Shown: positions 1 to 8,433 of the stretch, piece after piece
How positions within the stretch are numbered: position 1 is the stretch's first letter
How the letters are laid out: the number at the start of each line of letters is the position of its first letter
Origin: a virus
Reading direction: 5' to 3' (one strand)
UHGV virus genome: UHGV-1948712
DNA length: 8,433 nucleotides
Notes under the pieces: model-generated
Told to the model about the DNA's origin: nothing
What the model saw: the letters and a program-made list of their open reading frames with translations, nothing else
Database searches by the model: none
Program-made: the position numbers and the translations under genes

Positions 1-11
1 TTATGCGCACC
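1..11 (-). other. dif-like XerC-binding arm, site truncated by the window edge
   Basis: Window bases 1..11 are TTATGCGCACC, the exact reverse complement of GGTGCGCATAA, which I recall as the XerC arm of E. coli dif (GGTGCGCATAA-TGTATA-TTATGTTAAAT). The central region and XerD arm would lie beyond position 1. Confidence 0.5.
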
Positions 12-49
12 AATGGTAAGGATGGCGGGAACTGGCGTTACCGGTGCCG

Positions 50-283
50 TCATTGGTCACAGACCGTAATCCACTGGCCCAGGACGTCTTTCAGGCAATG
101 TTGGCATAAATCCAGTTTTAAGCGATTACTGTCACCAAAAATTGAACCGTATCCAGCTAAGTGATTAACAGACAGAAACTCATTGAACTCAATGTCATCT
201 ACCACCGTCTTCGCATGGCGACCACAGCGATCGCAGGTCTTCGCACATAACATTACAGTATCGCTGGATGTGAAAAATTGCAT
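50..283 (-). CDS. small zinc-ribbon protein (CxxC ... CxxC), 77 aa, function unknown
   Basis: ATG at 283..281 preceded by a strong SD (GAGGAG, 5-nt spacer, minus strand 294..289). Protein has CDRC and CQHC motifs about 39 residues apart, a zinc-ribbon architecture like the N-domain of MqsA/YgiT-type proteins. No Ff phage counterpart that I recognise. Confidence 0.6.
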   Translation of the reverse strand: MQFFTSSDTVMLCAKTCDRCGRHAKTVVDDIEFNEFLSVNHLAGYGSIFGDSNRLKLDLCQHCLKDVLGQWITVCDQ

Positions 284-400
284 TTTATCTCCTCGTAATG
301 CTGCCGCGCCGAATCAGCAATAACGCTAAAAAAACAGAATTGTTCGGCTTGGCCAACCCCTGACACTAACAAAAGCAAGTTTTGTCATTGTCCGGGGTTA

Positions 401-709
401 TCATATAAACCAATAGACCGTCCTTACGCCATTCTGGTTATCAATAACATAGCCGCATTGTTTCCTTAAAAATTCTTCTGCTAAATCAATGGCTTTTACA
501 GAAATCTCATAAGAAGGAAGTAAAGTGTATCCTTTCCCTTCACTGGCAGCTGCTTTGATCGCATCCAGAGTATTATCAATCAGTAACAGAGCAAGTGATG
601 CTTCATTTACCTGAGCCGAAGAACTTCTGGCTGCAAGTGTCATTGTTTTTGCTTCTTCCGCTGTAATCGTTCGTTCTGCCAGAGCAGATAAAATCCCATA
701 AGAATCCAT
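401..709 (-). CDS. hypothetical protein, 102 aa
   Basis: ATG at 709..707 with a weak GGGG SD-like motif upstream. Lies between gene IV and the zinc-ribbon gene on the same strand as the phage genes. Not recognisable as an Ff protein. Confidence 0.5.
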   Translation of the reverse strand: MDSYGILSALAERTITAEEAKTMTLAARSSSAQVNEASLALLLIDNTLDAIKAAASEGKGYTLLPSYEISVKAIDLAEEFLRKQCGYVIDNQNGVRTVYWFI

Positions 710-735
710 TAGTTACCCCAATCAATAATGTCCAT

Positions 736-782
736 TTGATGGATAGCGAGCAGGGCTCACGCACCTACCCGCTATCCATCAA
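736..782. repeat. 13-bp perfect inverted repeat with 21-nt loop immediately after gene IV
   Basis: TTGATGGATAGCG (736..748) and CGCTATCCATCAA (770..782) are exact reverse complements. The upstream arm overlaps the gene IV stop codon. No U-tract follows on the minus-strand transcript, so it is not a canonical intrinsic terminator. Position matches where Ff phages carry the packaging-signal hairpin. Confidence 0.5.
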
Positions 783-2044
783 AGTGGACGAATGATATGT
801 GCTGTAAGCAAAATATACATAATACGCTGTTCATTGCTGTCTGCCTTGCTACTGAAAATCCAGCCTATAAGAGGAATTTTACTTATAACTGGAACTGAAC
901 GCTCGGCATTGCTGAACGATGAATCGATAAGCCCCCCCAATAACAACGTCTGACCATCCTTAATCTGGACTGTCGTCTGAATCTGGCGCTGATTAGTAAT
1001 AATATCGGATGCCTGATCATCATTGCTGATTGAATCAGCGCGAGTGTCGATAGTCAGAACTAGTTGCCCGTTACCCATGACAACAGGCGTTACCTTGAGA
1101 GAAACGCCAACATCATGACGCTCGATAGTCTGAAACGGATTATTTACCCCGGCAGATTCGCCCGTTACCTTTCCGGTGATAAACGGCACATTCTTACCTA
1201 CGGAAATGTAACCAGTCTGACCAGACTGAGTAAGAATACGCGGCGTTGAAATCACCTTAGAGCGTGAATTACTCTGGACAGCACGCAGAGACAGCGCCAA
1301 CACGTTACCATCAAAAATACCAAAAGAACCGCCCGCCGTAGAAAGAGCGCTACCCAGTGCAGAAGTATTAAAGCCCCCCGCAACCTTATGACCGGATGCA
1401 GAACCTGCCGCAAACGATAAATCAACGCCATCAGACAAGCTGGTTTCAAACATCAGCGACTGAATGAGAACCTGATCGCGGGCAACATCCACAGAATTGA
1501 TAAAATCGGACAGAACCGGCAGCAGCTCGTCAGGCGCAGAAACAATCAGCGAGTTATTGCCTGGATAATCCACGACATTACCACCACCATTAGAATCAAG
1601 ATAAATTTTAATCAGTTGCTGAACATCGGACGATCTAACTTTTGTCAGCTTAAAATTTCTGACCGTAAGCGCCACAGGTACTGGCTGGTAAGATGGCTCA
1701 GAAGGAAAAGTATCATAAGACTGGTTATCAGAATCATCGGAATCCGAAACCATCTGTGAAGGTAATTTAGACGGCAAAGAGACTACCGCAGGATTGCCAG
1801 AAAGCATGACAAAACCGTTAGCATTCAGAACAGACTTAAAGAAATCATCAATATTTGTTGGATTAACATCAGCATTAAATACGGTTACGTTTCCTTTAAT
1901 ATCAGGATTAACAATAACAGGCTTGCCAGTTTTTGAAGAATACCGCTGAACAAATGAGCGAACAGATGAATTATTTAAATTAACAGTTTCAGCAGAAACG
2001 CAGAATGAACAGGCAAATAAAAAAGCAACAATAACAGAGCGCAT
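779..2044 (-). CDS. IV: gene IV protein, outer-membrane secretin for virion export
   Basis: 421 aa with clear collinear similarity to M13 pIV as I recall it (e.g. SVPRILT, GESA, VNNPFQTIER, GQTLLLGG, SKIPLIG). Start set at Met 2044 (N-terminal MRSVIVAFLFACSFCVSA looks like a signal peptide) with AGGAG SD at 2059..2055. The longer 779..2137 ORF is an in-frame extension overlapping gene I. Confidence 0.9.
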   Translation of the reverse strand: MRSVIVAFLFACSFCVSAETVNLNNSSVRSFVQRYSSKTGKPVIVNPDIKGNVTVFNADVNPTNIDDFFKSVLNANGFVMLSGNPAVVSLPSKLPSQMVSDSDDSDNQSYDTFPSEPSYQPVPVALTVRNFKLTKVRSSDVQQLIKIYLDSNGGGNVVDYPGNNSLIVSAPDELLPVLSDFINSVDVARDQVLIQSLMFETSLSDGVDLSFAAGSASGHKVAGGFNTSALGSALSTAGGSFGIFDGNVLALSLRAVQSNSRSKVISTPRILTQSGQTGYISVGKNVPFITGKVTGESAGVNNPFQTIERHDVGVSLKVTPVVMGNGQLVLTIDTRADSISNDDQASDIITNQRQIQTTVQIKDGQTLLLGGLIDSSFSNAERSVPVISKIPLIGWIFSSKADSNEQRIMYILLTAHIIRPL

Positions 2045-2051
2045 AATAATA

Positions 2052-2426
2052 TTACTCCTGACAGGTAACAGTCTGTAAATAACGGCCTTTTCTAATAACA
2101 ACACGACAGGCATCTTTAATATCAACGGAATAACCATCTTTAATCAAATCAAAATACTGATATTTCATACCTTTTGCATCAACAAACGTAACGGAAACGT
2201 CAAAGCCAAGTTGTGAAAAAGAATTAATAGAAAGTCGGGGTAAGTCACTGGACGAATCAGGCGTTACCGCCCTCGCCTGTTCAGCATAAGCAGATTTAAT
2301 AGCTGAGATTTCATCAACATTCTTTCCAGACTGGAGCCAGAAACCAAACGCAAGCCCCAGCGCCAAAAAAGAAAGCATTAATATAAGACGGTTCGATTTG
2401 CGAAAATAAATTTTAGTGAGGCGCAT
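2052..2426 (-). CDS. XI: gene XI protein, in-frame internal start within gene I
   Basis: Internal Met at residue 241 of pI (MRLTKIYF...), the same position and context as M13 pXI (MKLTKIYL...), followed by a hydrophobic TM segment. 124 aa. Confidence 0.6.
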   Translation of the reverse strand: MRLTKIYFRKSNRLILMLSFLALGLAFGFWLQSGKNVDEISAIKSAYAEQARAVTPDSSSDLPRLSINSFSQLGFDVSVTFVDAKGMKYQYFDLIKDGYSVDIKDACRVVIRKGRYLQTVTCQE

Positions 2427-3146
2427 ATAATAATTAAATCCTCTGTGAACAGAAAATTGACCGTGCGTGATAAATGGTGGCAAAAGCGAAAATGCGCCAT
2501 GAGGATAATTATCTGTGAACGCTTGTTTGGTATTGTAAGCAGAATAAAGAGATTTTCCTGTATATATCCATTTATCAACAGTGATTGAATTAACATTATC
2601 ACCATATTTGACAATGCCAAAGTGTACCTTTGGTAAAGAAAATCTCGCCCCTGAAACCAAATTCATAATGGAGCCAACAAAAGGAATGTTTAATTTATCT
2701 GAACGGCGACAATAAACAACATGCTCAGCAAGCGCCAGACGAGCTTGCTTATCCATTATCGAAATATCCTGAATCAAAAATATAATATCCCAGCCTAATT
2801 TTCTGGCATGTAAAAACCAGTCAATAACAGGTTGTCTGTCTTTATCACCCCATGAGCGGGAATTAAACCAAGTACCACATTCATCAAGTACAAGGAGGCC
2901 ATTACGGGATTCATCGTAAGATGTATTCCCAATACCAATAGCAAGTAAATCATTTAATGAAGGCTTGTCAGGAATGCGAATAACGCGCGTTTTTTTCGCA
3001 TAACGCCCAACCATAGGCATATTATGCAATTTAAGATCAAGATTAGTGGCAACAGGACAACCCTTAGCAAGTCTTTCCTGTATTCTGGAAACACTAACAA
3101 GTGTCTTGCCTGAGCCTAATTTGCCTGTTACTACATAAACCGCCAT
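2052..3146 (-). CDS. I: gene I protein, Zot-like inner-membrane assembly ATPase
   Basis: 364 aa. N-terminus MAVYVVTGKLGSGKTLVS carries a Walker A motif and is near-identical to M13 pI as recalled; DWFLHARKLGWDIIFL and LALAEHVVYCRR are also conserved. The ATG directly follows the gene VI stop (TAAATG). Confidence 0.92.
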   Translation of the reverse strand: MAVYVVTGKLGSGKTLVSVSRIQERLAKGCPVATNLDLKLHNMPMVGRYAKKTRVIRIPDKPSLNDLLAIGIGNTSYDESRNGLLVLDECGTWFNSRSWGDKDRQPVIDWFLHARKLGWDIIFLIQDISIMDKQARLALAEHVVYCRRSDKLNIPFVGSIMNLVSGARFSLPKVHFGIVKYGDNVNSITVDKWIYTGKSLYSAYNTKQAFTDNYPHGAFSLLPPFITHGQFSVHRGFNYYMRLTKIYFRKSNRLILMLSFLALGLAFGFWLQSGKNVDEISAIKSAYAEQARAVTPDSSSDLPRLSINSFSQLGFDVSVTFVDAKGMKYQYFDLIKDGYSVDIKDACRVVIRKGRYLQTVTCQE

Positions 3147-3488
3147 TTAAATCACCCTGTTTGCATAATCAAGAAATTTTTGTTTTAAATCGAAAACAAA
3201 AACACTGATACGAGTAACCATAATAACGTTAACACACGCCTGAAAATGGTCAGGCAATACAGACGCCATTAAATGGGAGAAATCAGCAGGTAAACCGTTA
3301 TACATGACCTCAGCAAGGTACTGCATTAAAAGCGTAACAGTTGTTGTAATTAATGCGACCAATGCAAAGGCGATTAATCCTGTTCTGGTAGCAAGTCGAG
3401 CTAAAAAAACCGCCACATAGCCAATAAACAAAGGAACAAGACCAATAAGAAAACGCAACAATGCAGGAATACCTAATAATAAAGGCAT
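3147..3488 (-). CDS. VI: gene VI protein, minor coat protein
   Basis: 113 aa hydrophobic protein similar to M13 pVI ([13 protein letters not shown].., C-terminal FVFDLKQK). ATG at 3488..3486 overlaps the gene III TGA stop (TGATG coupling). The ORF track start at 3491 is a GTG one codon upstream. Confidence 0.85.
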   Translation of the reverse strand: MPLLLGIPALLRFLIGLVPLFIGYVAVFLARLATRTGLIAFALVALITTTVTLLMQYLAEVMYNGLPADFSHLMASVLPDHFQACVNVIMVTRISVFVFDLKQKFLDYANRVI

Positions 3489-4747
3489 CACTCACCCCCT
3501 TTGCGAAGCAATGAAGTTAAAGAAGTAAAGACATACCAGAACGTAAGGCAATAAAAAACCCATGAAAGAACATCTTTAATAGTCAGTAATTTATCGCAAC
3601 CAATATCAATCTGATAAACCTCTCCGGGAAAAATAATAAAATCAGAGCAGCCGTTACCATTGGGTAAATTAGGCAGCATAGCACCTTTATTTAAAAATGC
3701 TTCCCATAAAGCACCGTGAGAATCCTTTTCAATTCCCAATTCAGAATCAGCTAAAGTAGAAGCGCCATCTAATTCAGAGTCGCCCTTTCCATAACGAGAA
3801 TCACCACCTGAAGGGTCAGCAAAACGGCCAGCCCCCCGCGTAAGATTGTTAATGGAATCGTCAAGACGATTTATATTATTCCTGGTTTGTTCATCGGCAT
3901 TTTTTTTATCATCTGATGAAGTGTCTTTCTCCGTTAATTTATCATGAATATCGCTGGCTATTTTGGGTGAAGCACCTTCGATCGCAGACTGAATATCACC
4001 TTTAGAAAGACTGGAACCACTAGAGCCACCGCCAGAACTACCGCCAGAACTACCGCCAGAACTACCGCCACCGGACTCACCACCGCCAGACTCACCACCA
4101 CCGGACTCACCACCACCGGACTCACCACCACCATTTTGGGGGGTTGAGGGTTTATCAGAGGGGTCAGCTACAGCACCTGTAGGCTTCCATGTTGCAGCGC
4201 AAACAGTACCATCACCCTGACAAACAATGACACCAGTAGCCTCATATTCACAGCCGTTATAGTAGATATAGCGACCACCATCATATGAATCAACATTATT
4301 AAATACACCTTCTTCTGGCGGCTTCGCTTCACAAATTTCTTCTGGTGTCGGGTCAGTAGGTTTTTCATCAGGAACAGAACGCTGAATATTACCAACAATA
4401 TAAGCCGTTAAAGACCAATATTTATCCTTCTGCCCTGGTGAATCGCTGTAAGTACAATCGCCAGTAAAAACAAGACGGAATTCAGAATCAGGCCAGATAC
4501 CCTCATAAGTTGGTTTAATCCGAGTAAATACACTCTGAGCACTGGATTTAGCACCCTGACAAGCGGAGGCCTGCATAGCAGCATCAATATAGTAAACCGT
4601 TATCTTAGAGCCATCCTGATTGGTTATTTGCTTACTTTCAGCATAGGCAGAACTTTGATAAGTGGATTTAGTAATGCTTTCCCATGACTCAGCATGTGAA
4701 AAAGGAGAAATGAGGACAGCGGAAAGAATTAATATTTTCCTTCTCAT
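3488..4747 (-). CDS. III: gene III protein, adsorption/minor coat protein
   Basis: 419 aa from Met 4747 (signal peptide [19 protein letters not shown]), Cys-rich N-terminal domains, long Gly-rich linker, C-terminal hydrophobic anchor. The longer ORF to 4891 would overlap gene VIII and its terminator. Confidence 0.85.
4010..4132. repeat. tandem 15-nt and 12-nt coding repeats (GGGES x4, GGSS x3) in the gene III linker
   Basis: Near-perfect repeats of CCACCGGACTCACCA-type and CCGCCAGAACTA-type units, translating on the minus strand to [41 protein letters not shown]. Confidence 0.85.
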
Positions 4748-4755
4748 AGTAACCC

Positions 4756-4784
4756 GCTTTAATAAAGGGGCAACGAGTGCCCCT
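4756..4784 (-). terminator. rho-independent terminator between gene VIII and gene III
   Basis: 7-bp GC-rich stem AGGGGCA (4766..4772) / TGCCCCT (4778..4784) with 5-nt loop, followed on the minus-strand transcript by UUAUUAAA. Same location as the strong terminator after gene VIII in Ff phages. Confidence 0.65.
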
Positions 4785-4793
4785 GAGTGAAAT

Positions 4794-5036
4794 TCAAACC
4801 GCTTTTGAAGAGAATTTTTTGAAAATACGAATGGCAAGCCCAGCGCCAACCACAGCAACAACAACAGGCCATACTTTACCAATGAGATCATTTGCCTGAG
4901 TCAACAAAGCATCCATTGCCTGACCTGCATAATCAGTACCACCTGTAGCGCCTTCAGCCGCAAAAGAACTTGCAGAAATAAAAAGCGCAGTTGAAGCCAG
5001 AGCAATTTTATATTTAACAGTAGACAGAATTTTCAT
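4794..5036 (-). CDS. VIII: gene VIII protein, major coat protein precursor
   Basis: 80 aa: signal peptide ending SFA, mature part beginning AEG, a hydrophobic core and basic C-terminus KKFSSKAV (M13: KKFTSKAS). GGAG SD at 5048..5045 with 8-nt spacer. Confidence 0.9.
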
Positions 5037-5055
5037 AGGAATAACTCCATTAAGG

Positions 5056-5151
5056 TTACATTAATCGGTCAGAAAATGATTTAAATGAACCGACCGCATA
5101 GAAAAGGGCAAAACCAAAGGTATAAGCCCCGAAGAAATAAACGATATACAT
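5056..5151 (-). CDS. IX: gene IX protein, minor coat protein
   Basis: 31 aa hydrophobic peptide MYIVYFFGAYTFGFALFYAVGSFKSFSDRLM. ATG overlaps the gene VII stop (TAATG). Size and position match M13 pIX (32 aa). Confidence 0.65.
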   Translation of the reverse strand: MYIVYFFGAYTFGFALFYAVGSFKSFSDRLM

Positions 5152-5237
5152 TAACGAAAGACCCCCGCAGTAATCGCGCCGAGGCCAAAAGAAATAACGA
5201 TGCCAGACGCTATCAAAATTTGAATAACATCGTCCAT
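5151..5237 (-). CDS. VII: gene VII protein, minor coat protein
   Basis: 28 aa hydrophobic peptide MDDVIQILIASGIVISFGLGAITAGVFR starting 2 nt after the gene V stop. Size and position match M13 pVII (33 aa). Confidence 0.65.
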   Translation of the reverse strand: MDDVIQILIASGIVISFGLGAITAGVFR

Positions 5238-5239
5238 AT

Positions 5240-5557
5240 TTAACCTTTGATCTCTGCGATGCCACCATCGGAAGCAACATTATAAGTTACACCTTCCCTA
5301 CCCTCCATTGACCACGCACGGACATAGACAGGAATTTGAACTAATTTCCCAATGAAAGCATTCGCCTGGTTCATTAGACCTGCGTTAACGAGAGCCTGAG
5401 AAACTCGAATAATAATTTGATCCTGCTTTGTACCACCAAAACCATCAGGTATTTCAAGGCCAATACCAATTTCATTATAATAGCCCTGACCATTAACTTT
5501 ATTACGTTGGCGGGCTCCCAACATTTTACCCTTAACGAAAAGACCATAATTAGACAT
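5240..5557 (-). CDS. V: gene V-like ssDNA-binding protein
   Basis: 105 aa ORF in the gene V position with AAAGGA SD (7-nt spacer). Only weak similarity to M13 gVp as recalled (segment GQGYYNEIG vs GKPYSLNEQ), so the call rests mainly on synteny. Confidence 0.65.
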   Translation of the reverse strand: MSNYGLFVKGKMLGARQRNKVNGQGYYNEIGIGLEIPDGFGGTKQDQIIIRVSQALVNAGLMNQANAFIGKLVQIPVYVRAWSMEGREGVTYNVASDGGIAEIKG

Positions 5558-5568
5558 ATTACTTTCCT

Positions 5569-5883
5569 TTAATGCCAGCTACTGGCGTGCGAAATACGGT
5601 TGTAATCGAAAATAAAACCTTTCTCATAAATCCATAAGGGGATTTCCGCTGGCTTGGCTTCCAGCGTTCTTATTAGCGGAACAACGTTATTAGAGTCTGG
5701 TGAATCACAATAGAAATTAATATCGATACCGAACGAAAGCAATTCTCTTCTATGGCGATAAAAAGTGTTATGAGGTAACATTTCTTTCATGTTAGCCCCT
5801 TGTTTCCAAAGTAAATAAGTTGACTGTATTTTTCTTGGCAGTTTCGTTATTTTTTCATCACTTAAAATAGCATTCTGATTCAT
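5569..5883 (-). CDS. X: gene X protein, in-frame internal start within gene II
   Basis: Internal Met (MNQNAILSD...) aligned with the M13 pX start (MNIYDDSAVLD...), preceded by a GGGAG SD at 5894..5890. 104 aa C-terminal portion of pII. Confidence 0.6.
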   Translation of the reverse strand: MNQNAILSDEKITKLPRKIQSTYLLWKQGANMKEMLPHNTFYRHRRELLSFGIDINFYCDSPDSNNVVPLIRTLEAKPAEIPLWIYEKGFIFDYNRISHASSWH

Positions 5884-6663
5884 TTCTATTCTCCCTACAT
5901 ATTCAGAGAATAATTGACGTGGTGTTTTCATATTCCAGTTAGCGCCAAGCGTTAAATTTAAATCAATAAGCTCAGTTGTTCTTAATGTTAATTCAATACG
6001 TAATTTATCTTTCGTCCAGTCCAGTAACCCGGCTCGTACAAACTCTTCGGCTATCTGGTGCCCTTTTTTACCAGAAACGTGTTCATCATATTTTGAATAA
6101 AATTTCAGACTCCATCGACGGGAGTTTTTACCTAAATAAACTGTACCGCCTTTCCCACATGCGCGACCATGGCGTGTTTTAGCTTTAAATTCGGCGGCAT
6201 AAAGCCATGATCTGACATTTTCCAGCGTAGATAATGAATACATGTAATTAATGTCAATACGTGAAATTTTATACTGACCTGCCATAACGGCTTTATAAGA
6301 CGCTAAATCATGAGGAATATTCAATAAGGATAAAATCCTGGCATAGACCGTCAACATGAGCCCTTGTATATCATCCGACCCAACAACAGAATGCCCCTGC
6401 AGAAACTTGGAAGGATTACCATCAATGTACAAATGTGTCGCTTTACCTTCGCCATTAGATCCTATCGATCGTACTTTCATCGTTGCTTCATGCGAACCGC
6501 GAACAGTCAGTCGCTTAACGGTTTCCCACTCAATTGCACCGTCAGCATCAACGCTGACAACACTCCCCGCCGGAAGCGGTTTGTGTGTGCAAGGGAAAAT
6601 CCCGGTAAGCCAATCGATCACGAATAAATCCTCAAAATTACAAAAATGATGACTTACTAACAC
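5569..6663 (-). CDS. II: gene II protein, rolling-circle replication initiator/nickase
   Basis: 364 aa with similarity to M13 pII (KFLQGHSVVG vs KVLQGHNVFG; NNVVPLIR vs NNVVPLVR). The start is a GTG at 6663..6661 with a stop 3 codons upstream and no obvious SD, so the exact start is uncertain. Confidence 0.85.
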   Translation of the reverse strand: MLVSHHFCNFEDLFVIDWLTGIFPCTHKPLPAGSVVSVDADGAIEWETVKRLTVRGSHEATMKVRSIGSNGEGKATHLYIDGNPSKFLQGHSVVGSDDIQGLMLTVYARILSLLNIPHDLASYKAVMAGQYKISRIDINYMYSLSTLENVRSWLYAAEFKAKTRHGRACGKGGTVYLGKNSRRWSLKFYSKYDEHVSGKKGHQIAEEFVRAGLLDWTKDKLRIELTLRTTELIDLNLTLGANWNMKTPRQLFSEYVGRIEMNQNAILSDEKITKLPRKIQSTYLLWKQGANMKEMLPHNTFYRHRRELLSFGIDINFYCDSPDSNNVVPLIRTLEAKPAEIPLWIYEKGFIFDYNRISHASSWH

Positions 6664-6779
6664 ATGAGTTCAGTAGTTCATTAGTGTTTTAACATTACAC
6701 CAGTGAGCTAGTGAGTTCAAGAGGATTGGATGATATGAGTTCATGAGCATGTATACTCACTTCAAATATTGCATTGAAC
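6664..6779. repeat. cluster of GAGTTCA/GTTCA repeats in the divergent II / accessory-cassette intergenic region
   Basis: GAGTTCA at 6666..6672, 6713..6719 and 6738..6744; GTTCA at 6676..6680; inverted TGAAC at 6775..6779; an ACTCAC inverted copy at 6755..6760. Five pentamer copies in about 115 bp is far more than expected by chance. Confidence 0.5.
6692..6720 (-). promoter_or_regulatory. candidate sigma70 promoter for gene II
   Basis: On the minus strand: -35 TTGAAC (6720..6715), 17-nt spacer, -10 TAATGT (6697..6692), about 30 nt upstream of the gene II start. Sequence-only prediction. Confidence 0.4.
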
Positions 6780-6790
6780 GAGCGTAAAAA

Positions 6791-6973
6791 ATGGCAAAGC
6801 GCACGACTTATAACGTGACGGAAGAAAGAAAAATGAAACTAGAACGACTGGCTATAAATGCCAGTGTAAAACTAGGAAAAACAATTACATGGACAGAGAT
6901 TTTAGGTTATCTGATTGATAACTACTCTAAAGATGCAGCAGAAGATCTCATGTCTGCCAAACAAAAGGATTAA
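6791..6973 (+). CDS. ribbon-helix-helix-like small DNA-binding regulator, 60 aa
   Basis: MAKRTTYNVTEERKMKLERLAINASVKLGKTITWTEILGYLIDNY fits the RHH pattern (basic beta-strand, helix A, G-containing turn, helix B) of CopG/Arc/MetJ-type proteins. Transcribed divergently from gene II. No SD before the ATG, so it may be leaderless or start elsewhere. Confidence 0.5.
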   Translation: MAKRTTYNVTEERKMKLERLAINASVKLGKTITWTEILGYLIDNYSKDAAEDLMSAKQKD

Positions 6974-7026
6974 GTACCACGAATGGTACAAACGTGCAGT
7001 ATTACCTACACTGCACGTTCTTTATT
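6974..7026 (+). terminator. tandem hairpins, the second terminator-like
   Basis: Hairpin 1: GTACCA (6974..6979) / TGGTAC (6984..6989), 4-nt loop. Hairpin 2: AACGTGCAGT (6991..7000) / ACTGCACGTT (7010..7019), 9-nt loop, followed by CTTTATT. Sits just after the RHH gene stop. Confidence 0.5.
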
Positions 7027-7061
7027 GTGCGGATTTTGAACAGCAACAAAGGATCAAAAGG

Positions 7062-7484
7062 ATGAGTAGAAATAACGAAACAAGCGGCGTTGAACTGGTT
7101 GTTGTAGGCGTATTTGCTTTCTGTCTGGCAGTTGTTGCCTGGCTAATGAAAACTTTCGATGTTGAATGGCAAACAGCACTGGAAACTGCGCCTGGCCTGA
7201 TAGTCTGGCTGCTTGTTGTCGGTGCGGGGATCTTTTTCGGGATCAAAATGGAAACTGGCCTTATTCGCTGGGGTGCTCCACTGGCGATCGCCCTTCTGAT
7301 TCCGGTATTCAAGCCAATTCTTAAGGAAGCTGCCGGAGTTCGTGAAACGGGTGGGCTGGTTTTCGATGATATGGTTTCGTGGTATGGAACTGGCTGGGGA
7401 ATGTCTCTGATGTTCTTCGGGATTCTTATTGTCGGATACGGTCTGCTTTATTGGTGGCACAGAAGGAATTCATATTATTGGTGA
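7062..7484 (+). CDS. small integral membrane protein (3-4 predicted TM helices), 140 aa
   Basis: ATG at 7062 with AAGGA SD at 7049..7053 (8-nt spacer). Hydrophobic stretches LVVVGVFAFCLAVVAWL, GLIVWLLVVGAGIFFGI, APLAIALLIPVF and SLMFFGILIVGYGLLYWW. The ORF track extension back to 6915 would cross the hairpins and overlap the RHH gene, so the internal start is preferred. Confidence 0.5.
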   Translation: MSRNNETSGVELVVVGVFAFCLAVVAWLMKTFDVEWQTALETAPGLIVWLLVVGAGIFFGIKMETGLIRWGAPLAIALLIPVFKPILKEAAGVRETGGLVFDDMVSWYGTGWGMSLMFFGILIVGYGLLYWWHRRNSYYW

Positions 7485-7495
7485 ATGTCAATCAC

Positions 7496-7519
7496 TTGAA
7501 TTTACAGGTTTTTTATAAT
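7496..7519 (+). promoter_or_regulatory. candidate promoter: perfect -10 TATAAT with poorly spaced -35
   Basis: TATAAT at 7514..7519. The nearest TTGAAT (7496..7501) gives only a 12-nt spacer, so the -35 is doubtful. About 40 nt upstream of the 7557 gene. Confidence 0.25.
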
Positions 7520-7556
7520 TTCAGCCCGCGCTAGTTTGATATTGTGAAAGGTGAAG

Positions 7557-8132
7557 ATGAGTATGCAACCGAATGAAGAAATGGACCTCAGGAAATTTTA
7601 CGCAGAGGGAACAGCTGACTACTTAAAAACTAAAATCAAAAAAAGCGAACGACTTTTAAAAATAAACCAATATCTATCATTTGCCCTCCCTGTCCTAGTT
7701 GGAGGATACGCATCGGTTGATCACAGCTCCAAATATTTTGATTTTTTAGTTTGGGGCACAGGGATATTATCAGTGATAGTCTTGCTTTCTAATTTATACA
7801 CGCTGGTCATGAAGACTGATGAAAATTTATCTCGATATCTGGAATCATACTCTTTCAATAAACTCCTAACTGATTTGTATGGCGAACTGTCGAGCATGTT
7901 TAAATCAAAGACAGGCAACCAGCAACCCGCTAACCATTTGTTTTCAGTGATAAAATCAAAAGATGACTTCAATGCCAAGGAAGATGAAAAATATGTTAGC
8001 AATAATGATAAGAAACGGATTATGTTCGACATTCTGGTAAAGAAAAATAAAGAATGCGTACGTTGCAATAAAATACCGACTAAATTTAACAAGCGGAAAG
8101 GTTGCACAAATTGTGGCAATCTCGTGAAATAA
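7557..8132 (+). CDS. 2-TM membrane protein with C-terminal zinc ribbon, 191 aa
   Basis: ATG at 7557 after AAAGGTGA (7546..7553); the ORF track start is a GTG at 7551. Two adjacent hydrophobic helices (YLSFALPVLVGGYASV; FLVWGTGILSVIVLLSNLYTLV), a K/E/N-rich soluble region, then CVRCNK...CTNCGN. Very AT-rich coding sequence. Confidence 0.6.
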   Translation: MSMQPNEEMDLRKFYAEGTADYLKTKIKKSERLLKINQYLSFALPVLVGGYASVDHSSKYFDFLVWGTGILSVIVLLSNLYTLVMKTDENLSRYLESYSFNKLLTDLYGELSSMFKSKTGNQQPANHLFSVIKSKDDFNAKEDEKYVSNNDKKRIMFDILVKKNKECVRCNKIPTKFNKRKGCTNCGNLVK

Positions 8133-8143
8133 AGGAGAAACAA

Positions 8144-8335
8144 ATGAGTTATAAAGTAGATCAAGTCAAAGCTCTCTGGCTTCAATTGACTGATGCGGAG
8201 AAAAAAGAATTTACAACATATCTTTTTAATGGTGAAAAAAAATCCTTACGTGAAGGATTCGAAAGTTTTAGTGTGAATAAAAGCACTACAATGCAATTTG
8301 GTGATGCAAACGTCTGCCCTGCTTGCGGAAAATAA
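8144..8335 (+). CDS. small protein with C-terminal CPAC motif, 63 aa
   Basis: ATG at 8144 preceded by a strong SD AAAGGAG (8131..8137, 6-nt spacer), 11 nt after the stop of the upstream gene, suggesting translational coupling. Ends ...GDANVCPACGK. The ORF track start at 8102 overlaps the upstream gene and lacks an SD. Confidence 0.55.
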   Translation: MSYKVDQVKALWLQLTDAEKKEFTTYLFNGEKKSLREGFESFSVNKSTTMQFGDANVCPACGK

Positions 8336-8376
8336 AATCTAAAAGATTTTGGTTCGCACAATGACGTTATGCTAAA

Positions 8377-8413
8377 GAGGCCGCTGCGGGATTCGATTTT
8401 CGCAGCGGCCTTT
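8377..8413 (+). terminator. rho-independent terminator closing the plus-strand cassette
   Basis: 11-bp GC-rich stem AGGCCGCTGCG (8377..8387) / CGCAGCGGCCT (8400..8410), 12-nt loop, followed by TTTT. Confidence 0.75.
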
Positions 8414-8433
8414 TCAACATAACGAGTCCTACA

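Follow-up and report, generated by a model that had tools for sequence, protein, structure and literature searches.

The window, which is the whole 8,433-nucleotide stretch of DNA analyzed here, comprised exactly one phage unit with a full inovirus gene set (Table 1). The earlier note, made from the sequence alone, had described an entire Ff-like phage beside a dif arm, and a complete Ff/IKe-like inovirus was indeed found there. Its statement that no integrase gene is present also held, given that no ORF contained an integrase or any other recombinase domain in the Pfam, PHROGs, and NCBIfam comparisons. The opposite-strand ORFs at 6791-7484 contained no HTH domain and exhibited no significant Pfam match; the 3' half of this region, including the ORF at 7062-7484, demonstrated 92% nucleotide identity to CUS-1. 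PADLOC returned no defence-system match for any accessory ORF. No match was obtained when the cargo region was compared with plasmids or when gII-gV was compared with the phage collection.

Table 1. Features of the phage unit and of its attachment site (window coordinates unless a locus is named; aa, amino acid; nt, nucleotide).
Feature	Position	Strand	Remarks
attP1 XerC arm GGTGCGCATAA	1..11	-	Identical to the XerC arm of E. coli dif; in the prophage, fused to the host central region and XerD arm, giving a perfect dif
Two accessory ORFs of unknown function (401-709 and 50-283)	50..709	-	phrog_4115, phrog_5435; located after gIV, the position of ctxAB in CTXφ
gIV secretin	779..2044	-	79% nt identity to IKe gene IV over 189 nt; 27% aa identity to CUS-1
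gI assembly ATPase	2052..3146	-	Zot domain; aa identity 66% to IKe pI, 63% to I2-2, 53% to fd
gVI-like minor coat protein	3147..3488	-	DUF5455
gIII attachment protein	3488..4747	-	Four GGGES repeats
gVIII major coat protein	4794..5036	-	
Two small hydrophobic virion-tip proteins (gVII-like 5151-5237 and gIX-like 5056-5151)	5056..5237	-	Pfam Inovirus_G7P_2 on a homologue
gV single-stranded DNA-binding protein	5240..5557	-	93% aa identity to CUS-1
gII replication initiator	5569..6621	-	Phage_CRI and G2P_X_C; 87% aa identity to the CUS-1 protein in UTI89
Two conserved ORFs of unknown function (6791-6973 and 7062-7484)	6791..7484	+	Location of rstR in CTXφ
Variable cargo slot beside attP: TIGR04402 'mobilome CxxCx(11)CxxC' protein (7557-8132) and 63-aa ORF (8144-8335)	7557..8335	+	
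attP2 GGTTCGCACAA-TGACG-TTATGCTAAAG, 5-nt central region	8351..8377	+	Inverted relative to attP1; pairs with attP1 in the predicted viral-strand fold
GC-rich stem-loop, A-T pair plus GGCCGCTGCG / CGCAGCGGCC, 12-nt loop	8378..8411		34 nt, between attP1 and attP2
attP1 XerD-like arm TTATGTTGAAA	8412..8422	-	9/11 relative to the dif XerD arm
attP1 central region, 11 nt, TGTAGGACTCG	8423..8433	-	First 4 nt are the start of the dif TGTATA
Host-dependent far-junction XerC arms AGTGCGCATAA, AATGCGCATAA, GATGCGCATAA	L074-L077 and L081, position 10878 or 19289		Compared with the phage arm GGTGCGCATAA in the regenerated dif

The contents of the cargo slot (7485-8345) varied among the copies of the phage. 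In strain UM146, the slot encodes an ECs_2282-family zinc-binding protein and a hypothetical protein, and other copies carry an STM4504-family protein. Within the assembly collection, the exact TIGR04402 protein of the window was indexed in 1121 blocks. A further difference between copies was the length of the Gly/Ser-rich g3p linker (window 4050-4170; approximately 10050-10230 in locus L001), and the unit of E. coli strain C10 was 57 nt longer than the window. The number of GGGES repeats has been described as variable in UPΦ (PMC7307601).

Positions 1-11 of the window (TTATGCGCACC) were the reverse complement, at all 11 bases, of GGTGCGCATAA, the XerC arm of E. coli dif. The match reported in the earlier note was therefore exact, and it was also the sole copy, because GGTGCGCATAA occurred exactly once in the window when both strands were counted. 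The exact 11-mer was found in none of 200 dinucleotide-preserving shuffles of the window. When up to two mismatches were allowed, the window contained four matches against 2.0 expected; such matches arise at chance frequency, and significance is therefore limited to the exact copy. The dif site of E. coli K-12 is the 28-bp sequence GGTGCGCATAA-TGTATA-TTATGTTAAAT, which occurs once in MG1655, between yneL and hipA. The same sequence is given as dif for E. coli K-12 and also for Y. pestis CO92 by Carnoy and Roten (2009; PMC2731167). Because the phage carries the 11-mer within its own attachment site, the 11-mer is expected in the free replicative form too, and alone it is no proof of integration. 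The reading of the 11-mer as a sign of integration in the earlier note consequently gains its support from homologous loci, whose dif junctions do show integration.

To describe these junctions, we used public copies of the phage that were 99.2-99.4% identical to the window, and the integrated state of the window rests on these homologues, which were its closest matches (none reached 100%). At least 80% of the window was present in 47 complete E. coli genomes, the best of which was that of strain C10 (100% coverage, 99.3% identity), and a 68-nt probe consisting of dif and the phage left end was matched in 49 complete E. coli genomes at a coverage of 80% or more. Immediately left of the phage, both C10 and UM146 read ATTTAACATAA-TATACA (17 bases), which completed a perfect dif (28/28). 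We also analyzed eight further loci encoding the exact cargo protein of the window (L074-L081), all of which contained related prophages; six of the eight exhibited 99.2-99.4% identity over the full window, two of them with an aligned length of exactly 8433. A full dif was present at every visible phage left end in these loci, and the same ATTTAACATAA-TATACA continuation, again yielding a perfect dif, was read at seven junctions. The suggestion that the window starts inside a dif site was thus confirmed, in that the bases to the left read TGTATA-TTATGTTAAAT on the other strand in every near-identical copy read. If the window itself is integrated at dif, the plus strand to its left would be expected to read ATTTAACATAATATACA.

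The right end of the phage, in the near-identical copies, abutted a second XerC arm that was followed by normal chromosomal flank. Consequently, dif was regenerated at one end and a hybrid site was present at the other in these copies, which were 99.2-99.4% identical to the window. In C10, the sequence to the left of dif was identical to that of K-12, and the last phage copy was followed by an XerC arm and a K-12-like flank. Insertion had taken place at the chromosomal dif, with ydeS/fimA-like fimbrial genes on one side and hipBA on the other; the flanks in near-identical genomes are therefore those of the enterobacterial dif region, as the earlier note had anticipated. Tandem copies were also observed, with two in C10 and two in L074, and the genome of strain ECONIH2 matched the window in three places. 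A dif-integrated filamentous prophage could thus be recognized, without any tools, from half a dif site at the edge of the window.

Joining the end of the window to its start yields the circular form, which is also the junction between the tandem copies of C10, and this junction was not a plain dif. Across it, the match to dif grows to 15 of 15 nt (GGTGCGCATAATGTA, the arm plus TGTA). The full attP1 reads GGTGCGCATAA-TGTAGGACTCG-TTATGTTGAAA on the minus strand (window 11..1 followed by 8433..8412). A second dif-like site, for which a search of the right flank had been proposed, was present at 8351-8377 in inverted orientation, and with this arrangement the element falls among the CTX-type IMEX. 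The XerD-like arms of attP1 and attP2 both matched dif at 9 of 11 positions. The leading TGT of the attP1 central region was invariant in all 25 aligned variants. The 5-nt spacer of attP2, on the bottom strand of the folded site, was shorter than both the 6-bp central region of dif and the 7-nt attP2 spacer of CTXφ, a point that counts against the CTX-type reading. A literature search with the attP2 and attP1 arm sequences returned nothing relevant.

The viral (minus) strand of this region was predicted to fold into a bulged hairpin of -27.5 kcal/mol (z = -7.2), and none of 200 shuffles was as stable. The same fold was predicted for all 32 unique attachment-site variants, which came from several unrelated inovirus lineages. 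In an alignment of 25 sequences, in which the stem was fixed by the search pattern used to collect the variants, 95% of cells were paired, 29 of 38 pairs never varied, and two pairs changed on both sides. Because two pairs with two-sided changes were also reached in 103 of 500 shuffles, we claim no covariation support for the hairpin. The alignment is evidence of conservation rather than of covariation, and this conservation could be explained by protein binding or by a terminator instead of by folding. The stem-loop at 8378-8411 is followed by TTTTC on the plus strand and lies directly downstream of the cargo genes; it may double as an intrinsic terminator of the cargo operon. A simple terminator scan did not list this hairpin because its 12-nt loop exceeds the 8-nt limit of the tool.

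The position of the crossover was indicated by the chromosomes whose own XerC arm differs from that of the phage. Four loci belonging to other chromosomes carried, at the far (right) junction, an XerC arm ending in …CACT, …CATT, or …CATC, whereas the regenerated left dif in those loci always had the …CACC (GG) arm of the phage. The retention of host arm variants at the far junction, together with the GG arm at the regenerated dif, indicates that the 11-mer of the window is phage-borne and that the first bases of the host dif XerC arm are rewritten by integration. According to these junction sequences, the crossover lies between arm position 2 (XerC) and central-region position 5, and the XerC cleavage site falls within this interval. 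The junction product is what would be expected if XerC exchanged the attP1 strand with dif once.

We further compared the window with described filamentous phages. The UPΦ phages (UPφ901) were described by Shapiro and Putonti (2020, Virus Evol; PMC7307601), who named ECONIH2 as a strain with a tandem triple of UPΦ. ECONIH2 (CP014667) exhibited 98.4% identity to the window over 90% of its length, and the window was assigned to UPΦ through this named strain rather than through the UPφ901 sequence itself. The window shares with UPΦ the IKe/I2-2-like morphogenesis genes, gII and gV more than 85% identical to those of CUS-1/YpfΦ, the GGGES repeats in g3p, reverse-strand ORFs beside dif, tandem arrays at dif, and two novel ORFs after gIV; the published description likewise places two novel genes in a region that is intergenic in IKe (PMC7307601). 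The two differ in that the cargo of the window (the TIGR04402 protein and the 63-aa ORF) was not matched to h4 and h5 of that description. In addition, the circular junction observed here is a pair of CTX-type sites and not a dif site. Our analysis therefore adds to what was known that the attachment site of UPΦ is a paired inverted CTX-type site, nearly identical to that of YpfΦ, rather than a plain copy of dif.

The earlier note had named CUS-1 of E. coli and YpfΦ of Yersinia pestis as comparable prophages. The dif prophage of UTI89 and the Y. pestis prophage shared 99.4% identity along 7.37 kb, which identifies the UTI89 prophage as CUS-1/YpfΦ. CUS-1 (E. coli O18:K1:H7) and YpfΦ resemble the window phage in the attP1-hairpin-attP2 region (approximately 98.8% identity), in integration at dif with an intact dif regenerated, in tandem copies, and in variable ORFs at both ends (PMC4266046). 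Their structural and assembly genes, by contrast, were unrelated to those of the window at the nucleotide level, and pIV was only 27% identical. Matches between the window and the prophages of UTI89 and Y. pestis were confined to four short stretches, approximately 2.1 kb in total, the main ones being gII-gV (80% nucleotide identity), one accessory ORF region, and attP. Identity with CUS-1/YpfΦ was rejected, given that approximately 99% identity over a core of approximately 7.1 kb would be expected and the window shares only these stretches. On its sequence, the window phage is a mosaic whose replication and integration modules are common to CUS-1/YpfΦ. IKe and I2-2 (Lineavirus) and the Ff phages (fd, M13) resemble it in gene order and morphogenesis proteins, whereas they are non-integrating and are without dif-like sites, the accessory genes, and the replication module of the window. 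The proposal of a dif-integrated (IMEX-type) filamentous prophage is accordingly supported, and CUS-1/YpfΦ as its identity gives way to the UPΦ group. The element is an already described kind of dif-integrating filamentous prophage, the biology of which is established.

The arrangement of sites most closely recalls that of CTXφ, in which attP1 is AGTGCGTATTA-TGTGGCGCGGCA-TTATGTTGAGG with a 12-nt central region, accompanied by an inverted attP2 with a 7-nt spacer (PMC3089051). Experiments on CTXφ demonstrated that these sites fold, in the single-stranded genome, into a hairpin that is the actual substrate (PMC3089051). YpfΦ and CUS-1 are classed with CTXφ, as phages with direct single-stranded integration, in secondary sources (PMC3089051, PMC4246890, PMC4266046). 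Like CTXφ, the window phage has two inverted dif-like sites, an attP1 XerC arm identical to that of the host dif, a long attP1 central region beginning with TGT, an arm beginning with TTATGTTGA, and a short attP2 spacer. The absence of an integrase, the regenerated dif, and the tandem arrays are further points of likeness, as is the gene order of the CTX prophage (hybrid site, opposite-strand ORFs, replication genes, morphogenesis genes, cargo, and dif). Features of the CTX-type IMEX found here were thus the lack of an integrase, insertion at dif with dif regenerated (in the near-identical copies), inverted paired sites, and 15 of 15 nt shared with dif.

The two phages also differ in several respects. 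The sites are approximately 90 nt apart in CTXφ compared with 34 nt in the window phage, and the central regions are 12 and 7 nt compared with 11 and 5 nt. The proteins are unrelated except for generic inovirus domains, and the host and its dif sequence are different. No equivalents of RstR or RstB were identified in the window phage. Whereas the mechanism of CTXφ has been tested experimentally, the window phage is likened to it by its sites and junctions. The VGJφ-type and TLCφ-type IMEX resemble the window phage in using the host XerCD and inserting at dif (PMC4246890). VGJφ, however, has a single 29-bp dif-like site that acts on double-stranded DNA with reversible excision (PMC4246890), in contrast to the paired inverted sites of the window. 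TLCφ integration starts with XerD catalysis (PMC4246890); the type is marked by an attP that lacks a proper XerD arm and by XerD-first exchange under the control of an activating factor encoded by the element. In the window phage, both XerD-like arms match at 9/11, and the crossover in its relatives maps to the XerC side. Membership in the VGJφ type was rejected because the window has two sites, with spacers of 11 and 5 nt, rather than a single near-canonical attP. No ORF exhibited an informative domain match suggesting an activating factor of the TLCφ type.

On the basis of these findings, the window is very probably one genome unit of a UPΦ-group inovirus that was cut exactly at the crossover points of XerCD-mediated insertion into dif, without an integrase and by the CTX-type single-stranded DNA hairpin route. 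By analogy with CTXφ, we infer dependence on XerCD, a single-stranded DNA substrate, catalysis by XerC only, and irreversible integration completed by replication. The packaged strand would be the minus strand of the window, the sense strand of gII to gIV, as in the Ff phages. In this strand, attP1 and attP2 would anneal into the bulged hairpin, which would present an XerC arm and an XerD arm, and the host XerC would swap one pair of strands with dif. The exchange would be stabilized by the 15 nt (arm plus TGTA) common to phage and dif, and replication would then resolve the junction. The expected product has a perfect dif at one end, consisting of the phage XerC arm with the host central region and XerD arm, and a presumably non-functional hybrid at the other. 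A regenerated dif would permit further insertions and thereby tandem arrays. Because the double-stranded prophage would have no usable attP, we propose that phage production would rely on rolling-circle replication spanning tandem copies instead of on excision. YpfΦ is reported to insert between resident copies and, after transduction of laboratory strains of E. coli, to be mostly extrachromosomal (PMC4266046). Neither its insertion between copies nor its episomal carriage is predicted by a simple CTX-type model.

The same sites and junctions were weighed under other explanations. One attributes the 11/11 match to coincidence, or to an artefact in the cutting of the window, with no connection to Xer recombination. 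An 11-mer is short, and two-mismatch matches arise at chance frequency, but the probability of this explanation is practically negligible: besides being absent from the 200 shuffles, the exact match runs to 15 nt over the circular junction and lies exactly at the prophage boundary, beside the rest of dif, in dozens of genomes. The shuffles and the junction data together ruled out a chance match, and the view of the earlier note that chance was an unlikely origin stands. It is also very improbable that the dif-like sites constitute a multimer-resolution site of the cer/psi type, belonging to a phage or plasmid replicon, with the chromosomal copies being incidental. The occurrence of the inner 72 bp of the site on approximately 440 mostly conjugative plasmids, a related phage that is a free 7.4-kb circle in E. 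coli A37, and the extrachromosomal state of YpfΦ in many hosts (PMC4266046) would fit such a role. Against it, the dif junction was present in all 47-49 complete E. coli genomes with the phage, all but a few places were chromosomal and at dif, and the structure of the junctions was exactly that of a site-specific exchange at the XerC cleavage point. Moreover, known resolution sites have spacers of 6-8 bp, unlike attP1 and attP2.

A closer competitor is a route of the VGJφ type, in which the double-stranded replicative form would integrate through attP1 alone, by XerC exchange and replication, and reversibly. We consider this route unlikely, and just as unlikely the accompanying notion that attP2 and the hairpin are irrelevant to integration and serve, for example, only as a terminator. 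The attP1 site does have a perfect XerC arm, 4 nt of central homology on the XerC side, and a 9/11 XerD arm, and the junctions by themselves fit a single-stranded or a double-stranded substrate equally. The weak covariation for the fold and the location of a hairpin followed by TTTT directly after the cargo genes also agree with a double-stranded route. However, a double-stranded attP1 would have a spacer of 11 bp (10 bp in some variants), far from the 6-bp spacer of dif, and it would not resemble the single 29-bp dif-like site of VGJφ. Furthermore, attP2 lies beside attP1 in every lineage examined, including those with unrelated replication and morphogenesis genes, and the same architecture in CTXφ acts experimentally as folded single-stranded DNA (PMC3089051). 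The hairpin route of the CTX type is therefore preferred.

We next considered how widely the site occurs. A stem-loop scan of IMG/VR identified approximately 50 inovirus-sized contigs with the same layout, and several E. coli prophages with unrelated replication and morphogenesis genes carried the attP1-hairpin-attP2 arrangement. Species representatives with the same layout were found in Yersinia pestis, Photorhabdus, Pectobacterium, Lelliottia, and Kluyvera, and a Kosakonia contig carried the attP1 half only. The Y. pestis (YpfΦ) site differed from that of the window by one base, located in the attP1 central region. These findings add that the integration module is common to several unrelated lineages of enterobacterial inoviruses. 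An episomal example was observed in E. coli A37, in which 'plasmid unnamed4' (NZ_CP195780.1, 7439 bp; L007) is the whole circular genome of an inovirus from another lineage (DUF2523 pVI), with the attP1-hairpin-attP2 layout at 4580-4670.

Half of the site was also observed on plasmids. The inner 72 bp (8350-8421, comprising attP2, the hairpin, and the XerD-like arm) occurred at approximately 93% identity on approximately 440 plasmids, for the most part of the conjugative IncF type; 393 were conjugative, 348 were from E. coli, 50 from Klebsiella, and 20 from Salmonella. The segment was unannotated on the plasmids (4001-4071 in plasmid locus L005 and 4001-4062 in L006). On the IncF plasmid NZ_OW968112.1, it lies directly behind a gene of the STM4504/CBY_0614 family that shares only 69% identity with the cargo version found in some UPΦ copies, and the 72 bp are thus much better conserved than the neighbouring gene. 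The same plasmid (locus L005) additionally contains, on the minus strand at 1288-1315, a canonical-looking XerCD site, TGTGCGCACAA-TCTATC-TTATGTTAAAT, with a 6-bp spacer; this site and the attP2-like site are 2.7 kb apart and have opposite orientations. The inner flank of this XerCD site (L005 1316-1340) is aacattgtagaggctcaatgctaat, and in two chromosomes (L077 and L080, from 10889 onward) this sequence also comes after the XerC arm on the right side of UPΦ prophages. The plasmid segment may represent a module that depends on Xer but is not a phage, in this instance disrupted by transposase-like ORFs.

A further element of approximately 3.4 kb, with three hypothetical genes, was observed in C10 between the tandem prophages and the chromosomal flank (L004 9185-12629). 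It has exact XerC arms at both bounds; its first 25 bases resemble the K-12 dif flank, and its far end is ATTTAACATGT-TCAACACA, followed by the XerC arm. It is probably another dif-integrated element. The plasmid sites and this element suggest arrays of Xer-exploiting elements, some of which are not phages. That the attP2-hairpin half forms the boundary of a portable Xer-dependent cassette beyond phages is a speculative idea to which we give a rather low probability. If it were true, a CTX-type route would let non-phage gene modules travel among chromosomal dif, filamentous phages, and the XerCD sites of plasmids, making them an enterobacterial counterpart to the pdif modules of Acinetobacter. 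The plasmid-borne copies of the half-site are accordingly a lead rather than a finding.

Some database records of this region warrant comment. In the RefSeq record of UM146 (NC_017632.1; L002 14400-14640), dense runs of N lie directly to the right of the prophage, where the phage left end and the chromosomal flank would be confused, and hipA is flagged as a pseudogene with 'too many ambiguous residues'. These runs are probably an assembly artefact arising from tandem copies. Metagenome bins labelled Candidatus Nanosynbacter and Ruminococcaceae (L083 and L091) contained the enterobacterial attP followed by a dif flank of the E. coli type, and the presence of attP in these bins most likely reflects bin contamination.

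Follow-up and report, generated by a model that had tools for sequence, protein, structure and literature searches.

What are the two small genes that lie between the secretin gene and the attachment site of a dif-integrating inovirus, and do they belong together? The window, by which we mean the whole 8,433-nucleotide stretch of viral DNA that was analysed, is a complete inovirus genome of the YpfPhi/CUS-1/‘UPPhi’ type, circularly permuted and cut within attP. Gene IV, the secretin gene (779..2044, minus strand, with an alternative start at 2137), carries the RefSeq name ‘secretin N-terminal domain-containing protein’, and the Pfam Secretin family is recorded in its relatives. Downstream of it a first-pass annotation had reported two further genes on the same strand, and both are there: ORF102, which directly follows gene IV and encodes 102 amino acids (401..709, minus strand), and ORF77, which encodes 77 amino acids (50..283, minus strand). 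Ff and IKe phages encode nothing in the corresponding stretch; here it forms the integration-proximal end, a place where accessory genes build up. The annotation went on to suggest an MqsA-like zinc ribbon and either a toxin–antitoxin pair, a regulator or an attachment-site accessory factor. Its reading of genuine extra genes at the integration-proximal end stood up to our analysis, while the MqsA-like ribbon and the toxin–antitoxin pair did not.

The dif-like end on which this placement rests is genuine. Bases 1–11 are the reverse complement of the XerC-binding arm of attP1, GGTGCGCATAA (1..11, minus strand), and the ORF77 stop codon is 38 nt away. A scan of the circularised window showed that attP1 runs on over the window junction into 8412..8433 (minus strand), which holds the 11-nt central region and an XerD-like arm, TTATGTTGAAA. 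The same scan located attP2, a dif-like site in inverted orientation (GGTTCGCACAA-TGACG-TTATGCTAAAG; 8351..8377, plus strand), so that attP1 and attP2 form a CTXphi-type inverted site pair; between them the sequence reads as a GC-rich stem-loop, then TTTT on the plus strand (8378..8411). Integrated prophages keep the same pair at their left end, and attP1 can be seen uninterrupted in a circular episome (L011). E. coli ECONIH2, which is cited in the UPPhi paper for its tandem triple prophage (PMC7307601), carries the same phage with an identical ORF77 protein accession. Elsewhere in the phage genome, a small repressor-like gene lies divergently beside gene II. A plus-strand ORF at 3–164 that overlaps ORF77 was treated as spurious; its start falls within the XerC arm. 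Scanning positions 1–1000 for consensus sigma-70 promoters and intrinsic terminators returned none.

Since the equivalent Ff stretch is non-coding and two strong hairpins are present here, the ORFs could in principle be chance frames in a region of packaging and origin signals. The pattern of conservation has already refuted this reading, to which we give practically no credence. Both ORFs are conserved in relatives and under purifying selection, with a dN/dS of 0.14 for ORF102 against its Salmonella homologue and of 0.06 for ORF77 against a plasmid homologue, synonymous change being saturated in both comparisons. ORF77 has homologues on unrelated replicons and in other taxa, its four cysteines and about 20 further positions are nearly invariant, and its AF2 model is confident (pLDDT 89). 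ORF102 matches PHROG 4115 (E 2e-68) and ORF77 matches PHROG 5435 (E 4.5e-46), both families of unknown function. The exact sequence of each ORF was found on at least 1000 Enterobacterales contigs, RefSeq annotates the proteins as WP_000378924.1 (ORF102) and WP_001159442.1 (ORF77), and the members of their clusters are named for E. coli, Salmonella and Klebsiella only. A tblastn search of 50,697 GenBank phage records with both proteins revealed no homologue, searches with PADLOC defence models and NCBIfam gave nothing meaningful, and no homologue with a known function was found for either protein.

ORF102 is an acidic protein (pI 4.7) whose Shine-Dalgarno sequence, TGGGGT at 720–715, is weaker than that of ORF77. 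Its N-terminal ~35 residues are variable and residues 36–102 are highly conserved. Wherever the gene occurs it follows the secretin gene, and it is a near-orphan confined to this phage clade. The conserved C-terminal part, half to two-thirds of the protein, is tentatively predicted to form a small domain of helices and a beta-hairpin resembling a winged helix. Searching BFVD with the model returned uncharacterised proteins only, none at E ≤ 0.001, and comparison with Pfam revealed no HTH, other DNA-binding or toxin family.

ORF77 has a far wider distribution. It is an acidic protein with the motif GYGSxFGDG...DLCQHC, and its translation contains the CxxC-x39-CxxC pattern as annotated (C17-x2-C20, 39 residues, C60-x2-C63). 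The Shine-Dalgarno sequence GAGGAG (289..294, minus strand), 5 nt ahead of the ATG at 283, is as strong as had been claimed and is conserved in L003 and L020. Alignment of the leader (284..354, minus strand) with relatives showed that its gene-adjacent part, ATTGCTGATTCGGCGCGGCAGCATTRCGAGGAGATAAA, is conserved at the nucleotide level in a plasmid copy and in Phytobacter; the leader has no significant fold of its own and no consensus sigma-70 promoter or terminator. The family profile gave 1655 matches (more than 1,600 clusters), and no Pfam model covers the core domain. C17 is kept in 80 of 81 family sequences and C20, C60 and C63 in all 81; the P0008 lineage has serine at position 17. Acidity is shared across the family (median net charge -4 and pI 4.9 over 81 cores). 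In the AF2 model the first CxxC lies in a beta-hairpin knuckle and the second at a helix N-terminus, which fits a four-Cys, treble-clef-like zinc finger with predicted zinc binding. The chain ends 14 residues past the second CxxC, with one terminal helix in the model. ORF77 is the tail-less minimal form of a large acidic four-Cys family from mobile elements. We also considered an HNH nuclease, as phmmer had aligned ORF77 to the McrA HNH motif, at E 1.6 only. This was rejected because the aligned His42 is replaced by Arg, Met or Phe in homologues and the family profile retrieves no HNH protein from the PDB.

The likeness to MqsA/YgiT fared no better. MqsA is, like ORF77, a small protein with a CxxC...CxxC zinc site, and links to antitoxin-type modules exist in the wider family of ORF77. 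However, no Pfam or NCBIfam match to MqsA/YgiT was found at E ≤ 1, hhalign of the 81-sequence family profile against MqsA gave a probability of 0.75%, and ORF77 showed no fold similarity to the solved MqsA structures. ORF77 lacks the C-terminal Xre-type HTH domain of MqsA, no gene for an MqsR (RelE-fold) toxin is adjacent, and the predicted ORF77 fold differs in placing the second CxxC at a helix N-terminus.

Comparison of related loci revealed that ORF102 and ORF77 are not an obligate pair and are inherited separately in both directions. Salmonella sister-phage prophages at dif carry ORF102 without ORF77 (L008–L010, L123, L124). Conversely, ORF77-like genes are found where ORF102 is missing: a second inovirus has one immediately downstream of its secretin gene (L095, L096), and others occur in a Klebsiella inovirus of the Rep_trans type (L126–L129), in a Providencia inovirus (L133–L134) and on plasmids. 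The Providencia phage has a 128-aa gene between the secretin gene and the ORF77-like gene, which is unrelated to ORF102. In the window the two genes do not form a tight operon, as they are 117 nt apart and ORF77 has a strong Shine-Dalgarno sequence of its own. The proposal of an addiction pair, with ORF77 as an MqsA-like zinc antitoxin and ORF102 as the toxin, drew on the small adjacent same-strand genes at a prophage end; the antitoxin-type tails of some ORF77 relatives, described below, and a Doc toxin gene elsewhere in the cargo region of a sister episome would also speak for it. Against these stand the separate inheritance, the stable retention of ORF102 without ORF77, a spacer that holds a structured hairpin, the lack of any toxin-family, MqsR or PADLOC match, and the exclusion of MqsA similarity by sequence, profile and fold. 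The pair is thus largely refuted, and we consider it very improbable.

The hairpin in the spacer (355..399, minus strand) has 18 bp and a DNA fold of -15.7 kcal/mol (z -4.5). Compensatory changes were found in 7 of its 18 pairs, 94% of cells are paired, and none of 500 shuffles equalled this. It accompanies ORF77-like genes in other inovirus lineages and on plasmids, preceding the gene in at least three inovirus lineages, and is retained where ORF77 is missing. A second, long hairpin overlaps the gene IV stop codon (730..789, minus strand; DNA fold -24.5 kcal/mol, z -10.5) and shows an A:T to C:G compensatory change in a Salmonella relative (L008). Its place is that of the packaging hairpin in Ff, and it may serve as a terminator or a packaging signal. 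The Ff intergenic region likewise holds strong hairpins (the packaging signal and minus-strand origin), and here too they occur right after gene IV and further downstream, but in this phage they flank protein-coding genes, and the whole window matched no Rfam family.

We then asked where ORF77 relatives are found. Homologues were present in other dif-integrated elements, and in Enterobacterales at least five different Xer-integrated elements have an ORF77-type gene as their final gene ahead of dif. The distance from the gene to a downstream dif or dif-like site ranges from 38 to about 2,500 nt in L019, L020, L126–L129 and L130–L134, and L096 has an attP downstream. The plasmid copies L003 and L013 lie inside remnants that have the same attP and dif-like sites at their borders, and on small Rep3 plasmids the gene is about 3 kb from their Xer-like site. 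In other taxa, 53 of 55 family loci had no Xer-like site within 2.5 kb; because dif linkage is absent outside the Enterobacterales, one function for the whole family cannot be read from position. Neighbour clustering around the 55 family members from other taxa revealed no universal partner. At Paraburkholderia loci a small upstream ORF without a Pfam match overlaps the family gene by 4 nt, and at Pelomonas/Paucibacter/Roseateles loci (L021, L022, L032, L046) an SNase-like gene lies downstream.

Some relatives of ORF77 end in antitoxin-type tails, either CcdA-like or Xre_MbcA_ParS_C. The PF09722 fusions are P0083, P0101 and P0110 (best E 4e-8) and L044 (E 1.4e-4). In a 102-aa relative from another inovirus (A0A0H3NUU8), residues 73–96 match the CcdA C-terminal segment at E 0.009, below the Pfam gathering score, and RefSeq names some family members ‘CcdA family antitoxin’. 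DUF4926 is also fused in the family. These relatives share with the CcdA and ParS/MbcA/Xre type II antitoxins a C-terminal toxin-binding part, but ORF77 itself stops after the zinc-finger core, the CcdB-binding C-terminal segment is absent from it, and its N-terminal head is neither RHH nor HTH. No toxin gene was found beside the PF09722-fused and CcdA-tailed relatives examined, nor any ccdB, RES or ParT gene beside the ORF77 relatives examined. Because its relatives carry such tails, ORF77 is linked to toxin–antitoxin biology at the level of the family and not as the proposed pair.

Taken as a whole, we favour an account, which we judge slightly likelier to be right than wrong, in which two separately inherited accessory genes are combined with a proposed mechanism. 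ORF102 and ORF77 would be accessory genes at the dif-proximal end of a YpfPhi/CUS-1/‘UPPhi’-type phage with CTXphi-type integration. Its observational part, namely genuine genes that are no obligate pair, a clade-restricted ORF102, a zinc-finger ORF77, the hairpin and the repeated dif-proximal position, is jointly highly likely. The mechanism is tentative, and we would sooner bet against it than for it. The hairpin and ORF77 would form a cassette traded among elements that use the same dif site. ORF77 would act by binding protein rather than DNA, as suggested by the acidity of the domain across the family, and this binding would modulate a factor of the host or of a competitor while the element establishes or maintains itself. 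The idea of modulation comes from relatives in which antitoxin-type toxin-binding tails are joined to this domain with no toxin gene alongside. Several points weigh against the account: ORF77 has none of the tails that suggested an antitoxin-like role, the CcdA-tail match falls below the gathering score, no toxin gene turned up beside the fused relatives examined, the family shows no dif linkage outside the Enterobacterales, and the repeated dif-proximal position is equally compatible with a part played in Xer recombination. Our best guess at the biochemical function is that of a protein-binding accessory factor. A more speculative extension, which we regard as rather improbable, is that ORF77 represents a new zinc-finger ‘head’ domain of antitoxin-like proteins, whose tail-less or short-tailed forms would serve as establishment or anti-addiction factors or, alternatively, as Xer tuners. 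The hairpin-plus-gene cassette would then occupy the dif-proximal tip of many unrelated Xer-integrating elements, and ORF77-type proteins would either act on toxin and defence proteins of the host or of plasmids, by neutralising or sensing them, or tune Xer recombination.

Two other functions need to be weighed against this account. ORF77 might be supplied by the element to assist Xer recombination at dif/attP, by setting directionality, controlling excision or tandem copy number, or protecting the folded single-stranded attP. That ORF77-type genes come last ahead of dif in five or more different integrating elements, that the gene here ends 38 nt from the XerC arm and that plasmid copies lie in remnants bounded by the same sites all speak for such a role. 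So does a precedent: XafT, the Xer activation factor of the TLCphi satellite, is reportedly an IMEX-encoded Xer activator to which the role of ORF77 would be analogous, and both are small proteins of dif-integrating elements encoded near the attachment site. However, the gene is dispensable for integration in the Salmonella sister phage, which lacks ORF77 and yet occupies a perfect dif in several genomes. The attP here is also CTXphi-type, unlike the XafT setting, and integration at such sites is not known to need an element-encoded activator in addition to host XerCD. Neither protein has a Pfam match to DUF3653 (XafT) or to an HTH at E ≤ 1, and the acidic domain, the general lack of nearby Xer-like sites in other taxa and the distance to such a site on small Rep3 plasmids argue in the same direction. 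We consider this role unlikely. We find it just as doubtful that either or both proteins are phage transcriptional regulators, acting as repressor, antirepressor or autoregulator. The predicted winged helix of ORF102 and the zinc finger of ORF77 would then bind DNA. Against this, the two proteins carry net charges of -4 and -3 and are thus acidic, Asp and Glu abound in what would be the recognition helix of ORF102, no DNA-binding Pfam family matched, and a divergent repressor-like gene is already present beside gene II.

The literature already records a pair of hypothetical genes in this place. In YpfPhi of Yersinia pestis, YPO2280a and YPO2281, like their CUS-1 homologues, are small ORFs on the strand of the secretin gene, located downstream of it and beside attR/dif (PMC4266046), and ORFs at this position have been described as without predictable function (PMC4266046, PMC7307601). 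ORF102 and ORF77 occupy the corresponding place in a dif-integrated inovirus, immediately behind its secretin gene and beside attR/dif, and judged by position and description they are most likely the same genes as YPO2280a/YPO2281. The UPPhi genes ‘h1’ and ‘h2’ are probably the same two again. CTXphi of Vibrio cholerae, which like this phage integrates via an inverted pair of dif-like sites, carries ctxAB in the corresponding cargo slot, with the assembly genes on one side and the regenerated dif on the other (PMC4266046). In contrast to ctxAB, to which they have no sequence relation, ORF102 and ORF77 are small and acidic and give no evidence of being toxins.

Fitness and virulence of Yersinia pestis and of extra-intestinal E. 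coli have been linked to YpfPhi and CUS-1, and the function of the terminal ORFs is named as an open question in reviews (PMC4266046). Our analysis removes the toxin–antitoxin and MqsA hypothesis for these genes and shows the two to be independent. It leaves as leads a protein family without a Pfam model, its repeated placement last before dif, its fusions to antitoxin-type tails, and a hairpin with covariation, which may act in cis as a signal of the phage. If the head-domain reading were true, ORF77-type proteins would represent a functional class specific to dif-integrating elements.

The window carries a full filamentous-phage gene set on its minus strand: gene II (5569-6663), gene V (5240-5557), gene VIII (4794-5036), gene III (3488-4891), gene VI (3147-3491), gene I/zot (2052-3146) and the gene IV secretin (779-2137, or 779-2044 with the RefSeq start). 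Downstream of gene IV, on the same strand, we found a 102-aa gene (ORF102, 401-709) and, after a gap of 117 nt, a 77-aa gene (ORF77, 50-283), whose stop lies 38 nt from the XerC arm of the attachment site. ORF77 encodes C17xxC20 and C60xxC63 separated by 39 residues, and its ATG is preceded by GAGGAG at 5 nt. Both genes are under purifying selection (dN/dS 0.14 for ORF102 and 0.06 for ORF77 against 60-70% identical homologues, with synonymous sites saturated). They match PHROG families 4115 and 5435, respectively, neither with an assigned function, and each exact sequence occurs on at least 1000 Enterobacterales contigs. These results confirm the two extra genes noticed in the first-pass annotation, along with the CxxC-x39-CxxC pattern and Shine-Dalgarno sequence it ascribed to the second.

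Joining the window ends restored a CTXphi-type attachment region; the window is therefore a whole phage genome in circular permutation, cut inside attP1, and the end had rightly been called dif-like. As in CTXphi, there are two inverted dif-like sites, here around a GC-rich stem-loop (8378-8411). attP1 (8412-8433 joined to 1-11, minus strand) consists of GGTGCGCATAA, an 11-nt centre and TTATGTTGAAA, and the inverted attP2 (8351-8377) of GGTTCGCACAA-TGACG-TTATGCTAAAG, with a 5-nt central region. At least 80% of the window is present in 47 complete E. coli genomes at about 99% identity. In strain UM146 the prophage adjoins hipBA and a perfect dif bounds its ORF77 side, in strains C10 and ECONIH2 it forms a tandem repeat, and a circular Salmonella 'plasmid' of 7,938 bp is the same phage in episome form. 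The attP1/attP2 pair was kept at the cargo end of the integrated copies examined (loci L001, L002, L008-L010), and a perfect dif adjoins ORF77 (L001, L002) or, in a Salmonella phage, ORF102 (L008, L009).

Copies of the phage vary in gene III and in the cargo region. Gene III identity was 90-100%, versus 96-100% for other genes, and the glycine-rich GGGES/GGSS linker repeats of the attachment protein (3958-4134, minus strand, in gene III) account for much of the length variation among near-identical copies. The cargo region (6915-8335, plus strand), between a small repressor-like gene (6791-6973) and attP, differs among otherwise 99% identical phages (the window, L002, L011 and L125). It encodes a membrane protein, a 'mobilome CxxCx(11)CxxC protein' and a 63-aa CxxC protein in the window, an ECs_2282-family zinc-binding protein and two hypotheticals in UM146 and ECONIH2, and a Doc (death-on-curing) family toxin without an annotated antitoxin in the Salmonella episome.

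The two terminal genes are inherited separately. A Salmonella sister phage (L008-L010, L123, L124; secretin 93% identical) has an ORF102 of 61% identity and then the intergenic hairpin, lacks ORF77, and sits at a perfect dif in several genomes. Conversely, a second inovirus (L095, L096), with a secretin only 29% identical, has an ORF77-type gene directly after the secretin gene. So does a Klebsiella inovirus (L126-L129) whose replication protein is of the Rep_trans type. A Providencia inovirus (L133-L134) likewise has an ORF77-type gene and no ORF102, with a 128-aa gene intervening after the secretin. This 128-aa gene was rejected as an ORF102 relative (hhalign probability 2.5%). Homologues in other dif-integrated elements, a check proposed in the first-pass annotation, thus exist in several inovirus lineages. 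Further ORF77-type genes are plasmid-borne: Proteus and Providencia have them on small Rep3 plasmids and Klebsiella on IncF plasmids, and a Ralstonia plasmid and others carry them too. The observations fit two independent accessory genes at the phage cargo end, not a pair. The small Rep3 plasmids of Proteus and Providencia (L012, L017, L018; 6.5-7 kb) form a family that carries a SIR2-family gene, a ParE/DUF6290 toxin-antitoxin pair and the ORF77-like gene, with variable cargo in between.

The spacer between ORF102 and ORF77 contains an 18-bp hairpin (355-399) that folds as DNA at -15.7 kcal/mol (z -4.5) and is conserved across seven loci, which represent three inovirus lineages and two plasmids. 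Compensatory double changes occur at seven of the 18 pairs, and 94% of cells were paired, a level reached by 0 of 500 shuffles; slid controls gave only 30-53%. The hairpin lies upstream of ORF77-type genes in other lineages and is kept in the Salmonella phage that lacks ORF77. A longer hairpin of about 27 bp spans the gene IV stop codon (730-789, minus strand; -24.5 kcal/mol, z -10.5), at the position of the Ff packaging hairpin, with one compensatory change, A:T to C:G, in the Salmonella relative L008. Each of the two could be a terminator, a packaging signal or a minus-strand origin.

In Enterobacterales, at least five different integrating elements have an ORF77-type gene as their last gene, or nearly so, ahead of dif. 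Besides the window phage, these are the second inovirus, in which attP follows the gene, the Klebsiella Rep_trans inovirus (dif 212 nt downstream), the Providencia inovirus (one small DUF2158 gene, then a dif-like site) and an element of Pectobacterium that carries Gabija-like genes and has dif about 2 kb downstream. The plasmid copies in L003 and L013 belong to decayed remnants with the same attP and dif-like sites on either side. Outside Enterobacterales, no Xer-like site was present within 2.5 kb at 53 of 55 loci.

Several of these loci have features of their own. On a conjugative Klebsiella pneumoniae IncFIB/IncFII plasmid (NZ_CP132652; L013 4400-7320), an inovirus remnant between attP-type and dif-like sites, about 1.7 kb from the iroBC salmochelin genes, is made up of a piece of the secretin gene, the hairpin and an ORF77-like gene whose product ends in a CcdA-like tail; plasmid Xer sites can therefore hold integrated filamentous-phage remnants. 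Just upstream of dif in Pectobacterium (L130-L132, 351-8344) are an OLD-like TOPRIM ATPase gene and a UvrD-helicase gene, forming a Gabija-like pair, a 438-aa gene without assignment, an ORF77-like gene and a stand-alone Xre_MbcA_ParS_C gene. This stretch may be a defence island inserted via Xer recombination, and in L130 a further inovirus follows it. Three lineages (L096 4100-4420, L008 8440-8730, L126 6240-6440) share a conserved stretch of about 300 nt, not present in the window, that separates dif/attP from the ORF77-type gene or from the site where that gene is missing; in L096 the opposite strand of this stretch could encode an 82-aa hydrophobic protein. Finally, a contig labelled as a Candidatus Nanosynbacter MAG (JARKOR010000214.1) has an ORF77 core of 100% identity and, after it, a perfect E. 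coli-type dif; most likely the contig is enterobacterial and was mis-binned into a Saccharibacteria genome.

A profile built from six homologues retrieved 1,655 clusters. Family members come chiefly from Gamma- and Betaproteobacteria and sporadically from other phyla, and are also encoded by viral contigs of 5 to 460 kb. The family core, CDRCGR...EFxEFxSI...GYGS[IV]FGDG...[LI]DLCQHCxK..LG.W., is spanned by no Pfam model; its four Cys and about 20 more positions are near-invariant. In the AlphaFold model (pLDDT 89), C17 and C20 lie on a beta-hairpin knuckle and C60 and C63 at the N-terminus of the final helix, a predicted fold that is treble-clef-like and not a two-knuckle zinc ribbon. The MqsA-like reading suggested earlier fails. 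A single-sequence resemblance to HNH nucleases was lost with the family profile, and the key His is not conserved. The core is acidic throughout (median net charge -4), which counts against generic DNA binding, and we infer that ORF77 is a zinc-stabilised protein-binding module. Many relatives are longer, with the shared domain N-terminal. Their C-terminal additions include Xre_MbcA_ParS_C, the toxin-binding domain of ParS/MbcA/Xre antitoxins (P0083, P0101, P0110, best E 4e-8; L044, E 1.4e-4), DUF4926, a weak HI1420-downstream antidote-like match and, in the 102-aa form of the second inovirus, a CcdA C-terminal segment (E 0.009, under the gathering score); RefSeq names some family members 'CcdA family antitoxin'. 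No cognate toxin gene lay beside the tailed relatives in the examples examined, and ORF77 itself is tail-less.

Because relatives carry toxin-binding tails on this same head and no toxin gene lies alongside, the most likely role, held tentatively, is that ORF77 would modulate a protein of the host or of a competitor while the element establishes or maintains itself. Hairpin and ORF77 would form a cassette passed between elements that have the dif site in common and are often arrayed there in tandem. The main rival, a part for ORF77 in Xer recombination, would explain the repeated dif-proximal position, but the Salmonella phage integrates without the gene, host XerCD suffices for CTXphi-type attachment sites and the family is distributed more widely; we consider it unlikely. 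A DNA-binding regulator is equally doubtful given the acidity. The finding is real, and the idea that chance ORFs were seen has practically no probability left. The toxin-antitoxin pair first proposed also fails, as ORF102 and ORF77-type genes each occur without the other, and is very improbable; both readings are effectively excluded.

ORF102 is much more restricted. Word-based and exhaustive HMMER searches of 1.84 billion representatives returned only the small inovirus clade to which this phage belongs and one marginal match, and there was no match in Pfam, NCBIfam, PADLOC or PDB sequences. Residues 36-102 are near-invariant and the N-terminus is variable; the protein is acidic (net charge -4, pI 4.7). 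Its AlphaFold model (pLDDT 72, three-sequence alignment) runs through two short N-terminal helices, a long helix, a strand, a helix and a beta-hairpin, and found no BFVD match at E<=0.001. ORF102 is best taken as a clade-specific accessory protein whose domain may be winged-helix-like. One 111-aa protein from a Citrobacter youngae contig (P0019) is a chimera of the first 43 residues of the gene II protein and ORF102 residues 36-102, explained either by misassembled tandem copies or by a deletion that removed all structural genes; it pulls gene II fragments into the ORF102 cluster at 90% clustering.

Both genes are already known from the literature as hypothetical genes. In YpfPhi of Yersinia pestis, two ORFs 'with no predictable functions', YPO2280a and YPO2281, adjoin attR, are common to YpfPhi and E. 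coli K1 CUS-1, and occupy the slot of ctxAB in CTXphi (PMC4266046). E. coli ECONIH2, cited for a tandem triple prophage (PMC7307601), holds the same phage as the window, with an identical ORF77 accession (WP_001159442.1). Judged from position and these two papers (PMC4266046, PMC7307601), ORF102 and ORF77 are probably equivalent to YPO2280a/YPO2281. The ECONIH2 tandem prophage (NZ_CP014667 1575015-1593060), with the same proteins as the window, is the UPPhi of PMC7307601. Only genes II and V of UPPhi are said there to resemble YpfPhi, whereas near-identical YpfPhi/CUS-1 phages are described across Enterobacterales (PMC4266046, PMC10354491), so the naming of these phages looks inconsistent. What is new is that the two genes are separable, how large the ORF77 family is and how its members are built, its recurrence next to dif, the antitoxin-tail fusions and the covarying hairpin. 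The question of what the terminal genes do, acknowledged in the plague and ExPEC phage literature, is now better framed.

Follow-up and report, generated by a model that had tools for sequence, protein, structure and literature searches.

The window, that is, the whole stretch of 8,433 nucleotides analysed here (UHGV virus genome UHGV-1948712), carries the core genes of a filamentous phage, all of them on the minus strand (Table 1). Gene IV, whose longest open reading frame extends to position 2137 and whose RefSeq start is equivalent to position 2044, ends in an inverted repeat and is followed in the same direction by two ORFs. A protein search placed its product, pIV, at 73% identity to that of I2-2, 68.5% to that of IKe and 50% to that of Ff, and gene II of the window shows 56% identity to its I2-2 counterpart. 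At the C-terminus of pVII, the final 13 residues (SFGLGAITAGVFR) are the same as in IKe pVII. In addition, a comparison by eye indicated that the 31-aa gene IX-like ORF resembles pIX of IKe and I2-2.

Table 1. Positions of the genes and of the hairpin elements in the window (minus-strand features are numbered in the direction in which they are read; the reverse module is on the plus strand)
Feature	Position	Strand	Basis or remark
Gene II	6663..5569	-	Pfam Phage_CRI/G2P
Gene V	5557..5240	-	Pfam G5P
Gene VII, 28 aa	5237..5151	-	RefSeq name 'tail virion protein G7P-2'; presumed signal reader
Gene IX-like ORF, 31 aa, MYIVYFFGAYTFGFALFYAVGSFKSFSDRLM	5151..5056	-	Presumed signal reader
Gene VIII	5036..4794	-	
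Gene III	4891..3488	-	Pfam G3P
Gene VI	3491..3147	-	Pfam DUF5455
Gene I, Zot-family assembly ATPase, inner-membrane assembly partner	3146..2052	-	Pfam Zot, E 6e-41
Gene IV, secretin pIV	2044..779	-	Pfam Secretin, Secretin_N and GspD N0; RefSeq annotation of identical prophages
Complete viral-sense hairpin, proposed packaging (morphogenetic) signal	789..730	-	27 bp; bulges C784 and T763; loop GTGA (760..757)
CGGGT-A-GGTG, ascending (5′) limb	771..762	-	Read from the sequence
Conserved apex GGTAGG-T-GC-GTGA-GC	769..755	-	Homologue alignments
ORF of 102 aa, no known function	709..401	-	Begins 20 nt beyond the hairpin foot, with GGGG 6 nt ahead of its ATG; no part of the signal
ORF of 77 aa, no known function	283..50	-	3′ of the 102-aa ORF, same strand
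Reverse module, four genes	6791-8335	+	Opposite in direction to the core genes

Prophages 99% identical to the window are present in complete chromosomes of E. coli. In strain C10 the phage is tandemly duplicated with a period that equals the window length plus a 57-nt insertion, and in strain UM146 a perfect dif site overlaps positions 1-11 of the window (TTATGCGCACC), which constitute the XerC arm. Judging from this tandem period and this overlap, the window is exactly one prophage unit of a dif-integrated E. coli filamentous phage. When its ends are joined, the circular junction (8400-8433 followed by 1-11), read in the dif orientation, forms an attachment site, GGTGCGCATAA-TGTAGGACTCG-TTATGTTGAAA, with a perfect XerC arm, a spacer of 11 nt instead of 6, and a XerD-like arm that matches at 9 of 11 positions. 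The phages of the published UPΦ group integrate at dif and are related to IKe and I2-2, with proteins about 70% identical; they have the dif site at the genome end, reverse-strand ORFs adjoining dif, and two genes of no known function at the place that is intergenic in IKe, I2-2 and M13 (PMC7307601). As far as can be compared by description, the organisation of the window fits this group (PMC7307601). An initial identification of the prophage as CUS-1/YpfΦ was dropped in favour of the UPΦ description, as the published description sets YpfΦ apart, with less than 20% identity outside genes II and V (PMC7307601); the equation of the 102-aa and 77-aa ORFs with YPO2280a/2281 was dropped along with that label. 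We also observed that the length of gene III (3488-4891) varies among otherwise 99%-identical prophages, namely between the window, L001 and L002, and that 16 places in E. coli strain EC5502 match the phage.

The sequence-only reading of this DNA had reported a perfect 13-bp inverted repeat at positions 736-782, with a 21-nt loop, overlapping the gene IV stop. A perfect repeat is indeed present there, but its arms are in fact 14 bp long (735-748 and 770-783), one pair at the foot having been missed, and no other perfect inverted repeat in the window is as long. Likewise, 21 nt do separate these arms, but on the minus strand this interior is itself paired: beyond six further pairs, of which two are G·T, T763 is bulged and two G-C pairs follow, leaving a hairpin with a loop of only 4 nt. 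At 90% complementarity the inverted repeat extends to 20-nt arms (735-754 and 764-783). In 40 dinucleotide-preserving shuffles of the window, examined with loops of 3-30 nt, the longest perfect repeat measured 7-12 bp and typically 8-9 bp. Since the shuffles never exceeded 12 bp, the 14-bp inverted repeat is not a chance feature.

The foot of the complete hairpin is formed by pairing of GTCCA (789..785) with TGGAC (734..730), above which C784 is bulged. The middle of the stem consists of 20 pairs between 783..764 and 754..735, including the wobbles T767·G751 and G769·T749. At the top, beyond the bulged T763, GC (762..761) pairs with GC (756..755) and encloses the loop. Folding of the viral strand, which the sequence-only reading had suggested, gave this 27-bp structure a stability of -24.5 kcal/mol as DNA (z = -7.9) and -46.9 kcal/mol as RNA (z = -9.6), and in neither case was any shuffle as stable. 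When both strands were scanned, the hairpin proved to be the most stable 70-nt fold in the window. The plus-strand fold of the same segment was weaker by 3.4 kcal/mol, the two wobbles turning into A·C mismatches on that strand. The hairpin begins 10 nt before the end of gene IV and thus holds the stop codon TGA (781..779, minus strand) inside its 5′ arm, which bears out the overlap noted earlier. The absence of a U-tract was likewise borne out: no T-run follows the stem, its tail being ATTATTGATTGGGG, and a terminator scan of positions 1-1200 returned no site on either strand, in agreement with the previous view that a simple terminator is unlikely here. A promoter scan of the same 1,200 positions was negative throughout, and there is no promoter-like site near the 102-aa ORF. 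Rfam returned nothing at 730-789; the sole match in the window at E<=1 was a sub-threshold one at 8361-8412.

The identity of the hairpin became apparent via the pIV protein search and the annotated records of the phages that it pointed to, while a megablast search of a phage collection yielded short gene IV matches only. The GenBank record of I2-2 (X14336) lists a 'morphogenetic signal' at 2260-2330, with gene IV ending at 2273, and that of IKe (X02139) a 'pot. transcription termination, morphogenetic signal' at 6141-6196, with gene IV ending at 6151. When the intergenic regions of IKe and I2-2 were compared with the window by BLAST, the hairpin site was matched, and alignment demonstrated that the window hairpin is a sequence homologue of both annotated signals. 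The core GGGTAGGTGCG-NN-AGCCCTGC is common to the window, IKe, I2-2 and PEar1, whereas the flanking stems differ in sequence. A covariance model built independently, from I2-2, IKe and PEar1 only (R2), matched the window significantly at one place only, 723-795(-), with 38 bits and E 1.2e-8, all other matches having E values of about 1 or worse. The family covariance model (R1) matched the window at 724-795(-) with 76.3 bits.

The correspondence with IKe and I2-2 extends to the setting of the element. Their signals begin 10-13 nt before the end of gene IV, have the stop codon in the 5′ arm and lie on the same strand; they share with the window the GGGTAGGTGCG-NN-AGCCCTGC apex, the bulged T, the G…A loop and a long, nearly perfect stem, as well as homologous pVII, pIX, pI and pIV (pIV 68-73% identical, and the pVII C-terminus identical to that of IKe). 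On the ascending limb, IKe has CGGGT…GGTG exactly as in the window, whereas I2-2 has GGGGT-A-GGTG. By contrast, the lower stem of the window hairpin differs in sequence, its pairing being kept by compensatory changes, and the hairpin as a whole, with 27 bp and two bulges, is longer and more regular. The surroundings differ as well. In IKe and I2-2 the signal opens a single non-coding intergenic region that also contains both origins, while in the window it is followed after 20 nt by the 102-aa gene and then by the 77-aa gene, the dif-like attachment site and the reverse-strand module. Moreover, the window phage integrates at dif, whereas IKe and I2-2 are non-integrating (PMC7307601).

Seventeen distinct homologues of the hairpin were collected by an apex scan of viral contigs and by pIV searches of genomes and viral contigs, and every one of them lies at the end of a pIV gene. 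Several further sequences (L088, L091/96/101/104, L106 and L107/108) were excluded as chance matches of the apex pattern in coding DNA that form no hairpin. An alignment that included reverse-strand and partial matches (A3) was replaced by one of the 17 sequences (A4). In A4, which was fitted to the model structure and therefore favours pairing, 95.7% of the cells were paired as compared with 75.7% in column shuffles, none of 500 of which reached the observed value; when the partners were slid by 1-3 columns, 35-49% of the cells were paired. Compensatory changes on both sides were found at 11 of the 18 pairs (56 cells) in the 17 homologues, as exemplified by GGATAGC/GCTATCC, which is replaced by GGCTGGC/GCCAGCC in L090. 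An independent MAFFT alignment of 11 sequences (A2) returned the same helix, with covariation at 8 of the 18 pairs.

The departures from Watson-Crick pairing were strongly one-sided. Out of 54 such cells, 41 were G·T and 13 purine-purine, and not one was A·C. Furthermore, the viral-sense fold was the more stable one in all 17 homologues, by 4.7 kcal/mol on average. This excess of G·T over A·C, together with the uniform strand bias, points to selection on a folded single strand: as read from these alignments, selection is on one folded strand of viral/mRNA polarity and not on the duplex DNA. Certain details of the hairpin are conserved in their own right. The bulged T763 is a T in 16 of the 17 homologues; the T767·G751 wobble is T·G in 13 and C-G in the others; and the loop, which measures 3-5 nt, starts with G and ends with A in all of them. 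The CGGGT-A-GGTG limb recurs in IKe, PEar1 and L093/L100.

These homologues are not alone in having a long hairpin at the gene IV stop or shortly after it. Among pIV relatives with at least 48% identity for which downstream sequence was available, all but one (L125) have such a hairpin, and the sequences at this position fall into an IKe/I2-2/UPΦ family, an If1-type family with the apex CTGCGCAGCGGGG, and Ff. More distant pIV relatives, with 40-44% identity (Halomonas and allies), have no such hairpin at that position. The If1-type sequences (If1 itself, L137, and the others of L133-L140 and L010-L012) have a pIV that is 48-50% identical and a long hairpin directly after gene IV, which is presumably the If1-type packaging signal; in contrast to the window hairpin, which begins ahead of the stop, it has a different apex and begins 9-15 nt past the stop, and the family model does not pick it up. 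Hairpin A of Ff (f1/M13/fd) resembles the window element in its location at the gene IV stop, the stop codon TAG of f1 (L009) lying within the folded structure, and the Ff phages have a matching set of assembly proteins, including a pIV with 50% identity. It is also a long imperfect hairpin of the viral strand with, according to the genetic work on f1 as outlined in a later preprint, CGGGT and then GGTG on its ascending limb. The f1 hairpin is, however, longer and more bulged and has another apex, and the R1 family model gave no match to the f1 copy L009 at E<=1. Kinship with the Ff signal therefore rests on position and a short motif, and the two elements may be either homologous or analogous. 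A DNA hairpin also serves as the packaging signal of the integrative filamentous phages φLf and φLf-UK of Xanthomonas, but that signal comprises 20-26 nt with a GC stem of 7-8 bp and lies for the most part within gene II; it functions whichever way it is oriented, certain loop bases are required and a dedicated protein reads it (bioRxiv 10.1101/2023.12.30.573655). Compared with φLf, the window element is of the long Ff/IKe type.

As regards distribution, 49 out of 5,426 complete E. coli genomes contain the hairpin region at 99% identity or more, and they often have it in tandem. The exception mentioned above, L125 (IMGVR_UViG_2541047720_000001), is a deletion variant in which pIV can be matched up to residue 339, from where the sequence passes into residue 38 of the 102-aa ORF. 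The deletion has thus removed the 3′ part of gene IV, the hairpin in its entirety and the beginning of the 102-aa gene, and has presumably left a defective prophage unable to package itself. Enterobacterial inovirus sequences also turned up in assemblies labelled as unrelated organisms (L009, L003, L012 and L022). A copy of f1/M13, including the standard f1 origin, sits in a contig of a 'SAR11 cluster bacterium'; a 'Candidatus Nanosynbacter' MAG encodes a pIV identical to that of the window together with the same hairpin, orf102 and orf77; and contigs assigned to 'Actinomadura' and 'Paenibacillus' hold related inovirus sequences. These oddly labelled contigs probably reflect contamination or mis-binning.

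The sequence-only reading had put forward a packaging signal at this Ff-like site as one interpretation of the repeat. The homology to the annotated I2-2 and IKe signals, the covariance match and the compensatory changes on one strand all argue for it, and on this comparative evidence we consider it very probable that this phage has the hairpin as its packaging (morphogenetic) signal and that the element is of one family with the IKe and I2-2 signals. The kind of element, an IKe/I2-2-type packaging hairpin, is already well known. For the IKe and f1 signals, functional mapping and genetics defined the sequence and the orientation required for encapsidation, as far as this older work is recounted in a later preprint (Peeters 1985; Russel & Model 1989, via bioRxiv 10.1101/2023.12.30.573655), and the signal features of IKe and I2-2 used here are annotations backed by that genetics. 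The motif ascribed to the f1 signal in the same account, CGGGT closely followed by GGTG (Russel & Model 1989, via bioRxiv 10.1101/2023.12.30.573655), is present in the window hairpin at 771..762(-). In the UPΦ paper (PMC7307601) and a review of YpfΦ no packaging signal or hairpin is mentioned, and the two RefSeq genomes that we inspected have no feature annotated at the hairpin.

How the hairpin would act can be sketched from what is established for Ff and IKe. Rolling-circle replication would release a viral single strand equivalent to the minus strand of the window. This strand is collinear with the IKe and I2-2 records and would be the packaged one. Such records give the viral strand by convention. 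The gene V protein would coat most of the strand, while the segment 789..730 would fold into its 27-bp hairpin, escape coating and stay exposed. At the inner membrane, pVII and pIX would recognise the hairpin through their C-terminal parts, in conjunction with the assembly complex of pI. Recognition would start virion assembly and orient the DNA so that the hairpin comes to lie at the pVII/pIX end, and the particle would be extruded through the pIV secretin; in this way the hairpin is expected to confer packaging. The partner genes for pVII, pIX (the IX-like ORF), pI and pIV are all encoded in the window. This assignment leaves the view of filamentous phage assembly unchanged. It does pin down the probable cis-acting packaging site of widespread filamentous prophages of E. 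coli and the Enterobacterales, some 60 nt that could be included in or deleted from phagemids, transducing particles or tests of defective prophages. Moreover, the conserved bulged T, T·G wobble, G…A loop and CGGGT-A-GGTG limb offer targets for mutagenesis in the better-studied IKe signal.

Several other functions are conceivable for a hairpin at this place. The sequence-only reading had also considered an operator of the downstream 102-aa gene, that is, a duplex bound by a dimeric regulator, for which a perfect 14-bp dyad just upstream of the gene start would be suitable. The hairpin is, however, kept in IKe, I2-2, PEar1 and the relatives L004, L093, L100, L102, L103, L116-L124 and L127, all of which lack a homologue of the 102-aa protein; such homologues were found only in near-identical prophages and in L090/L099. 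In addition, the sequence of the arms varies freely while their pairing is kept, the ratio of 41 G·T to no A·C reflects selection on one folded strand, and there is no promoter-like site present to be controlled. We therefore regard an operator as highly improbable and have abandoned that part of the earlier interpretation. Hardly more credit can be given to the hairpin as the complementary (minus)-strand origin, recognised by RNA polymerase or primase. An element that folds as a single strand, and specifically on the viral strand, would be in keeping with such an origin, and in Ff the minus origin adjoins the packaging signal. Yet in the IKe record the minus-origin hairpins are features of their own (6333-6385 and 6410-6438), apart from the signal at 6141-6196, and the window contains another conserved candidate for the origin region, at 6988-7020, which it has in common with the I2-2 intergenic region. 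The least credible of the alternatives is a folded single-strand substrate of XerC/XerD, like attP of CTXΦ, which we consider virtually negligible. It was suggested by the GGTGCG of the apex, which equals the first six bases of the dif XerC arm in a phage that integrates at dif. This likeness covers 6 nt only, IKe and I2-2, which do not integrate (PMC7307601), have this apex too, and the real crossover is at the window ends, where positions 1-11 are the XerC arm and a dif-like site spans the junction; we judged the resemblance to be due to chance.

As the viral strand and the mRNA are of the same sense, the strand bias by itself does not distinguish a function of the DNA from one of the RNA. 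The hairpin could mainly be an element of the gene IV transcript, acting as a terminator or attenuator, as a 3′ stabiliser or as an RNase III site that splits gene IV from the 102-aa gene, with packaging secondary or absent. The very high stability of the stem as RNA (-46.9 kcal/mol, z = -9.6), the mRNA sense of the selected strand and the label 'pot. transcription termination, morphogenetic signal' of the IKe homologue would all be compatible with this. A duplex of 20 bp or more, perfect to wobble, is moreover of the type cleaved by RNase III. On the other hand, the stem has no U-tract behind it and the scan for terminators returned none; strong termination at this place would silence two downstream genes; and the IKe and I2-2 homologues are annotated as morphogenetic signals. 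The loops of the homologues include GTTA, GCTA and GCCA, which are not GNRA tetraloops, and as a weak further argument, loops that begin with G and end with A are known from very stable DNA mini-hairpins. The encapsidation genetics of f1 and IKe, to the extent that it is related in the preprint, also speaks against a mainly RNA-level element (Peeters 1985; Russel & Model 1989, via bioRxiv 10.1101/2023.12.30.573655), which we accordingly think unlikely.

The packaging signal may nevertheless have something to do as RNA. Its context is the one thing out of the ordinary about it: it sits between two co-directional genes, gene IV and the 102-aa gene, and about 2.1 kb from the candidate origin element, with the accessory genes and the attachment site in between. 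Since the 102-aa ORF starts 20 nt downstream and has no promoter-like site nearby, the hairpin is probably transcribed through, and expression across it would need some handling. An RNA-level role in addition to packaging is thus a possibility, though we incline against it. A specific dual role, in which the single-stranded DNA starts assembly while the RNA gates or processes a read-through transcript for the two accessory genes, appears more doubtful still; if it held, expression of the accessory genes would be coupled to the morphogenesis operon.

No better or larger hairpin resembling a known signal was found elsewhere in the window, where the segments 8356-8425 and 331-400 were considered. 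The former folds about equally on both strands (-21.5 and -21.2 kcal/mol) and was rejected as a packaging signal on account of this lack of strand bias, its terminator-like TTTT and its dissimilarity to known signals. It contains a GC-rich hairpin (8365-8424) with an 11-bp perfect core (GGCCGCTGCG…), followed by TTTT on the plus strand, which looks like the terminator of the reverse-strand module. The segment 331-400 was set aside for its weaker fold and its dissimilarity to known signals. It forms a second strand-biased hairpin on the minus strand, AACCCCGGACAATGACAAAA-CTTGC-TTTTGTTAGTGTCAGGGGTT, right after the stop of the 102-aa ORF (401-403), with -17.1 kcal/mol on the minus and -14.0 kcal/mol on the plus strand, and is weaker than the hairpin at 789..730. 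L090 keeps it, with base changes, behind its 61%-identical 102-aa homologue, and in L125 it comes closer to being perfect. A run of seven T residues lies about 20 nt downstream of it, and the hairpin may be the terminator of the gene IV-orf102 transcript.

The candidate replication-origin element at 6988-7020(-) is a hairpin, AACGTGCAGT-GTAGGTAAT-ACTGCACGTT, located in the gap between the plus-strand ORFs 6791..6973 and 7062..7484. Over 34 nt it is 94% identical (E 6e-9) to the I2-2 intergenic region, about 390 nt upstream of gene II. Similar DNA is found in a few small Enterobacteriaceae plasmids, which are probably replicative forms of inoviruses. Finally, the third most stable local fold of the window (-17.8 kcal/mol) is a branched structure at 6526-6595(-), in coding sequence of the 5′ part of gene II.

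Follow-up and report, generated by a model that had tools for sequence, protein, structure and literature searches.

A predicted IKe-type attachment protein with a length-polymorphic, repeat-encoded tether in a UPΦ-group filamentous prophage

The window considered here, that is, the whole 8,433-nucleotide stretch of UHGV-1948712, is an inovirus genome with its genes read on the minus strand, as identified from an ORF map and Pfam searches. Gene III lies between gVIII and gVI in the inovirus morphogenesis module, a placement given by the ORF map, by Pfam and by the PGAP annotation of orthologous prophages. Every morphogenesis gene of the window is intact in the ORF map. The genes and the one intergenic feature are listed below in the order in which they are read.

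approximately 5569-6663, minus strand: gII (ORF map)
5240-5557, minus strand: gV (Pfam Putative_G5P)
between gV and gVIII in gene order, minus strand: gVII-like short ORF (ORF map)
4794-5036, minus strand: gVIII (Pfam Phage_coatGP8)
4766-4784, minus strand: 7-bp GC-rich hairpin followed by UUAUU, in the gap between gVIII and gIII (RNA fold centroid -12.1 kcal/mol)
3488-4747, minus strand: gene III, the g3p/pIII attachment protein, 419 aa plus stop (ORF list and translation)
3147-3491, minus strand: gVI (Pfam DUF5455, at the gVI position)
2052-3146, minus strand: gI/Zot (ORF map)
after gI/Zot in gene order, minus strand: gIV secretin (ORF map)
401-709 and 50-283, minus strand: two small ORFs after gene IV, at the h1/h2 position (ORF map)

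The two small ORFs correspond to the proteins WP_000378924/WP_000378923 and WP_001159442 of the Escherichia coli genomes C10 and ECONIH2, and no family exceeded the cut-off for either in a Pfam scan. For the accessory ORFs, neither Pfam nor PADLOC returned anything over threshold.

We investigated the identity of the phage by comparison of the whole window with complete E. coli genomes (megablast). It is 99.3% identical to a prophage of E. coli C10, where the match corresponds to a single unit within a tandem prophage adjoining an intact dif site, and the first 11 nucleotides of the window (TTATGCGCACC) form the XerC arm of dif. Positions 1-7482 are 98.4% identical at the nucleotide level to a prophage of ECONIH2, with which the window also shares its gene order and h1/h2 proteins; positions 7483-8348, a variable accessory cassette, are the sole part unlike ECONIH2. 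As ECONIH2 is named as the host of a tandem triple of UPΦ (Shapiro & Putonti, Virus Evol 2020, PMC7307601), the 98.4% identity places the window in the UPΦ group, as one dif-integrated unit of a Lineavirus-like filamentous prophage. The UPΦ viruses are described in PMC7307601 as prophages of E. coli, Salmonella, Klebsiella, Citrobacter and Yersinia enterocolitica that are integrated at dif and repeated in tandem, with structural genes that resemble those of IKe and I2-2 and with two unique genes, h1 and h2.

A CUS-1/YpfΦ phage had first been assumed, since these are also dif-integrated, tandem filamentous prophages of Enterobacterales (CUS-1 in E. coli K1 and YpfΦ in Yersinia pestis) and UM146 was among the matches, and was ruled out by PMC7307601 together with the comparison with ECONIH2. 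According to the same paper, UPΦ has only gII and gV in common with YpfΦ; the gII/gV module of CUS-1 and YpfΦ shares more than 85% identity with its UPΦ counterpart, whereas all the other genes, including gene III (puvA), have less than 20% amino acid identity. When the whole window was searched against a phage collection with megablast, approximately 190 nucleotides of gene IV were matched, in IKe and PEar only. The phage relatives of gene III were found by tblastn and not by megablast; those found were all IKe-like, with 53-54% identity to the pIII proteins of IKe, I2-2 and PEar over approximately 89% of the length of the product.

Gene III starts at an ATG (4745-4747) and ends at a TGA (3488-3490) on the minus strand. 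The start is the one chosen by PGAP for the C10 orthologue, and the orthologues in both C10 and ECONIH2 are annotated by PGAP as 'attachment protein'. One base is shared between this TGA and the start codon (ATG) of gene VI, an arrangement also present in IKe. Upstream, the hairpin in the gVIII-gIII gap has a fold z-score of only -0.79, which is not significant, and it was not called by a simple terminator scan; a stem-loop annotated in IKe as 'pot. transcription termination' sits at the same position, and by this weak analogy the hairpin is probably an attenuating terminator. Within the product, we identified the following parts.

4691-4747, minus strand: signal peptide, aa 1-19 (column-for-column alignment with the 19-aa signal peptide annotated in IKe g3p)
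4364-4690, minus strand: domain 1, aa 20-128, a predicted IKe-type pilus-binding domain containing C63 and C98 (Pfam, PDB and structural model)
4163-4363, minus strand: Pro-rich hinge and domain 2, aa 129-195, a predicted TolA-binding domain of N1 type (Pfam, PDB and structural model)
4010-4132, minus strand: Gly/Ser/Glu linker, aa 206-246 (TRF and unit-by-unit listing)
3491-4009, minus strand: C-terminal domain, aa 247-419, for virion tip, membrane insertion and assembly termination (alignment)
3506-3571, minus strand: hydrophobic membrane anchor, aa 393-414, followed by RKGGE (aligned with the anchor helix in the pIII proteins of f1, IKe and If1)

Both the mature IKe protein and PDB entry 4EO0 begin at the aligned motif D/E-x-WESITKS, and the signal peptide of the window g3p is presumably cleaved at the corresponding position.

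Ahead of the linker are six cysteines (C63, C98, C139, C166, C176 and C183), as originally noted, the first two in domain 1 and the other four in domain 2. The folds of both N-terminal domains (4EO0 and 4EO1) were solved in 2012 and are represented in Pfam. For domain 1, we identified a match to the Pfam family PF21443 (G3P_pilus-bind) at aa 22-125, with an E-value of 2.2e-25 and 89.3 bits against a cut-off of 27, and a match of aa 20-128 to 4EO0, the pilus-binding domain of IKe (E 3e-26); identity to IKe and I2-2 in this domain is 47%. The assignment to PF21443 comes from Pfam and not from the UPΦ paper. Domain 2 matches PF05357 (Phage_Coat_A) at aa 135-176 (E 9e-6, 25.8 bits, cut-off 20.8), and aa 130-195 match 4EO1, the TolA-binding domain of IKe, with an E-value of 4e-25 and 72% identity. 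It also matches the N1 domain of fd/M13 (2G3P and 1TOL; E approximately 1e-13, 45% identity); in the PDB sequence search the g3p proteins of f1 and fd rank next after 4EO0 and 4EO1, with N1 matching aa 137-224. Three of the four cysteines of domain 2 (C139, C166 and C183) are invariant across seven of seven aligned pIII proteins, and C176 is present in six of the seven, being absent from If1. By homology, domain 2 is thus of the Ff N1 type and is predicted to bind TolA.

An AlphaFold model of aa 20-204, built from 31 homologues, has a mean pLDDT of 93.6. It superimposes on 4EO0 with a TM-score of 0.95 (rmsd 1.1 Å over 106 residues) and on 4EO1 with a TM-score of 0.90 (rmsd 1.1 Å), the N1 structures of fd and IF1 coming next. 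The same two-domain composition is present in all the relatives identified.

In the C-terminal domain, identity to IKe is 52%, rising to 62% over the last 80 residues, and identity to M13 is 22%. Residues 196-416 align with the C domain of f1 pIII in the cryo-EM entry 8B3O (domain E 2.8e-8), in an alignment that takes in the CDK motif and the C-terminus, and the domain contains the cysteine pair C367/C384. Within the anchor, Y399, T402, F403, V406, L414 and R415 are invariant in the alignment with the pIII proteins of f1, IKe and If1. The pIII-like C-terminal anchor that had been proposed from the DNA was recovered by these alignments.

The protein has the architecture of IKe (Lineavirus) and not the layout of the Ff phages. 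With the g3p proteins of IKe and I2-2 it has in common the order of domains, the cysteine pattern, the position between gVIII and gVI and the one-nucleotide overlap of stop and start codons. Their linker is also encoded by tandem repeats, with the motif GGDT/GGGS in place of the GGGES/GGSS of the window, and these two phages, in contrast to the UPΦ phage of the window, do not integrate at dif. The pIII of Erwinia phages PEar1-6 has the same IKe-type architecture (53% identity overall, 45% in domain 1 and 69% in domain 2), with a linker of GGDT/GGST type, and is encoded in non-integrating genomes of approximately 6.6 kb that have E. amylovora as host. In the Ff phages M13, f1 and fd, by contrast, the order is N1, linker, F-pilus-binding N2 and a second linker, whereas the window protein has an unrelated predicted pilus-binding domain followed by the N1-type domain and a single linker. 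Pfam and PDB searches detected no homologue of the Ff N2 domain in the window g3p, and in the alignment a gap stands opposite the block of approximately 130 residues that forms N2 in M13 and If1. What is shared with the Ff phages is the N1-type domain (45% identity, with four conserved cysteines), the C-terminal domain and anchor (22-29% identity), and Gly-rich linkers that likewise derive from 15-nt tandem repeats of similar regularity.

The original prediction had described the receptor-binding region as unlike the N1 and N2 domains of the Ff phages, with N-terminal domains that could not be aligned to M13 pIII. This is correct for the overall layout, which is not that of N1, linker and N2, and for domain 1; it does not hold for domain 2, which is of N1 type and aligns with the M13 domain, and both domains have homologues in IKe. 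Identity of the N-terminal region to a pIII of known specificity is intermediate, being high in the TolA-binding domain (72%) and only 47% in the pilus-binding domain.

We additionally resolved the linker into its repeat units. These are, in order, four GGGES units, one GGGSS, two GGSS, a further GGGSS and a terminal GSS. The four GGGES units are each encoded by 15 nucleotides (GGTGGTGGTGAGTCC, with zero or one mismatch each) and the two GGSS units by identical 12-nt copies (GGCGGTAGTTCT). TRF reported 3.6 copies at period 12 with 100% matches, and 4.6 copies at period 15 with 90% matches and a score of 117. The tandem repetition of the tract is far beyond chance, and near-perfect repeats of 15 and 12 nucleotides occur at 4010-4132 exactly as first described. 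The tract had also been called unusually regular, and here the comparison with relatives gave a different result: the 15-nt arrays of M13 gene III have 95% and 90% matches (scores 102 and 115) and the array of IKe gene III has 96%, so that the regularity of the linker is ordinary for the pIII family and no higher than that of M13 or IKe.

The linker differs in length between otherwise near-identical proteins. The g3p of C10 has 438 residues, against 419 in the window, and is distinguished by one G-to-S change and by 19 extra linker residues, which wholly account for the 57-nt difference between the C10 unit (8490 nt) and the window (8433 nt). Across more than 30 full-length, near-identical proteins (the full-length members of two 90%-identity clusters), the linker ranges from 24 to 73 residues, while the part before it is fixed at 204 residues and the part after it at 173; the units in these clusters number 2-11 for the GGGES type and 1-3 for GGSS. 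The number of GGGDT units is likewise variable in a clade that is more distant (75-86% identity). At the nucleotide level, gene III spans 1218-1386 nt, with 21 different lengths, among the 46 complete E. coli genomes listed at an identity of at least 95%, and all the listed spans but one differ from the 1260 nt of the window by a multiple of three. The one out-of-frame span comes from EC5502, an assembly rich in errors that contains approximately 15 tandem copies and many frameshifts, and some of the variation in length among public assemblies may stem from errors of assembly or of long-read sequencing. Domains 1, 2 and C are 94-100% conserved among UPΦ alleles, with the changes confined to in-frame repeats. 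The exact allele of the window, with its four GGGES and three GGSS-type units in 419 residues, was absent from a collection of 15 billion proteins.

The expansion and contraction of the tract among isolates that had been anticipated from the repeats is thus seen between constant flanks, in agreement with PMC7307601, which reports 95 g3p variants in 229 genomes, with GGGES copy number as the chief difference among isolates, and a UPφ901 g3p with one 'GGGES' more than its sisters. The g3p of UPφ901 and its relatives is the closest known system to that of the window, sharing the phage group, gene order, dif integration, h1/h2 and the GGGES repeat. The phage group, its kinship to IKe and I2-2 and the copy-number variation of GGGES were already published in 2020 (PMC7307601).

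Taken together, we favour the reading (with a probability of roughly 0.88) that gene III of this UPΦ prophage encodes an IKe-type attachment protein whose tether is polymorphic in length by gain and loss of repeats, with the variation being near-neutral. The product would consist of a cleaved signal peptide, a pilus-binding domain, a short Pro-rich hinge, a TolA-binding domain, one tether and the C domain, the last of which would cap the virion and, before assembly, anchor g3p in the inner membrane. By homology, infection would start with the binding of domain 1 to the tip of a retractile pilus, probably a conjugative one; retraction of the pilus would then allow domain 2 to reach periplasmic TolA, with subsequent insertion of the C domain into the inner membrane and release of the DNA. 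We infer that replication slippage or unequal recombination adds and removes units in the head-to-tail repeats of 15 and 12 nucleotides; unequal recombination would be favoured at the repeats by the presence of tandem prophage copies. The expected outcome would be a linker of polymorphic length between two constant flanks.

For the identity of the receptor, domain 1 (aa 20-128) is the relevant part of g3p, and it is the fastest-diverging part across relatives, at 21-58% identity compared with 56-88% for domain 2. Replacement of domain 1 by an unrelated fold in distant relatives was considered and ruled out, as weak matches to PF21443 are still present in most of the most distant of them, indicating fast divergence of a single fold instead of domain replacement. 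Such rapid divergence fits receptor-driven evolution. Specificity for the F-pilus is unlikely in the UPΦ g3p, because there is no counterpart of the Ff N2 domain and only a single Gly-rich linker. The suggestion, made from the DNA, of a different pilus or receptor specificity thus finds agreement insofar as it concerns the F-pilus; the receptor that is used instead is not readable from the sequence of domain 1, since an identity of only 47% to IKe establishes the fold and not the receptor. The pili used by IKe itself are of the IncN and IncI2 types (Bradley 1983, as cited in PMC7307601). In PMC7307601, the receptor of UPΦ is reported as not known and new infections were not obtained; its authors suspect IncI pili, on the grounds that IKe and I2-2 infect IncI2 hosts and that all the UPφ901 hosts of that study carried IncI plasmids. 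Our literature search found no later paper that settles the UPΦ receptor.

It is possible, and we put it forward tentatively, that domain 1 has switched receptor from the IncN/IncI2 pili of IKe and I2-2 to another surface structure, such as the IncI1 pilus, another plasmid-borne pilus or a chromosomally encoded one. The divergence of domain 1 from both IKe and I2-2 is consistent with such a switch, as these two phages are 91% identical to each other in the pilus-binding domain (and 97% in the TolA-binding domain), and its rate relative to domain 2 is typical of receptor-driven divergence; the IncI plasmids of all the UPφ901 hosts point in the same direction. A switch, if true, would explain the occurrence of near-identical UPΦ prophages in five genera of Enterobacterales (PMC7307601), and would make the PF21443 fold a general pilus-tip adaptor that can be re-targeted. 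However, the fold and the cysteine pair of domain 1 are fully conserved, and 47% identity is also compatible with a retained specificity for P-type conjugative pili. A switched receptor would in any case be a refinement of the favoured reading, changing the ligand but not the mechanism, and not a true alternative to it.

The near-neutrality of the length variation can be weighed against an adaptive role, in which the number of repeats would tune the reach and flexibility of the tether, and with them infectivity or host range, making the linker a contingency locus. Such a role might be suspected from the very high diversity of alleles in phages that are otherwise near-clonal (the 95 variants in 229 genomes and the range of 24-73 residues), from the independent variability of the GGGDT repeat in the related clade, and from the preservation of frame in all the listed gene lengths but one. 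The preservation of frame does not discriminate between the two, however, because purifying selection against frameshifts combined with a high rate of slippage would yield the same pattern. Length is, moreover, not associated with host species among the matches listed, in which one 90% cluster spans E. coli, Salmonella, Citrobacter and Klebsiella with differing linker lengths, and a longer natural Gly-rich region gave no advantage in IKe (Bruno & Bradbury 1997, as cited in PMC7307601). We accordingly regard adaptive tuning as improbable, and near-neutral variation as most likely, by analogy with that one study of IKe as it is cited.

Least plausible is that gene III is what is left of a domesticated prophage in decay, with a linker that varies only under relaxed constraint, as could be imagined from the failure of laboratory re-infection (PMC7307601) and from frameshifted or truncated copies in some public genomes, given that the gene III ORF and all the morphogenesis genes of the window are intact, that conservation of 94-100% in domains 1, 2 and C is broken only by in-frame changes in the repeats, and that UPφ901 DNA is released from cultures in a DNase-resistant form (PMC7307601).

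The linker of the favoured reading, an IKe-type attachment protein with a length-polymorphic tether, is a true VNTR, which breaks short-read assemblies and inflates counts of protein variants. Uncritical use of gene III for the phylogeny or clustering of UPΦ prophages is to be avoided, and the VNTR could be used as a fine-scale typing marker for these viruses, which are found widely in clinical isolates, urinary ones among them, of E. coli, Salmonella, Klebsiella, Citrobacter and Yersinia.

In a collection of species-representative genomes, we identified four loci only, one of them in a bin labelled 'Candidatus Nanosynbacter', where it is almost certainly a binning contaminant.

The window corresponds exactly to a single unit of a tandem prophage integrated at dif. 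Its nucleotides 1-11 (TTATGCGCACC) are the XerC arm of the Escherichia coli dif site, and in E. coli C10, which carries a near-identical tandem prophage, head-to-tail copies of the unit adjoin an intact dif (3984-4011 of the genomic locus L001). Outside the core phage genes, we identified the following features within this unit, in window coordinates:

50-283, minus strand: h2, a UPΦ-specific gene encoding 77 aa
401-709, minus strand: h1, a UPΦ-specific gene encoding 102 aa
7483-8348: accessory cassette, with ORFs at 7551-8132 (plus strand) and 8102-8335 (plus strand)
8383-8420: strong, GC-rich inverted repeat followed by a T run (GAGGCCGCTGCG...CGCAGCGGCCTTTT)

The inverted repeat is situated at the 3' end of the plus-strand accessory genes, directly ahead of the dif junction. 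Together with the T run it is probably a terminator, or it might instead form a component of the attP structure. The accessory cassette is absent from the UPΦ copy of ECONIH2, which has different ORFs at that place. The cassette contains a 193-aa ORF, named by PGAP as a "mobilome CxxCx(11)CxxC protein", for which Pfam and PADLOC scans returned no match. Pfam searches of h1 and h2 gave sub-threshold matches only; the h2 protein contains CxxxCxxC and CxxC motifs, and these suggest that it is a small zinc ribbon.

Many public entries for the gene III attachment protein (g3p) in the P0001 and P0002 clusters of near-identical UPΦ proteins are "partial" sequences of 186-217 aa. Their source contigs stop where tandem prophage copies join, or else in or close to the linker repeat, which inflates the apparent diversity of the protein. 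We additionally noted an annotated E. coli protein of 508 aa (P0060) in which the secretin domains PF03958 and PF00263 are found together with the g3p pilus-binding domain PF21443; the ORF is probably chimeric or misassembled. A similarity between pIV and pIII is also mentioned in the PEar phage paper. A 97%-identical g3p was identified on a 25-kb contig (L007, JARKOR010000214.1) from a metagenome bin labelled Candidatus Nanosynbacter, a Saccharibacteria genome; the contig almost certainly comes from an enterobacterium and ended up in the wrong bin.

Between two substrains of E. coli BH100, the gene III span was 1296 nt in MG2014 (H86) versus 1326 nt in MG2017 (H95/H96), a gap of 30 nt that equals two GGGES units and reflects either a change within the laboratory lineage or a difference in assembly. 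Finally, about 15 tandem prophage copies are assembled at the dif region of the E. coli EC5502 chromosome (L012, NZ_CP092647.1), many of their genes carrying frameshift annotations; the record has the appearance of noisy long reads assembled from either a high-copy tandem array or replicative-form DNA.

Follow-up and report, generated by a model that had tools for sequence, protein, structure and literature searches.

The divergent locus and its prophage

The window, which is the whole 8,433-nucleotide stretch of DNA analysed here (UHGV virus genome UHGV-1948712), contains a small gene that is transcribed divergently from gene II across a short control region. The genes and flanking features of the locus, in window coordinates, are as follows.

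5569..6621, minus strand: gene II, encoding the pII/X rolling-circle replication initiator of 350 aa, with a GTG start at 6621 and a Shine-Dalgarno sequence GAGGA at 6634-6630
6622..6790 (169 bp), no strand assigned: divergent control region from gene II to the small gene, with both predicted promoters and the repeats
6791-6973 including the stop codon, plus strand: ORF of 60 aa with an ATG start, encoding a predicted ribbon-helix-helix (RHH) protein and putative immunity repressor
6975..7026, plus strand: two hairpins (inverted repeats), GTACCAcgaaTGGTAC and then AACGTGCAGT-N9-ACTGCACGTT, followed by CTTTATTG

The original prediction placed the 60-aa ORF divergent from gene II, and this orientation was confirmed. 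The intergenic coordinates that it derived from a gene II start at 6663 were, however, slightly off. Phage_CRI of Pfam aligns from residue 1 of the GTG-6621 version of the product (4.6e-71; G2P_X_C, 1.9e-29), and RefSeq annotates an identical 1053-nt CDS with a 350-aa product; the start is therefore most likely GTG 6621, and the intergenic region is thus 6622-6790.

The 60-aa gene is real and conserved, because the pN/pS of its ORF is 0.03-0.12 in comparison with the Brenneria, Phytobacter and Scandinavium copies, for which synonymous divergence reaches 0.68, and because its family is broad, with 231 proteins at E<=1e-5 from Enterobacterales, Vibrio and Pasteurellaceae that form 77 clusters at 50% identity. 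A pattern scan of genome contigs, the patterns of which were too specific, yielded four close loci. The protein belongs to a PHROG of 'unknown function' and is 'hypothetical' in RefSeq, in PHROGs and in the paper on the UPphi prophages (PMC7307601).

The predicted layout of the protein comprises an N-terminal strand at residues ~4-10 (RTTYNVT) and two helices at 11-28 and 34-59, which is the beta-alpha-alpha topology of the RHH superfamily (a strand and two helices within ~45-60 residues). A monomer model shows an extended N-terminal segment without strand pairing, as is expected of an RHH protomer, and the fold as modelled is RHH. Pfam assigned no family to the protein at E<=1, a search for curated RHH profiles gave no significant match, and Foldseek returned nothing significant. 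Profile hits in the PDB were sub-threshold (TTHA0139, E 0.088; ParG, E 0.14), and weak ParG hits were seen in 6 of 52 relatives (best E 0.019). The protein is similar in size and predicted strand-helix-helix topology to MetJ, omega of pSM19035, Arc/Mnt of P22 and CopG; however, it shows no significant sequence similarity to any of them.

The window represents one unit of a tandem prophage at dif beside hipA in E. coli chromosomes, and its ends join, as AACATAACGAGTCCTACA followed by TTATGCGCACC, to form a dif-like site with a perfect XerC arm; the phage is thus an integrated, temperate one of the dif/XerCD type. Sequences of 99% identity are present in 48-49 of 5,426 complete E. coli genomes (~1%), and the prophage type also occurs in Salmonella, Klebsiella, Brenneria and other Enterobacterales. 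The window matches the UPphi901-type prophages (Shapiro & Putonti 2020, PMC7307601) in its IKe-like structural genes, in genes II and V that are >85% identical to those of YpfPhi, in the extra ORFs h1 and h2 after gene IV, in its reverse-orientation ORFs, in the dif-like site at the genome ends and in the glycine-rich repeat variation of g3p. In that paper the reverse-orientation ORFs are accessory genes of unknown function, and the words 'repressor' and 'promoter' are absent from the text. Lysogeny-style control had been put forward as unusual and newly implied for this phage, but the tandem dif prophage of the UPphi type was already described in the same paper, and a divergent RstR homologue had already been noted in YpfPhi (PMC4266046).

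Repeats and predicted promoters in the control region

The sites and predicted promoters of the control region are listed below.

6656..6672, plus strand: site O1, TAACACATGAGTTCA, invariant in 4 of 4 relatives
6672-6679 and 6680-6687: AGTAGTTC and ATTAGTGT, copies that follow O1 in 8-bp phase and are less conserved
6692..6720, minus strand: predicted gene II promoter, -35 TTGAAC at 6720-6715, 17-nt spacer, -10 TAATGT at 6697-6692
6702..6724, plus strand: site O2, AGTGAGCT-AGTGAGTT-CAAGAGG, in which relatives keep the block 6711-6724 (GTGAGTTCAAGAGG) unchanged
6730..6757, plus strand: predicted promoter of the RHH gene, -35 ATGATA at 6730-6735, 16-nt spacer, -10 TATACT at 6752-6757
6735..6750, plus strand: site O3, ATGAGTTC-ATGAGCAT, in which relatives keep the block 6739-6748 (GTTCATGAGC) unchanged
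6775..6779, minus strand: inverted GTTCA core (TGAAC on the plus strand) in the 5' leader of the RHH gene

At least five GTTCA cores, direct and inverted, had been noticed in the intergenic region, and five are present: four lie on the plus strand, at 6668, 6676, 6715 and 6739, and one on the minus strand, at 6775-6779. These 5 copies in 169 bp compare with 19 in the remaining 8.26 kb of the window and with an expectation of 0.39 (Poisson 5e-5), and the longer word TGAGTTCA occurs three times in the intergenic region and once elsewhere in the window. To control for word choice, the intergenic region was shuffled 5000 times with dinucleotides preserved, and non-overlapping words that are not of low complexity were counted. 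Some 5-mer reached five copies in 200 of the 5000 shuffles (4%) and some 6-mer four copies in 78, and any 8-mer reached three copies in only 15 (0.3%). Given these frequencies, the GTTCA count by itself is modestly unusual once word choice is allowed for, and the extended 8-9-mer (A/G)TGAGTTCA is clearly not due to chance. The intergenic region also displays a self-periodicity of 8 bp (lag-8 identity of 0.44, reached in 0 of 500 shuffles over lags 2-30), which is significant in the window only and not in the Scandinavium relative.

The repeat cluster is real, but only part of it is shared: relatives retain just three of the cores, which lie within 6656-6672, 6711-6724 and 6739-6748, and do not conserve the other two, at 6676 and 6775. 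The three motif blocks are invariant while the DNA between them diverges. At O2, Phytobacter and Scandinavium both carry TGAAC-N6-GTTCA. The core at 6775..6779 is absent as a conserved site from these two relatives and is therefore possibly non-functional.

The statement that the repeats overlie the predicted gene II promoter holds, as the GTTCA of O2 (6715-6719) is the complement of the predicted -35 hexamer TTGAAC. This promoter has a PWM score of 10.3, which ranks it in the top ~8 of 16,804 window positions by a simple PWM, and its -10 TTACA core and -35 block are conserved in relatives; it was not called by a stricter consensus scan of 6500-7150. The sole promoter-like site in that scan was the predicted RHH-gene promoter (PWM score 9.9), with a TATA at 6752-6755 that does not vary among relatives. 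O2 and O3 overlap the divergent promoters with the best scores, and O1 is located downstream of the gene II -10, at ~+6 to +20 of the predicted transcript. The transcription start sites are predicted at ~6685 on the minus strand and ~6764 on the plus strand. The position of O3 within the spacer of the predicted RHH-gene promoter suggests autoregulation. Neither a LexA box (CTGT-N8-ACAG, at most 1 mismatch) nor the 20-mer SOS-box consensus (at most 3 mismatches) was found in 6622-6790, and since the LexA box is missing from this spacer, the induction route of CTXphi is not evident there.

Homologous loci and natural exchange of the module

Two natural swaps separate the RHH gene from its neighbour. 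In the CUS-1-type prophage of UTI89, pII is 87% identical and 95% similar to that of the window; however, the slot opposite gene II is occupied by a 148-aa HTH_3 protein of the Cro/CI type instead of the RHH protein, and the intergenic region has no detectable similarity to that of the window and contains zero GTTCA/TGAAC. Similarity between the window and the UTI89 prophage ends at 6620 and resumes at 6963; thus repressor and control region have been replaced together beside a conserved Rep gene. The reverse case is found in a Scandinavium prophage, where the RHH protein is 88% identical and the O1, O2 and O3 blocks are invariant; there, the divergent neighbour encodes a Rep_trans protein that is unrelated to pII. 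It is the RHH gene, not pII, that the repeats accompany, and the two swaps show that they belong to the RHH protein. The hairpins at 6975..7026, directly after the RHH stop codon, are the right edge of the exchangeable cassette and probably the terminator of the RHH transcript.

In YpfPhi of Yersinia pestis and CUS-1 of E. coli K1, as in the window, the regulator gene is transcribed away from gene II, which is 87% identical, and the CUS-1-type UTI89 prophage also shares the downstream hairpin region, a 140-aa ORF and dif integration beside hipA. Its 148-aa HTH_3/CI-type protein is unrelated to the RHH cassette in sequence, fold and control region. The divergent regulator of YpfPhi, YPO2273, has been proposed as an RstR-like repressor, a role that is undemonstrated (PMC4266046), and the stated 99% identity of CUS-1 and YpfPhi implies that YPO2273 would be of the HTH type as well.

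The RHH gene was always paired divergently with a Rep gene in the loci examined, including all 13 further loci, in which the spacer measures 110-182 bp. In most homologous loci the spacer carries 3-6 copies of a lineage-specific short motif, and this motif changes with the N-terminal strand of the RHH protein, as follows; no k-mer reached at least 3 copies in the spacer of an Actinobacillus locus.

Strand RTTYNVT: spacer motif GAGTTCA
Strand RYVYNVR: spacer motif AATGAAC/T
Strand RTTMAIV: spacer motif TATGCA
Strand RKNLGVP: spacer motif GCTCAC/TCACAA, in four loci (lemur-saliva viruses and Pasteurella)
Strand KYTSLRV: spacer motif ATACATG
Strand GDTTVRI: spacer motif GCATGC

The arrangement had been likened to RstR/rstA of CTXphi, and this likeness is supported by the UTI89 repressor in the same slot and by tblastn homology of ~41-42%. 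The 60-aa protein was 40.7% identical, over 95% of the query (E 4e-6 to 6e-6), to rstR genes of CTXphi (GQ466611, 'environmental RstR') and pre-CTX (KR063268, GU942563), and 42.4% identical to an 'RstR-like' gene of Vibrio VAI1/2; E values across all of these matches ranged from 2e-6 to 6e-6, and each matched gene is divergent from rstA. By sequence, the protein is homologous to genes annotated rstR, namely to small alleles only and not to HTH alleles. The primers for rstR6 (192 bp) encode MKKKYTSLRV at the start and NTQKTDLKR before the stop, and these termini, which are the only parts compared, resemble the RHH family; the primers had no match in the viral contigs or the phage collection.

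In both the window and the RstR/ig-2/rstA module of CTXphi and pre-CTXphi, a small repressor gene is divergent from a rolling-circle initiator gene across a spacer of ~130-170 bp that holds repeated operator-like sequences and both promoters, repressor and spacer vary as a unit beside a conserved Rep gene, and integration takes place at dif, often as tandem copies. The two systems differ in other respects. Classical RstR alleles (El Tor, classical) are Cro/CI-type HTH proteins of ~112 aa, whereas the candidate repressor of the window is a predicted RHH protein of 60 aa; the Rep partner is a Phage_CRI pII and not the Rep_trans-type RstA; and the window phage carries Ff/IKe-like morphogenesis genes including its own secretin. 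Furthermore, unlike CTXphi and its ig-2, the window phage has no LexA box in the spacer searched and no evident RS1/RstC-like antirepressor. In CTXphi, variation of the repressor-spacer unit is the basis of allele-specific immunity, and in E. coli reporter assays each of eight rstR alleles represses its cognate ig-2 promoter (PMC11509585); the 'environmental RstR' allele matched by the 60-aa protein lies outside these eight.

A putative repressor-operator immunity cassette

We consider, with a probability of roughly four in five, that 6622-6973 is the repressor-operator immunity cassette of a dif-integrating filamentous prophage. In this putative scheme, for which repeat binding, promoter positions, repression, autoregulation and immunity are inferred, the 60-aa protein would dimerise to form an RHH DNA-binding domain, and the dimer would bind the (A/G)TGAGTTCA-core repeats as 8-bp-phased boxes in the three clusters O1, O2 and O3. 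The GAGTTCA core would be recognised by the ribbon residues R4, T6, N8 and T10. Since O2 covers the gene II -35 and O1 adjoins the position just past the predicted start, transcription of gene II/X and of the genes downstream would be expected to be shut off, which would keep the prophage quiet and prevent an incoming phage of this type from replicating. At O3, which lies within the predicted promoter of the RHH gene, binding would result in negative autoregulation. The cassette is exchangeable: beside a nearly identical gene II, CUS-1-type prophages carry in this slot a Cro/CI-type HTH repressor with its own control region. MetJ binds 8-bp metboxes, and omega of pSM19035 binds 7-bp heptads in direct or inverted order. 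The window repeats, like the sites of known RHH repressors, are several, short, direct and inverted, and their 8-bp box phasing resembles metbox arrays; this pattern in the DNA suggests that the protein may bind the array cooperatively.

It is already established that dif-integrating inoviruses can carry a divergent RstR-like repressor, and the present assignment is progress at the level of annotation and not a new mechanism. The type of switch is known from the cholera-toxin phage, and here its repressor most likely comes from a small-protein family of unknown function in databases. The assignment gives a testable function to a gene left hypothetical in the three sources named above. If it is right, it indicates which of these filamentous prophages have mutual immunity, accounts for the silencing of gene II in lysogens, and offers deletion of the ORF or mutation of the TGAGTTCA boxes as handles for induction or curing. 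It would also link the short rstR alleles, which are used in typing cholera-toxin phages, to the RHH fold, and would imply that the immunity modules of inoviruses move from one fold class to another, and from one Rep family to another, with precise breakpoints.

Ff phages have their origin, together with repeats that pII binds, in the intergenic DNA preceding gene II, and the pII repeats of f1 contain GTTCC/GGAAC-like words; a further TGAAC is found at 7037-7041. The repeats could by this analogy be pII binding sites (enhancer or iterons) of an f1-like plus-strand origin beside an incidental small ORF, as the original prediction had allowed. The two module swaps disfavour this explanation, which we regard as extremely unlikely: an 87%-identical pII in UTI89 is accompanied by a dissimilar intergenic region that lacks GTTCA/TGAAC, and the three sites are invariant beside the unrelated Rep_trans initiator in Scandinavium. 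Moreover, the non-coding DNA that is conserved along with this pII type is located elsewhere, at 6963-7061 and 8344-8433, either of which may hold the plus-strand origin, and the f1/IKe-type nick sequence (GTTCTTTAATAGTGG or the IKe variant) has no match at up to 3 mismatches anywhere in the window; an Ff-type plus-strand origin, with a nick site and an inverted repeat conserved with the cognate pII, was thus not found. The 11-mer CACGTTCTTTA at 7014-7024, which equals the f1 nick region, was not adopted as a nick site, as it is antisense to gene II, also reads as a terminator tail and has a chance-match figure of ~0.1-0.2 when all 11-mers of the f1 core origin are allowed for. Strand composition did not point to either strand as the packaged one, and Rfam found nothing over the window. 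It is likewise very unlikely that the RHH protein is primarily an accessory of the rolling-circle initiator, akin to TraY/TraM at oriT, that aids nicking or replisome loading. The protein and its sites are unchanged beside unrelated Rep partners (Phage_CRI or Rep_trans), the sites overlap predicted promoters, and a Cro/CI HTH repressor stands in the same slot with the same pII in CUS-1-type prophages; this points to an interchangeable regulator in the slot rather than a Rep-specific cofactor. CTX-type homologues are annotated as the repressor RstR, and Moyer et al. in 2001 reportedly located the CTXphi origin in ig-1, not in the rstR-rstA spacer.

The ORF could also be real and the GTTCA clustering a product of chance in an AT-rich promoter region, with any true operator being another sequence. 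The 4% of shuffles in which some 5-mer reaches five copies and the two of five cores that are not conserved speak for this; however, three copies of an 8-mer such as TGAGTTCA arise in just 0.3% of shuffles, the three extended blocks show no change even at a synonymous divergence of 0.68, in contrast to the variable DNA between them, and analogous lineage-specific repeats occur in most homologous loci, so that chance is a highly improbable explanation. That the RHH protein is an antitoxin to the downstream 140-aa membrane protein, or a ParG/omega-like partition protein with operator/centromere repeats, is scarcely credible, and both readings were rejected on the evidence of the gene neighbourhood. 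The 140-aa ORF is unlinked to the RHH gene, as it follows the HTH repressor in UTI89 and other ORFs follow the RHH homologues in Scandinavium, the Dulem viruses, Y. enterocolitica (a Fic protein) and Pasteurella; a hairpin and T-tract separate it from the RHH gene, the 60-aa protein lacks a C-terminal toxin-binding extension past the RHH core, and no ParA/ParF ATPase is encoded in the window.

Beyond the immunity cassette itself, a broader proposal, which is tentative and in our judgement somewhat improbable, is that the 60-aa protein is the founding annotated member of a widespread, unrecognised family of RHH inovirus immunity repressors that includes the small rstR of CTX and pre-CTX. Its dimers would polymerise in the manner of MetJ and omega on the 8-bp-phased boxes across the two back-to-back promoters. 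Cassettes would be exchanged freely, with HTH cassettes at the fixed breakpoints 6621/6622 and ~6962/6963 and also between unrelated Rep families, and this exchange would define superinfection-immunity groups across the inoviruses of Gammaproteobacteria. The laboratory phage If1 has an RHH ORF; apart from this ORF, no nucleotide similarity to the window was seen in its non-coding DNA, and its pII has no similarity to the window detectable by tblastn. As a corollary of the broader proposal, If1 would have kept the repressor gene, severed from its control region by an IS200/IS605 insertion, and its non-temperate behaviour would be secondary.

The divergent putative regulator gene and its control region

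The original prediction described a 60-aa ribbon-helix-helix (RHH) ORF divergent from gene II, which encodes the replication initiator pII, and at least five GTTCA cores between them. The ORF is present at 6791-6973 (+ strand), and cores were found at 6668, 6676, 6715 and 6739 (+ strand) and at 6775-6779 (- strand); this layout holds, but the gene II start had to be moved. The longest gene II ORF begins at GTG 6663; however, the Pfam Phage_CRI alignment begins at the first residue of the protein read from GTG 6621 (- strand), the Shine-Dalgarno sequence GAGGA lies upstream of this codon, and the RefSeq annotation gives the same 350-aa product. Gene II is thus taken to start at GTG 6621, and the intergenic region to span 6622-6790 (169 bp).

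GTTCA occurs five times in the spacer, where its frequency in the remainder of the window would predict 0.39 copies (Poisson 5e-5), and TGAGTTCA is present in three copies there and one elsewhere in the window. Because the repeat word had been picked after viewing the sequence, a broader test was added, in which dinucleotide-preserving shuffles of the region were searched for any non-overlapping, non-low-complexity word reaching the same multiplicity; such words arose in 4% (any 5-mer five times), 1.6% (any 6-mer four times) and 0.3% (any 8-mer three times) of shuffles. The spacer also displayed a marked self-periodicity at 8 bp (lag-8 identity 0.44, reached in 0 of 500 shuffles over lags 2-30), which derives from runs such as ATGAGTTC-AGTAGTTC-ATTAGTGT, AGTGAGCT-AGTGAGTT-CAAGAGGA and ATGAGTTC-ATGAGCAT.

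Promoters predicted by a position weight matrix (PWM) scan of the spacer, and candidate operators
6720-6715 (-35, TTGAAC), 17 nt, 6697-6692 (-10, TAATGT), - strand: predicted gene II promoter
6730-6735 (-35, ATGATA), 16 nt, 6752-6757 (-10, TATACT), + strand: predicted RHH gene promoter
6656-6672: O1, candidate operator, at about +6 to +20 relative to the predicted gene II transcription start
6702-6724: O2, candidate operator, coinciding with the predicted gene II -35
6735-6750: O3, candidate operator, filling the spacer of the predicted RHH promoter

The two predicted promoters stand back to back, and that of gene II scores among the top ~8 of 16,804 positions. Relatives keep the -35 block, as well as the TTACA core within the gene II -10 and the TATA within that of the RHH gene. 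As had been anticipated, repeats overlie the predicted gene II promoter, with O2 on its -35 and O1 just downstream of the predicted transcription start. It is from the placement of O1, O2 and O3 on both predicted promoters that repression and autoregulation are proposed: RHH dimers would bind the 8-bp-phased boxes cooperatively, repress gene II, and hence replication and virion production, and control their own gene. Dissimilar from CTXphi, which carries a LexA box in the corresponding spacer, no LexA box was found in 6622-6790.

Assignment of the repeats to the RHH protein or to pII

The repeats might instead be pII binding sites of the plus-strand origin, and exchanges between related prophages bear directly on this alternative. 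In a Scandinavium prophage whose RHH protein is 88% identical to that of the window, TAACACATGAGTTCA, GTGAGTTCAAGAGG and GTTCATGAGC are kept unchanged amid diverged intervening DNA; the divergent neighbor, however, is a Rep_trans (PF02486) protein in which no similarity to pII was detected. Conversely, pII of the CUS-1-type prophage in E. coli UTI89 shares 87% identity and 95% similarity with the window's pII, but DNA resemblance to the window ends at 6620 and restarts at 6963, and the gap holds a 148-aa HTH_3/CI-type protein and a 171-bp control region with no similarity to the window's and zero GTTCA/TGAAC. Two pII proteins this much alike should depend on one type of origin, which makes it very unlikely that the repeats are pII sites; these two exchanges largely exclude that explanation. 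As judged from these alignments, the GTTCA repeats travel with the RHH gene, and 6622 to ~6962 behaves as an exchangeable cassette, similar to CTX phages, in which rstR and the adjacent spacer ig-2 are likewise exchanged as a unit.

Thirteen further loci were examined, and in every one the RHH gene and a Rep gene (Phage_CRI/G2P in some, Rep_trans in others) diverge across a spacer of 110-182 bp. Most spacers carry a short word three to six times, in both direct and inverted orientation and often at 8- or 16-bp intervals; an Actinobacillus locus has two-copy repeats only. The word tracks the N-terminal strand of the protein; for a repressor and its operator, the repeated word is expected to change with the strand that reads the DNA.

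N-terminal strand, repeated word and loci
RTTYNVT: GAGTTCA; window, Scandinavium
RYVYNVR: AATGAA(C/T), complement of GTTCATT; Dulem virus 53
RTTMAIV: TATGCA; Y. enterocolitica, If1-like
RKNLGVP: GCTCAC/TCACAA; Dulem 52, 55, 56 and Pasteurella
KYTSLRV: ATACATG; Vibrio phage
GDTTVRI: GCATGC; VAI2, pre-CTX

The predicted RstR/rstA-like repressor-operator system is therefore supported by the exchanges, by this co-variation and by homology to RstR, and we give it a probability of about 0.78. In Actinobacillus equuli CP103811 (L023/L024), short Rep, RHH, 93-aa ORF and G5P units are tandemly repeated without morphogenesis genes, reminiscent of the RS1 satellite arrays flanking CTX prophages.

The putative regulator family and its relation to RstR

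The 60-aa ORF is a real gene, with pN/pS of 0.03, 0.11 and 0.12 against Brenneria, Phytobacter and Scandinavium at synonymous divergence of up to 0.68. Profile searches recovered 77 clusters at 50% identity and, with a cutoff of E<=1e-5, 231 proteins from Enterobacterales, Vibrio and Pasteurellaceae, the proteins being nearly all labeled hypothetical and none having a Pfam domain; PHROGs assigns the protein to phrog_2503, 'unknown function'. Sequence-profile matches to the RHH proteins ParG and TTHA0139 were sub-threshold and a Foldseek search found nothing; the RHH fold is well supported but not proven.

In tblastn searches of phage genomes, the matches in Vibrio phages, at about 41-42% identity, were 'environmental RstR' of CTXphi, rstR of a pre-CTX phage and the 'RstR-like regulator' encoded by VAI1/2. 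Coliphage If1 has a 58%-identical ORF, left unannotated, in its 'major intergenic region', and hypothetical proteins of several saliva-derived inoviruses also matched. For each of eight rstR alleles, some of them short (180-204 bp), repression of the cognate ig-2 promoter is reported from E. coli lux-reporter assays (PMC11509585). The primers for rstR6 (192 bp) in that study encode MKKKYTSLRV... and ...NTQKTDLKR*, matching the ends of family members such as a Vibrio cyclitrophicus phage protein (MTQKYTSLRVKEE...); rstR6 may thus belong to the family.

The cassette has the RstR/rstA arrangement, already proposed for YpfPhi/CUS-1 (PMC4266046), whose regulator would, by inference from UTI89, be an HTH protein. 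No paper linking rstR with 'ribbon-helix-helix' was found in the searchable literature, and no role was assigned to the reverse ORFs in the UPphi paper (PMC7307601). What is added here is modest: a group of unannotated proteins is assigned a fold and a family, the cassette edges are placed precisely, and candidate operators are named.

Several features of If1 (U02303, reverse complement, 339-2683; NC_001954 about 5143-8432) appear mislabeled: 'ORF348' is an IS605 TnpB (PF01385 and PF07282), an unannotated 147-aa ORF is an IS200 TnpA (PF01797), and 'ORF320' is gene II truncated at its 5' end. The IS element separates the RHH ORF from the gene II-proximal control region, which resembles the Y. 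enterocolitica prophage spacer with TATGCA repeats, and its insertion may have uncoupled the repressor gene from its promoter.

The prophage and its accessory segments

Genes of the window, with a complete Ff/IKe-like set on the - strand
6621-5569, - strand: gene II
5557-5240, - strand: gene V
after V and before IV, - strand: genes VIII, III, VI and I
2137-779, - strand: gene IV
709-401 and 283-50, - strand: two small ORFs after gene IV
between 6791 and 8335, + strand: four ORFs

Nucleotide similarity to catalogued phages is confined to a short part of gene IV (IKe, Erwinia PEar phages); E. coli chromosomes carry 99%-identical sequences, usually as two tandem copies beside hipA, i.e., at dif. 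The window's end and start join as AACATAACGAGTCCTACA|TTATGCGCACC to give a dif-like site whose XerC arm is perfect, indicating that the window is exactly one prophage unit. This 8433/1 junction retains a recognizable XerD-arm remnant with an over-long central region, resembling the imperfect dif reported between YpfPhi copies, and is immediately preceded by a strong GC-rich hairpin (GAGGCCGCTGCGGG...CGCAGCGGCCTTTTC, 8377-8415). The window fits the published UPphi901-type prophage, in which the structural genes are IKe-like, genes II and V share >85% identity with YpfPhi, two additional ORFs (h1 and h2) are present, and the reverse-orientation ORFs are of unknown function (PMC7307601). The lineage being already known as temperate and dif-integrating, the view that such control is unusual for this phage was not supported.

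The repressor/control region was found in 49 of 5,426 complete E. coli genomes. E. coli EC5502 (NZ_CP092647.1) has 15-16 separate element-matching places (hits H30, H50 and H74), far above the usual two tandem copies, and truncations or frameshifts seem to affect some of its copies of the RHH gene and gene II (P0060, P0069; 'replication domain-containing protein'). Elsewhere in the window, only the glycine/serine-rich tandem repeat of g3p (gene III, 3958-4134, - strand; GGGES/GGSS) exceeds the control region in k-mer multiplicity; its copy number varies between isolates (PMC7307601).

Directly 3' of the RHH stop are two hairpins (6975-7045), GTACCAcgaaTGGTAC, then AACGTGCAGT-N9-ACTGCACGTT, then CTTTATTG; the 11-mer CACGTTCTTTA is identical to the nick region of the f1 plus origin but lies antisense to gene II. 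The UTI89 prophage, which has the same pII type, conserves segment 6963-7491 at 92%, and its first hairpin has the same shape in another sequence (GTCTCAggaaTGAGAC); the hairpin segment could be a terminator, an origin, or both. A predicted 140-aa membrane protein (7062-7484, + strand; phrog_4174, no Pfam match) recurs in some 150 E. coli genomes with nucleotide identity of about 93%, downstream of RHH-type or HTH-type repressors alike, which places it in the conserved backbone, outside the immunity cassette. Between this ORF and the dif-proximal terminator (7551-8335, + strand), the cargo differs between copies, as compared with L004 12069-12998, L020 (UTI89) 3615-4724 and L021 3814-4548.

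Cargo in this slot
Window: 'mobilome CxxCx(11)CxxC' protein and 77-aa ORF
WL297: STM4504/CBY_0614-family protein
UTI89: 369-aa hypothetical protein
Y. enterocolitica relative: Fic-domain protein

Follow-up and report, generated by a model that had tools for sequence, protein, structure and literature searches.

A conserved, predicted four-helix membrane protein of dif-integrated filamentous prophages: a widely traded accessory gene and a tentative exclusion or immunity factor

The first gene behind the presumed repressor of a filamentous prophage encodes a 140-residue protein that is predicted to cross the inner membrane four times; it is a real gene under purifying selection, a widely traded accessory, and the commonest occupant of the first cargo slot in its phages. 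The gene is conserved, previously noticed and uncharacterised, and the family to which it belongs is an orphan in sequence and in fold, with an unusually mobile distribution that is in line with expectations for accessory genes of prophages. Our preferred reading, which is tentative, is that the protein is an inner-membrane exclusion or immunity factor expressed in lysogeny. The wider interest of the gene lies in its carriers: dif-integrated filamentous prophages (UPphi, CUS-1 and YpfPhi relatives) are frequent among extraintestinal E. coli, uropathogenic strains included; their accessory genes are the first place to look for benefits that the phages bring to their hosts, and the gene described here is the most conserved among them. 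Its movement between unrelated backbones, together with intact copies that outlast decay of the phage, suggests that it pays its way.

The window (the whole 8,433-nucleotide stretch of DNA that was analysed) carries on its minus strand a complete inovirus set, i.e., genes II, V, VIII, III, VI, I and IV together with two small ORFs; gene III contains GGGES repeats, gene I is Zot-like, and gene IV, which encodes a secretin, is 79% identical in its DNA to its counterpart in phage IKe. The 5' end of the window is the reverse complement of the XerC arm of dif, and at the 3' end a dif-like site is followed by a GC-rich hairpin; a second dif-like arm, inverted, spans the window ends (TTATGCGCACC at positions 1-11). 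Both of these elements are dif-like by comparison with the dif sequence of E. coli. Since dif-type sequence is present at both ends, the window corresponds to a single unit of a dif-integrated prophage, and its entire right-hand region is matched at 99.1% by a tandem prophage of E. coli C10. This is a UPphi-type (IKe-like) inovirus prophage integrated at dif: the layout, the GGGES repeats and the kinship with IKe fit the 'UPphi' phages as described by Shapiro and Putonti (PMC7307601).

Divergent from gene II, a short plus-strand operon runs rightward and encodes proteins of 60 and 140 residues, a TIGR04402 protein and a 63-residue protein (Table 1). The first of these is presumed, from a position like that of rstR in CTXphi, to be a repressor or immunity regulator. 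We found no promoter-like site between the hairpins that follow its gene and the ATG of the 140-residue protein, so the latter is probably read through from the promoter-like site upstream of the 60-residue gene. Co-transcription with the presumed repressor, away from the replication and virion genes, implies that the 140-residue protein should be made in the quiescent lysogen, and it is on this ground that we infer its expression in lysogens.

Table 1. Features of the rightward operon and its surroundings (window coordinates)
Feature	Position	Strand	Remarks
Promoter-like site ATGATA-16-TATACT	6730..6757	+	5' of the 60-residue gene; overlaps TGAGTTCA repeats
60-residue protein (PHROG 2503), presumed repressor or immunity regulator	6791..6973	+	First gene of the rightward operon, divergent from gene II
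Upstream in-frame extension, non-coding	6915..7061	+	Open in this variant only; closed by a stop in relatives
Hairpin 1, GTACCA-CGAA-TGGTAC	6974..6989	+	Directly 3' of the stop of the 60-residue gene
Hairpin 2, perfect 10-bp stem AACGTGCAGT/ACTGCACGTT, 9-nt loop, then T-rich tract	6991..7019	+	
Shine-Dalgarno core AGGA	7050..7053	+	8 nt 5' of the ATG
CDS of the 140-residue protein, predicted four-helix inner-membrane protein (PHROG 4174)	7062..7484	+	Stop TGA at 7482-7484
Variable cargo gene 1, TIGR04402 'mobilome CxxCx(11)CxxC' protein	7551..8132	+	PGAP start at 7557
Variable cargo gene 2, 63-residue hypothetical protein with C-terminal end CPACGK	8144..8335	+	
dif-like Xer site, GGTTCGCACAATGACGTTATGCTAAAG	8351..8377	+	End of the rightward operon
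GC-rich hairpin GGCCGCTGCG...CGCAGCGGCC followed by TTTT; likely terminator of the rightward operon	8379..8414	+	Sequence read directly

The ORF comprises 189 codons from a TTG at 6915 to the TGA at 7484, and the ATG at 7062, which is in the same frame, yields the 140-residue product with the C-terminus LLYWWHRRNSYYW (the translation ends ...GYGLLYWWHRRNSYYW). Residues 1-140 match positions 1-140 of the 140 positions of PHROG 4174, a family with no assigned function (E = 1.5e-85), and a set of 5.8 billion proteins contains 49 homologues. When the window gene was compared pairwise with 15 homologues, dN/dS was 0.06-0.13 in 12 cases; the two most divergent copies gave values of 0.17 and 0.30, and the near-identical copy of UM146 a value of 0. 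Residues 111-140 are almost frozen in this comparison.

An earlier note, made from the sequence alone, had remarked that the frame is open back to 6915 and had nevertheless preferred the start at 7062. Both points hold. The 423-nt CDS is also what PGAP annotates in E. coli C10, UM146 and UTI89; the Met at 7062 is the first residue in 19/19 full-length homologues, as MS or MN, and the PHROG profile begins there too; and the block AAAGGATCAAAAGGATG around the Shine-Dalgarno core is conserved in nearly all close homologues. An in-frame TGA lies 5 codons 5' of the ATG in UM146 and UTI89, and C10 and most of the IMG/VR relatives have a TAA or TGA 5-6 codons 5' of it. Because close relatives carry such an upstream stop, the opening to 6915 is a peculiarity of this variant: the frame is kept open only by the CAGCAACAAAGG form that is present in this window. 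Translation from 6915 is ruled out by the stop in relatives and by the overlap that it would entail with the 60-residue gene (out of frame) and with both hairpins, and we found no soluble N-terminal domain encoded from that position. PHROG 6875 matches 47 residues upstream of the start, which probably reflects gene calls made on the same open variant. Judged from these alignments, the start at 7062 is as secure as comparison allows.

The base composition of the gene was said to resemble that of the phage core, and from this the gene was suggested to be an older resident than the AT-rich genes downstream. The downstream cargo is indeed AT-richer (35-36% GC), but the gene is not core-like: its GC content of 48.0% (GC3 45%) is the maximum in the window, against 41% (GC3 25-38%) for the core. 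As to age, the gene is far more widely shared than the cargo, which is in keeping with long residence; on the other hand it is mobile, another gene occupies its slot in 8 of 30 loci, and its GC lies above that of the core.

Close homologues (73-100% identity) are confined to Enterobacterales, and all of them are annotated as hypothetical. Their hosts are Escherichia, Klebsiella, Salmonella, Citrobacter, Phytobacter, Pantoea, Lonsdalea, Yersinia enterocolitica, Kosakonia, Pectobacterium, Rosenbergiella and Izhakiella; a copy in Mixta is more divergent (51-53% identity). The gene is carried by 128 of 5,426 complete E. coli genomes, nearly always on the chromosome, with a median of two copies and up to 16, and it is present in the prophages of extraintestinal pathogenic E. 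coli UTI89, UM146, NC101, ST131 and F11. A profile search of 1.84 billion representative proteins returned 41 members only, and a genome search with the close-homologue alignment returned six species genomes.

Across all inovirus loci open to examination, the gene comes first after a repressor-type gene and ahead of variable cargo, on the strand opposite to gII-gV-gVIII-gIII-gVI-gI-gIV, which agrees with its earlier description as the head of an accessory cassette. The cargo behind it differs between loci: ECs_2282 zinc-binding, STM4504/CBY_0614, PD-(D/E)XK, DpnII-MboI with DUF6953, and TIGR04402 proteins were all found there. Our table of module identities covers 45 loci, and in these the carriers have at least three morphogenesis modules (UPphi/IKe-like, CUS-1-like and Pantoea-type, the 140-residue protein being 73-100% identical), two mutually unalignable types of gene II, and five or more repressors (R60, HTH148, R150 and the 71- and 85-residue proteins of Y. 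enterocolitica). That identity is kept across these backbones means that the protein must act independently of any one pIII, pII or repressor, which points to a generic step. The related backbones that are without the gene mark it as a mobile accessory: among 30 IMG/VR loci that share hairpin 2 and the backbone, 8 have an unrelated gene in the slot. A tblastn search of 50,697 phage records, IKe included, gave no match to the 140-residue protein. No Y. pestis proteins are among the homologues, and YpfPhi thus appears to be without the gene; its attL-side ORFs are reported to be unrelated to those of CUS-1 (PMC4266046).

The gene also outlasts its phage. In Lonsdalea and Mixta, intact copies of 136-140 residues lie in the chromosome terminus/dif region with no called phage core genes alongside; the Lonsdalea copy is surrounded only by decayed fragments, hairpin 2 and a dif-like site. 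Relative to the window gene, dN/dS is 0.12 for the Lonsdalea copy and 0.30 for that of Mixta. Judged by cluster sizes, about 86% of database alleles are intact and about 14% are frameshifted, truncated or deleted; several of the defective alleles are frameshifts at homopolymer runs, and one common deletion takes out the regulatory region together with the first 34 codons. A plasmid association of the wider region was also considered and set aside, as its many plasmid matches stem from the last ~85 nt (the Xer site and terminator) and not from the gene.

The gene has probably been recorded before under other names. According to PMC7307601, UPphi901 has three reverse-oriented ORFs beside dif, the innermost of which is kept in 221 of 229 UPphi prophages, and h4 and h5, behind h3, vary among prophages; h3 thus shares with the 140-residue gene its phage group, its slot and the pattern of a conserved gene followed by variable ones. 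The CUS-1-type prophage of UTI89 carries the 140-residue gene. From position and counts, the gene is probably h3 of UPphi901 and probably orf1 or orf1a of CUS-1 (Gonzalez et al. 2002, via PMC4266046). In neither source is the product called a membrane protein or given a function, and our literature searches, by accession and by topic, found no studies of the gene.

The earlier note's picture of a polytopic protein with hydrophobic helices and an aromatic C-terminus is one on which the ORF, hydropathy, structure prediction and PHROG 4174 agree. Kyte-Doolittle values (19-residue windows) rise above 1.6 at about 6-34, 39-68 and 111-132, and also in a weak, proline-rich segment at about 65-83. From 27 diverse homologues AlphaFold2 gave a model (mean pLDDT 86.4, pTM 0.73) that supersedes an earlier one on 20 close homologues (pLDDT 65.6) and has four long helices at 6-32, 36-63, 67-90 (kinked at prolines) and 111-139; the four-helix membrane architecture is thus a prediction. 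Topology prediction, which had been proposed as a check, was also run. Summed over 27 family members, the C-terminal tail has a basic character (45 K/R versus 14 D/E), whereas acidic residues prevail in loop 1 (24/42) and loop 3 (46/84); this combination predicts a topology with both termini in the cytoplasm and two acidic loops, the conserved loop 84-110 among them, in the periplasm. The residues conserved family-wide are P, G, Y, W and A (P73, P85, Y108 and G125 among them), with the motifs PxLxYxAG and WYGxxWxQ, and we found no conserved charged or catalytic residue in the family alignment. Conserved prolines, glycines and aromatics with no conserved charge fit a protein that binds or blocks, not one that catalyses. 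A lipoprotein or signal-peptide reading was ruled out: there is no lipobox, and Cys21 is not conserved.

Database searches gave no known relative. No Pfam or NCBIfam family matches the 140-residue protein at E <= 1, PADLOC assigned no family to it or to a 138-residue relative adjoining CBASS, and a structural search of PDB and BFVD with the pLDDT 86 model returned no significant fold match. When 27 members were searched against Pfam at E <= 10, the best 25 of 37 families were scattered noise, each of them matching at most 4/27 members; T4 Imm, colicin immunity and other exclusion or immunity families were absent from these best 25 of 37 matches and from the PHROG results. The window protein itself matched no exclusion or immunity family in Pfam or PHROG, and no transporter or channel family. 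In hhalign comparisons with the 27-sequence family profile, F TraS (probability 0.2%, E = 0.31) and P22 SieA and SieB (probability 0.2% and 0.7%) showed no homology. Among holin, LrgA/CidA and 2TM-effector families the best match was Phage_holin_3_6, at E = 0.33 and in 2/27 members. Homology to a known Ff protein, which the earlier note had named as evidence that would count against it, was not found with Pfam, NCBIfam or tblastn: the Ff/IKe core proteins (pI-pXI) show no homology, and every core gene of the window has been located on the minus strand.

Distant relatives (25-63% identity) extend the distribution beyond these phages, and all of their sites are mobile or conflict loci. One is in a different, unrelated inovirus with a Rep_trans initiator. 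Several are associated with conjugation: one lies inside a Vibrio conjugative element; another, on an F-type Vibrio plasmid, is between traD and traI on the opposite strand; one shares an IncN-like leading region with ssb, ardR and ccgAII, and one adjoins a relaxase, ArdC, a primase and a coupling protein. In Rahnella, a relative is flanked by the end of a T6SS cluster on one side and by an F-type traC on the other. Yet others are in Tn7-like cargo and, as part of a fixed trio of small genes, in front of type II CBASS on Enterobacter chromosomes and an IncHI2 plasmid. One relative stands beside a VirB-type T4SS, and the sequence 3' of it resembles the Xer-site and terminator region of the phage, which suggests capture from a phage. 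Pfam and PADLOC scans of the neighbours of distant relatives returned nothing useful. The conjugative link of the distant members amounts to about ten loci and could reflect general carriage on mobile DNA.

It is the position in the operon, the independence of phage modules, the dispensability, the survival after phage decay and the loci of the relatives that lead us to read the protein, tentatively, as a protective factor. From its place in the inner membrane it would obstruct a membrane step on which an invader relies, and would do so by binding, not by catalysis. The likeliest target would be the inner-membrane step at which other filamentous phages, competing for the same dif site, insert in a Tol-dependent manner and their ssDNA enters; this is the most economical choice, because all of these phages compete for that site irrespective of receptor and repressor. 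Less likely targets would be conjugative DNA or a toxin that inserts into the membrane. Ff-type phages already exclude superinfection through pIII, which lessens the need for a second factor. Exclusion of related phages, if it occurs, could be partial at most, given the median of two copies, the maximum of 16 and the heterogeneous tandem prophage arrays that are reported in PMC7307601. If the protein does keep out filamentous phages, plasmids or membrane toxins, it would represent a new exclusion family, and it would offer a way into the inner-membrane step of infection by filamentous phages, which is poorly understood.

Known systems offer several partial likenesses. Colicin A-type immunity proteins have four membrane helices with the termini inside, and they intercept a membrane-inserting invader in the inner membrane. 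The 140-residue protein resembles these immunity proteins against Tol-dependent, pore-forming colicins in its four predicted helices and in both termini being predicted inside, and one of its relatives is at the end of a T6SS cluster, a type of locus in which immunity genes are common; it differs in having no Pfam colicin-immunity match, and no toxin gene adjoins the phage copy. F TraS and Eex of SXT/R391 are likewise small, hydrophobic, polytopic inner-membrane proteins; their elements enter as ssDNA through a pilus or T4SS, and the exclusion protein is made in carrier cells. Also as for TraS and Eex, distant relatives of the 140-residue protein are in or adjoin transfer clusters, but unlike TraS none is in the traG-traS-traT slot, and the phage copy follows a repressor. 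It is conceivable, though we think it quite unlikely, that filamentous phages and conjugative elements share in this family a new class of proteins, orphan in sequence and in fold, that exclude entry over a broad range; the blocked step would then be the crossing of the inner membrane by pilus-delivered ssDNA and pilot proteins, and this would explain both the trading among unrelated inovirus modules and the relatives in transfer regions. P22 SieA and T4 Imm are inner-membrane proteins encoded by prophages; the phage can do without them, and they bar the entry of incoming phages. Within the inoviruses, PfsE of Pf4 is a precedent for a dedicated exclusion protein (PMC8764522); PfsE is described as a very small peptide that acts on type IV pili, whereas the window protein has 140 residues and four predicted helices.

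Other roles must be weighed against exclusion or immunity. The gene could be a 'moron' for host physiology or virulence, one that alters the lysogen (envelope stress tolerance, small-molecule flux, fitness in animals) and does not act on other elements. We regard this as somewhat unlikely. Carriage by prophages of the extraintestinal pathogenic strains listed above is in its favour, as are the modest fitness gain in animals that CUS-1 and YpfPhi bring (PMC4266046), the lone copies kept in Lonsdalea and Mixta, and a GC3 that is closest to the host value of all the phage genes. However, the in vivo effect is also obtained from YpfPhi, which appears to be without the gene, and the plant-associated or environmental hosts (Pantoea, Lonsdalea, Rosenbergiella, Izhakiella and Pectobacterium) argue against a role specific to animals; furthermore, there is no match to a transporter or channel family, and the distant members sit in conflict loci, not metabolic ones. 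Should exclusion prove to be the wrong reading, the protein would be one more small membrane 'moron'. It is rather doubtful that the protein serves the phage life cycle itself, for example by damping or localising assembly at pI/pIV, buffering secretin stress or stabilising integration at dif via the membrane domain of FtsK. Strong conservation of the protein would suit such a role, and so would the tight linkage to the regulatory region of dif-integrating inoviruses of several lineages (the distant Rep_trans one included) and the proximity of hairpin 2, a backbone cis element that tracks the type of gene II (see below). Yet 8 of 30 otherwise equivalent phages do without the gene, as do IKe, I2-2 and, apparently, YpfPhi; its transcription runs against that of the production genes; it persists where phage genes are gone; and its relatives are found on plasmids, a Tn7-like element and chromosomal islands with no inovirus present.

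We consider it highly doubtful that the protein is a membrane-damaging effector, i.e., a holin-like or abortive-infection toxin that, once triggered, would depolarise or permeabilise the inner membrane, alone or with the downstream cargo. A small four-helix membrane protein would have the right form, some relatives adjoin defence systems (CBASS and a ThiF/E1-like set), the downstream cargo looks defence-like, and disrupted alleles are not rare, as would be expected of a costly protein. Against this, about 86% of alleles are intact, and no holin, LrgA/CidA or 2TM-effector family rises above noise. The sequence is kept while the adjoining cargo changes completely, which means that the protein is not the dedicated partner of one system, and its apparently constitutive expression with the repressor is not what would be tolerated of a toxin that has no antidote. 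The holin-like role that had been proposed is in particular not upheld: there is no significant match to a holin family, the window contains no endolysin gene, and inoviruses are non-lytic (PMC4266046).

Two hairpins are situated between the presumed repressor gene and the 140-residue gene, in a region (6960-7075) that folds better than its own shuffles (z = -3.26). These had been cited in support of the start at 7062, a role for which they do not serve, since hairpin 2 belongs to the backbone and is not specific to the gene. In 30 IMG/VR contigs with hairpin 2, the 140-residue gene comes next in 22, and unrelated genes (46 to 370 residues) do so in the other 8. It is found exclusively alongside a CUS/UPphi-type gene II (85-100% identity), irrespective of which repressor, morphogenesis module or downstream gene is present, and phages that have the 140-residue gene together with a Y. 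enterocolitica-type gene II are without it. Because hairpin 2 tracks the type of gene II and also precedes unrelated genes, we regard it as a phage backbone element; its candidate functions are partial termination and a cis site cognate to gII. A resemblance of 7014-7030 to the f1 plus-strand nick site was dropped: CACGTTCTTTA is common to the two, but a match also arises in 16/200 shuffles, the motif is on the strand opposite to gene II, and it is not conserved in relatives that retain hairpin 2. Comparison with the IKe origin gave no useful similarity. Hairpin 1 has a second allele, GTCTCA-GGAA-TGAGAC, in which two pair changes are compensatory and which goes with other repressor types; each allele accompanies a type of repressor.

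Hairpin 2, which lies between the 60-aa gene (presumed repressor) and the 140-aa gene, follows the type of gene II that a phage carries. Among its carriers (the window and the genomic loci L028–L072), the repressor, the morphogenesis module and the downstream gene all vary, and the only gII type to accompany the hairpin is the CUS/UPphi type; in the loci compared, phages with gene II of the Y. enterocolitica type are without it. Judged from these sequence associations, hairpin 2 (arms AACGTGCAGT and ACTGCACGTT, 9-nt loop) may not be a plain terminator but the origin cognate to gII, or some other site linked to that gene. As for gene II itself, the mechanical ORF begins at a GTG (position 6663) and encodes 364 aa; a 350-aa product that starts 14 codons further in, at approximately 6621, is backed by both PGAP and a Pantoea homologue. 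Gene II is separated from the 60-aa gene by an intergenic stretch that contains three exact copies of TGAGTTCA, with a 15-nt repeat lying among them. These TGAGTTCA repeats overlap a promoter-like site, and are candidate operators for the 60-aa protein.

Features of the window
Feature	Position	Strand
Dif-like site	1-11	
Left-end ORF (MRTNGKDGG...)	3-164	+
Gene II, mechanical ORF	5569-6663	
TGAGTTCA, three copies	6665-6743	
15-nt repeat, two copies	6712; 6736	
Promoter-like site	6730-6757	
Hairpin 2	6991-7019	
Cargo slot	7551-8335	
Dif-like site plus GC hairpin	8349-8433	
Dif-like site	8351-8377	

The prophage boundary coincides exactly with the cut point of the window, and its two dif-like sites are mutually inverted across the unit junction, the same arrangement as that described for attP of YpfPhi and CTXphi. 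The last ~85 nt match 440 plasmid records, mostly at 90–95% identity, 393 of which are conjugative plasmids; such sequence matches suggest either a common Xer-site module or plasmid-borne remnants of phage. One circular E. coli ‘plasmid’ of 9,565 bp (NZ_CP128883.1; nucleotide match H29) has the 140-aa gene at 98.6% identity; this record, deposited under a plasmid label, probably represents such a phage in its episomal replicative form.

The 140-aa gene is also found intact in a terminus-region mini-remnant in Lonsdalea (L008, 9051–10620) and Mixta (L003), together with decayed left-end sequence, the tail of a repressor gene, the hairpins and a dif-like site; neither mini-remnant contains replication or virion genes. 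In the deletion derivatives P0002 and P0019 (protein homologue entries, the latter with 82 member sequences), the left-end ORF is joined in frame to the 140-aa gene; these fusions mark recurrent deletions in which the regulatory region is lost.

Between the 140-aa gene and dif lies a slot that is a hotspot for cargo. In the window its occupants are a 63-aa CxxC protein and a TIGR04402 CxxCx(11)CxxC protein, the latter showing weak matches of the SLATT/DUF4231 type; the equivalent slot in other E. coli contains ECs_2282, STM4504/CBY_0614, PD-(D/E)XK, DpnII-MboI with DUF6953, and others. A 138-aa relative (L077–L080, 8125–9417, and L014, an IncHI2 plasmid) and two orphan genes of 108 aa and 161 aa form a constant trio, which is followed immediately by a type II CBASS operon; in one genome, the trio and CBASS are separated by an IS element.

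Follow-up and report, generated by a model that had tools for sequence, protein, structure and literature searches.

In type I CBASS, SLATT effectors protect strongly against phages; they also serve as the effector of type VII Thoeris and are thought to make membrane-breaching oligomers. Their partners in these systems are CD-NTase, TIR or SLOG proteins. A second group of described systems, the filamentous phages YpfPhi and CUS-1, carries two small ORFs by the Xer site (YPO2271/2272 and orf1/orf1a, respectively), and this two-ORF slot has stood as 'function unknown' since 2002. A third point of reference is the protein family listed by NCBIfam as TIGR04402 and by Pfam as PF27874, the 'mobilome CxxCx(11)CxxC protein'. 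Neither family name mentions a partner gene, and literature searches on these names found no paper on the family, the function of which is unpublished. Here we compare with these systems a two-gene cassette from UHGV virus genome UHGV-1948712, using "the window" for the whole 8,433-nucleotide stretch of DNA that was analysed (Table 1).

The window corresponds to a single unit of a filamentous prophage of the YpfPhi/CUS-1 type, which is inserted at dif. The core genes gII, gV, gVII, gVIII, gIII, gVI, gI and gIV are 99% identical to those of E. coli prophages, including UM146, and the tandem integration at dif, the core genes and attP all match the YpfPhi/CUS-1 group of dif-integrating Inoviridae. 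The window begins with the XerC arm, with dif at the left junction, and the inverted second dif-like site at its other end (8412-8433) is completed by window positions 1-11 (TTATGCGCACC). As single-stranded DNA, the attP region folds into a forked hairpin (z = -5.8 and -7.3), and the attP of YpfPhi has the same arrangement of two inverted dif-like sites (PMC4266046).

Table 1. Features of the cassette and its surroundings in the 8,433-nucleotide window
Feature	Coordinates	Strand	Evidence or content
Co-oriented core genes: 60-aa protein (phrog_2503) and 140-aa membrane protein (phrog_4174)	6791..7484	+	
Cargo cassette, 866 bp, from last core gene to attP	7483..8348	+	Sister-prophage homology break
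Membrane-protein gene	7557..8132	+	ORF, 191 aa; RefSeq CDS with same coordinates in E. coli C10
Two-TM hairpin (predicted)	7662..7811	+	Hydropathy, K/R distribution, AF2 helices, sub-threshold SLATT_1 match
Cytosolic helical region (predicted), residues 86-162	7812..8042	+	AF2 model, family conservation
C-terminal zinc ribbon (predicted), CVRC-x12-CTNC, residues 167-186	8055..8114	+	Conservation, weak zinc-ribbon family matches
Partner gene, 63 aa	8144..8335	+	Next gene downstream in all family members examined
attP region	8351..8433	.	dif-like site 8351-8377, GC-rich hairpin, inverted second dif-like site

Comparison of sister prophages placed the boundaries of the cassette to the base, since homology among them ends at 7482 and restarts at 8349. 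Sister prophages fill this slot with an AbiJ_NTD4+DUF7014 protein (PDC-S32) or with a nuclease of DpnII/MboI type (PDC-S35 / Aga REase) together with DUF6953. The cassette itself was present in only one of 5,426 complete E. coli genomes, as well as in a Klebsiella quasipneumoniae strain. The exact 7482/8349 boundary, the differing cargo of the sister prophages and this rarity within E. coli showed the cassette to be recently and horizontally acquired, exchangeable cargo. Within the window, the left edge of the cassette carries no dif-like site, no meaningful repeats flank the cassette, and no Rfam families were found in 6600-8433.

With YpfPhi and CUS-1 the locus shares the phage backbone, the position by the Xer site and the presence of two small ORFs, but the cargo differs from the content of their slot. 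In addition, the published YpfPhi and CUS-1 ORFs were reported without database homologues, whereas the cargo described here belongs to a phylum-spanning family. The locus also resembles the hotspots of P2/P4-type prophages and satellites, in that a fixed slot receives swappable small cassettes, and several of these correspond to defence candidates, among them the AbiJ-like PDC-S32 and the REase PDC-S35; unlike in those hotspots, the carrier here is a filamentous phage using XerCD. A further likeness is to Xer-flanked 'dif modules', as in Pectobacterium the gene pair is bordered by dif and dif-like sites.

The 60-aa and 140-aa core genes that precede the cassette are probably transcribed together with it, and a promoter-like site is present at 6730-6757. 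In Edwardsiella and at locus L008, a homologue of the 60-aa gene lies directly upstream of the family gene. Location in a rightward phage operon, adjoining the conserved 140-aa membrane protein, would fit a function in the phage's own life cycle, such as filamentous superinfection exclusion at the inner membrane (TolQRA/entry) or modulation of assembly or of host envelope physiology, in place of a general suicide role. Such a function is also in keeping with the finding that every close relative belongs to a dif-integrated filamentous prophage or to what is left of one, and with the report that resident YpfPhi partially protects against superinfection (PMC4266046). We nevertheless consider a life-cycle role quite improbable, because the slot is dispensable, sister phages that are 99% identical having unrelated genes in it, and because distant members are found on a Rhodococcus plasmid and at actinomycete and metagenomic loci without called filamentous-phage genes. 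Also speaking against it, no close relatives were found in IMG/VR, and a tblastn search of INPHARED phage genomes gave no match.

The first-pass annotation had described the membrane-protein gene as lying in a strongly AT-rich island and had taken this as consistent with recent horizontal acquisition. Both of the G+C counts made by hand, 13/60 for 7621..7680 and 30/60 for 1381..1440, were exact on recount, and a windowed check confirmed that GC content is somewhat low (35.8% for the gene and 35.4% for 7500-8340, compared with 41.1% for the phage core and 41.0% for the whole window). The word "strongly" overstates the deviation, however. The drop amounts to about 1.4 SD and is equalled in 5.7% of same-sized windows, core genes gVI (37.1%) and gI (38.4%) come near it, and the GC3 of the gene (0.385) is equal to or above that of every core gene (0.25-0.38). 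Given this modest deviation and ordinary GC3, GC content was rejected as a sign of foreign origin. Acquisition is shown by the genome comparisons above; base composition says little about it.

In E. coli C10, the product encoded at the coordinates of the membrane-protein gene is WP_077684033.1 (RefSeq). ATG 7563, which gives 189 aa, is the likelier start compared with the one annotated for 191 aa, because homologues start with MQPNE and a Shine-Dalgarno sequence, AAGGTGA, is present at 7547-7553. The protein matched TIGR04402 with 143.1 bits against a cut-off of 70, its residues 7-188 aligning with model positions 2-179 of 180, and precomputed PF27874 (Mob_CxxC_CxxC) assignments were present on all of its homologues. 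These profile matches clearly identify it as a full-length member of TIGR04402 / PF27874. Like other members, it has the family's length, two-TM hairpin, Cys motif and mobile-element context; the contexts seen among members comprise the filamentous prophage cargo slot, dif-integrated remnants, a Rhodococcus mobilizable plasmid and an integrase-adjacent metagenomic locus. It differs from the family in its x12 Cys spacing and in departing from the family consensus KEKRxGMRxAL. The enterobacterial clade to which it belongs is a small, divergent offshoot: only two of the 264 family cluster representatives scored E < 1e-30, the others being 18-29% identical.

Analysis of the protein recovered all of the elements reported in the first-pass annotation, namely a charged N-terminus, two hydrophobic segments, a K/E/N-rich soluble part and terminal Cys pairs. 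The spacing of the pairs, given there as x13, is corrected here to CxxC-x12-CxxC, with the pairs at 167-170 and 183-186. Spacing among 142 members was x11 in 114 and x12 in 13, and x12 is an accepted family variant in view of these 13 cases. Across 150 family members, the four Cys hardly vary, and neither do P174 and G187.

Two TM segments were borne out at the family level, 136 of the 142 members having two hydrophobic segments. In the window protein, TM1 (residues 36-54) is marginal (KD 1.12), whereas the family mean for TM1 is clear (1.88); an 8-residue periplasmic loop (55-62) separates it from TM2 (63-85), which is strongly hydrophobic (KD 1.9). K+R counts of 4.9 for the N-flank and 0.5 for the 8-residue loop fit a predicted N-in/C-in topology. 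In the family alignment, P45 and G49 of the hairpin are nearly invariant, as are N101, D143 and L160 of the cytosolic region. The AF2 model of the whole protein (pLDDT 83, pTM 0.70) placed helices at 5-52 and 59-84 with pLDDT of about 90, and at 87-116, 123-143 and 149-162 in the cytosolic region. Overall, the description that holds is that of an inner-membrane protein with a cytosolic N-helix, a two-TM hairpin, a cytosolic helical region and a predicted cytosolic four-Cys zinc ribbon.

The architectural analogy to two-TM SLATT-like effectors drawn in the first reading proved closer than claimed there, with three independent signals pointing to SLATT: sub-threshold profile matches of the window protein, profile matches across the family and the top fold ranks. 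Its SLATT_1 match, which spans residues 20-94, reached 13.3 bits against a curated 41, and its DUF4231 match reached 13.7 bits against 24.7; all SLATT matches given here with a bit score fall under the curated cut-offs. Among 150 family members, SLATT_1 matched 71 (best E 1.8e-6) and SLATT_4 matched 30 (best E 1.4e-5). SLATT_5, SLATT_6, SLATT_fungal and Pfam DUF4231 were also matched in the family, and every other non-self family matched at most 6 of the 150. In a Foldseek search of BFVD, ranks 1, 2, 4 and 7 were SLATT-annotated, as were nine of the top 50 altogether. These SLATT matches had probabilities of 0.96-1.0 within the top 22 (0.99-1.0 for the best), but with E values of about 0.025 and TM-scores of 0.39-0.57. 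The fold search of solved structures gave no SLATT-like match, and a protein search with the 150-sequence profile returned only family members and thus no bridge to SLATT. A mention of SLATT in the PANGU paper was found to be unrelated. At the family level, the profile comparisons indicate that the two-TM hairpin is remotely homologous to SLATT effector domains, making the membrane protein a distant relative of the bacterial 'suicide-pore' immune effectors.

Comparison with SLATT_1-6 and DUF4231 effectors of CBASS, type VII Thoeris and related conflict systems revealed both shared and distinct features. Common to the membrane protein and the SLATT effectors are an N-terminal helix, a tight two-TM hairpin and cytosolic helices after it, and both SLATT effectors and TIGR04402 proteins are carried by mobile elements and found near defence genes, the latter seen for TIGR04402 in a small sample of loci. 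The membrane protein, unlike SLATT effectors, ends in a zinc ribbon and passes no curated SLATT threshold. In place of a CD-NTase, TIR or SLOG signal generator, its operon mate is a zinc-knuckle protein of 63 aa. The likeness to effectors of nucleotide-signalling systems noted in the first reading thus holds for architecture but does not extend to gene content, because the cassette has two genes only and includes no nucleotide-signal generator (CD-NTase, TIR or SLOG). With no signal enzyme in the cassette, the classical SLATT activation route is absent and activation must differ.

The same structural data bear on another explanation, that the protein is a non-lethal membrane-tethered regulator in which the zinc ribbon and helices would hold or sense a cytosolic factor, protein or nucleic acid, at the membrane in the manner of anti-sigma factors, with the partner as ligand and no pore formed. 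The four Cys, N101 and D143 are the most conserved residues, above most TM residues, and the combination of a helical hairpin with a zinc ribbon recurs in weak PDB matches (CT398 and HP0958), both of which speak for a regulator of this kind. However, neither ZAS nor any other anti-sigma family was matched in profile searches, SLATT effectors are the only recurrent family signal, and a mobilome context with defence genes nearby does not fit such a role, which we regard as very unlikely.

The small gene downstream of the membrane-protein gene was not noticed in the first reading, and it had been left uncalled in at least two of the genomes examined. Its product, a cytosolic protein, begins with an alpha-hairpin (LW..LT..EK.EF), continues through a flexible linker and ends in a single CxxC knuckle, the C-terminus reading ...FGDANVCPACGK-stop. 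AF2 predicted helices at 3-14 and 17-28 with block pLDDT of 75-88; the remainder was low, with an overall pLDDT of 64. The Shine-Dalgarno sequence of the partner gene, AAGGAG at 8132-8137, overlaps the stop codon of the upstream gene, an arrangement that suggests translational coupling to the membrane-protein gene. A partner ORF of 59-83 aa, overlapping or closely spaced, was adjacent to the family gene in all 11 of the locus types examined, across Proteobacteria, Actinomycetota and metagenomes, and one natural fusion of the two genes was found (P0130). The small downstream gene is therefore an obligate partner of the family. No family in Pfam, NCBIfam or PADLOC matched it.

The partner was also considered as a paralogue of the C-terminus of the membrane protein, as MAFFT twice aligned it onto residues 145-188. 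This relationship was not supported by hhalign, which with the fusion protein left out recovered only the CxxCG knuckle (6 columns, probability 24%) and LTxxEK (probability 0.6%), or by a column-shuffle test, which was marginal locally (3/200) and null globally.

Both cassette genes are under purifying selection, with dN/dS of 0.014-0.067 for the membrane-protein gene and 0.09-0.20 for the partner, phage-less remnants included. In Pectobacterium, Edwardsiella and L008, the pair has been kept at dif despite decay of the phage genes. Yersinia has lost the membrane half of the first gene and retains an intact partner with a dN/dS of 0.15, and in Klebsiella one tandem copy has a broken first gene. 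Several of these features resemble an addiction module of the toxin-antitoxin type, in which a membrane toxin and a labile 63-aa antidote would stabilise the prophage or dif element against loss instead of warding off other phages. Such a module would account for a tight operon in which translation of a large gene and a small one appears coupled and for the persistence of the pair at dif; the constrained Yersinia partner beside a truncated first gene resembles an orphan antitoxin; and stabilisation would pay for YpfPhi-type prophages because they are unstable (PMC4266046). However, the small gene lies downstream rather than upstream of the putative toxin, and profile searches with both proteins gave no similarity to antitoxin or toxin-antitoxin families. 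The broken first gene in the Klebsiella tandem copy also argues against addiction, as does the placement of distant copies beside defence genes rather than in plasmid maintenance regions. We therefore consider addiction unlikely as the explanation for the pair, bearing in mind that toxin-antitoxin activity and abortive infection can both hold.

The neighbourhoods of these distant copies include genes for several defence systems. Copies adjoin HmaA (1348 bits), a Pycsar cyclase with E2, an AbiA-type RT, and Gabija GajA/GajB (592 and 416 bits). In the case of locus L017, the Pycsar genes are 6 kb off and on the opposite strand. In all, four of seven distant loci had Hma, Pycsar, an AbiA-type RT or Gabija within 6 kb, a count that comes from a small sample. 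Neither protein of the cassette matched any PADLOC-DB v2.0.0 model at E <= 1.

We propose, at somewhat short of even confidence and by analogy with described effectors, that the cassette, a conserved two-gene operon, encodes a partner-regulated membrane-disrupting effector that acts as an abortive-infection or exclusion module. In this proposal, the membrane protein would oligomerise and, once triggered, breach or depolarise the inner membrane, as in the SLATT effectors of CBASS and Thoeris. The partner would either restrain the membrane protein or bring the trigger, binding probably to the cytosolic helical and zinc-ribbon part; this role and this binding site are both pure inference. The module would act without a nucleotide second messenger, as abortive infection or exclusion, to the benefit of the lysogen. 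A broader version, which we regard as rather doubtful, is that the pair represents an unrecognised phylum-spanning immune system, in which a SLATT-like effector is controlled directly by a sensor or brake of about 60 aa and which has moved between genomes as cargo beside the Xer attachment site of filamentous phages.

What was already known of this system is the family name (TIGR04402/PF27874); what is new is the constant small partner gene. If the two genes are an effector-plus-regulator pair, a protein partner can take the place of a cyclic-nucleotide or cADPR signal in controlling SLATT-type effectors, and the range of mechanisms known in abortive-infection immunity would be broader. A function would then be provided both for a catalogued family of 264 clusters at 50% identity and for a partner gene outside any family, and the idea of the 'prophage defence hotspot' would extend to filamentous phages that depend on XerCD in E. 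coli, Klebsiella and Yersinia.

The ORF called at 7557–8132 in the first-pass annotation is annotated identically in RefSeq, and its product is unambiguously a member of NCBIfam TIGR04402 ('mobilome CxxCx(11)CxxC protein'; 143 bits against a cut-off of 70), equivalent to Pfam PF27874, Mob_CxxC_CxxC. The likelier start of this gene (gene 1) is the ATG at 7563, because homologues begin MQPNE and a Shine-Dalgarno sequence, AAGGTGA, lies at 7547–7553. When 1.84 billion representatives were searched exhaustively with HMMER, 264 clusters matched at E ≤ 0.001; almost all are full-length at ~190 aa, and only two are near the enterobacterial clade of gene 1. A literature search on TIGR04402/PF27874 yielded no paper naming the family, no related solved structure was found, and the protein matched no PADLOC model.

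The architecture described from sequence, a charged N-terminal segment, a two-TM hairpin, a K/E/N-rich soluble region and a terminal zinc ribbon, was borne out by hydropathy, the terminal cysteine pairs and the helices of an AF2 model (pLDDT 83, pTM 0.70; helices 5–52, 59–84, 87–116, 123–143 and 149–162; terminal hairpin of low confidence). The cysteine pairs, at 167–170 and 183–186, are however spaced by 12 residues rather than the 13 originally counted. TM2 is strongly hydrophobic, and TM1, marginal in the window protein (KD 1.12), is clear family-wide (mean 1.88), two hydrophobic segments being present in 136 of 142 family members. Mean K+R in family members is 4.9 in the N-flank versus 0.5 in the 8-residue loop; this distribution puts both termini, and hence the cysteines, on the cytoplasmic side. 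Near-invariant positions in 150 members are P45 and G49 in TM1, N101, D143, L160, the four cysteines, P174 and G187.

Resemblance to SLATT (SMODS and SLOG-associating 2-TM effector) proteins had been offered only as an analogy. Scanned alone, the window protein gave sub-threshold matches to SLATT_1 (E 0.06, residues 20–94) and DUF4231 (E 0.088). When 150 family members were scanned singly, 71 matched SLATT_1 (best E 1.8e-6), 30 matched SLATT_4 (best E 1.4e-5) and a few matched SLATT_5, SLATT_6 or SLATT_fungal, and every non-SLATT foreign family was matched by six members at most; a Pfam scan of the family pointed in the same direction, more weakly. Foldseek comparison of the AF2 model with viral predicted structures independently placed SLATT-annotated proteins at ranks 1, 2, 4 and 7, with nine in the top 50 (E ~0.025; TM-scores 0.39–0.57; probability 0.96–1.0 for those in the top 22). 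From these family-wide profile matches and independent structural ranks, we conclude that the N-helix and TM hairpin are remotely related to the SLATT superfamily, although SLATT membership by curated threshold failed wherever scores were reported. The gene 1 product is an inner-membrane N-in/C-in hairpin protein, SLATT-related, with a conserved cytosolic zinc ribbon. Unlike the SLATT superfamily, whose defining operonic partner is a nucleotide-signal generator, gene 1 is without one.

Gene 1 is instead invariably accompanied by a gene for a small cytosolic zinc-knuckle protein. In the window, this partner starts 11 bases past the gene 1 stop codon, which is overlapped by the AAGGAG preceding the partner start. 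Each family member with an examined locus has a homologous mini-ORF immediately 3' of it or overlapping its end; these loci are those of Pectobacterium, Edwardsiella, a metagenomic locus with two tandem copies, five metagenomic loci, and a Rhodococcus plasmid and an Actinomycetospora genome, in which the full conserved signature is present. The two elements of this signature are a pair of N-terminal helices, [LF]..L[TS]..E[KQR].E[FL], and, at the very C-terminus, [FL]G[PD]x(3-5)CxxCG[KR]-stop. The AF2 model of the partner shows two N-terminal helices at moderate confidence and little else, and no family was found in Pfam, NCBIfam, PHROG or PADLOC. In one representative, P0130 (260 aa), the gene 1 protein and the partner are naturally fused. 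Derivation of the partner by duplication of the gene 1 C-terminus was considered and lacked statistical support.

Features of the prophage unit, the alternative cargos of its slot and related loci
Feature	Locus	Position	Strand	Remarks
gIV (secretin), gI (Zot), gVI, gIII, gVIII, gVII, gV, gII	window		minus	
60-aa gene (phrog_2503), 140-aa membrane-protein gene (phrog_4174), gene 1, partner ORF	window		plus	
Partner ORF, 63 aa	window	8144–8335	plus	ends ...FGDANVCPACGK
attP	window	8351–8433 + 1–11		two inverted dif-like sites flanking a GC hairpin
attP	L001	14400–14512		as above
Slot cargo	L002	9046–9800		ECs_2282 zinc-ribbon protein + 159-aa ORF (UM146)
Slot cargo	L003	9010–10081		DpnII/MboI-type PD-(D/E)XK nuclease (PADLOC PDC-S35 / Aga REase) + DUF6953
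Slot cargo	L004	9059–9988		AbiJ_NTD4+DUF7014 protein (PDC-S32)
Partner homologue, Rhodococcus plasmid NZ_CP091860	L015	5518–5733		absent from gene table; signature ...LGPTGSSCPCCGR
Partner homologue, Actinomycetospora flava	L016	~7725–7904		ORF uncalled; signature ...VGPTGRACPCCGR

The gene pair is under selection and mobile and, in the small sample of loci covered, tends to lie where defence genes accumulate. Purifying selection acts on both genes (dN/dS 0.014–0.067 for gene 1, 0.09–0.20 for the partner), also between copies no longer in a phage. Homology to sister prophages ends at 7482, inside the stop codon (7482–7484) of the 140-aa gene, and returns at 8349, two bases ahead of the first dif-like site, and, of 5,426 complete E. 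coli genomes, one has the intervening 866-bp cassette. Phages that are 99% identical carry other cargos in the slot equivalent to window 7483–8348 (Table), of which the nuclease and the AbiJ_NTD4 protein match PADLOC defence candidates, so that the slot has the look of a hotspot for defence genes. It corresponds to the variable two-ORF slot of YpfPhi and CUS-1, left as 'unknown function' (PMC4266046). The first-pass annotation had placed gene 1 in a strongly AT-rich island; its hand counts of G+C were exact, but the gene, at 35.8% GC versus 41.0% for the window, is only ~1.4 SD low, 5.7% of windows of equal size are as low, and the core genes gVI and gI have GC close to that of gene 1, whose GC3 (0.385) is exceeded by no core gene.

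The 8,433-bp window coincides exactly with one unit of a YpfPhi/CUS-1-group filamentous (Inovirus) prophage. The E. coli C10 chromosome matches it at 99.3% across 100% of its length, as a tandem pair, and Klebsiella quasipneumoniae CP152879 (L009/L010) carries three tandem copies of the same phage and cargo; in one of these the secretin gene is broken and gene 1 truncated (130 aa). The first bases of the window, TTATGCGCACC, are the XerC arm of dif; in C10, dif sits at the left junction. The first dif-like site of attP is GGTTCGCACAA-TGACG-TTATGCTAAAG, and TTATGCGCACC, on the far side of the unit junction, completes the second. Either strand of attP, when single-stranded, forms a forked hairpin (dG -28 and -31 kcal/mol; z -5.8 and -7.3), which is a CTXphi-type XerCD substrate, as proposed earlier for YpfPhi (PMC4266046). 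A stretch of ~72 bp with a dif-like site and the hairpin (8350–8421) has ~478 matches in E. coli plasmids at ~93% identity, mostly unannotated, and may represent a plasmid site for Xer recombination or multimer resolution that the phage has in common with them. Elsewhere in the unit, gIII (3488–4804) encodes an attachment protein, annotated at 405 to 439 aa depending on the strain, whose GGGES/GGSS glycine-rich repeat linker (especially 3900–4350) accounts for a local GC peak (0.51). At its left end the unit has a conserved ORF of 77 aa (50–283, minus strand), 'hypothetical' in every strain's annotation, which likewise has two cysteine pairs (CDRC ... CQHC) and encodes a second small putative zinc-binding protein of the phage.

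All close relatives of the gene pair adjoin the chromosomal dif site, and in Pectobacterium, Edwardsiella and locus L008 the pair is intact with phage genes gone or fragmentary. The Pectobacterium pair (L005, 7700–8880) lies between chromosomal dif and further dif-like sites without other phage genes, and represents a minimal Xer-flanked element or else the final trace of a prophage; with ~75 bp of phage end, it shares 86.6% nucleotide identity with window 7563–8423. Remnants at dif in Yersinia enterocolitica (L013/L014, 8510–9192) have lost gene 1 residues 1–95 and kept 96–191 beside dif, with the partner intact. Another Yersinia variant, P0029 (67 aa), joins the middle part of gene 1 to partner residues 28–63. 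Recognised defence systems lie within 6 kb in four of seven distant loci: HmaA (1348 bits) and Gabija GajA/GajB (592 and 416 bits) each follow directly downstream, an AbiA-type reverse transcriptase lies 150 bp downstream, and the remaining one is a Pycsar cyclase with E2.

We tentatively favour, at somewhat less than an even chance, a SLATT-like membrane effector whose partner serves as brake or sensor in abortive infection or exclusion. By analogy with the SLATT effectors of type I CBASS and type VII Thoeris, the gene 1 protein would oligomerise and breach or depolarise the membrane. Because a signal synthase is absent, the partner may be a brake released on infection, or a sensor binding the cytosolic helical and zinc-ribbon module, and the outcome would be to the lysogen's benefit. 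An addiction (TA-like) module, which overlaps mechanistically with this effector reading, is unlikely; a phage-specific role in exclusion or assembly is, in our judgement, somewhat less likely still, and a non-lethal, membrane-tethered regulator seems to us improbable.

The gene 1 protein itself is not new, since its family is catalogued, and earlier literature covers the filamentous phage together with its Xer attP and variable slot. What appears to be new is that TIGR04402 is linked to SLATT at family level, that a partner gene invariably accompanies it in different phyla, and that the YpfPhi/CUS-1 slot can be read as a hotspot alternating between defence-type cargos. The gene pair, putatively a SLATT-type effector with an unusual controller, is a well-defined and cheaply testable candidate system.

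Follow-up and report, generated by a model that had tools for sequence, protein, structure and literature searches.

The window analysed here is a stretch of 8,433 nucleotides of viral DNA (UHGV virus genome UHGV-1948712), near the right end of which two short genes lie in tandem on the plus strand. The upstream gene (7557–8132) encodes a 191-aa protein of the TIGR04402/PF27874 family (“mobilome CxxCx(11)CxxC protein”), referred to below as the partner. The downstream gene (8144–8335, stop codon included) encodes a 63-aa small subunit, which was studied through its ORF, translation, homologues, dN/dS ratios, AF2 model and family alignment. The minus strand carries a complete Ff/IKe-like filamentous-phage core: secretin pIV, a Zot-like pI, DUF5455, an attachment protein, the major coat protein, G7P-2, an ssDNA-binding protein and the pII replication protein. 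The window is a CUS-1/Ypfφ-like, dif-integrating filamentous phage. In complete Escherichia coli genomes the same phage is found as a prophage beside hipBA, and strain C10 holds two tandem copies with a perfect dif site immediately to their left.

The phage, its attP and its cargo slot

The two genes abut the attP region. A first dif-like site (8351–8377, plus strand; GGTTCGCACAA TGACG TTATGCTAAAG) forms the left arm of the folded attP, and is followed by the tip of the hairpin (8379–8410), a GC-rich stem (GGCCGCTGCG / CGCAGCGGCC) closing a 12-nt loop and ending in TTTT. This stem-loop and its TTTT are also the likely transcription stop for the cargo operon. An inverted dif-like site 2 comes next on the minus strand, with its XerD-type arm and central region at 8412–8433 (reverse complement TGTAGGACTCG TTATGTTGAAA). 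It runs on into positions 1–11, which hold its XerC arm (reverse complement GGTGCGCATAA, identical to that of E. coli dif). Since site 2 is split between the two ends, the window represents a circular permutation of the phage genome, opened within attP. In single-stranded form the region adopts a long hairpin with bulges (−30 kcal/mol, z = −7.8) whose stem shows compensatory changes in Edwardsiella. An Rfam scan of 6600–8433 returned only noise on this hairpin.

Integration is of the CTXφ type and Xer-dependent, a class to which CUS-1 and Ypfφ have been assigned (PMC4246890, PMC4266046). The window resembles these two phages in gene order, inverted dif-like hairpin sites, dif integration beside hipBA and tandem copies. 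Each has its own unexplained pair of ORFs at one end (PMC4246890, PMC4266046), whereas the cargo of the present phage is of a third kind, the TIGR04402 pair, which other phyla also carry on plasmids. Already known were the phage type, its attP, the variable end segment and TIGR04402 as a named family.

The variable segment can be delimited precisely. Its flanks, up to 7482 and from 8349, recur in hundreds of prophages, spread over 636 of 5426 complete E. coli genomes, while the plus-strand interior (7483–8348) is replaced by unrelated cargo from strain to strain. With the pair, this interior occurs in only one of the 5426 genomes, and at the DNA level it is absent from plasmids. Other strains fill the slot with the zinc-binding protein ECs_2282 and a 159-aa protein, with an STM4504/CBY_0614 protein, with a PD-(D/E)XK nuclease and DUF6953, or with a pair of 264 and 88 aa. 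The TIGR04402 pair is therefore swappable mobile-element cargo. Two conserved phage genes precede it on the same strand and lie outside the module, one for a 60-aa protein (phrog_2503, 6791–6973) and one for a 140-aa membrane protein (phrog_4174, about 7062–7484). The only promoter-like site upstream is at 6730–6757.

The two genes and their products

The small gene opens with an ATG at 8144 and closes with a stop codon at 8333–8335, giving the product MSYKVDQ...FGDANVCPACGK (in full, MSYKVDQVKALWLQLTDAEKKEFTTYLFNGEKKSLREGFESFSVNKSTTMQFGDANVCPACGK). Its Shine-Dalgarno sequence, AAGGAG (8132–8137, plus strand), overlaps the TAA of the partner gene (8130–8132) and is separated from the ATG by a 6-nt spacer, the gap between stop and start being 11 nt (8133–8143). 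The first-pass annotation had described a 63-aa ORF ending in CPACGK, placed after a two-TM/zinc-ribbon gene with a strong Shine-Dalgarno sequence and an 11-nt gap, and every one of these elements is there in the sequence. The same gap and Shine-Dalgarno sequence precede the small gene of Pectobacterium, while in a second inovirus lineage, a more distant relative, the large and small genes are joined by an ATGA stop/start overlap. The conserved start is the ATG at 8144, as homologues begin with MSYKVDQ and the Edwardsiella frame opens exactly there. A 77-aa TTG-initiated ORF (8102–8335) in the program-made list was rejected as the gene on the same grounds. Extension of the reading frame beyond 8333 by read-through or frameshifting was likewise discarded, since no second CxxC follows in any frame and all homologues end at the same place.

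Who would trust so short a frame? It is rich in AT, several RefSeq plasmids lack an annotation for it and some assemblies carry it with a frameshift, all of which could suggest a chance frame or a decaying, unexpressed remnant. Homologues of the same length (62–63 aa, 81–98% identity) are however present in at least eight enterobacterial genera (Klebsiella, Enterobacter, Serratia, Pectobacterium, Yersinia, Cronobacter, Edwardsiella and Salmonella), and pairwise Nei-Gojobori dN/dS ratios are 0.09–0.20 for the small gene and 0.01–0.09 for its large partner. Because of this conservation of length and these ratios, and with invariant residues across three phyla and a conserved Shine-Dalgarno sequence and coupling, a chance origin has next to no probability and is already refuted by conservation. 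The same evidence identifies the 63-aa ORF as a genuine, translationally coupled gene.

The partner scores 143.1 bits against TIGR04402 (NCBIfam, cutoff 70) over profile positions 2–179 of 180, which marks it as a clear member of the family. It shares with the TIGR04402/PF27874 description a length of about 190 aa, a C-terminal CxxC...CxxCG arrangement and a mobile-element context. The model, however, is that of a single protein without assigned function, and the small downstream gene is in no model. PF27874 is precomputed on all close homologues of the partner, most of which start at the ATG at 7563, and the TIGR04402 annotation is found in RefSeq strain C10. An exhaustive search with the TIGR04402 profile yielded 261 representative clusters at 50% identity, almost all with proteins of 185–205 aa. 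Only two of these lie near the window's protein, whose subfamily forms a divergent branch. The protein ends in a basic, four-cysteine zinc ribbon (CVRC-x12-CTNCG) in which C167, C170, C183 and C186 are invariant, the two CxxC pairs being 12 residues apart in this subfamily versus 11 in most other TIGR04402 proteins. Hydropathy reveals one strong hydrophobic helix centred on residues 68–76 (KD>1.6) and a moderate one at about 37–56. The AF2 model (pLDDT 83.8) places helices at 5–52, 59–84, 87–117, 119–143 and 149–162, and leaves the ribbon unstructured because no metal was modelled.

The N-terminal domain of the partner resembles the SLATT domains. Matches of the window's protein are weak (SLATT_1, E = 0.06, 13.3 bits versus a cutoff of 41; DUF4231, E = 0.088) and below threshold. 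Among 24 diverse TIGR04402 members, 14 match SLATT_1 (best E 7.9e-5, all below cutoff) and others match SLATT_4, 5 or 6; the curated SLATT threshold is thus reached neither by the window's partner nor by any of the 24 family members. In Foldseek searches of viral models, SLATT proteins make up seven of the top 12 matches (probability 0.82–1.0), with E-values of just 0.03–0.3, and the best matches are themselves SLATT proteins (probability 0.97–1.0). Taken together, the weak matches of the window's protein, those of its family and the structural comparison suggest a domain that is SLATT-like, without being that of a SLATT member, as all matches stay below curated thresholds.

The small protein is soluble (maximum KD19 <0) and near-neutral, with two cysteines and no histidine. 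Its AF2 model (pLDDT 63.7) contains helices at 3–13, 17–28 and 33–40, the first two being the more confident ones, then a low-confidence linker (40–47), a β-hairpin (50–57) and the terminal CPACGK, the whole C-terminal half being of low confidence. Sixteen small proteins from about 10 lineages can be aligned into a single family, in which E22, C58, C61 and G62 never vary and L15 hardly does. The terminal residue is K or R, and the CxxCG[K/R] motif stands at the C-terminus or at most two residues from it. In the window this half-knuckle (C58-P-A-C61-G62-K63) is encoded by 8315–8332, plus strand, and the 63-aa protein also carries the N-terminal family motif L-[ST]-x-x-[EQ]-[KR]-x-E. No family for the small protein was found in Pfam, NCBIfam, PHROGs or PADLOC, none of the 16 sequences fits any Pfam or NCBIfam model, and Foldseek returned no fold match. 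Searches with antitoxin and toxin families gave just single noise-level VapB matches among the 16, and profiles recognise no antitoxin or DNA-binding domain (RHH, HTH, AbrB, Phd/YefM) in the small protein. An HMG box at the N-terminus was considered after a narrow profile matched SMARCE1, TFAM and PMS1 (E = 0.2–6) over W..LS..EK..Y. With a phylum-wide profile these matches gave way to helices of troponin C and UAP1, as expected of a generic L-[ST]-x-E-E-x-x-E-F helix cap, and the first HMG helix is missing from the small protein.

The metal chemistry of such a protein is constrained. C58 and C61 are the only possible metal ligands conserved in the 16-sequence alignment. The family therefore holds no full two-knuckle zinc ribbon, and none of the zinc-ribbon models searched matched more than one member. 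A single rubredoxin-type knuckle supplies too few ligands for a four-ligand site, so that any metal would have to be bound between chains. The proposal that the terminal CxxC is half a zinc ribbon, or part of a site completed in trans, accordingly fits the sequence of the small protein. The partner, however, already holds a full, invariant set of four cysteines, and so offers no vacant site. The possible arrangements that remain are a 2+2 Cys site between two small subunits or an exchange of knuckles with the partner ribbon. In a profile-profile comparison of the two proteins, the sole similarity was between the small knuckle and the last knuckle of the partner, and it is weak (10 columns, probability 21%).

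Pairing of the two genes across mobile elements

The association of the two genes extends far beyond the window. In all lineages inspected (two inovirus subfamilies, IncF plasmids, Plesiomonas, Flavobacterium, a Bacteroidota MAG, two Rhodococcus and two Streptomyces), an ORF of 59–72 aa ending in CxxCG[K/R] lies directly 3′ of the TIGR04402 gene on the same strand, at spacings that range from a 20-nt overlap to a 28-nt gap. The plasmids of E. coli/Salmonella (IncF), Plesiomonas, Flavobacterium, Rhodococcus and Streptomyces were reached by tblastn with a typical TIGR04402 member, and the Bacteroidota locus by genome scan. At these plasmid and MAG loci the small ORF measures 62–72 aa and either overlaps the large gene or lies within 28 nt of it, and it is unannotated in four of the records. 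The second inovirus lineage carries a TIGR04402 homologue of 51% identity with two small paralogues in tandem behind it (63 and 59 aa). Both of these share the motifs W..L[ST][DE].E[KR].E and M.FG....C..CG[KR]. It is where two small paralogues exist that a 2+2 Cys site becomes attractive.

Counts on IncF-type plasmids tell the same story. About 205 enterobacterial records have the full-length large gene and 202–206 have the small gene, while about 140 further records have a large gene truncated to residues 1–111, for which the counts leave no small gene. The two genes thus appear to be kept or lost together. At the chromosomal dif of Pectobacterium and Edwardsiella, the pair stands without phage structural genes on elements of 1.14 kb and about 1.7 kb, respectively, with the 11-nt gap and the hairpin kept and an intact dif on the left, so that the module is maintained independently of phage production. 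In a Yersinia remnant, one deletion has removed parts of both genes.

The stoichiometric co-expression with the 191-aa protein that had been proposed from the Shine-Dalgarno sequence and the gap, and a functional dependence on that protein, are strongly supported by the pairing across Pseudomonadota, Bacteroidota and Actinomycetota and by joint retention or loss on IncF plasmids, a better support than the two original signals. By this comparison the large and small genes are a conserved two-gene module with an obligate-looking partnership in three phyla, the evidence for pairing being drawn from about a dozen independent lineages and the plasmid counts rather than from a census of the 261 clusters. 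Other searches added little: a degenerate DNA pattern based on the ribbon had no match in viral contigs and just two unrelated eukaryote-like ones in metagenomes, related-locus searches of genome, viral and metagenome collections gave zero or one locus each, and neither the cassette DNA nor a family member matched a phage collection. Three points are new: TIGR04402 makes up one half of a conserved two-gene module, its small partners are defined as a family, and its N-terminal domain is assigned as SLATT-like. The TIGR04402 family is mentioned in none of the papers in the literature searched. Hundreds of plasmids and prophages bear the annotation of a solitary “mobilome” protein, which now becomes part of a two-gene system.

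Possible roles of the pair

What could such a pair be doing at the edge of a filamentous phage? The reading that we favour, at somewhat less than an even chance, is that of a minimal SLATT-type conflict module carried as phage cargo, in which a membrane effector is combined with a small cytoplasmic regulator or sensor. The large subunit would be located in the inner membrane and would consist of a SLATT-like two-helix hairpin, a cytoplasmic helical stalk and the basic C-terminal zinc ribbon. As the effector, this TIGR04402 protein would permeabilise or perturb the membrane, with the small protein as the cognate regulator or sensor that docks on the cytoplasmic part of the effector through the C-terminal β-hairpin and the CxxCG[K/R] half-knuckle. 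This half-knuckle would take two further ligands in trans, either from a second small subunit or by a swap with a knuckle of the partner ribbon. The module might then act in abortive infection, exclusion or host killing. Physical contact between the two proteins, metal sharing, effector activity and a biological role for the pair are what we infer from these data, and the antitoxin, immunity or adaptor role suggested by the first-pass annotation for the small protein is a plausible guess.

SLATT domains are predicted to be the pore-forming effectors of conflict systems (PMC7159879). Defence by DRT10 requires its SLATT, and there a sensor gene is translationally coupled directly 3′ of the SLATT gene, a precedent that supports the conflict reading. 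The two-helix membrane hairpin predicted for the partner, with cytoplasmic helices on either side, would resemble that of the SLATT-RT of DRT10/UG17, which shares with the window pair a translationally coupled gene directly downstream. Unlike SLATT systems, the window pair has no nucleotide cyclase, SLOG, reverse transcriptase or ncRNA, its companion is just 63 aa long, and a zinc ribbon is fused to the C-terminus of the partner. Further support comes from the slot itself, which in other strains holds defence-like cargo (PD-(D/E)XK, STM4504 and the pair with zinc-binding ECs_2282). The reading is weakened by the sub-threshold nature of the SLATT similarity and by the lack of a nearby nucleotide-signalling enzyme, the usual SLATT companion: no SMODS, SLOG or RT-type signalling or sensing enzyme adjoins the pair in any locus inspected. 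It is also weakened by the lack of any PADLOC-DB v2 or toxin-antitoxin family match for either protein, PADLOC-DB v2 giving no family for any of the four cassette proteins at E ≤ 1. Metal sharing with the partner is not required, as the partner has its own complete four-cysteine site. The low model confidence in the C-terminal half of the small protein and, if real, the A7 variants described below count against the reading as well.

A more far-reaching version of this conflict module is doubtful: the pair would be a phylum-spanning, two-gene, membrane-acting immunity or addiction system in which a subunit of 60–70 aa gates a SLATT-like pore through an intermolecular zinc site. That site, in an equally doubtful detail, would be either a “knuckle swap” with the effector ribbon or a 2+2 Cys hook between small subunits. 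In the Rad50 zinc hook, two chains contribute one CxxC apiece to hold a single Zn, which provides a precedent for an intermolecular 2+2 Cys site. The likeness lies in the lone CxxC (CP.CG-like) of the small protein, which cannot make a four-ligand site alone, and lineages with two tandem small paralogues would fit a heterodimer. Unlike that of Rad50, the motif of the small protein is at the extreme C-terminus, after a β-hairpin and not at the apex of a coiled coil, and there is no homology. If pore gating is true, the pair would rank as the smallest known SLATT system, one needing no nucleotide second messenger, and the small protein would be a clean case of half a metal site completed in trans.

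Several other explanations have to be set against the conflict module. Addiction of the toxin-antitoxin kind, with a membrane toxin that depolarises the cell and a labile small antitoxin that binds it directly, would stabilise the phage, the plasmid or the dif remnant. The pair is indeed a tight two-gene operon on mobile elements, it adjoins partition genes on IncF plasmids, and it persists under purifying selection after the loss of all phage genes. Judging by the IncF counts, the full-length large gene does not seem to persist in the absence of the small one, the single Yersinia deletion hits both genes, and the structured N-terminus and low-confidence C-terminal tail of the small protein recall many antitoxins. 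Toxin-first type II pairs (higBA, hicAB, mqsRA) share with it a compact two-gene operon, a home on mobile elements and a small second protein, and MqsA is a zinc-binding antitoxin, a loose precedent. Unlike in these pairs, the putative toxin is a 2-TM membrane protein and not a cytoplasmic enzyme, and there is no toxin-antitoxin sequence or fold match above noise and no recognisable DNA-binding domain or fold in the small protein. A large gene in first position is moreover unusual for type II systems, and small genes truncated by an A7 variant (see below) stand beside intact large genes, a point that counts only if these are not sequencing errors. We regard addiction as unlikely overall. Quite improbable, in turn, is an establishment or anti-defence factor of elements that enter as ssDNA, acting early against host defences or competitors and not by killing the host. 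IncF plasmids carry the pair between sopAB and an antirestriction/DUF1380/methyltransferase/ssb block, in the same orientation as those leading-region genes, and in the phage its neighbour is the ssDNA attP hairpin. Anti-defence genes are over-represented on that same strand of leading regions (PMC11541004), which would favour such a factor. Against it, the pair stands on IncF plasmids at the distal end of the leading region, beside an IS element, the family also occurs on Streptomyces/Rhodococcus plasmids and small Flavobacterium plasmids without such a context, and it is effectors rather than inhibitors that typically have a SLATT-like membrane hairpin.

The small protein could also be conceived as a stand-alone nucleic-acid-binding regulator, either an autoregulator of the cargo operon or an RstC-like anti-repressor, linked to the membrane protein by transcription only. 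RS1 carries rstC, whose product is an anti-repressor, at its attP-proximal end, and the small helical protein is found at just this end of a CTX-type phage; the weak HMG-box helix matches obtained with the narrow profile point the same way. That signal however vanished with the phylum-wide profile and Foldseek came back empty, and the pairing with TIGR04402 holds on plasmids without phage regulators, which speaks for a partnership at the protein level. A mere regulator is therefore very improbable.

The pair lends itself to experiment, since it can be cloned in less than 0.9 kb and toxicity, phage defence, exclusion and plasmid stabilisation thereby become testable. It is also common on clinical IncF plasmids, with about 200 intact copies in PLSDB, and a defence or addiction function, if true, would bear on the persistence of plasmids and prophages in Enterobacterales.

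Finally, sequence comparison draws attention to an A8 homopolymer in the small gene (8235–8242, plus strand; codons E31-K32-K33). In close relatives (two Logan assemblies and one of Enterobacter hormaechei, from at least two lineages) A7 variants occur, with the small protein cut to 43 aa and the large gene intact. If real, these would argue against an essential antitoxin or inhibitory role of the small protein. A7 may be a homopolymer sequencing error, slipped-strand variation or the sign of a transcriptional slippage site, and the same A8 to A7 change is seen in a Salmonella assembly that has many other frameshifts.

attP and the cargo slot of the phage

The attP of this filamentous phage is made up of two inverted dif-like sites flanking a GC stem-loop (window 8349-8433 continuing into 1-11), and the XerC arm on the right matches E. 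coli dif exactly. As single-stranded DNA, the same region folds into a bulged hairpin (z = -7.8), a property shared with CTXφ. Since the window ends cut inside attP, the window represents a circularly permuted and essentially complete phage genome.

Between attP and the conserved gene for a 140-aa membrane protein lies a slot (window 7483-8348) whose cargo is unrelated from one strain to another. In the window it holds the gene for the 191-aa TIGR04402 membrane protein (7557-8132, the large gene) and the 63-aa ORF ending in CPACGK (8144-8335, the small gene). The corresponding slots of related loci (L002 3814-4568, L003 3868-4797 and L018 4092-5163) extend this repertoire, and the variants found include an ECs_2282 zinc-binding protein with a 159-aa protein, STM4504/CBY_0614, a PD-(D/E)XK protein with DUF6953, and a pair of 264 and 88 aa. 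In several of these cargos, a small gene comes after a large one.

The plus-strand operon varies at its head as well. Its first gene encodes a 60-aa protein in the window (phrog_2503, 6791-6973), whereas phages that are nearly identical elsewhere have a 148-aa HTH_3 (RstR-like) regulator in this place (L030 873-1319; L018 3056-3502), which suggests immunity modules that can be exchanged.

Sequence variation within the module

The small gene contains an A8 tract (window 8235-8242) which reads A7 in several close relatives (L030, L031 and L032, at about 2592-2598), the product being shortened to 43 aa while the adjoining large gene is intact. This difference could stem from an error in sequencing, from phase variation or from slippage during transcription. 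In Yersinia enterocolitica (L004 5948-6204, P0014) the central part of the large gene (MFKSK...NAKED) is fused with the small gene's C-terminal half in a 67-aa chimeric ORF, one internal deletion having disabled both genes together. When the window is compared with the Pectobacterium locus (7563-8332 vs L007 5420-6189), dS is 0.30 for the small gene and 1.06 for the large one, and this far lower value for the small gene hints at recombination within the module.

The pair on chromosomes, plasmids and other inoviruses

Mini-elements carrying only the pair are found at chromosomal dif in Pectobacterium (L007 5119-6298, 1.14 kb) and Edwardsiella (L014 4595-6290, about 1.7 kb), the latter also retaining a homologue of the 60-aa regulator. 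Each is bordered by an intact dif to the left and by a hybrid site to the right. They are either inoviral prophages reduced by deletion or IMEXs of a satellite-like kind.

Many conjugative plasmids carry an element of about 75 bp (478 plasmid places; for example L016 3501-3576 and L017 3501-3591). It covers the dif-like site on the left, then the hairpin and the first part of the right arm, and breaks off after ...CAACATA. It lies directly 3′ of cargo genes, for instance those of a Shedu nuclease or an STM4504 fragment, and these elements look like relics of phage-plasmid cargo exchange associated with Xer sites.

The conserved small partner goes without annotation in four RefSeq/PLSDB plasmid records (L019 3095-3307, L022 about 3096-3278, L027 2082-2288 and L028 about 2078-2257), as does the large gene in L027. 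On IncF plasmids (L029 4694-16579), the paralogous pair sits between sopAB and a leading-region block (antirestriction, DUF1380, DUF3560, methyltransferase and ssb), in the same orientation as this block and with an ISEc32 insertion immediately downstream. In a second inovirus lineage (L010 4597-4978; L011 4001-4384), the TIGR04402 gene is joined by an ATGA overlap to the first of two tandem small paralogues of 63 and 59 aa, which suggests that the small subunit is hetero-oligomeric.

On a Plesiomonas plasmid (L020 3606-5564), the TIGR04402 pair adjoins a HigB toxin-antitoxin system and lies beside a TIR-domain and caspase-family gene pair, surroundings that are defence-island-like.
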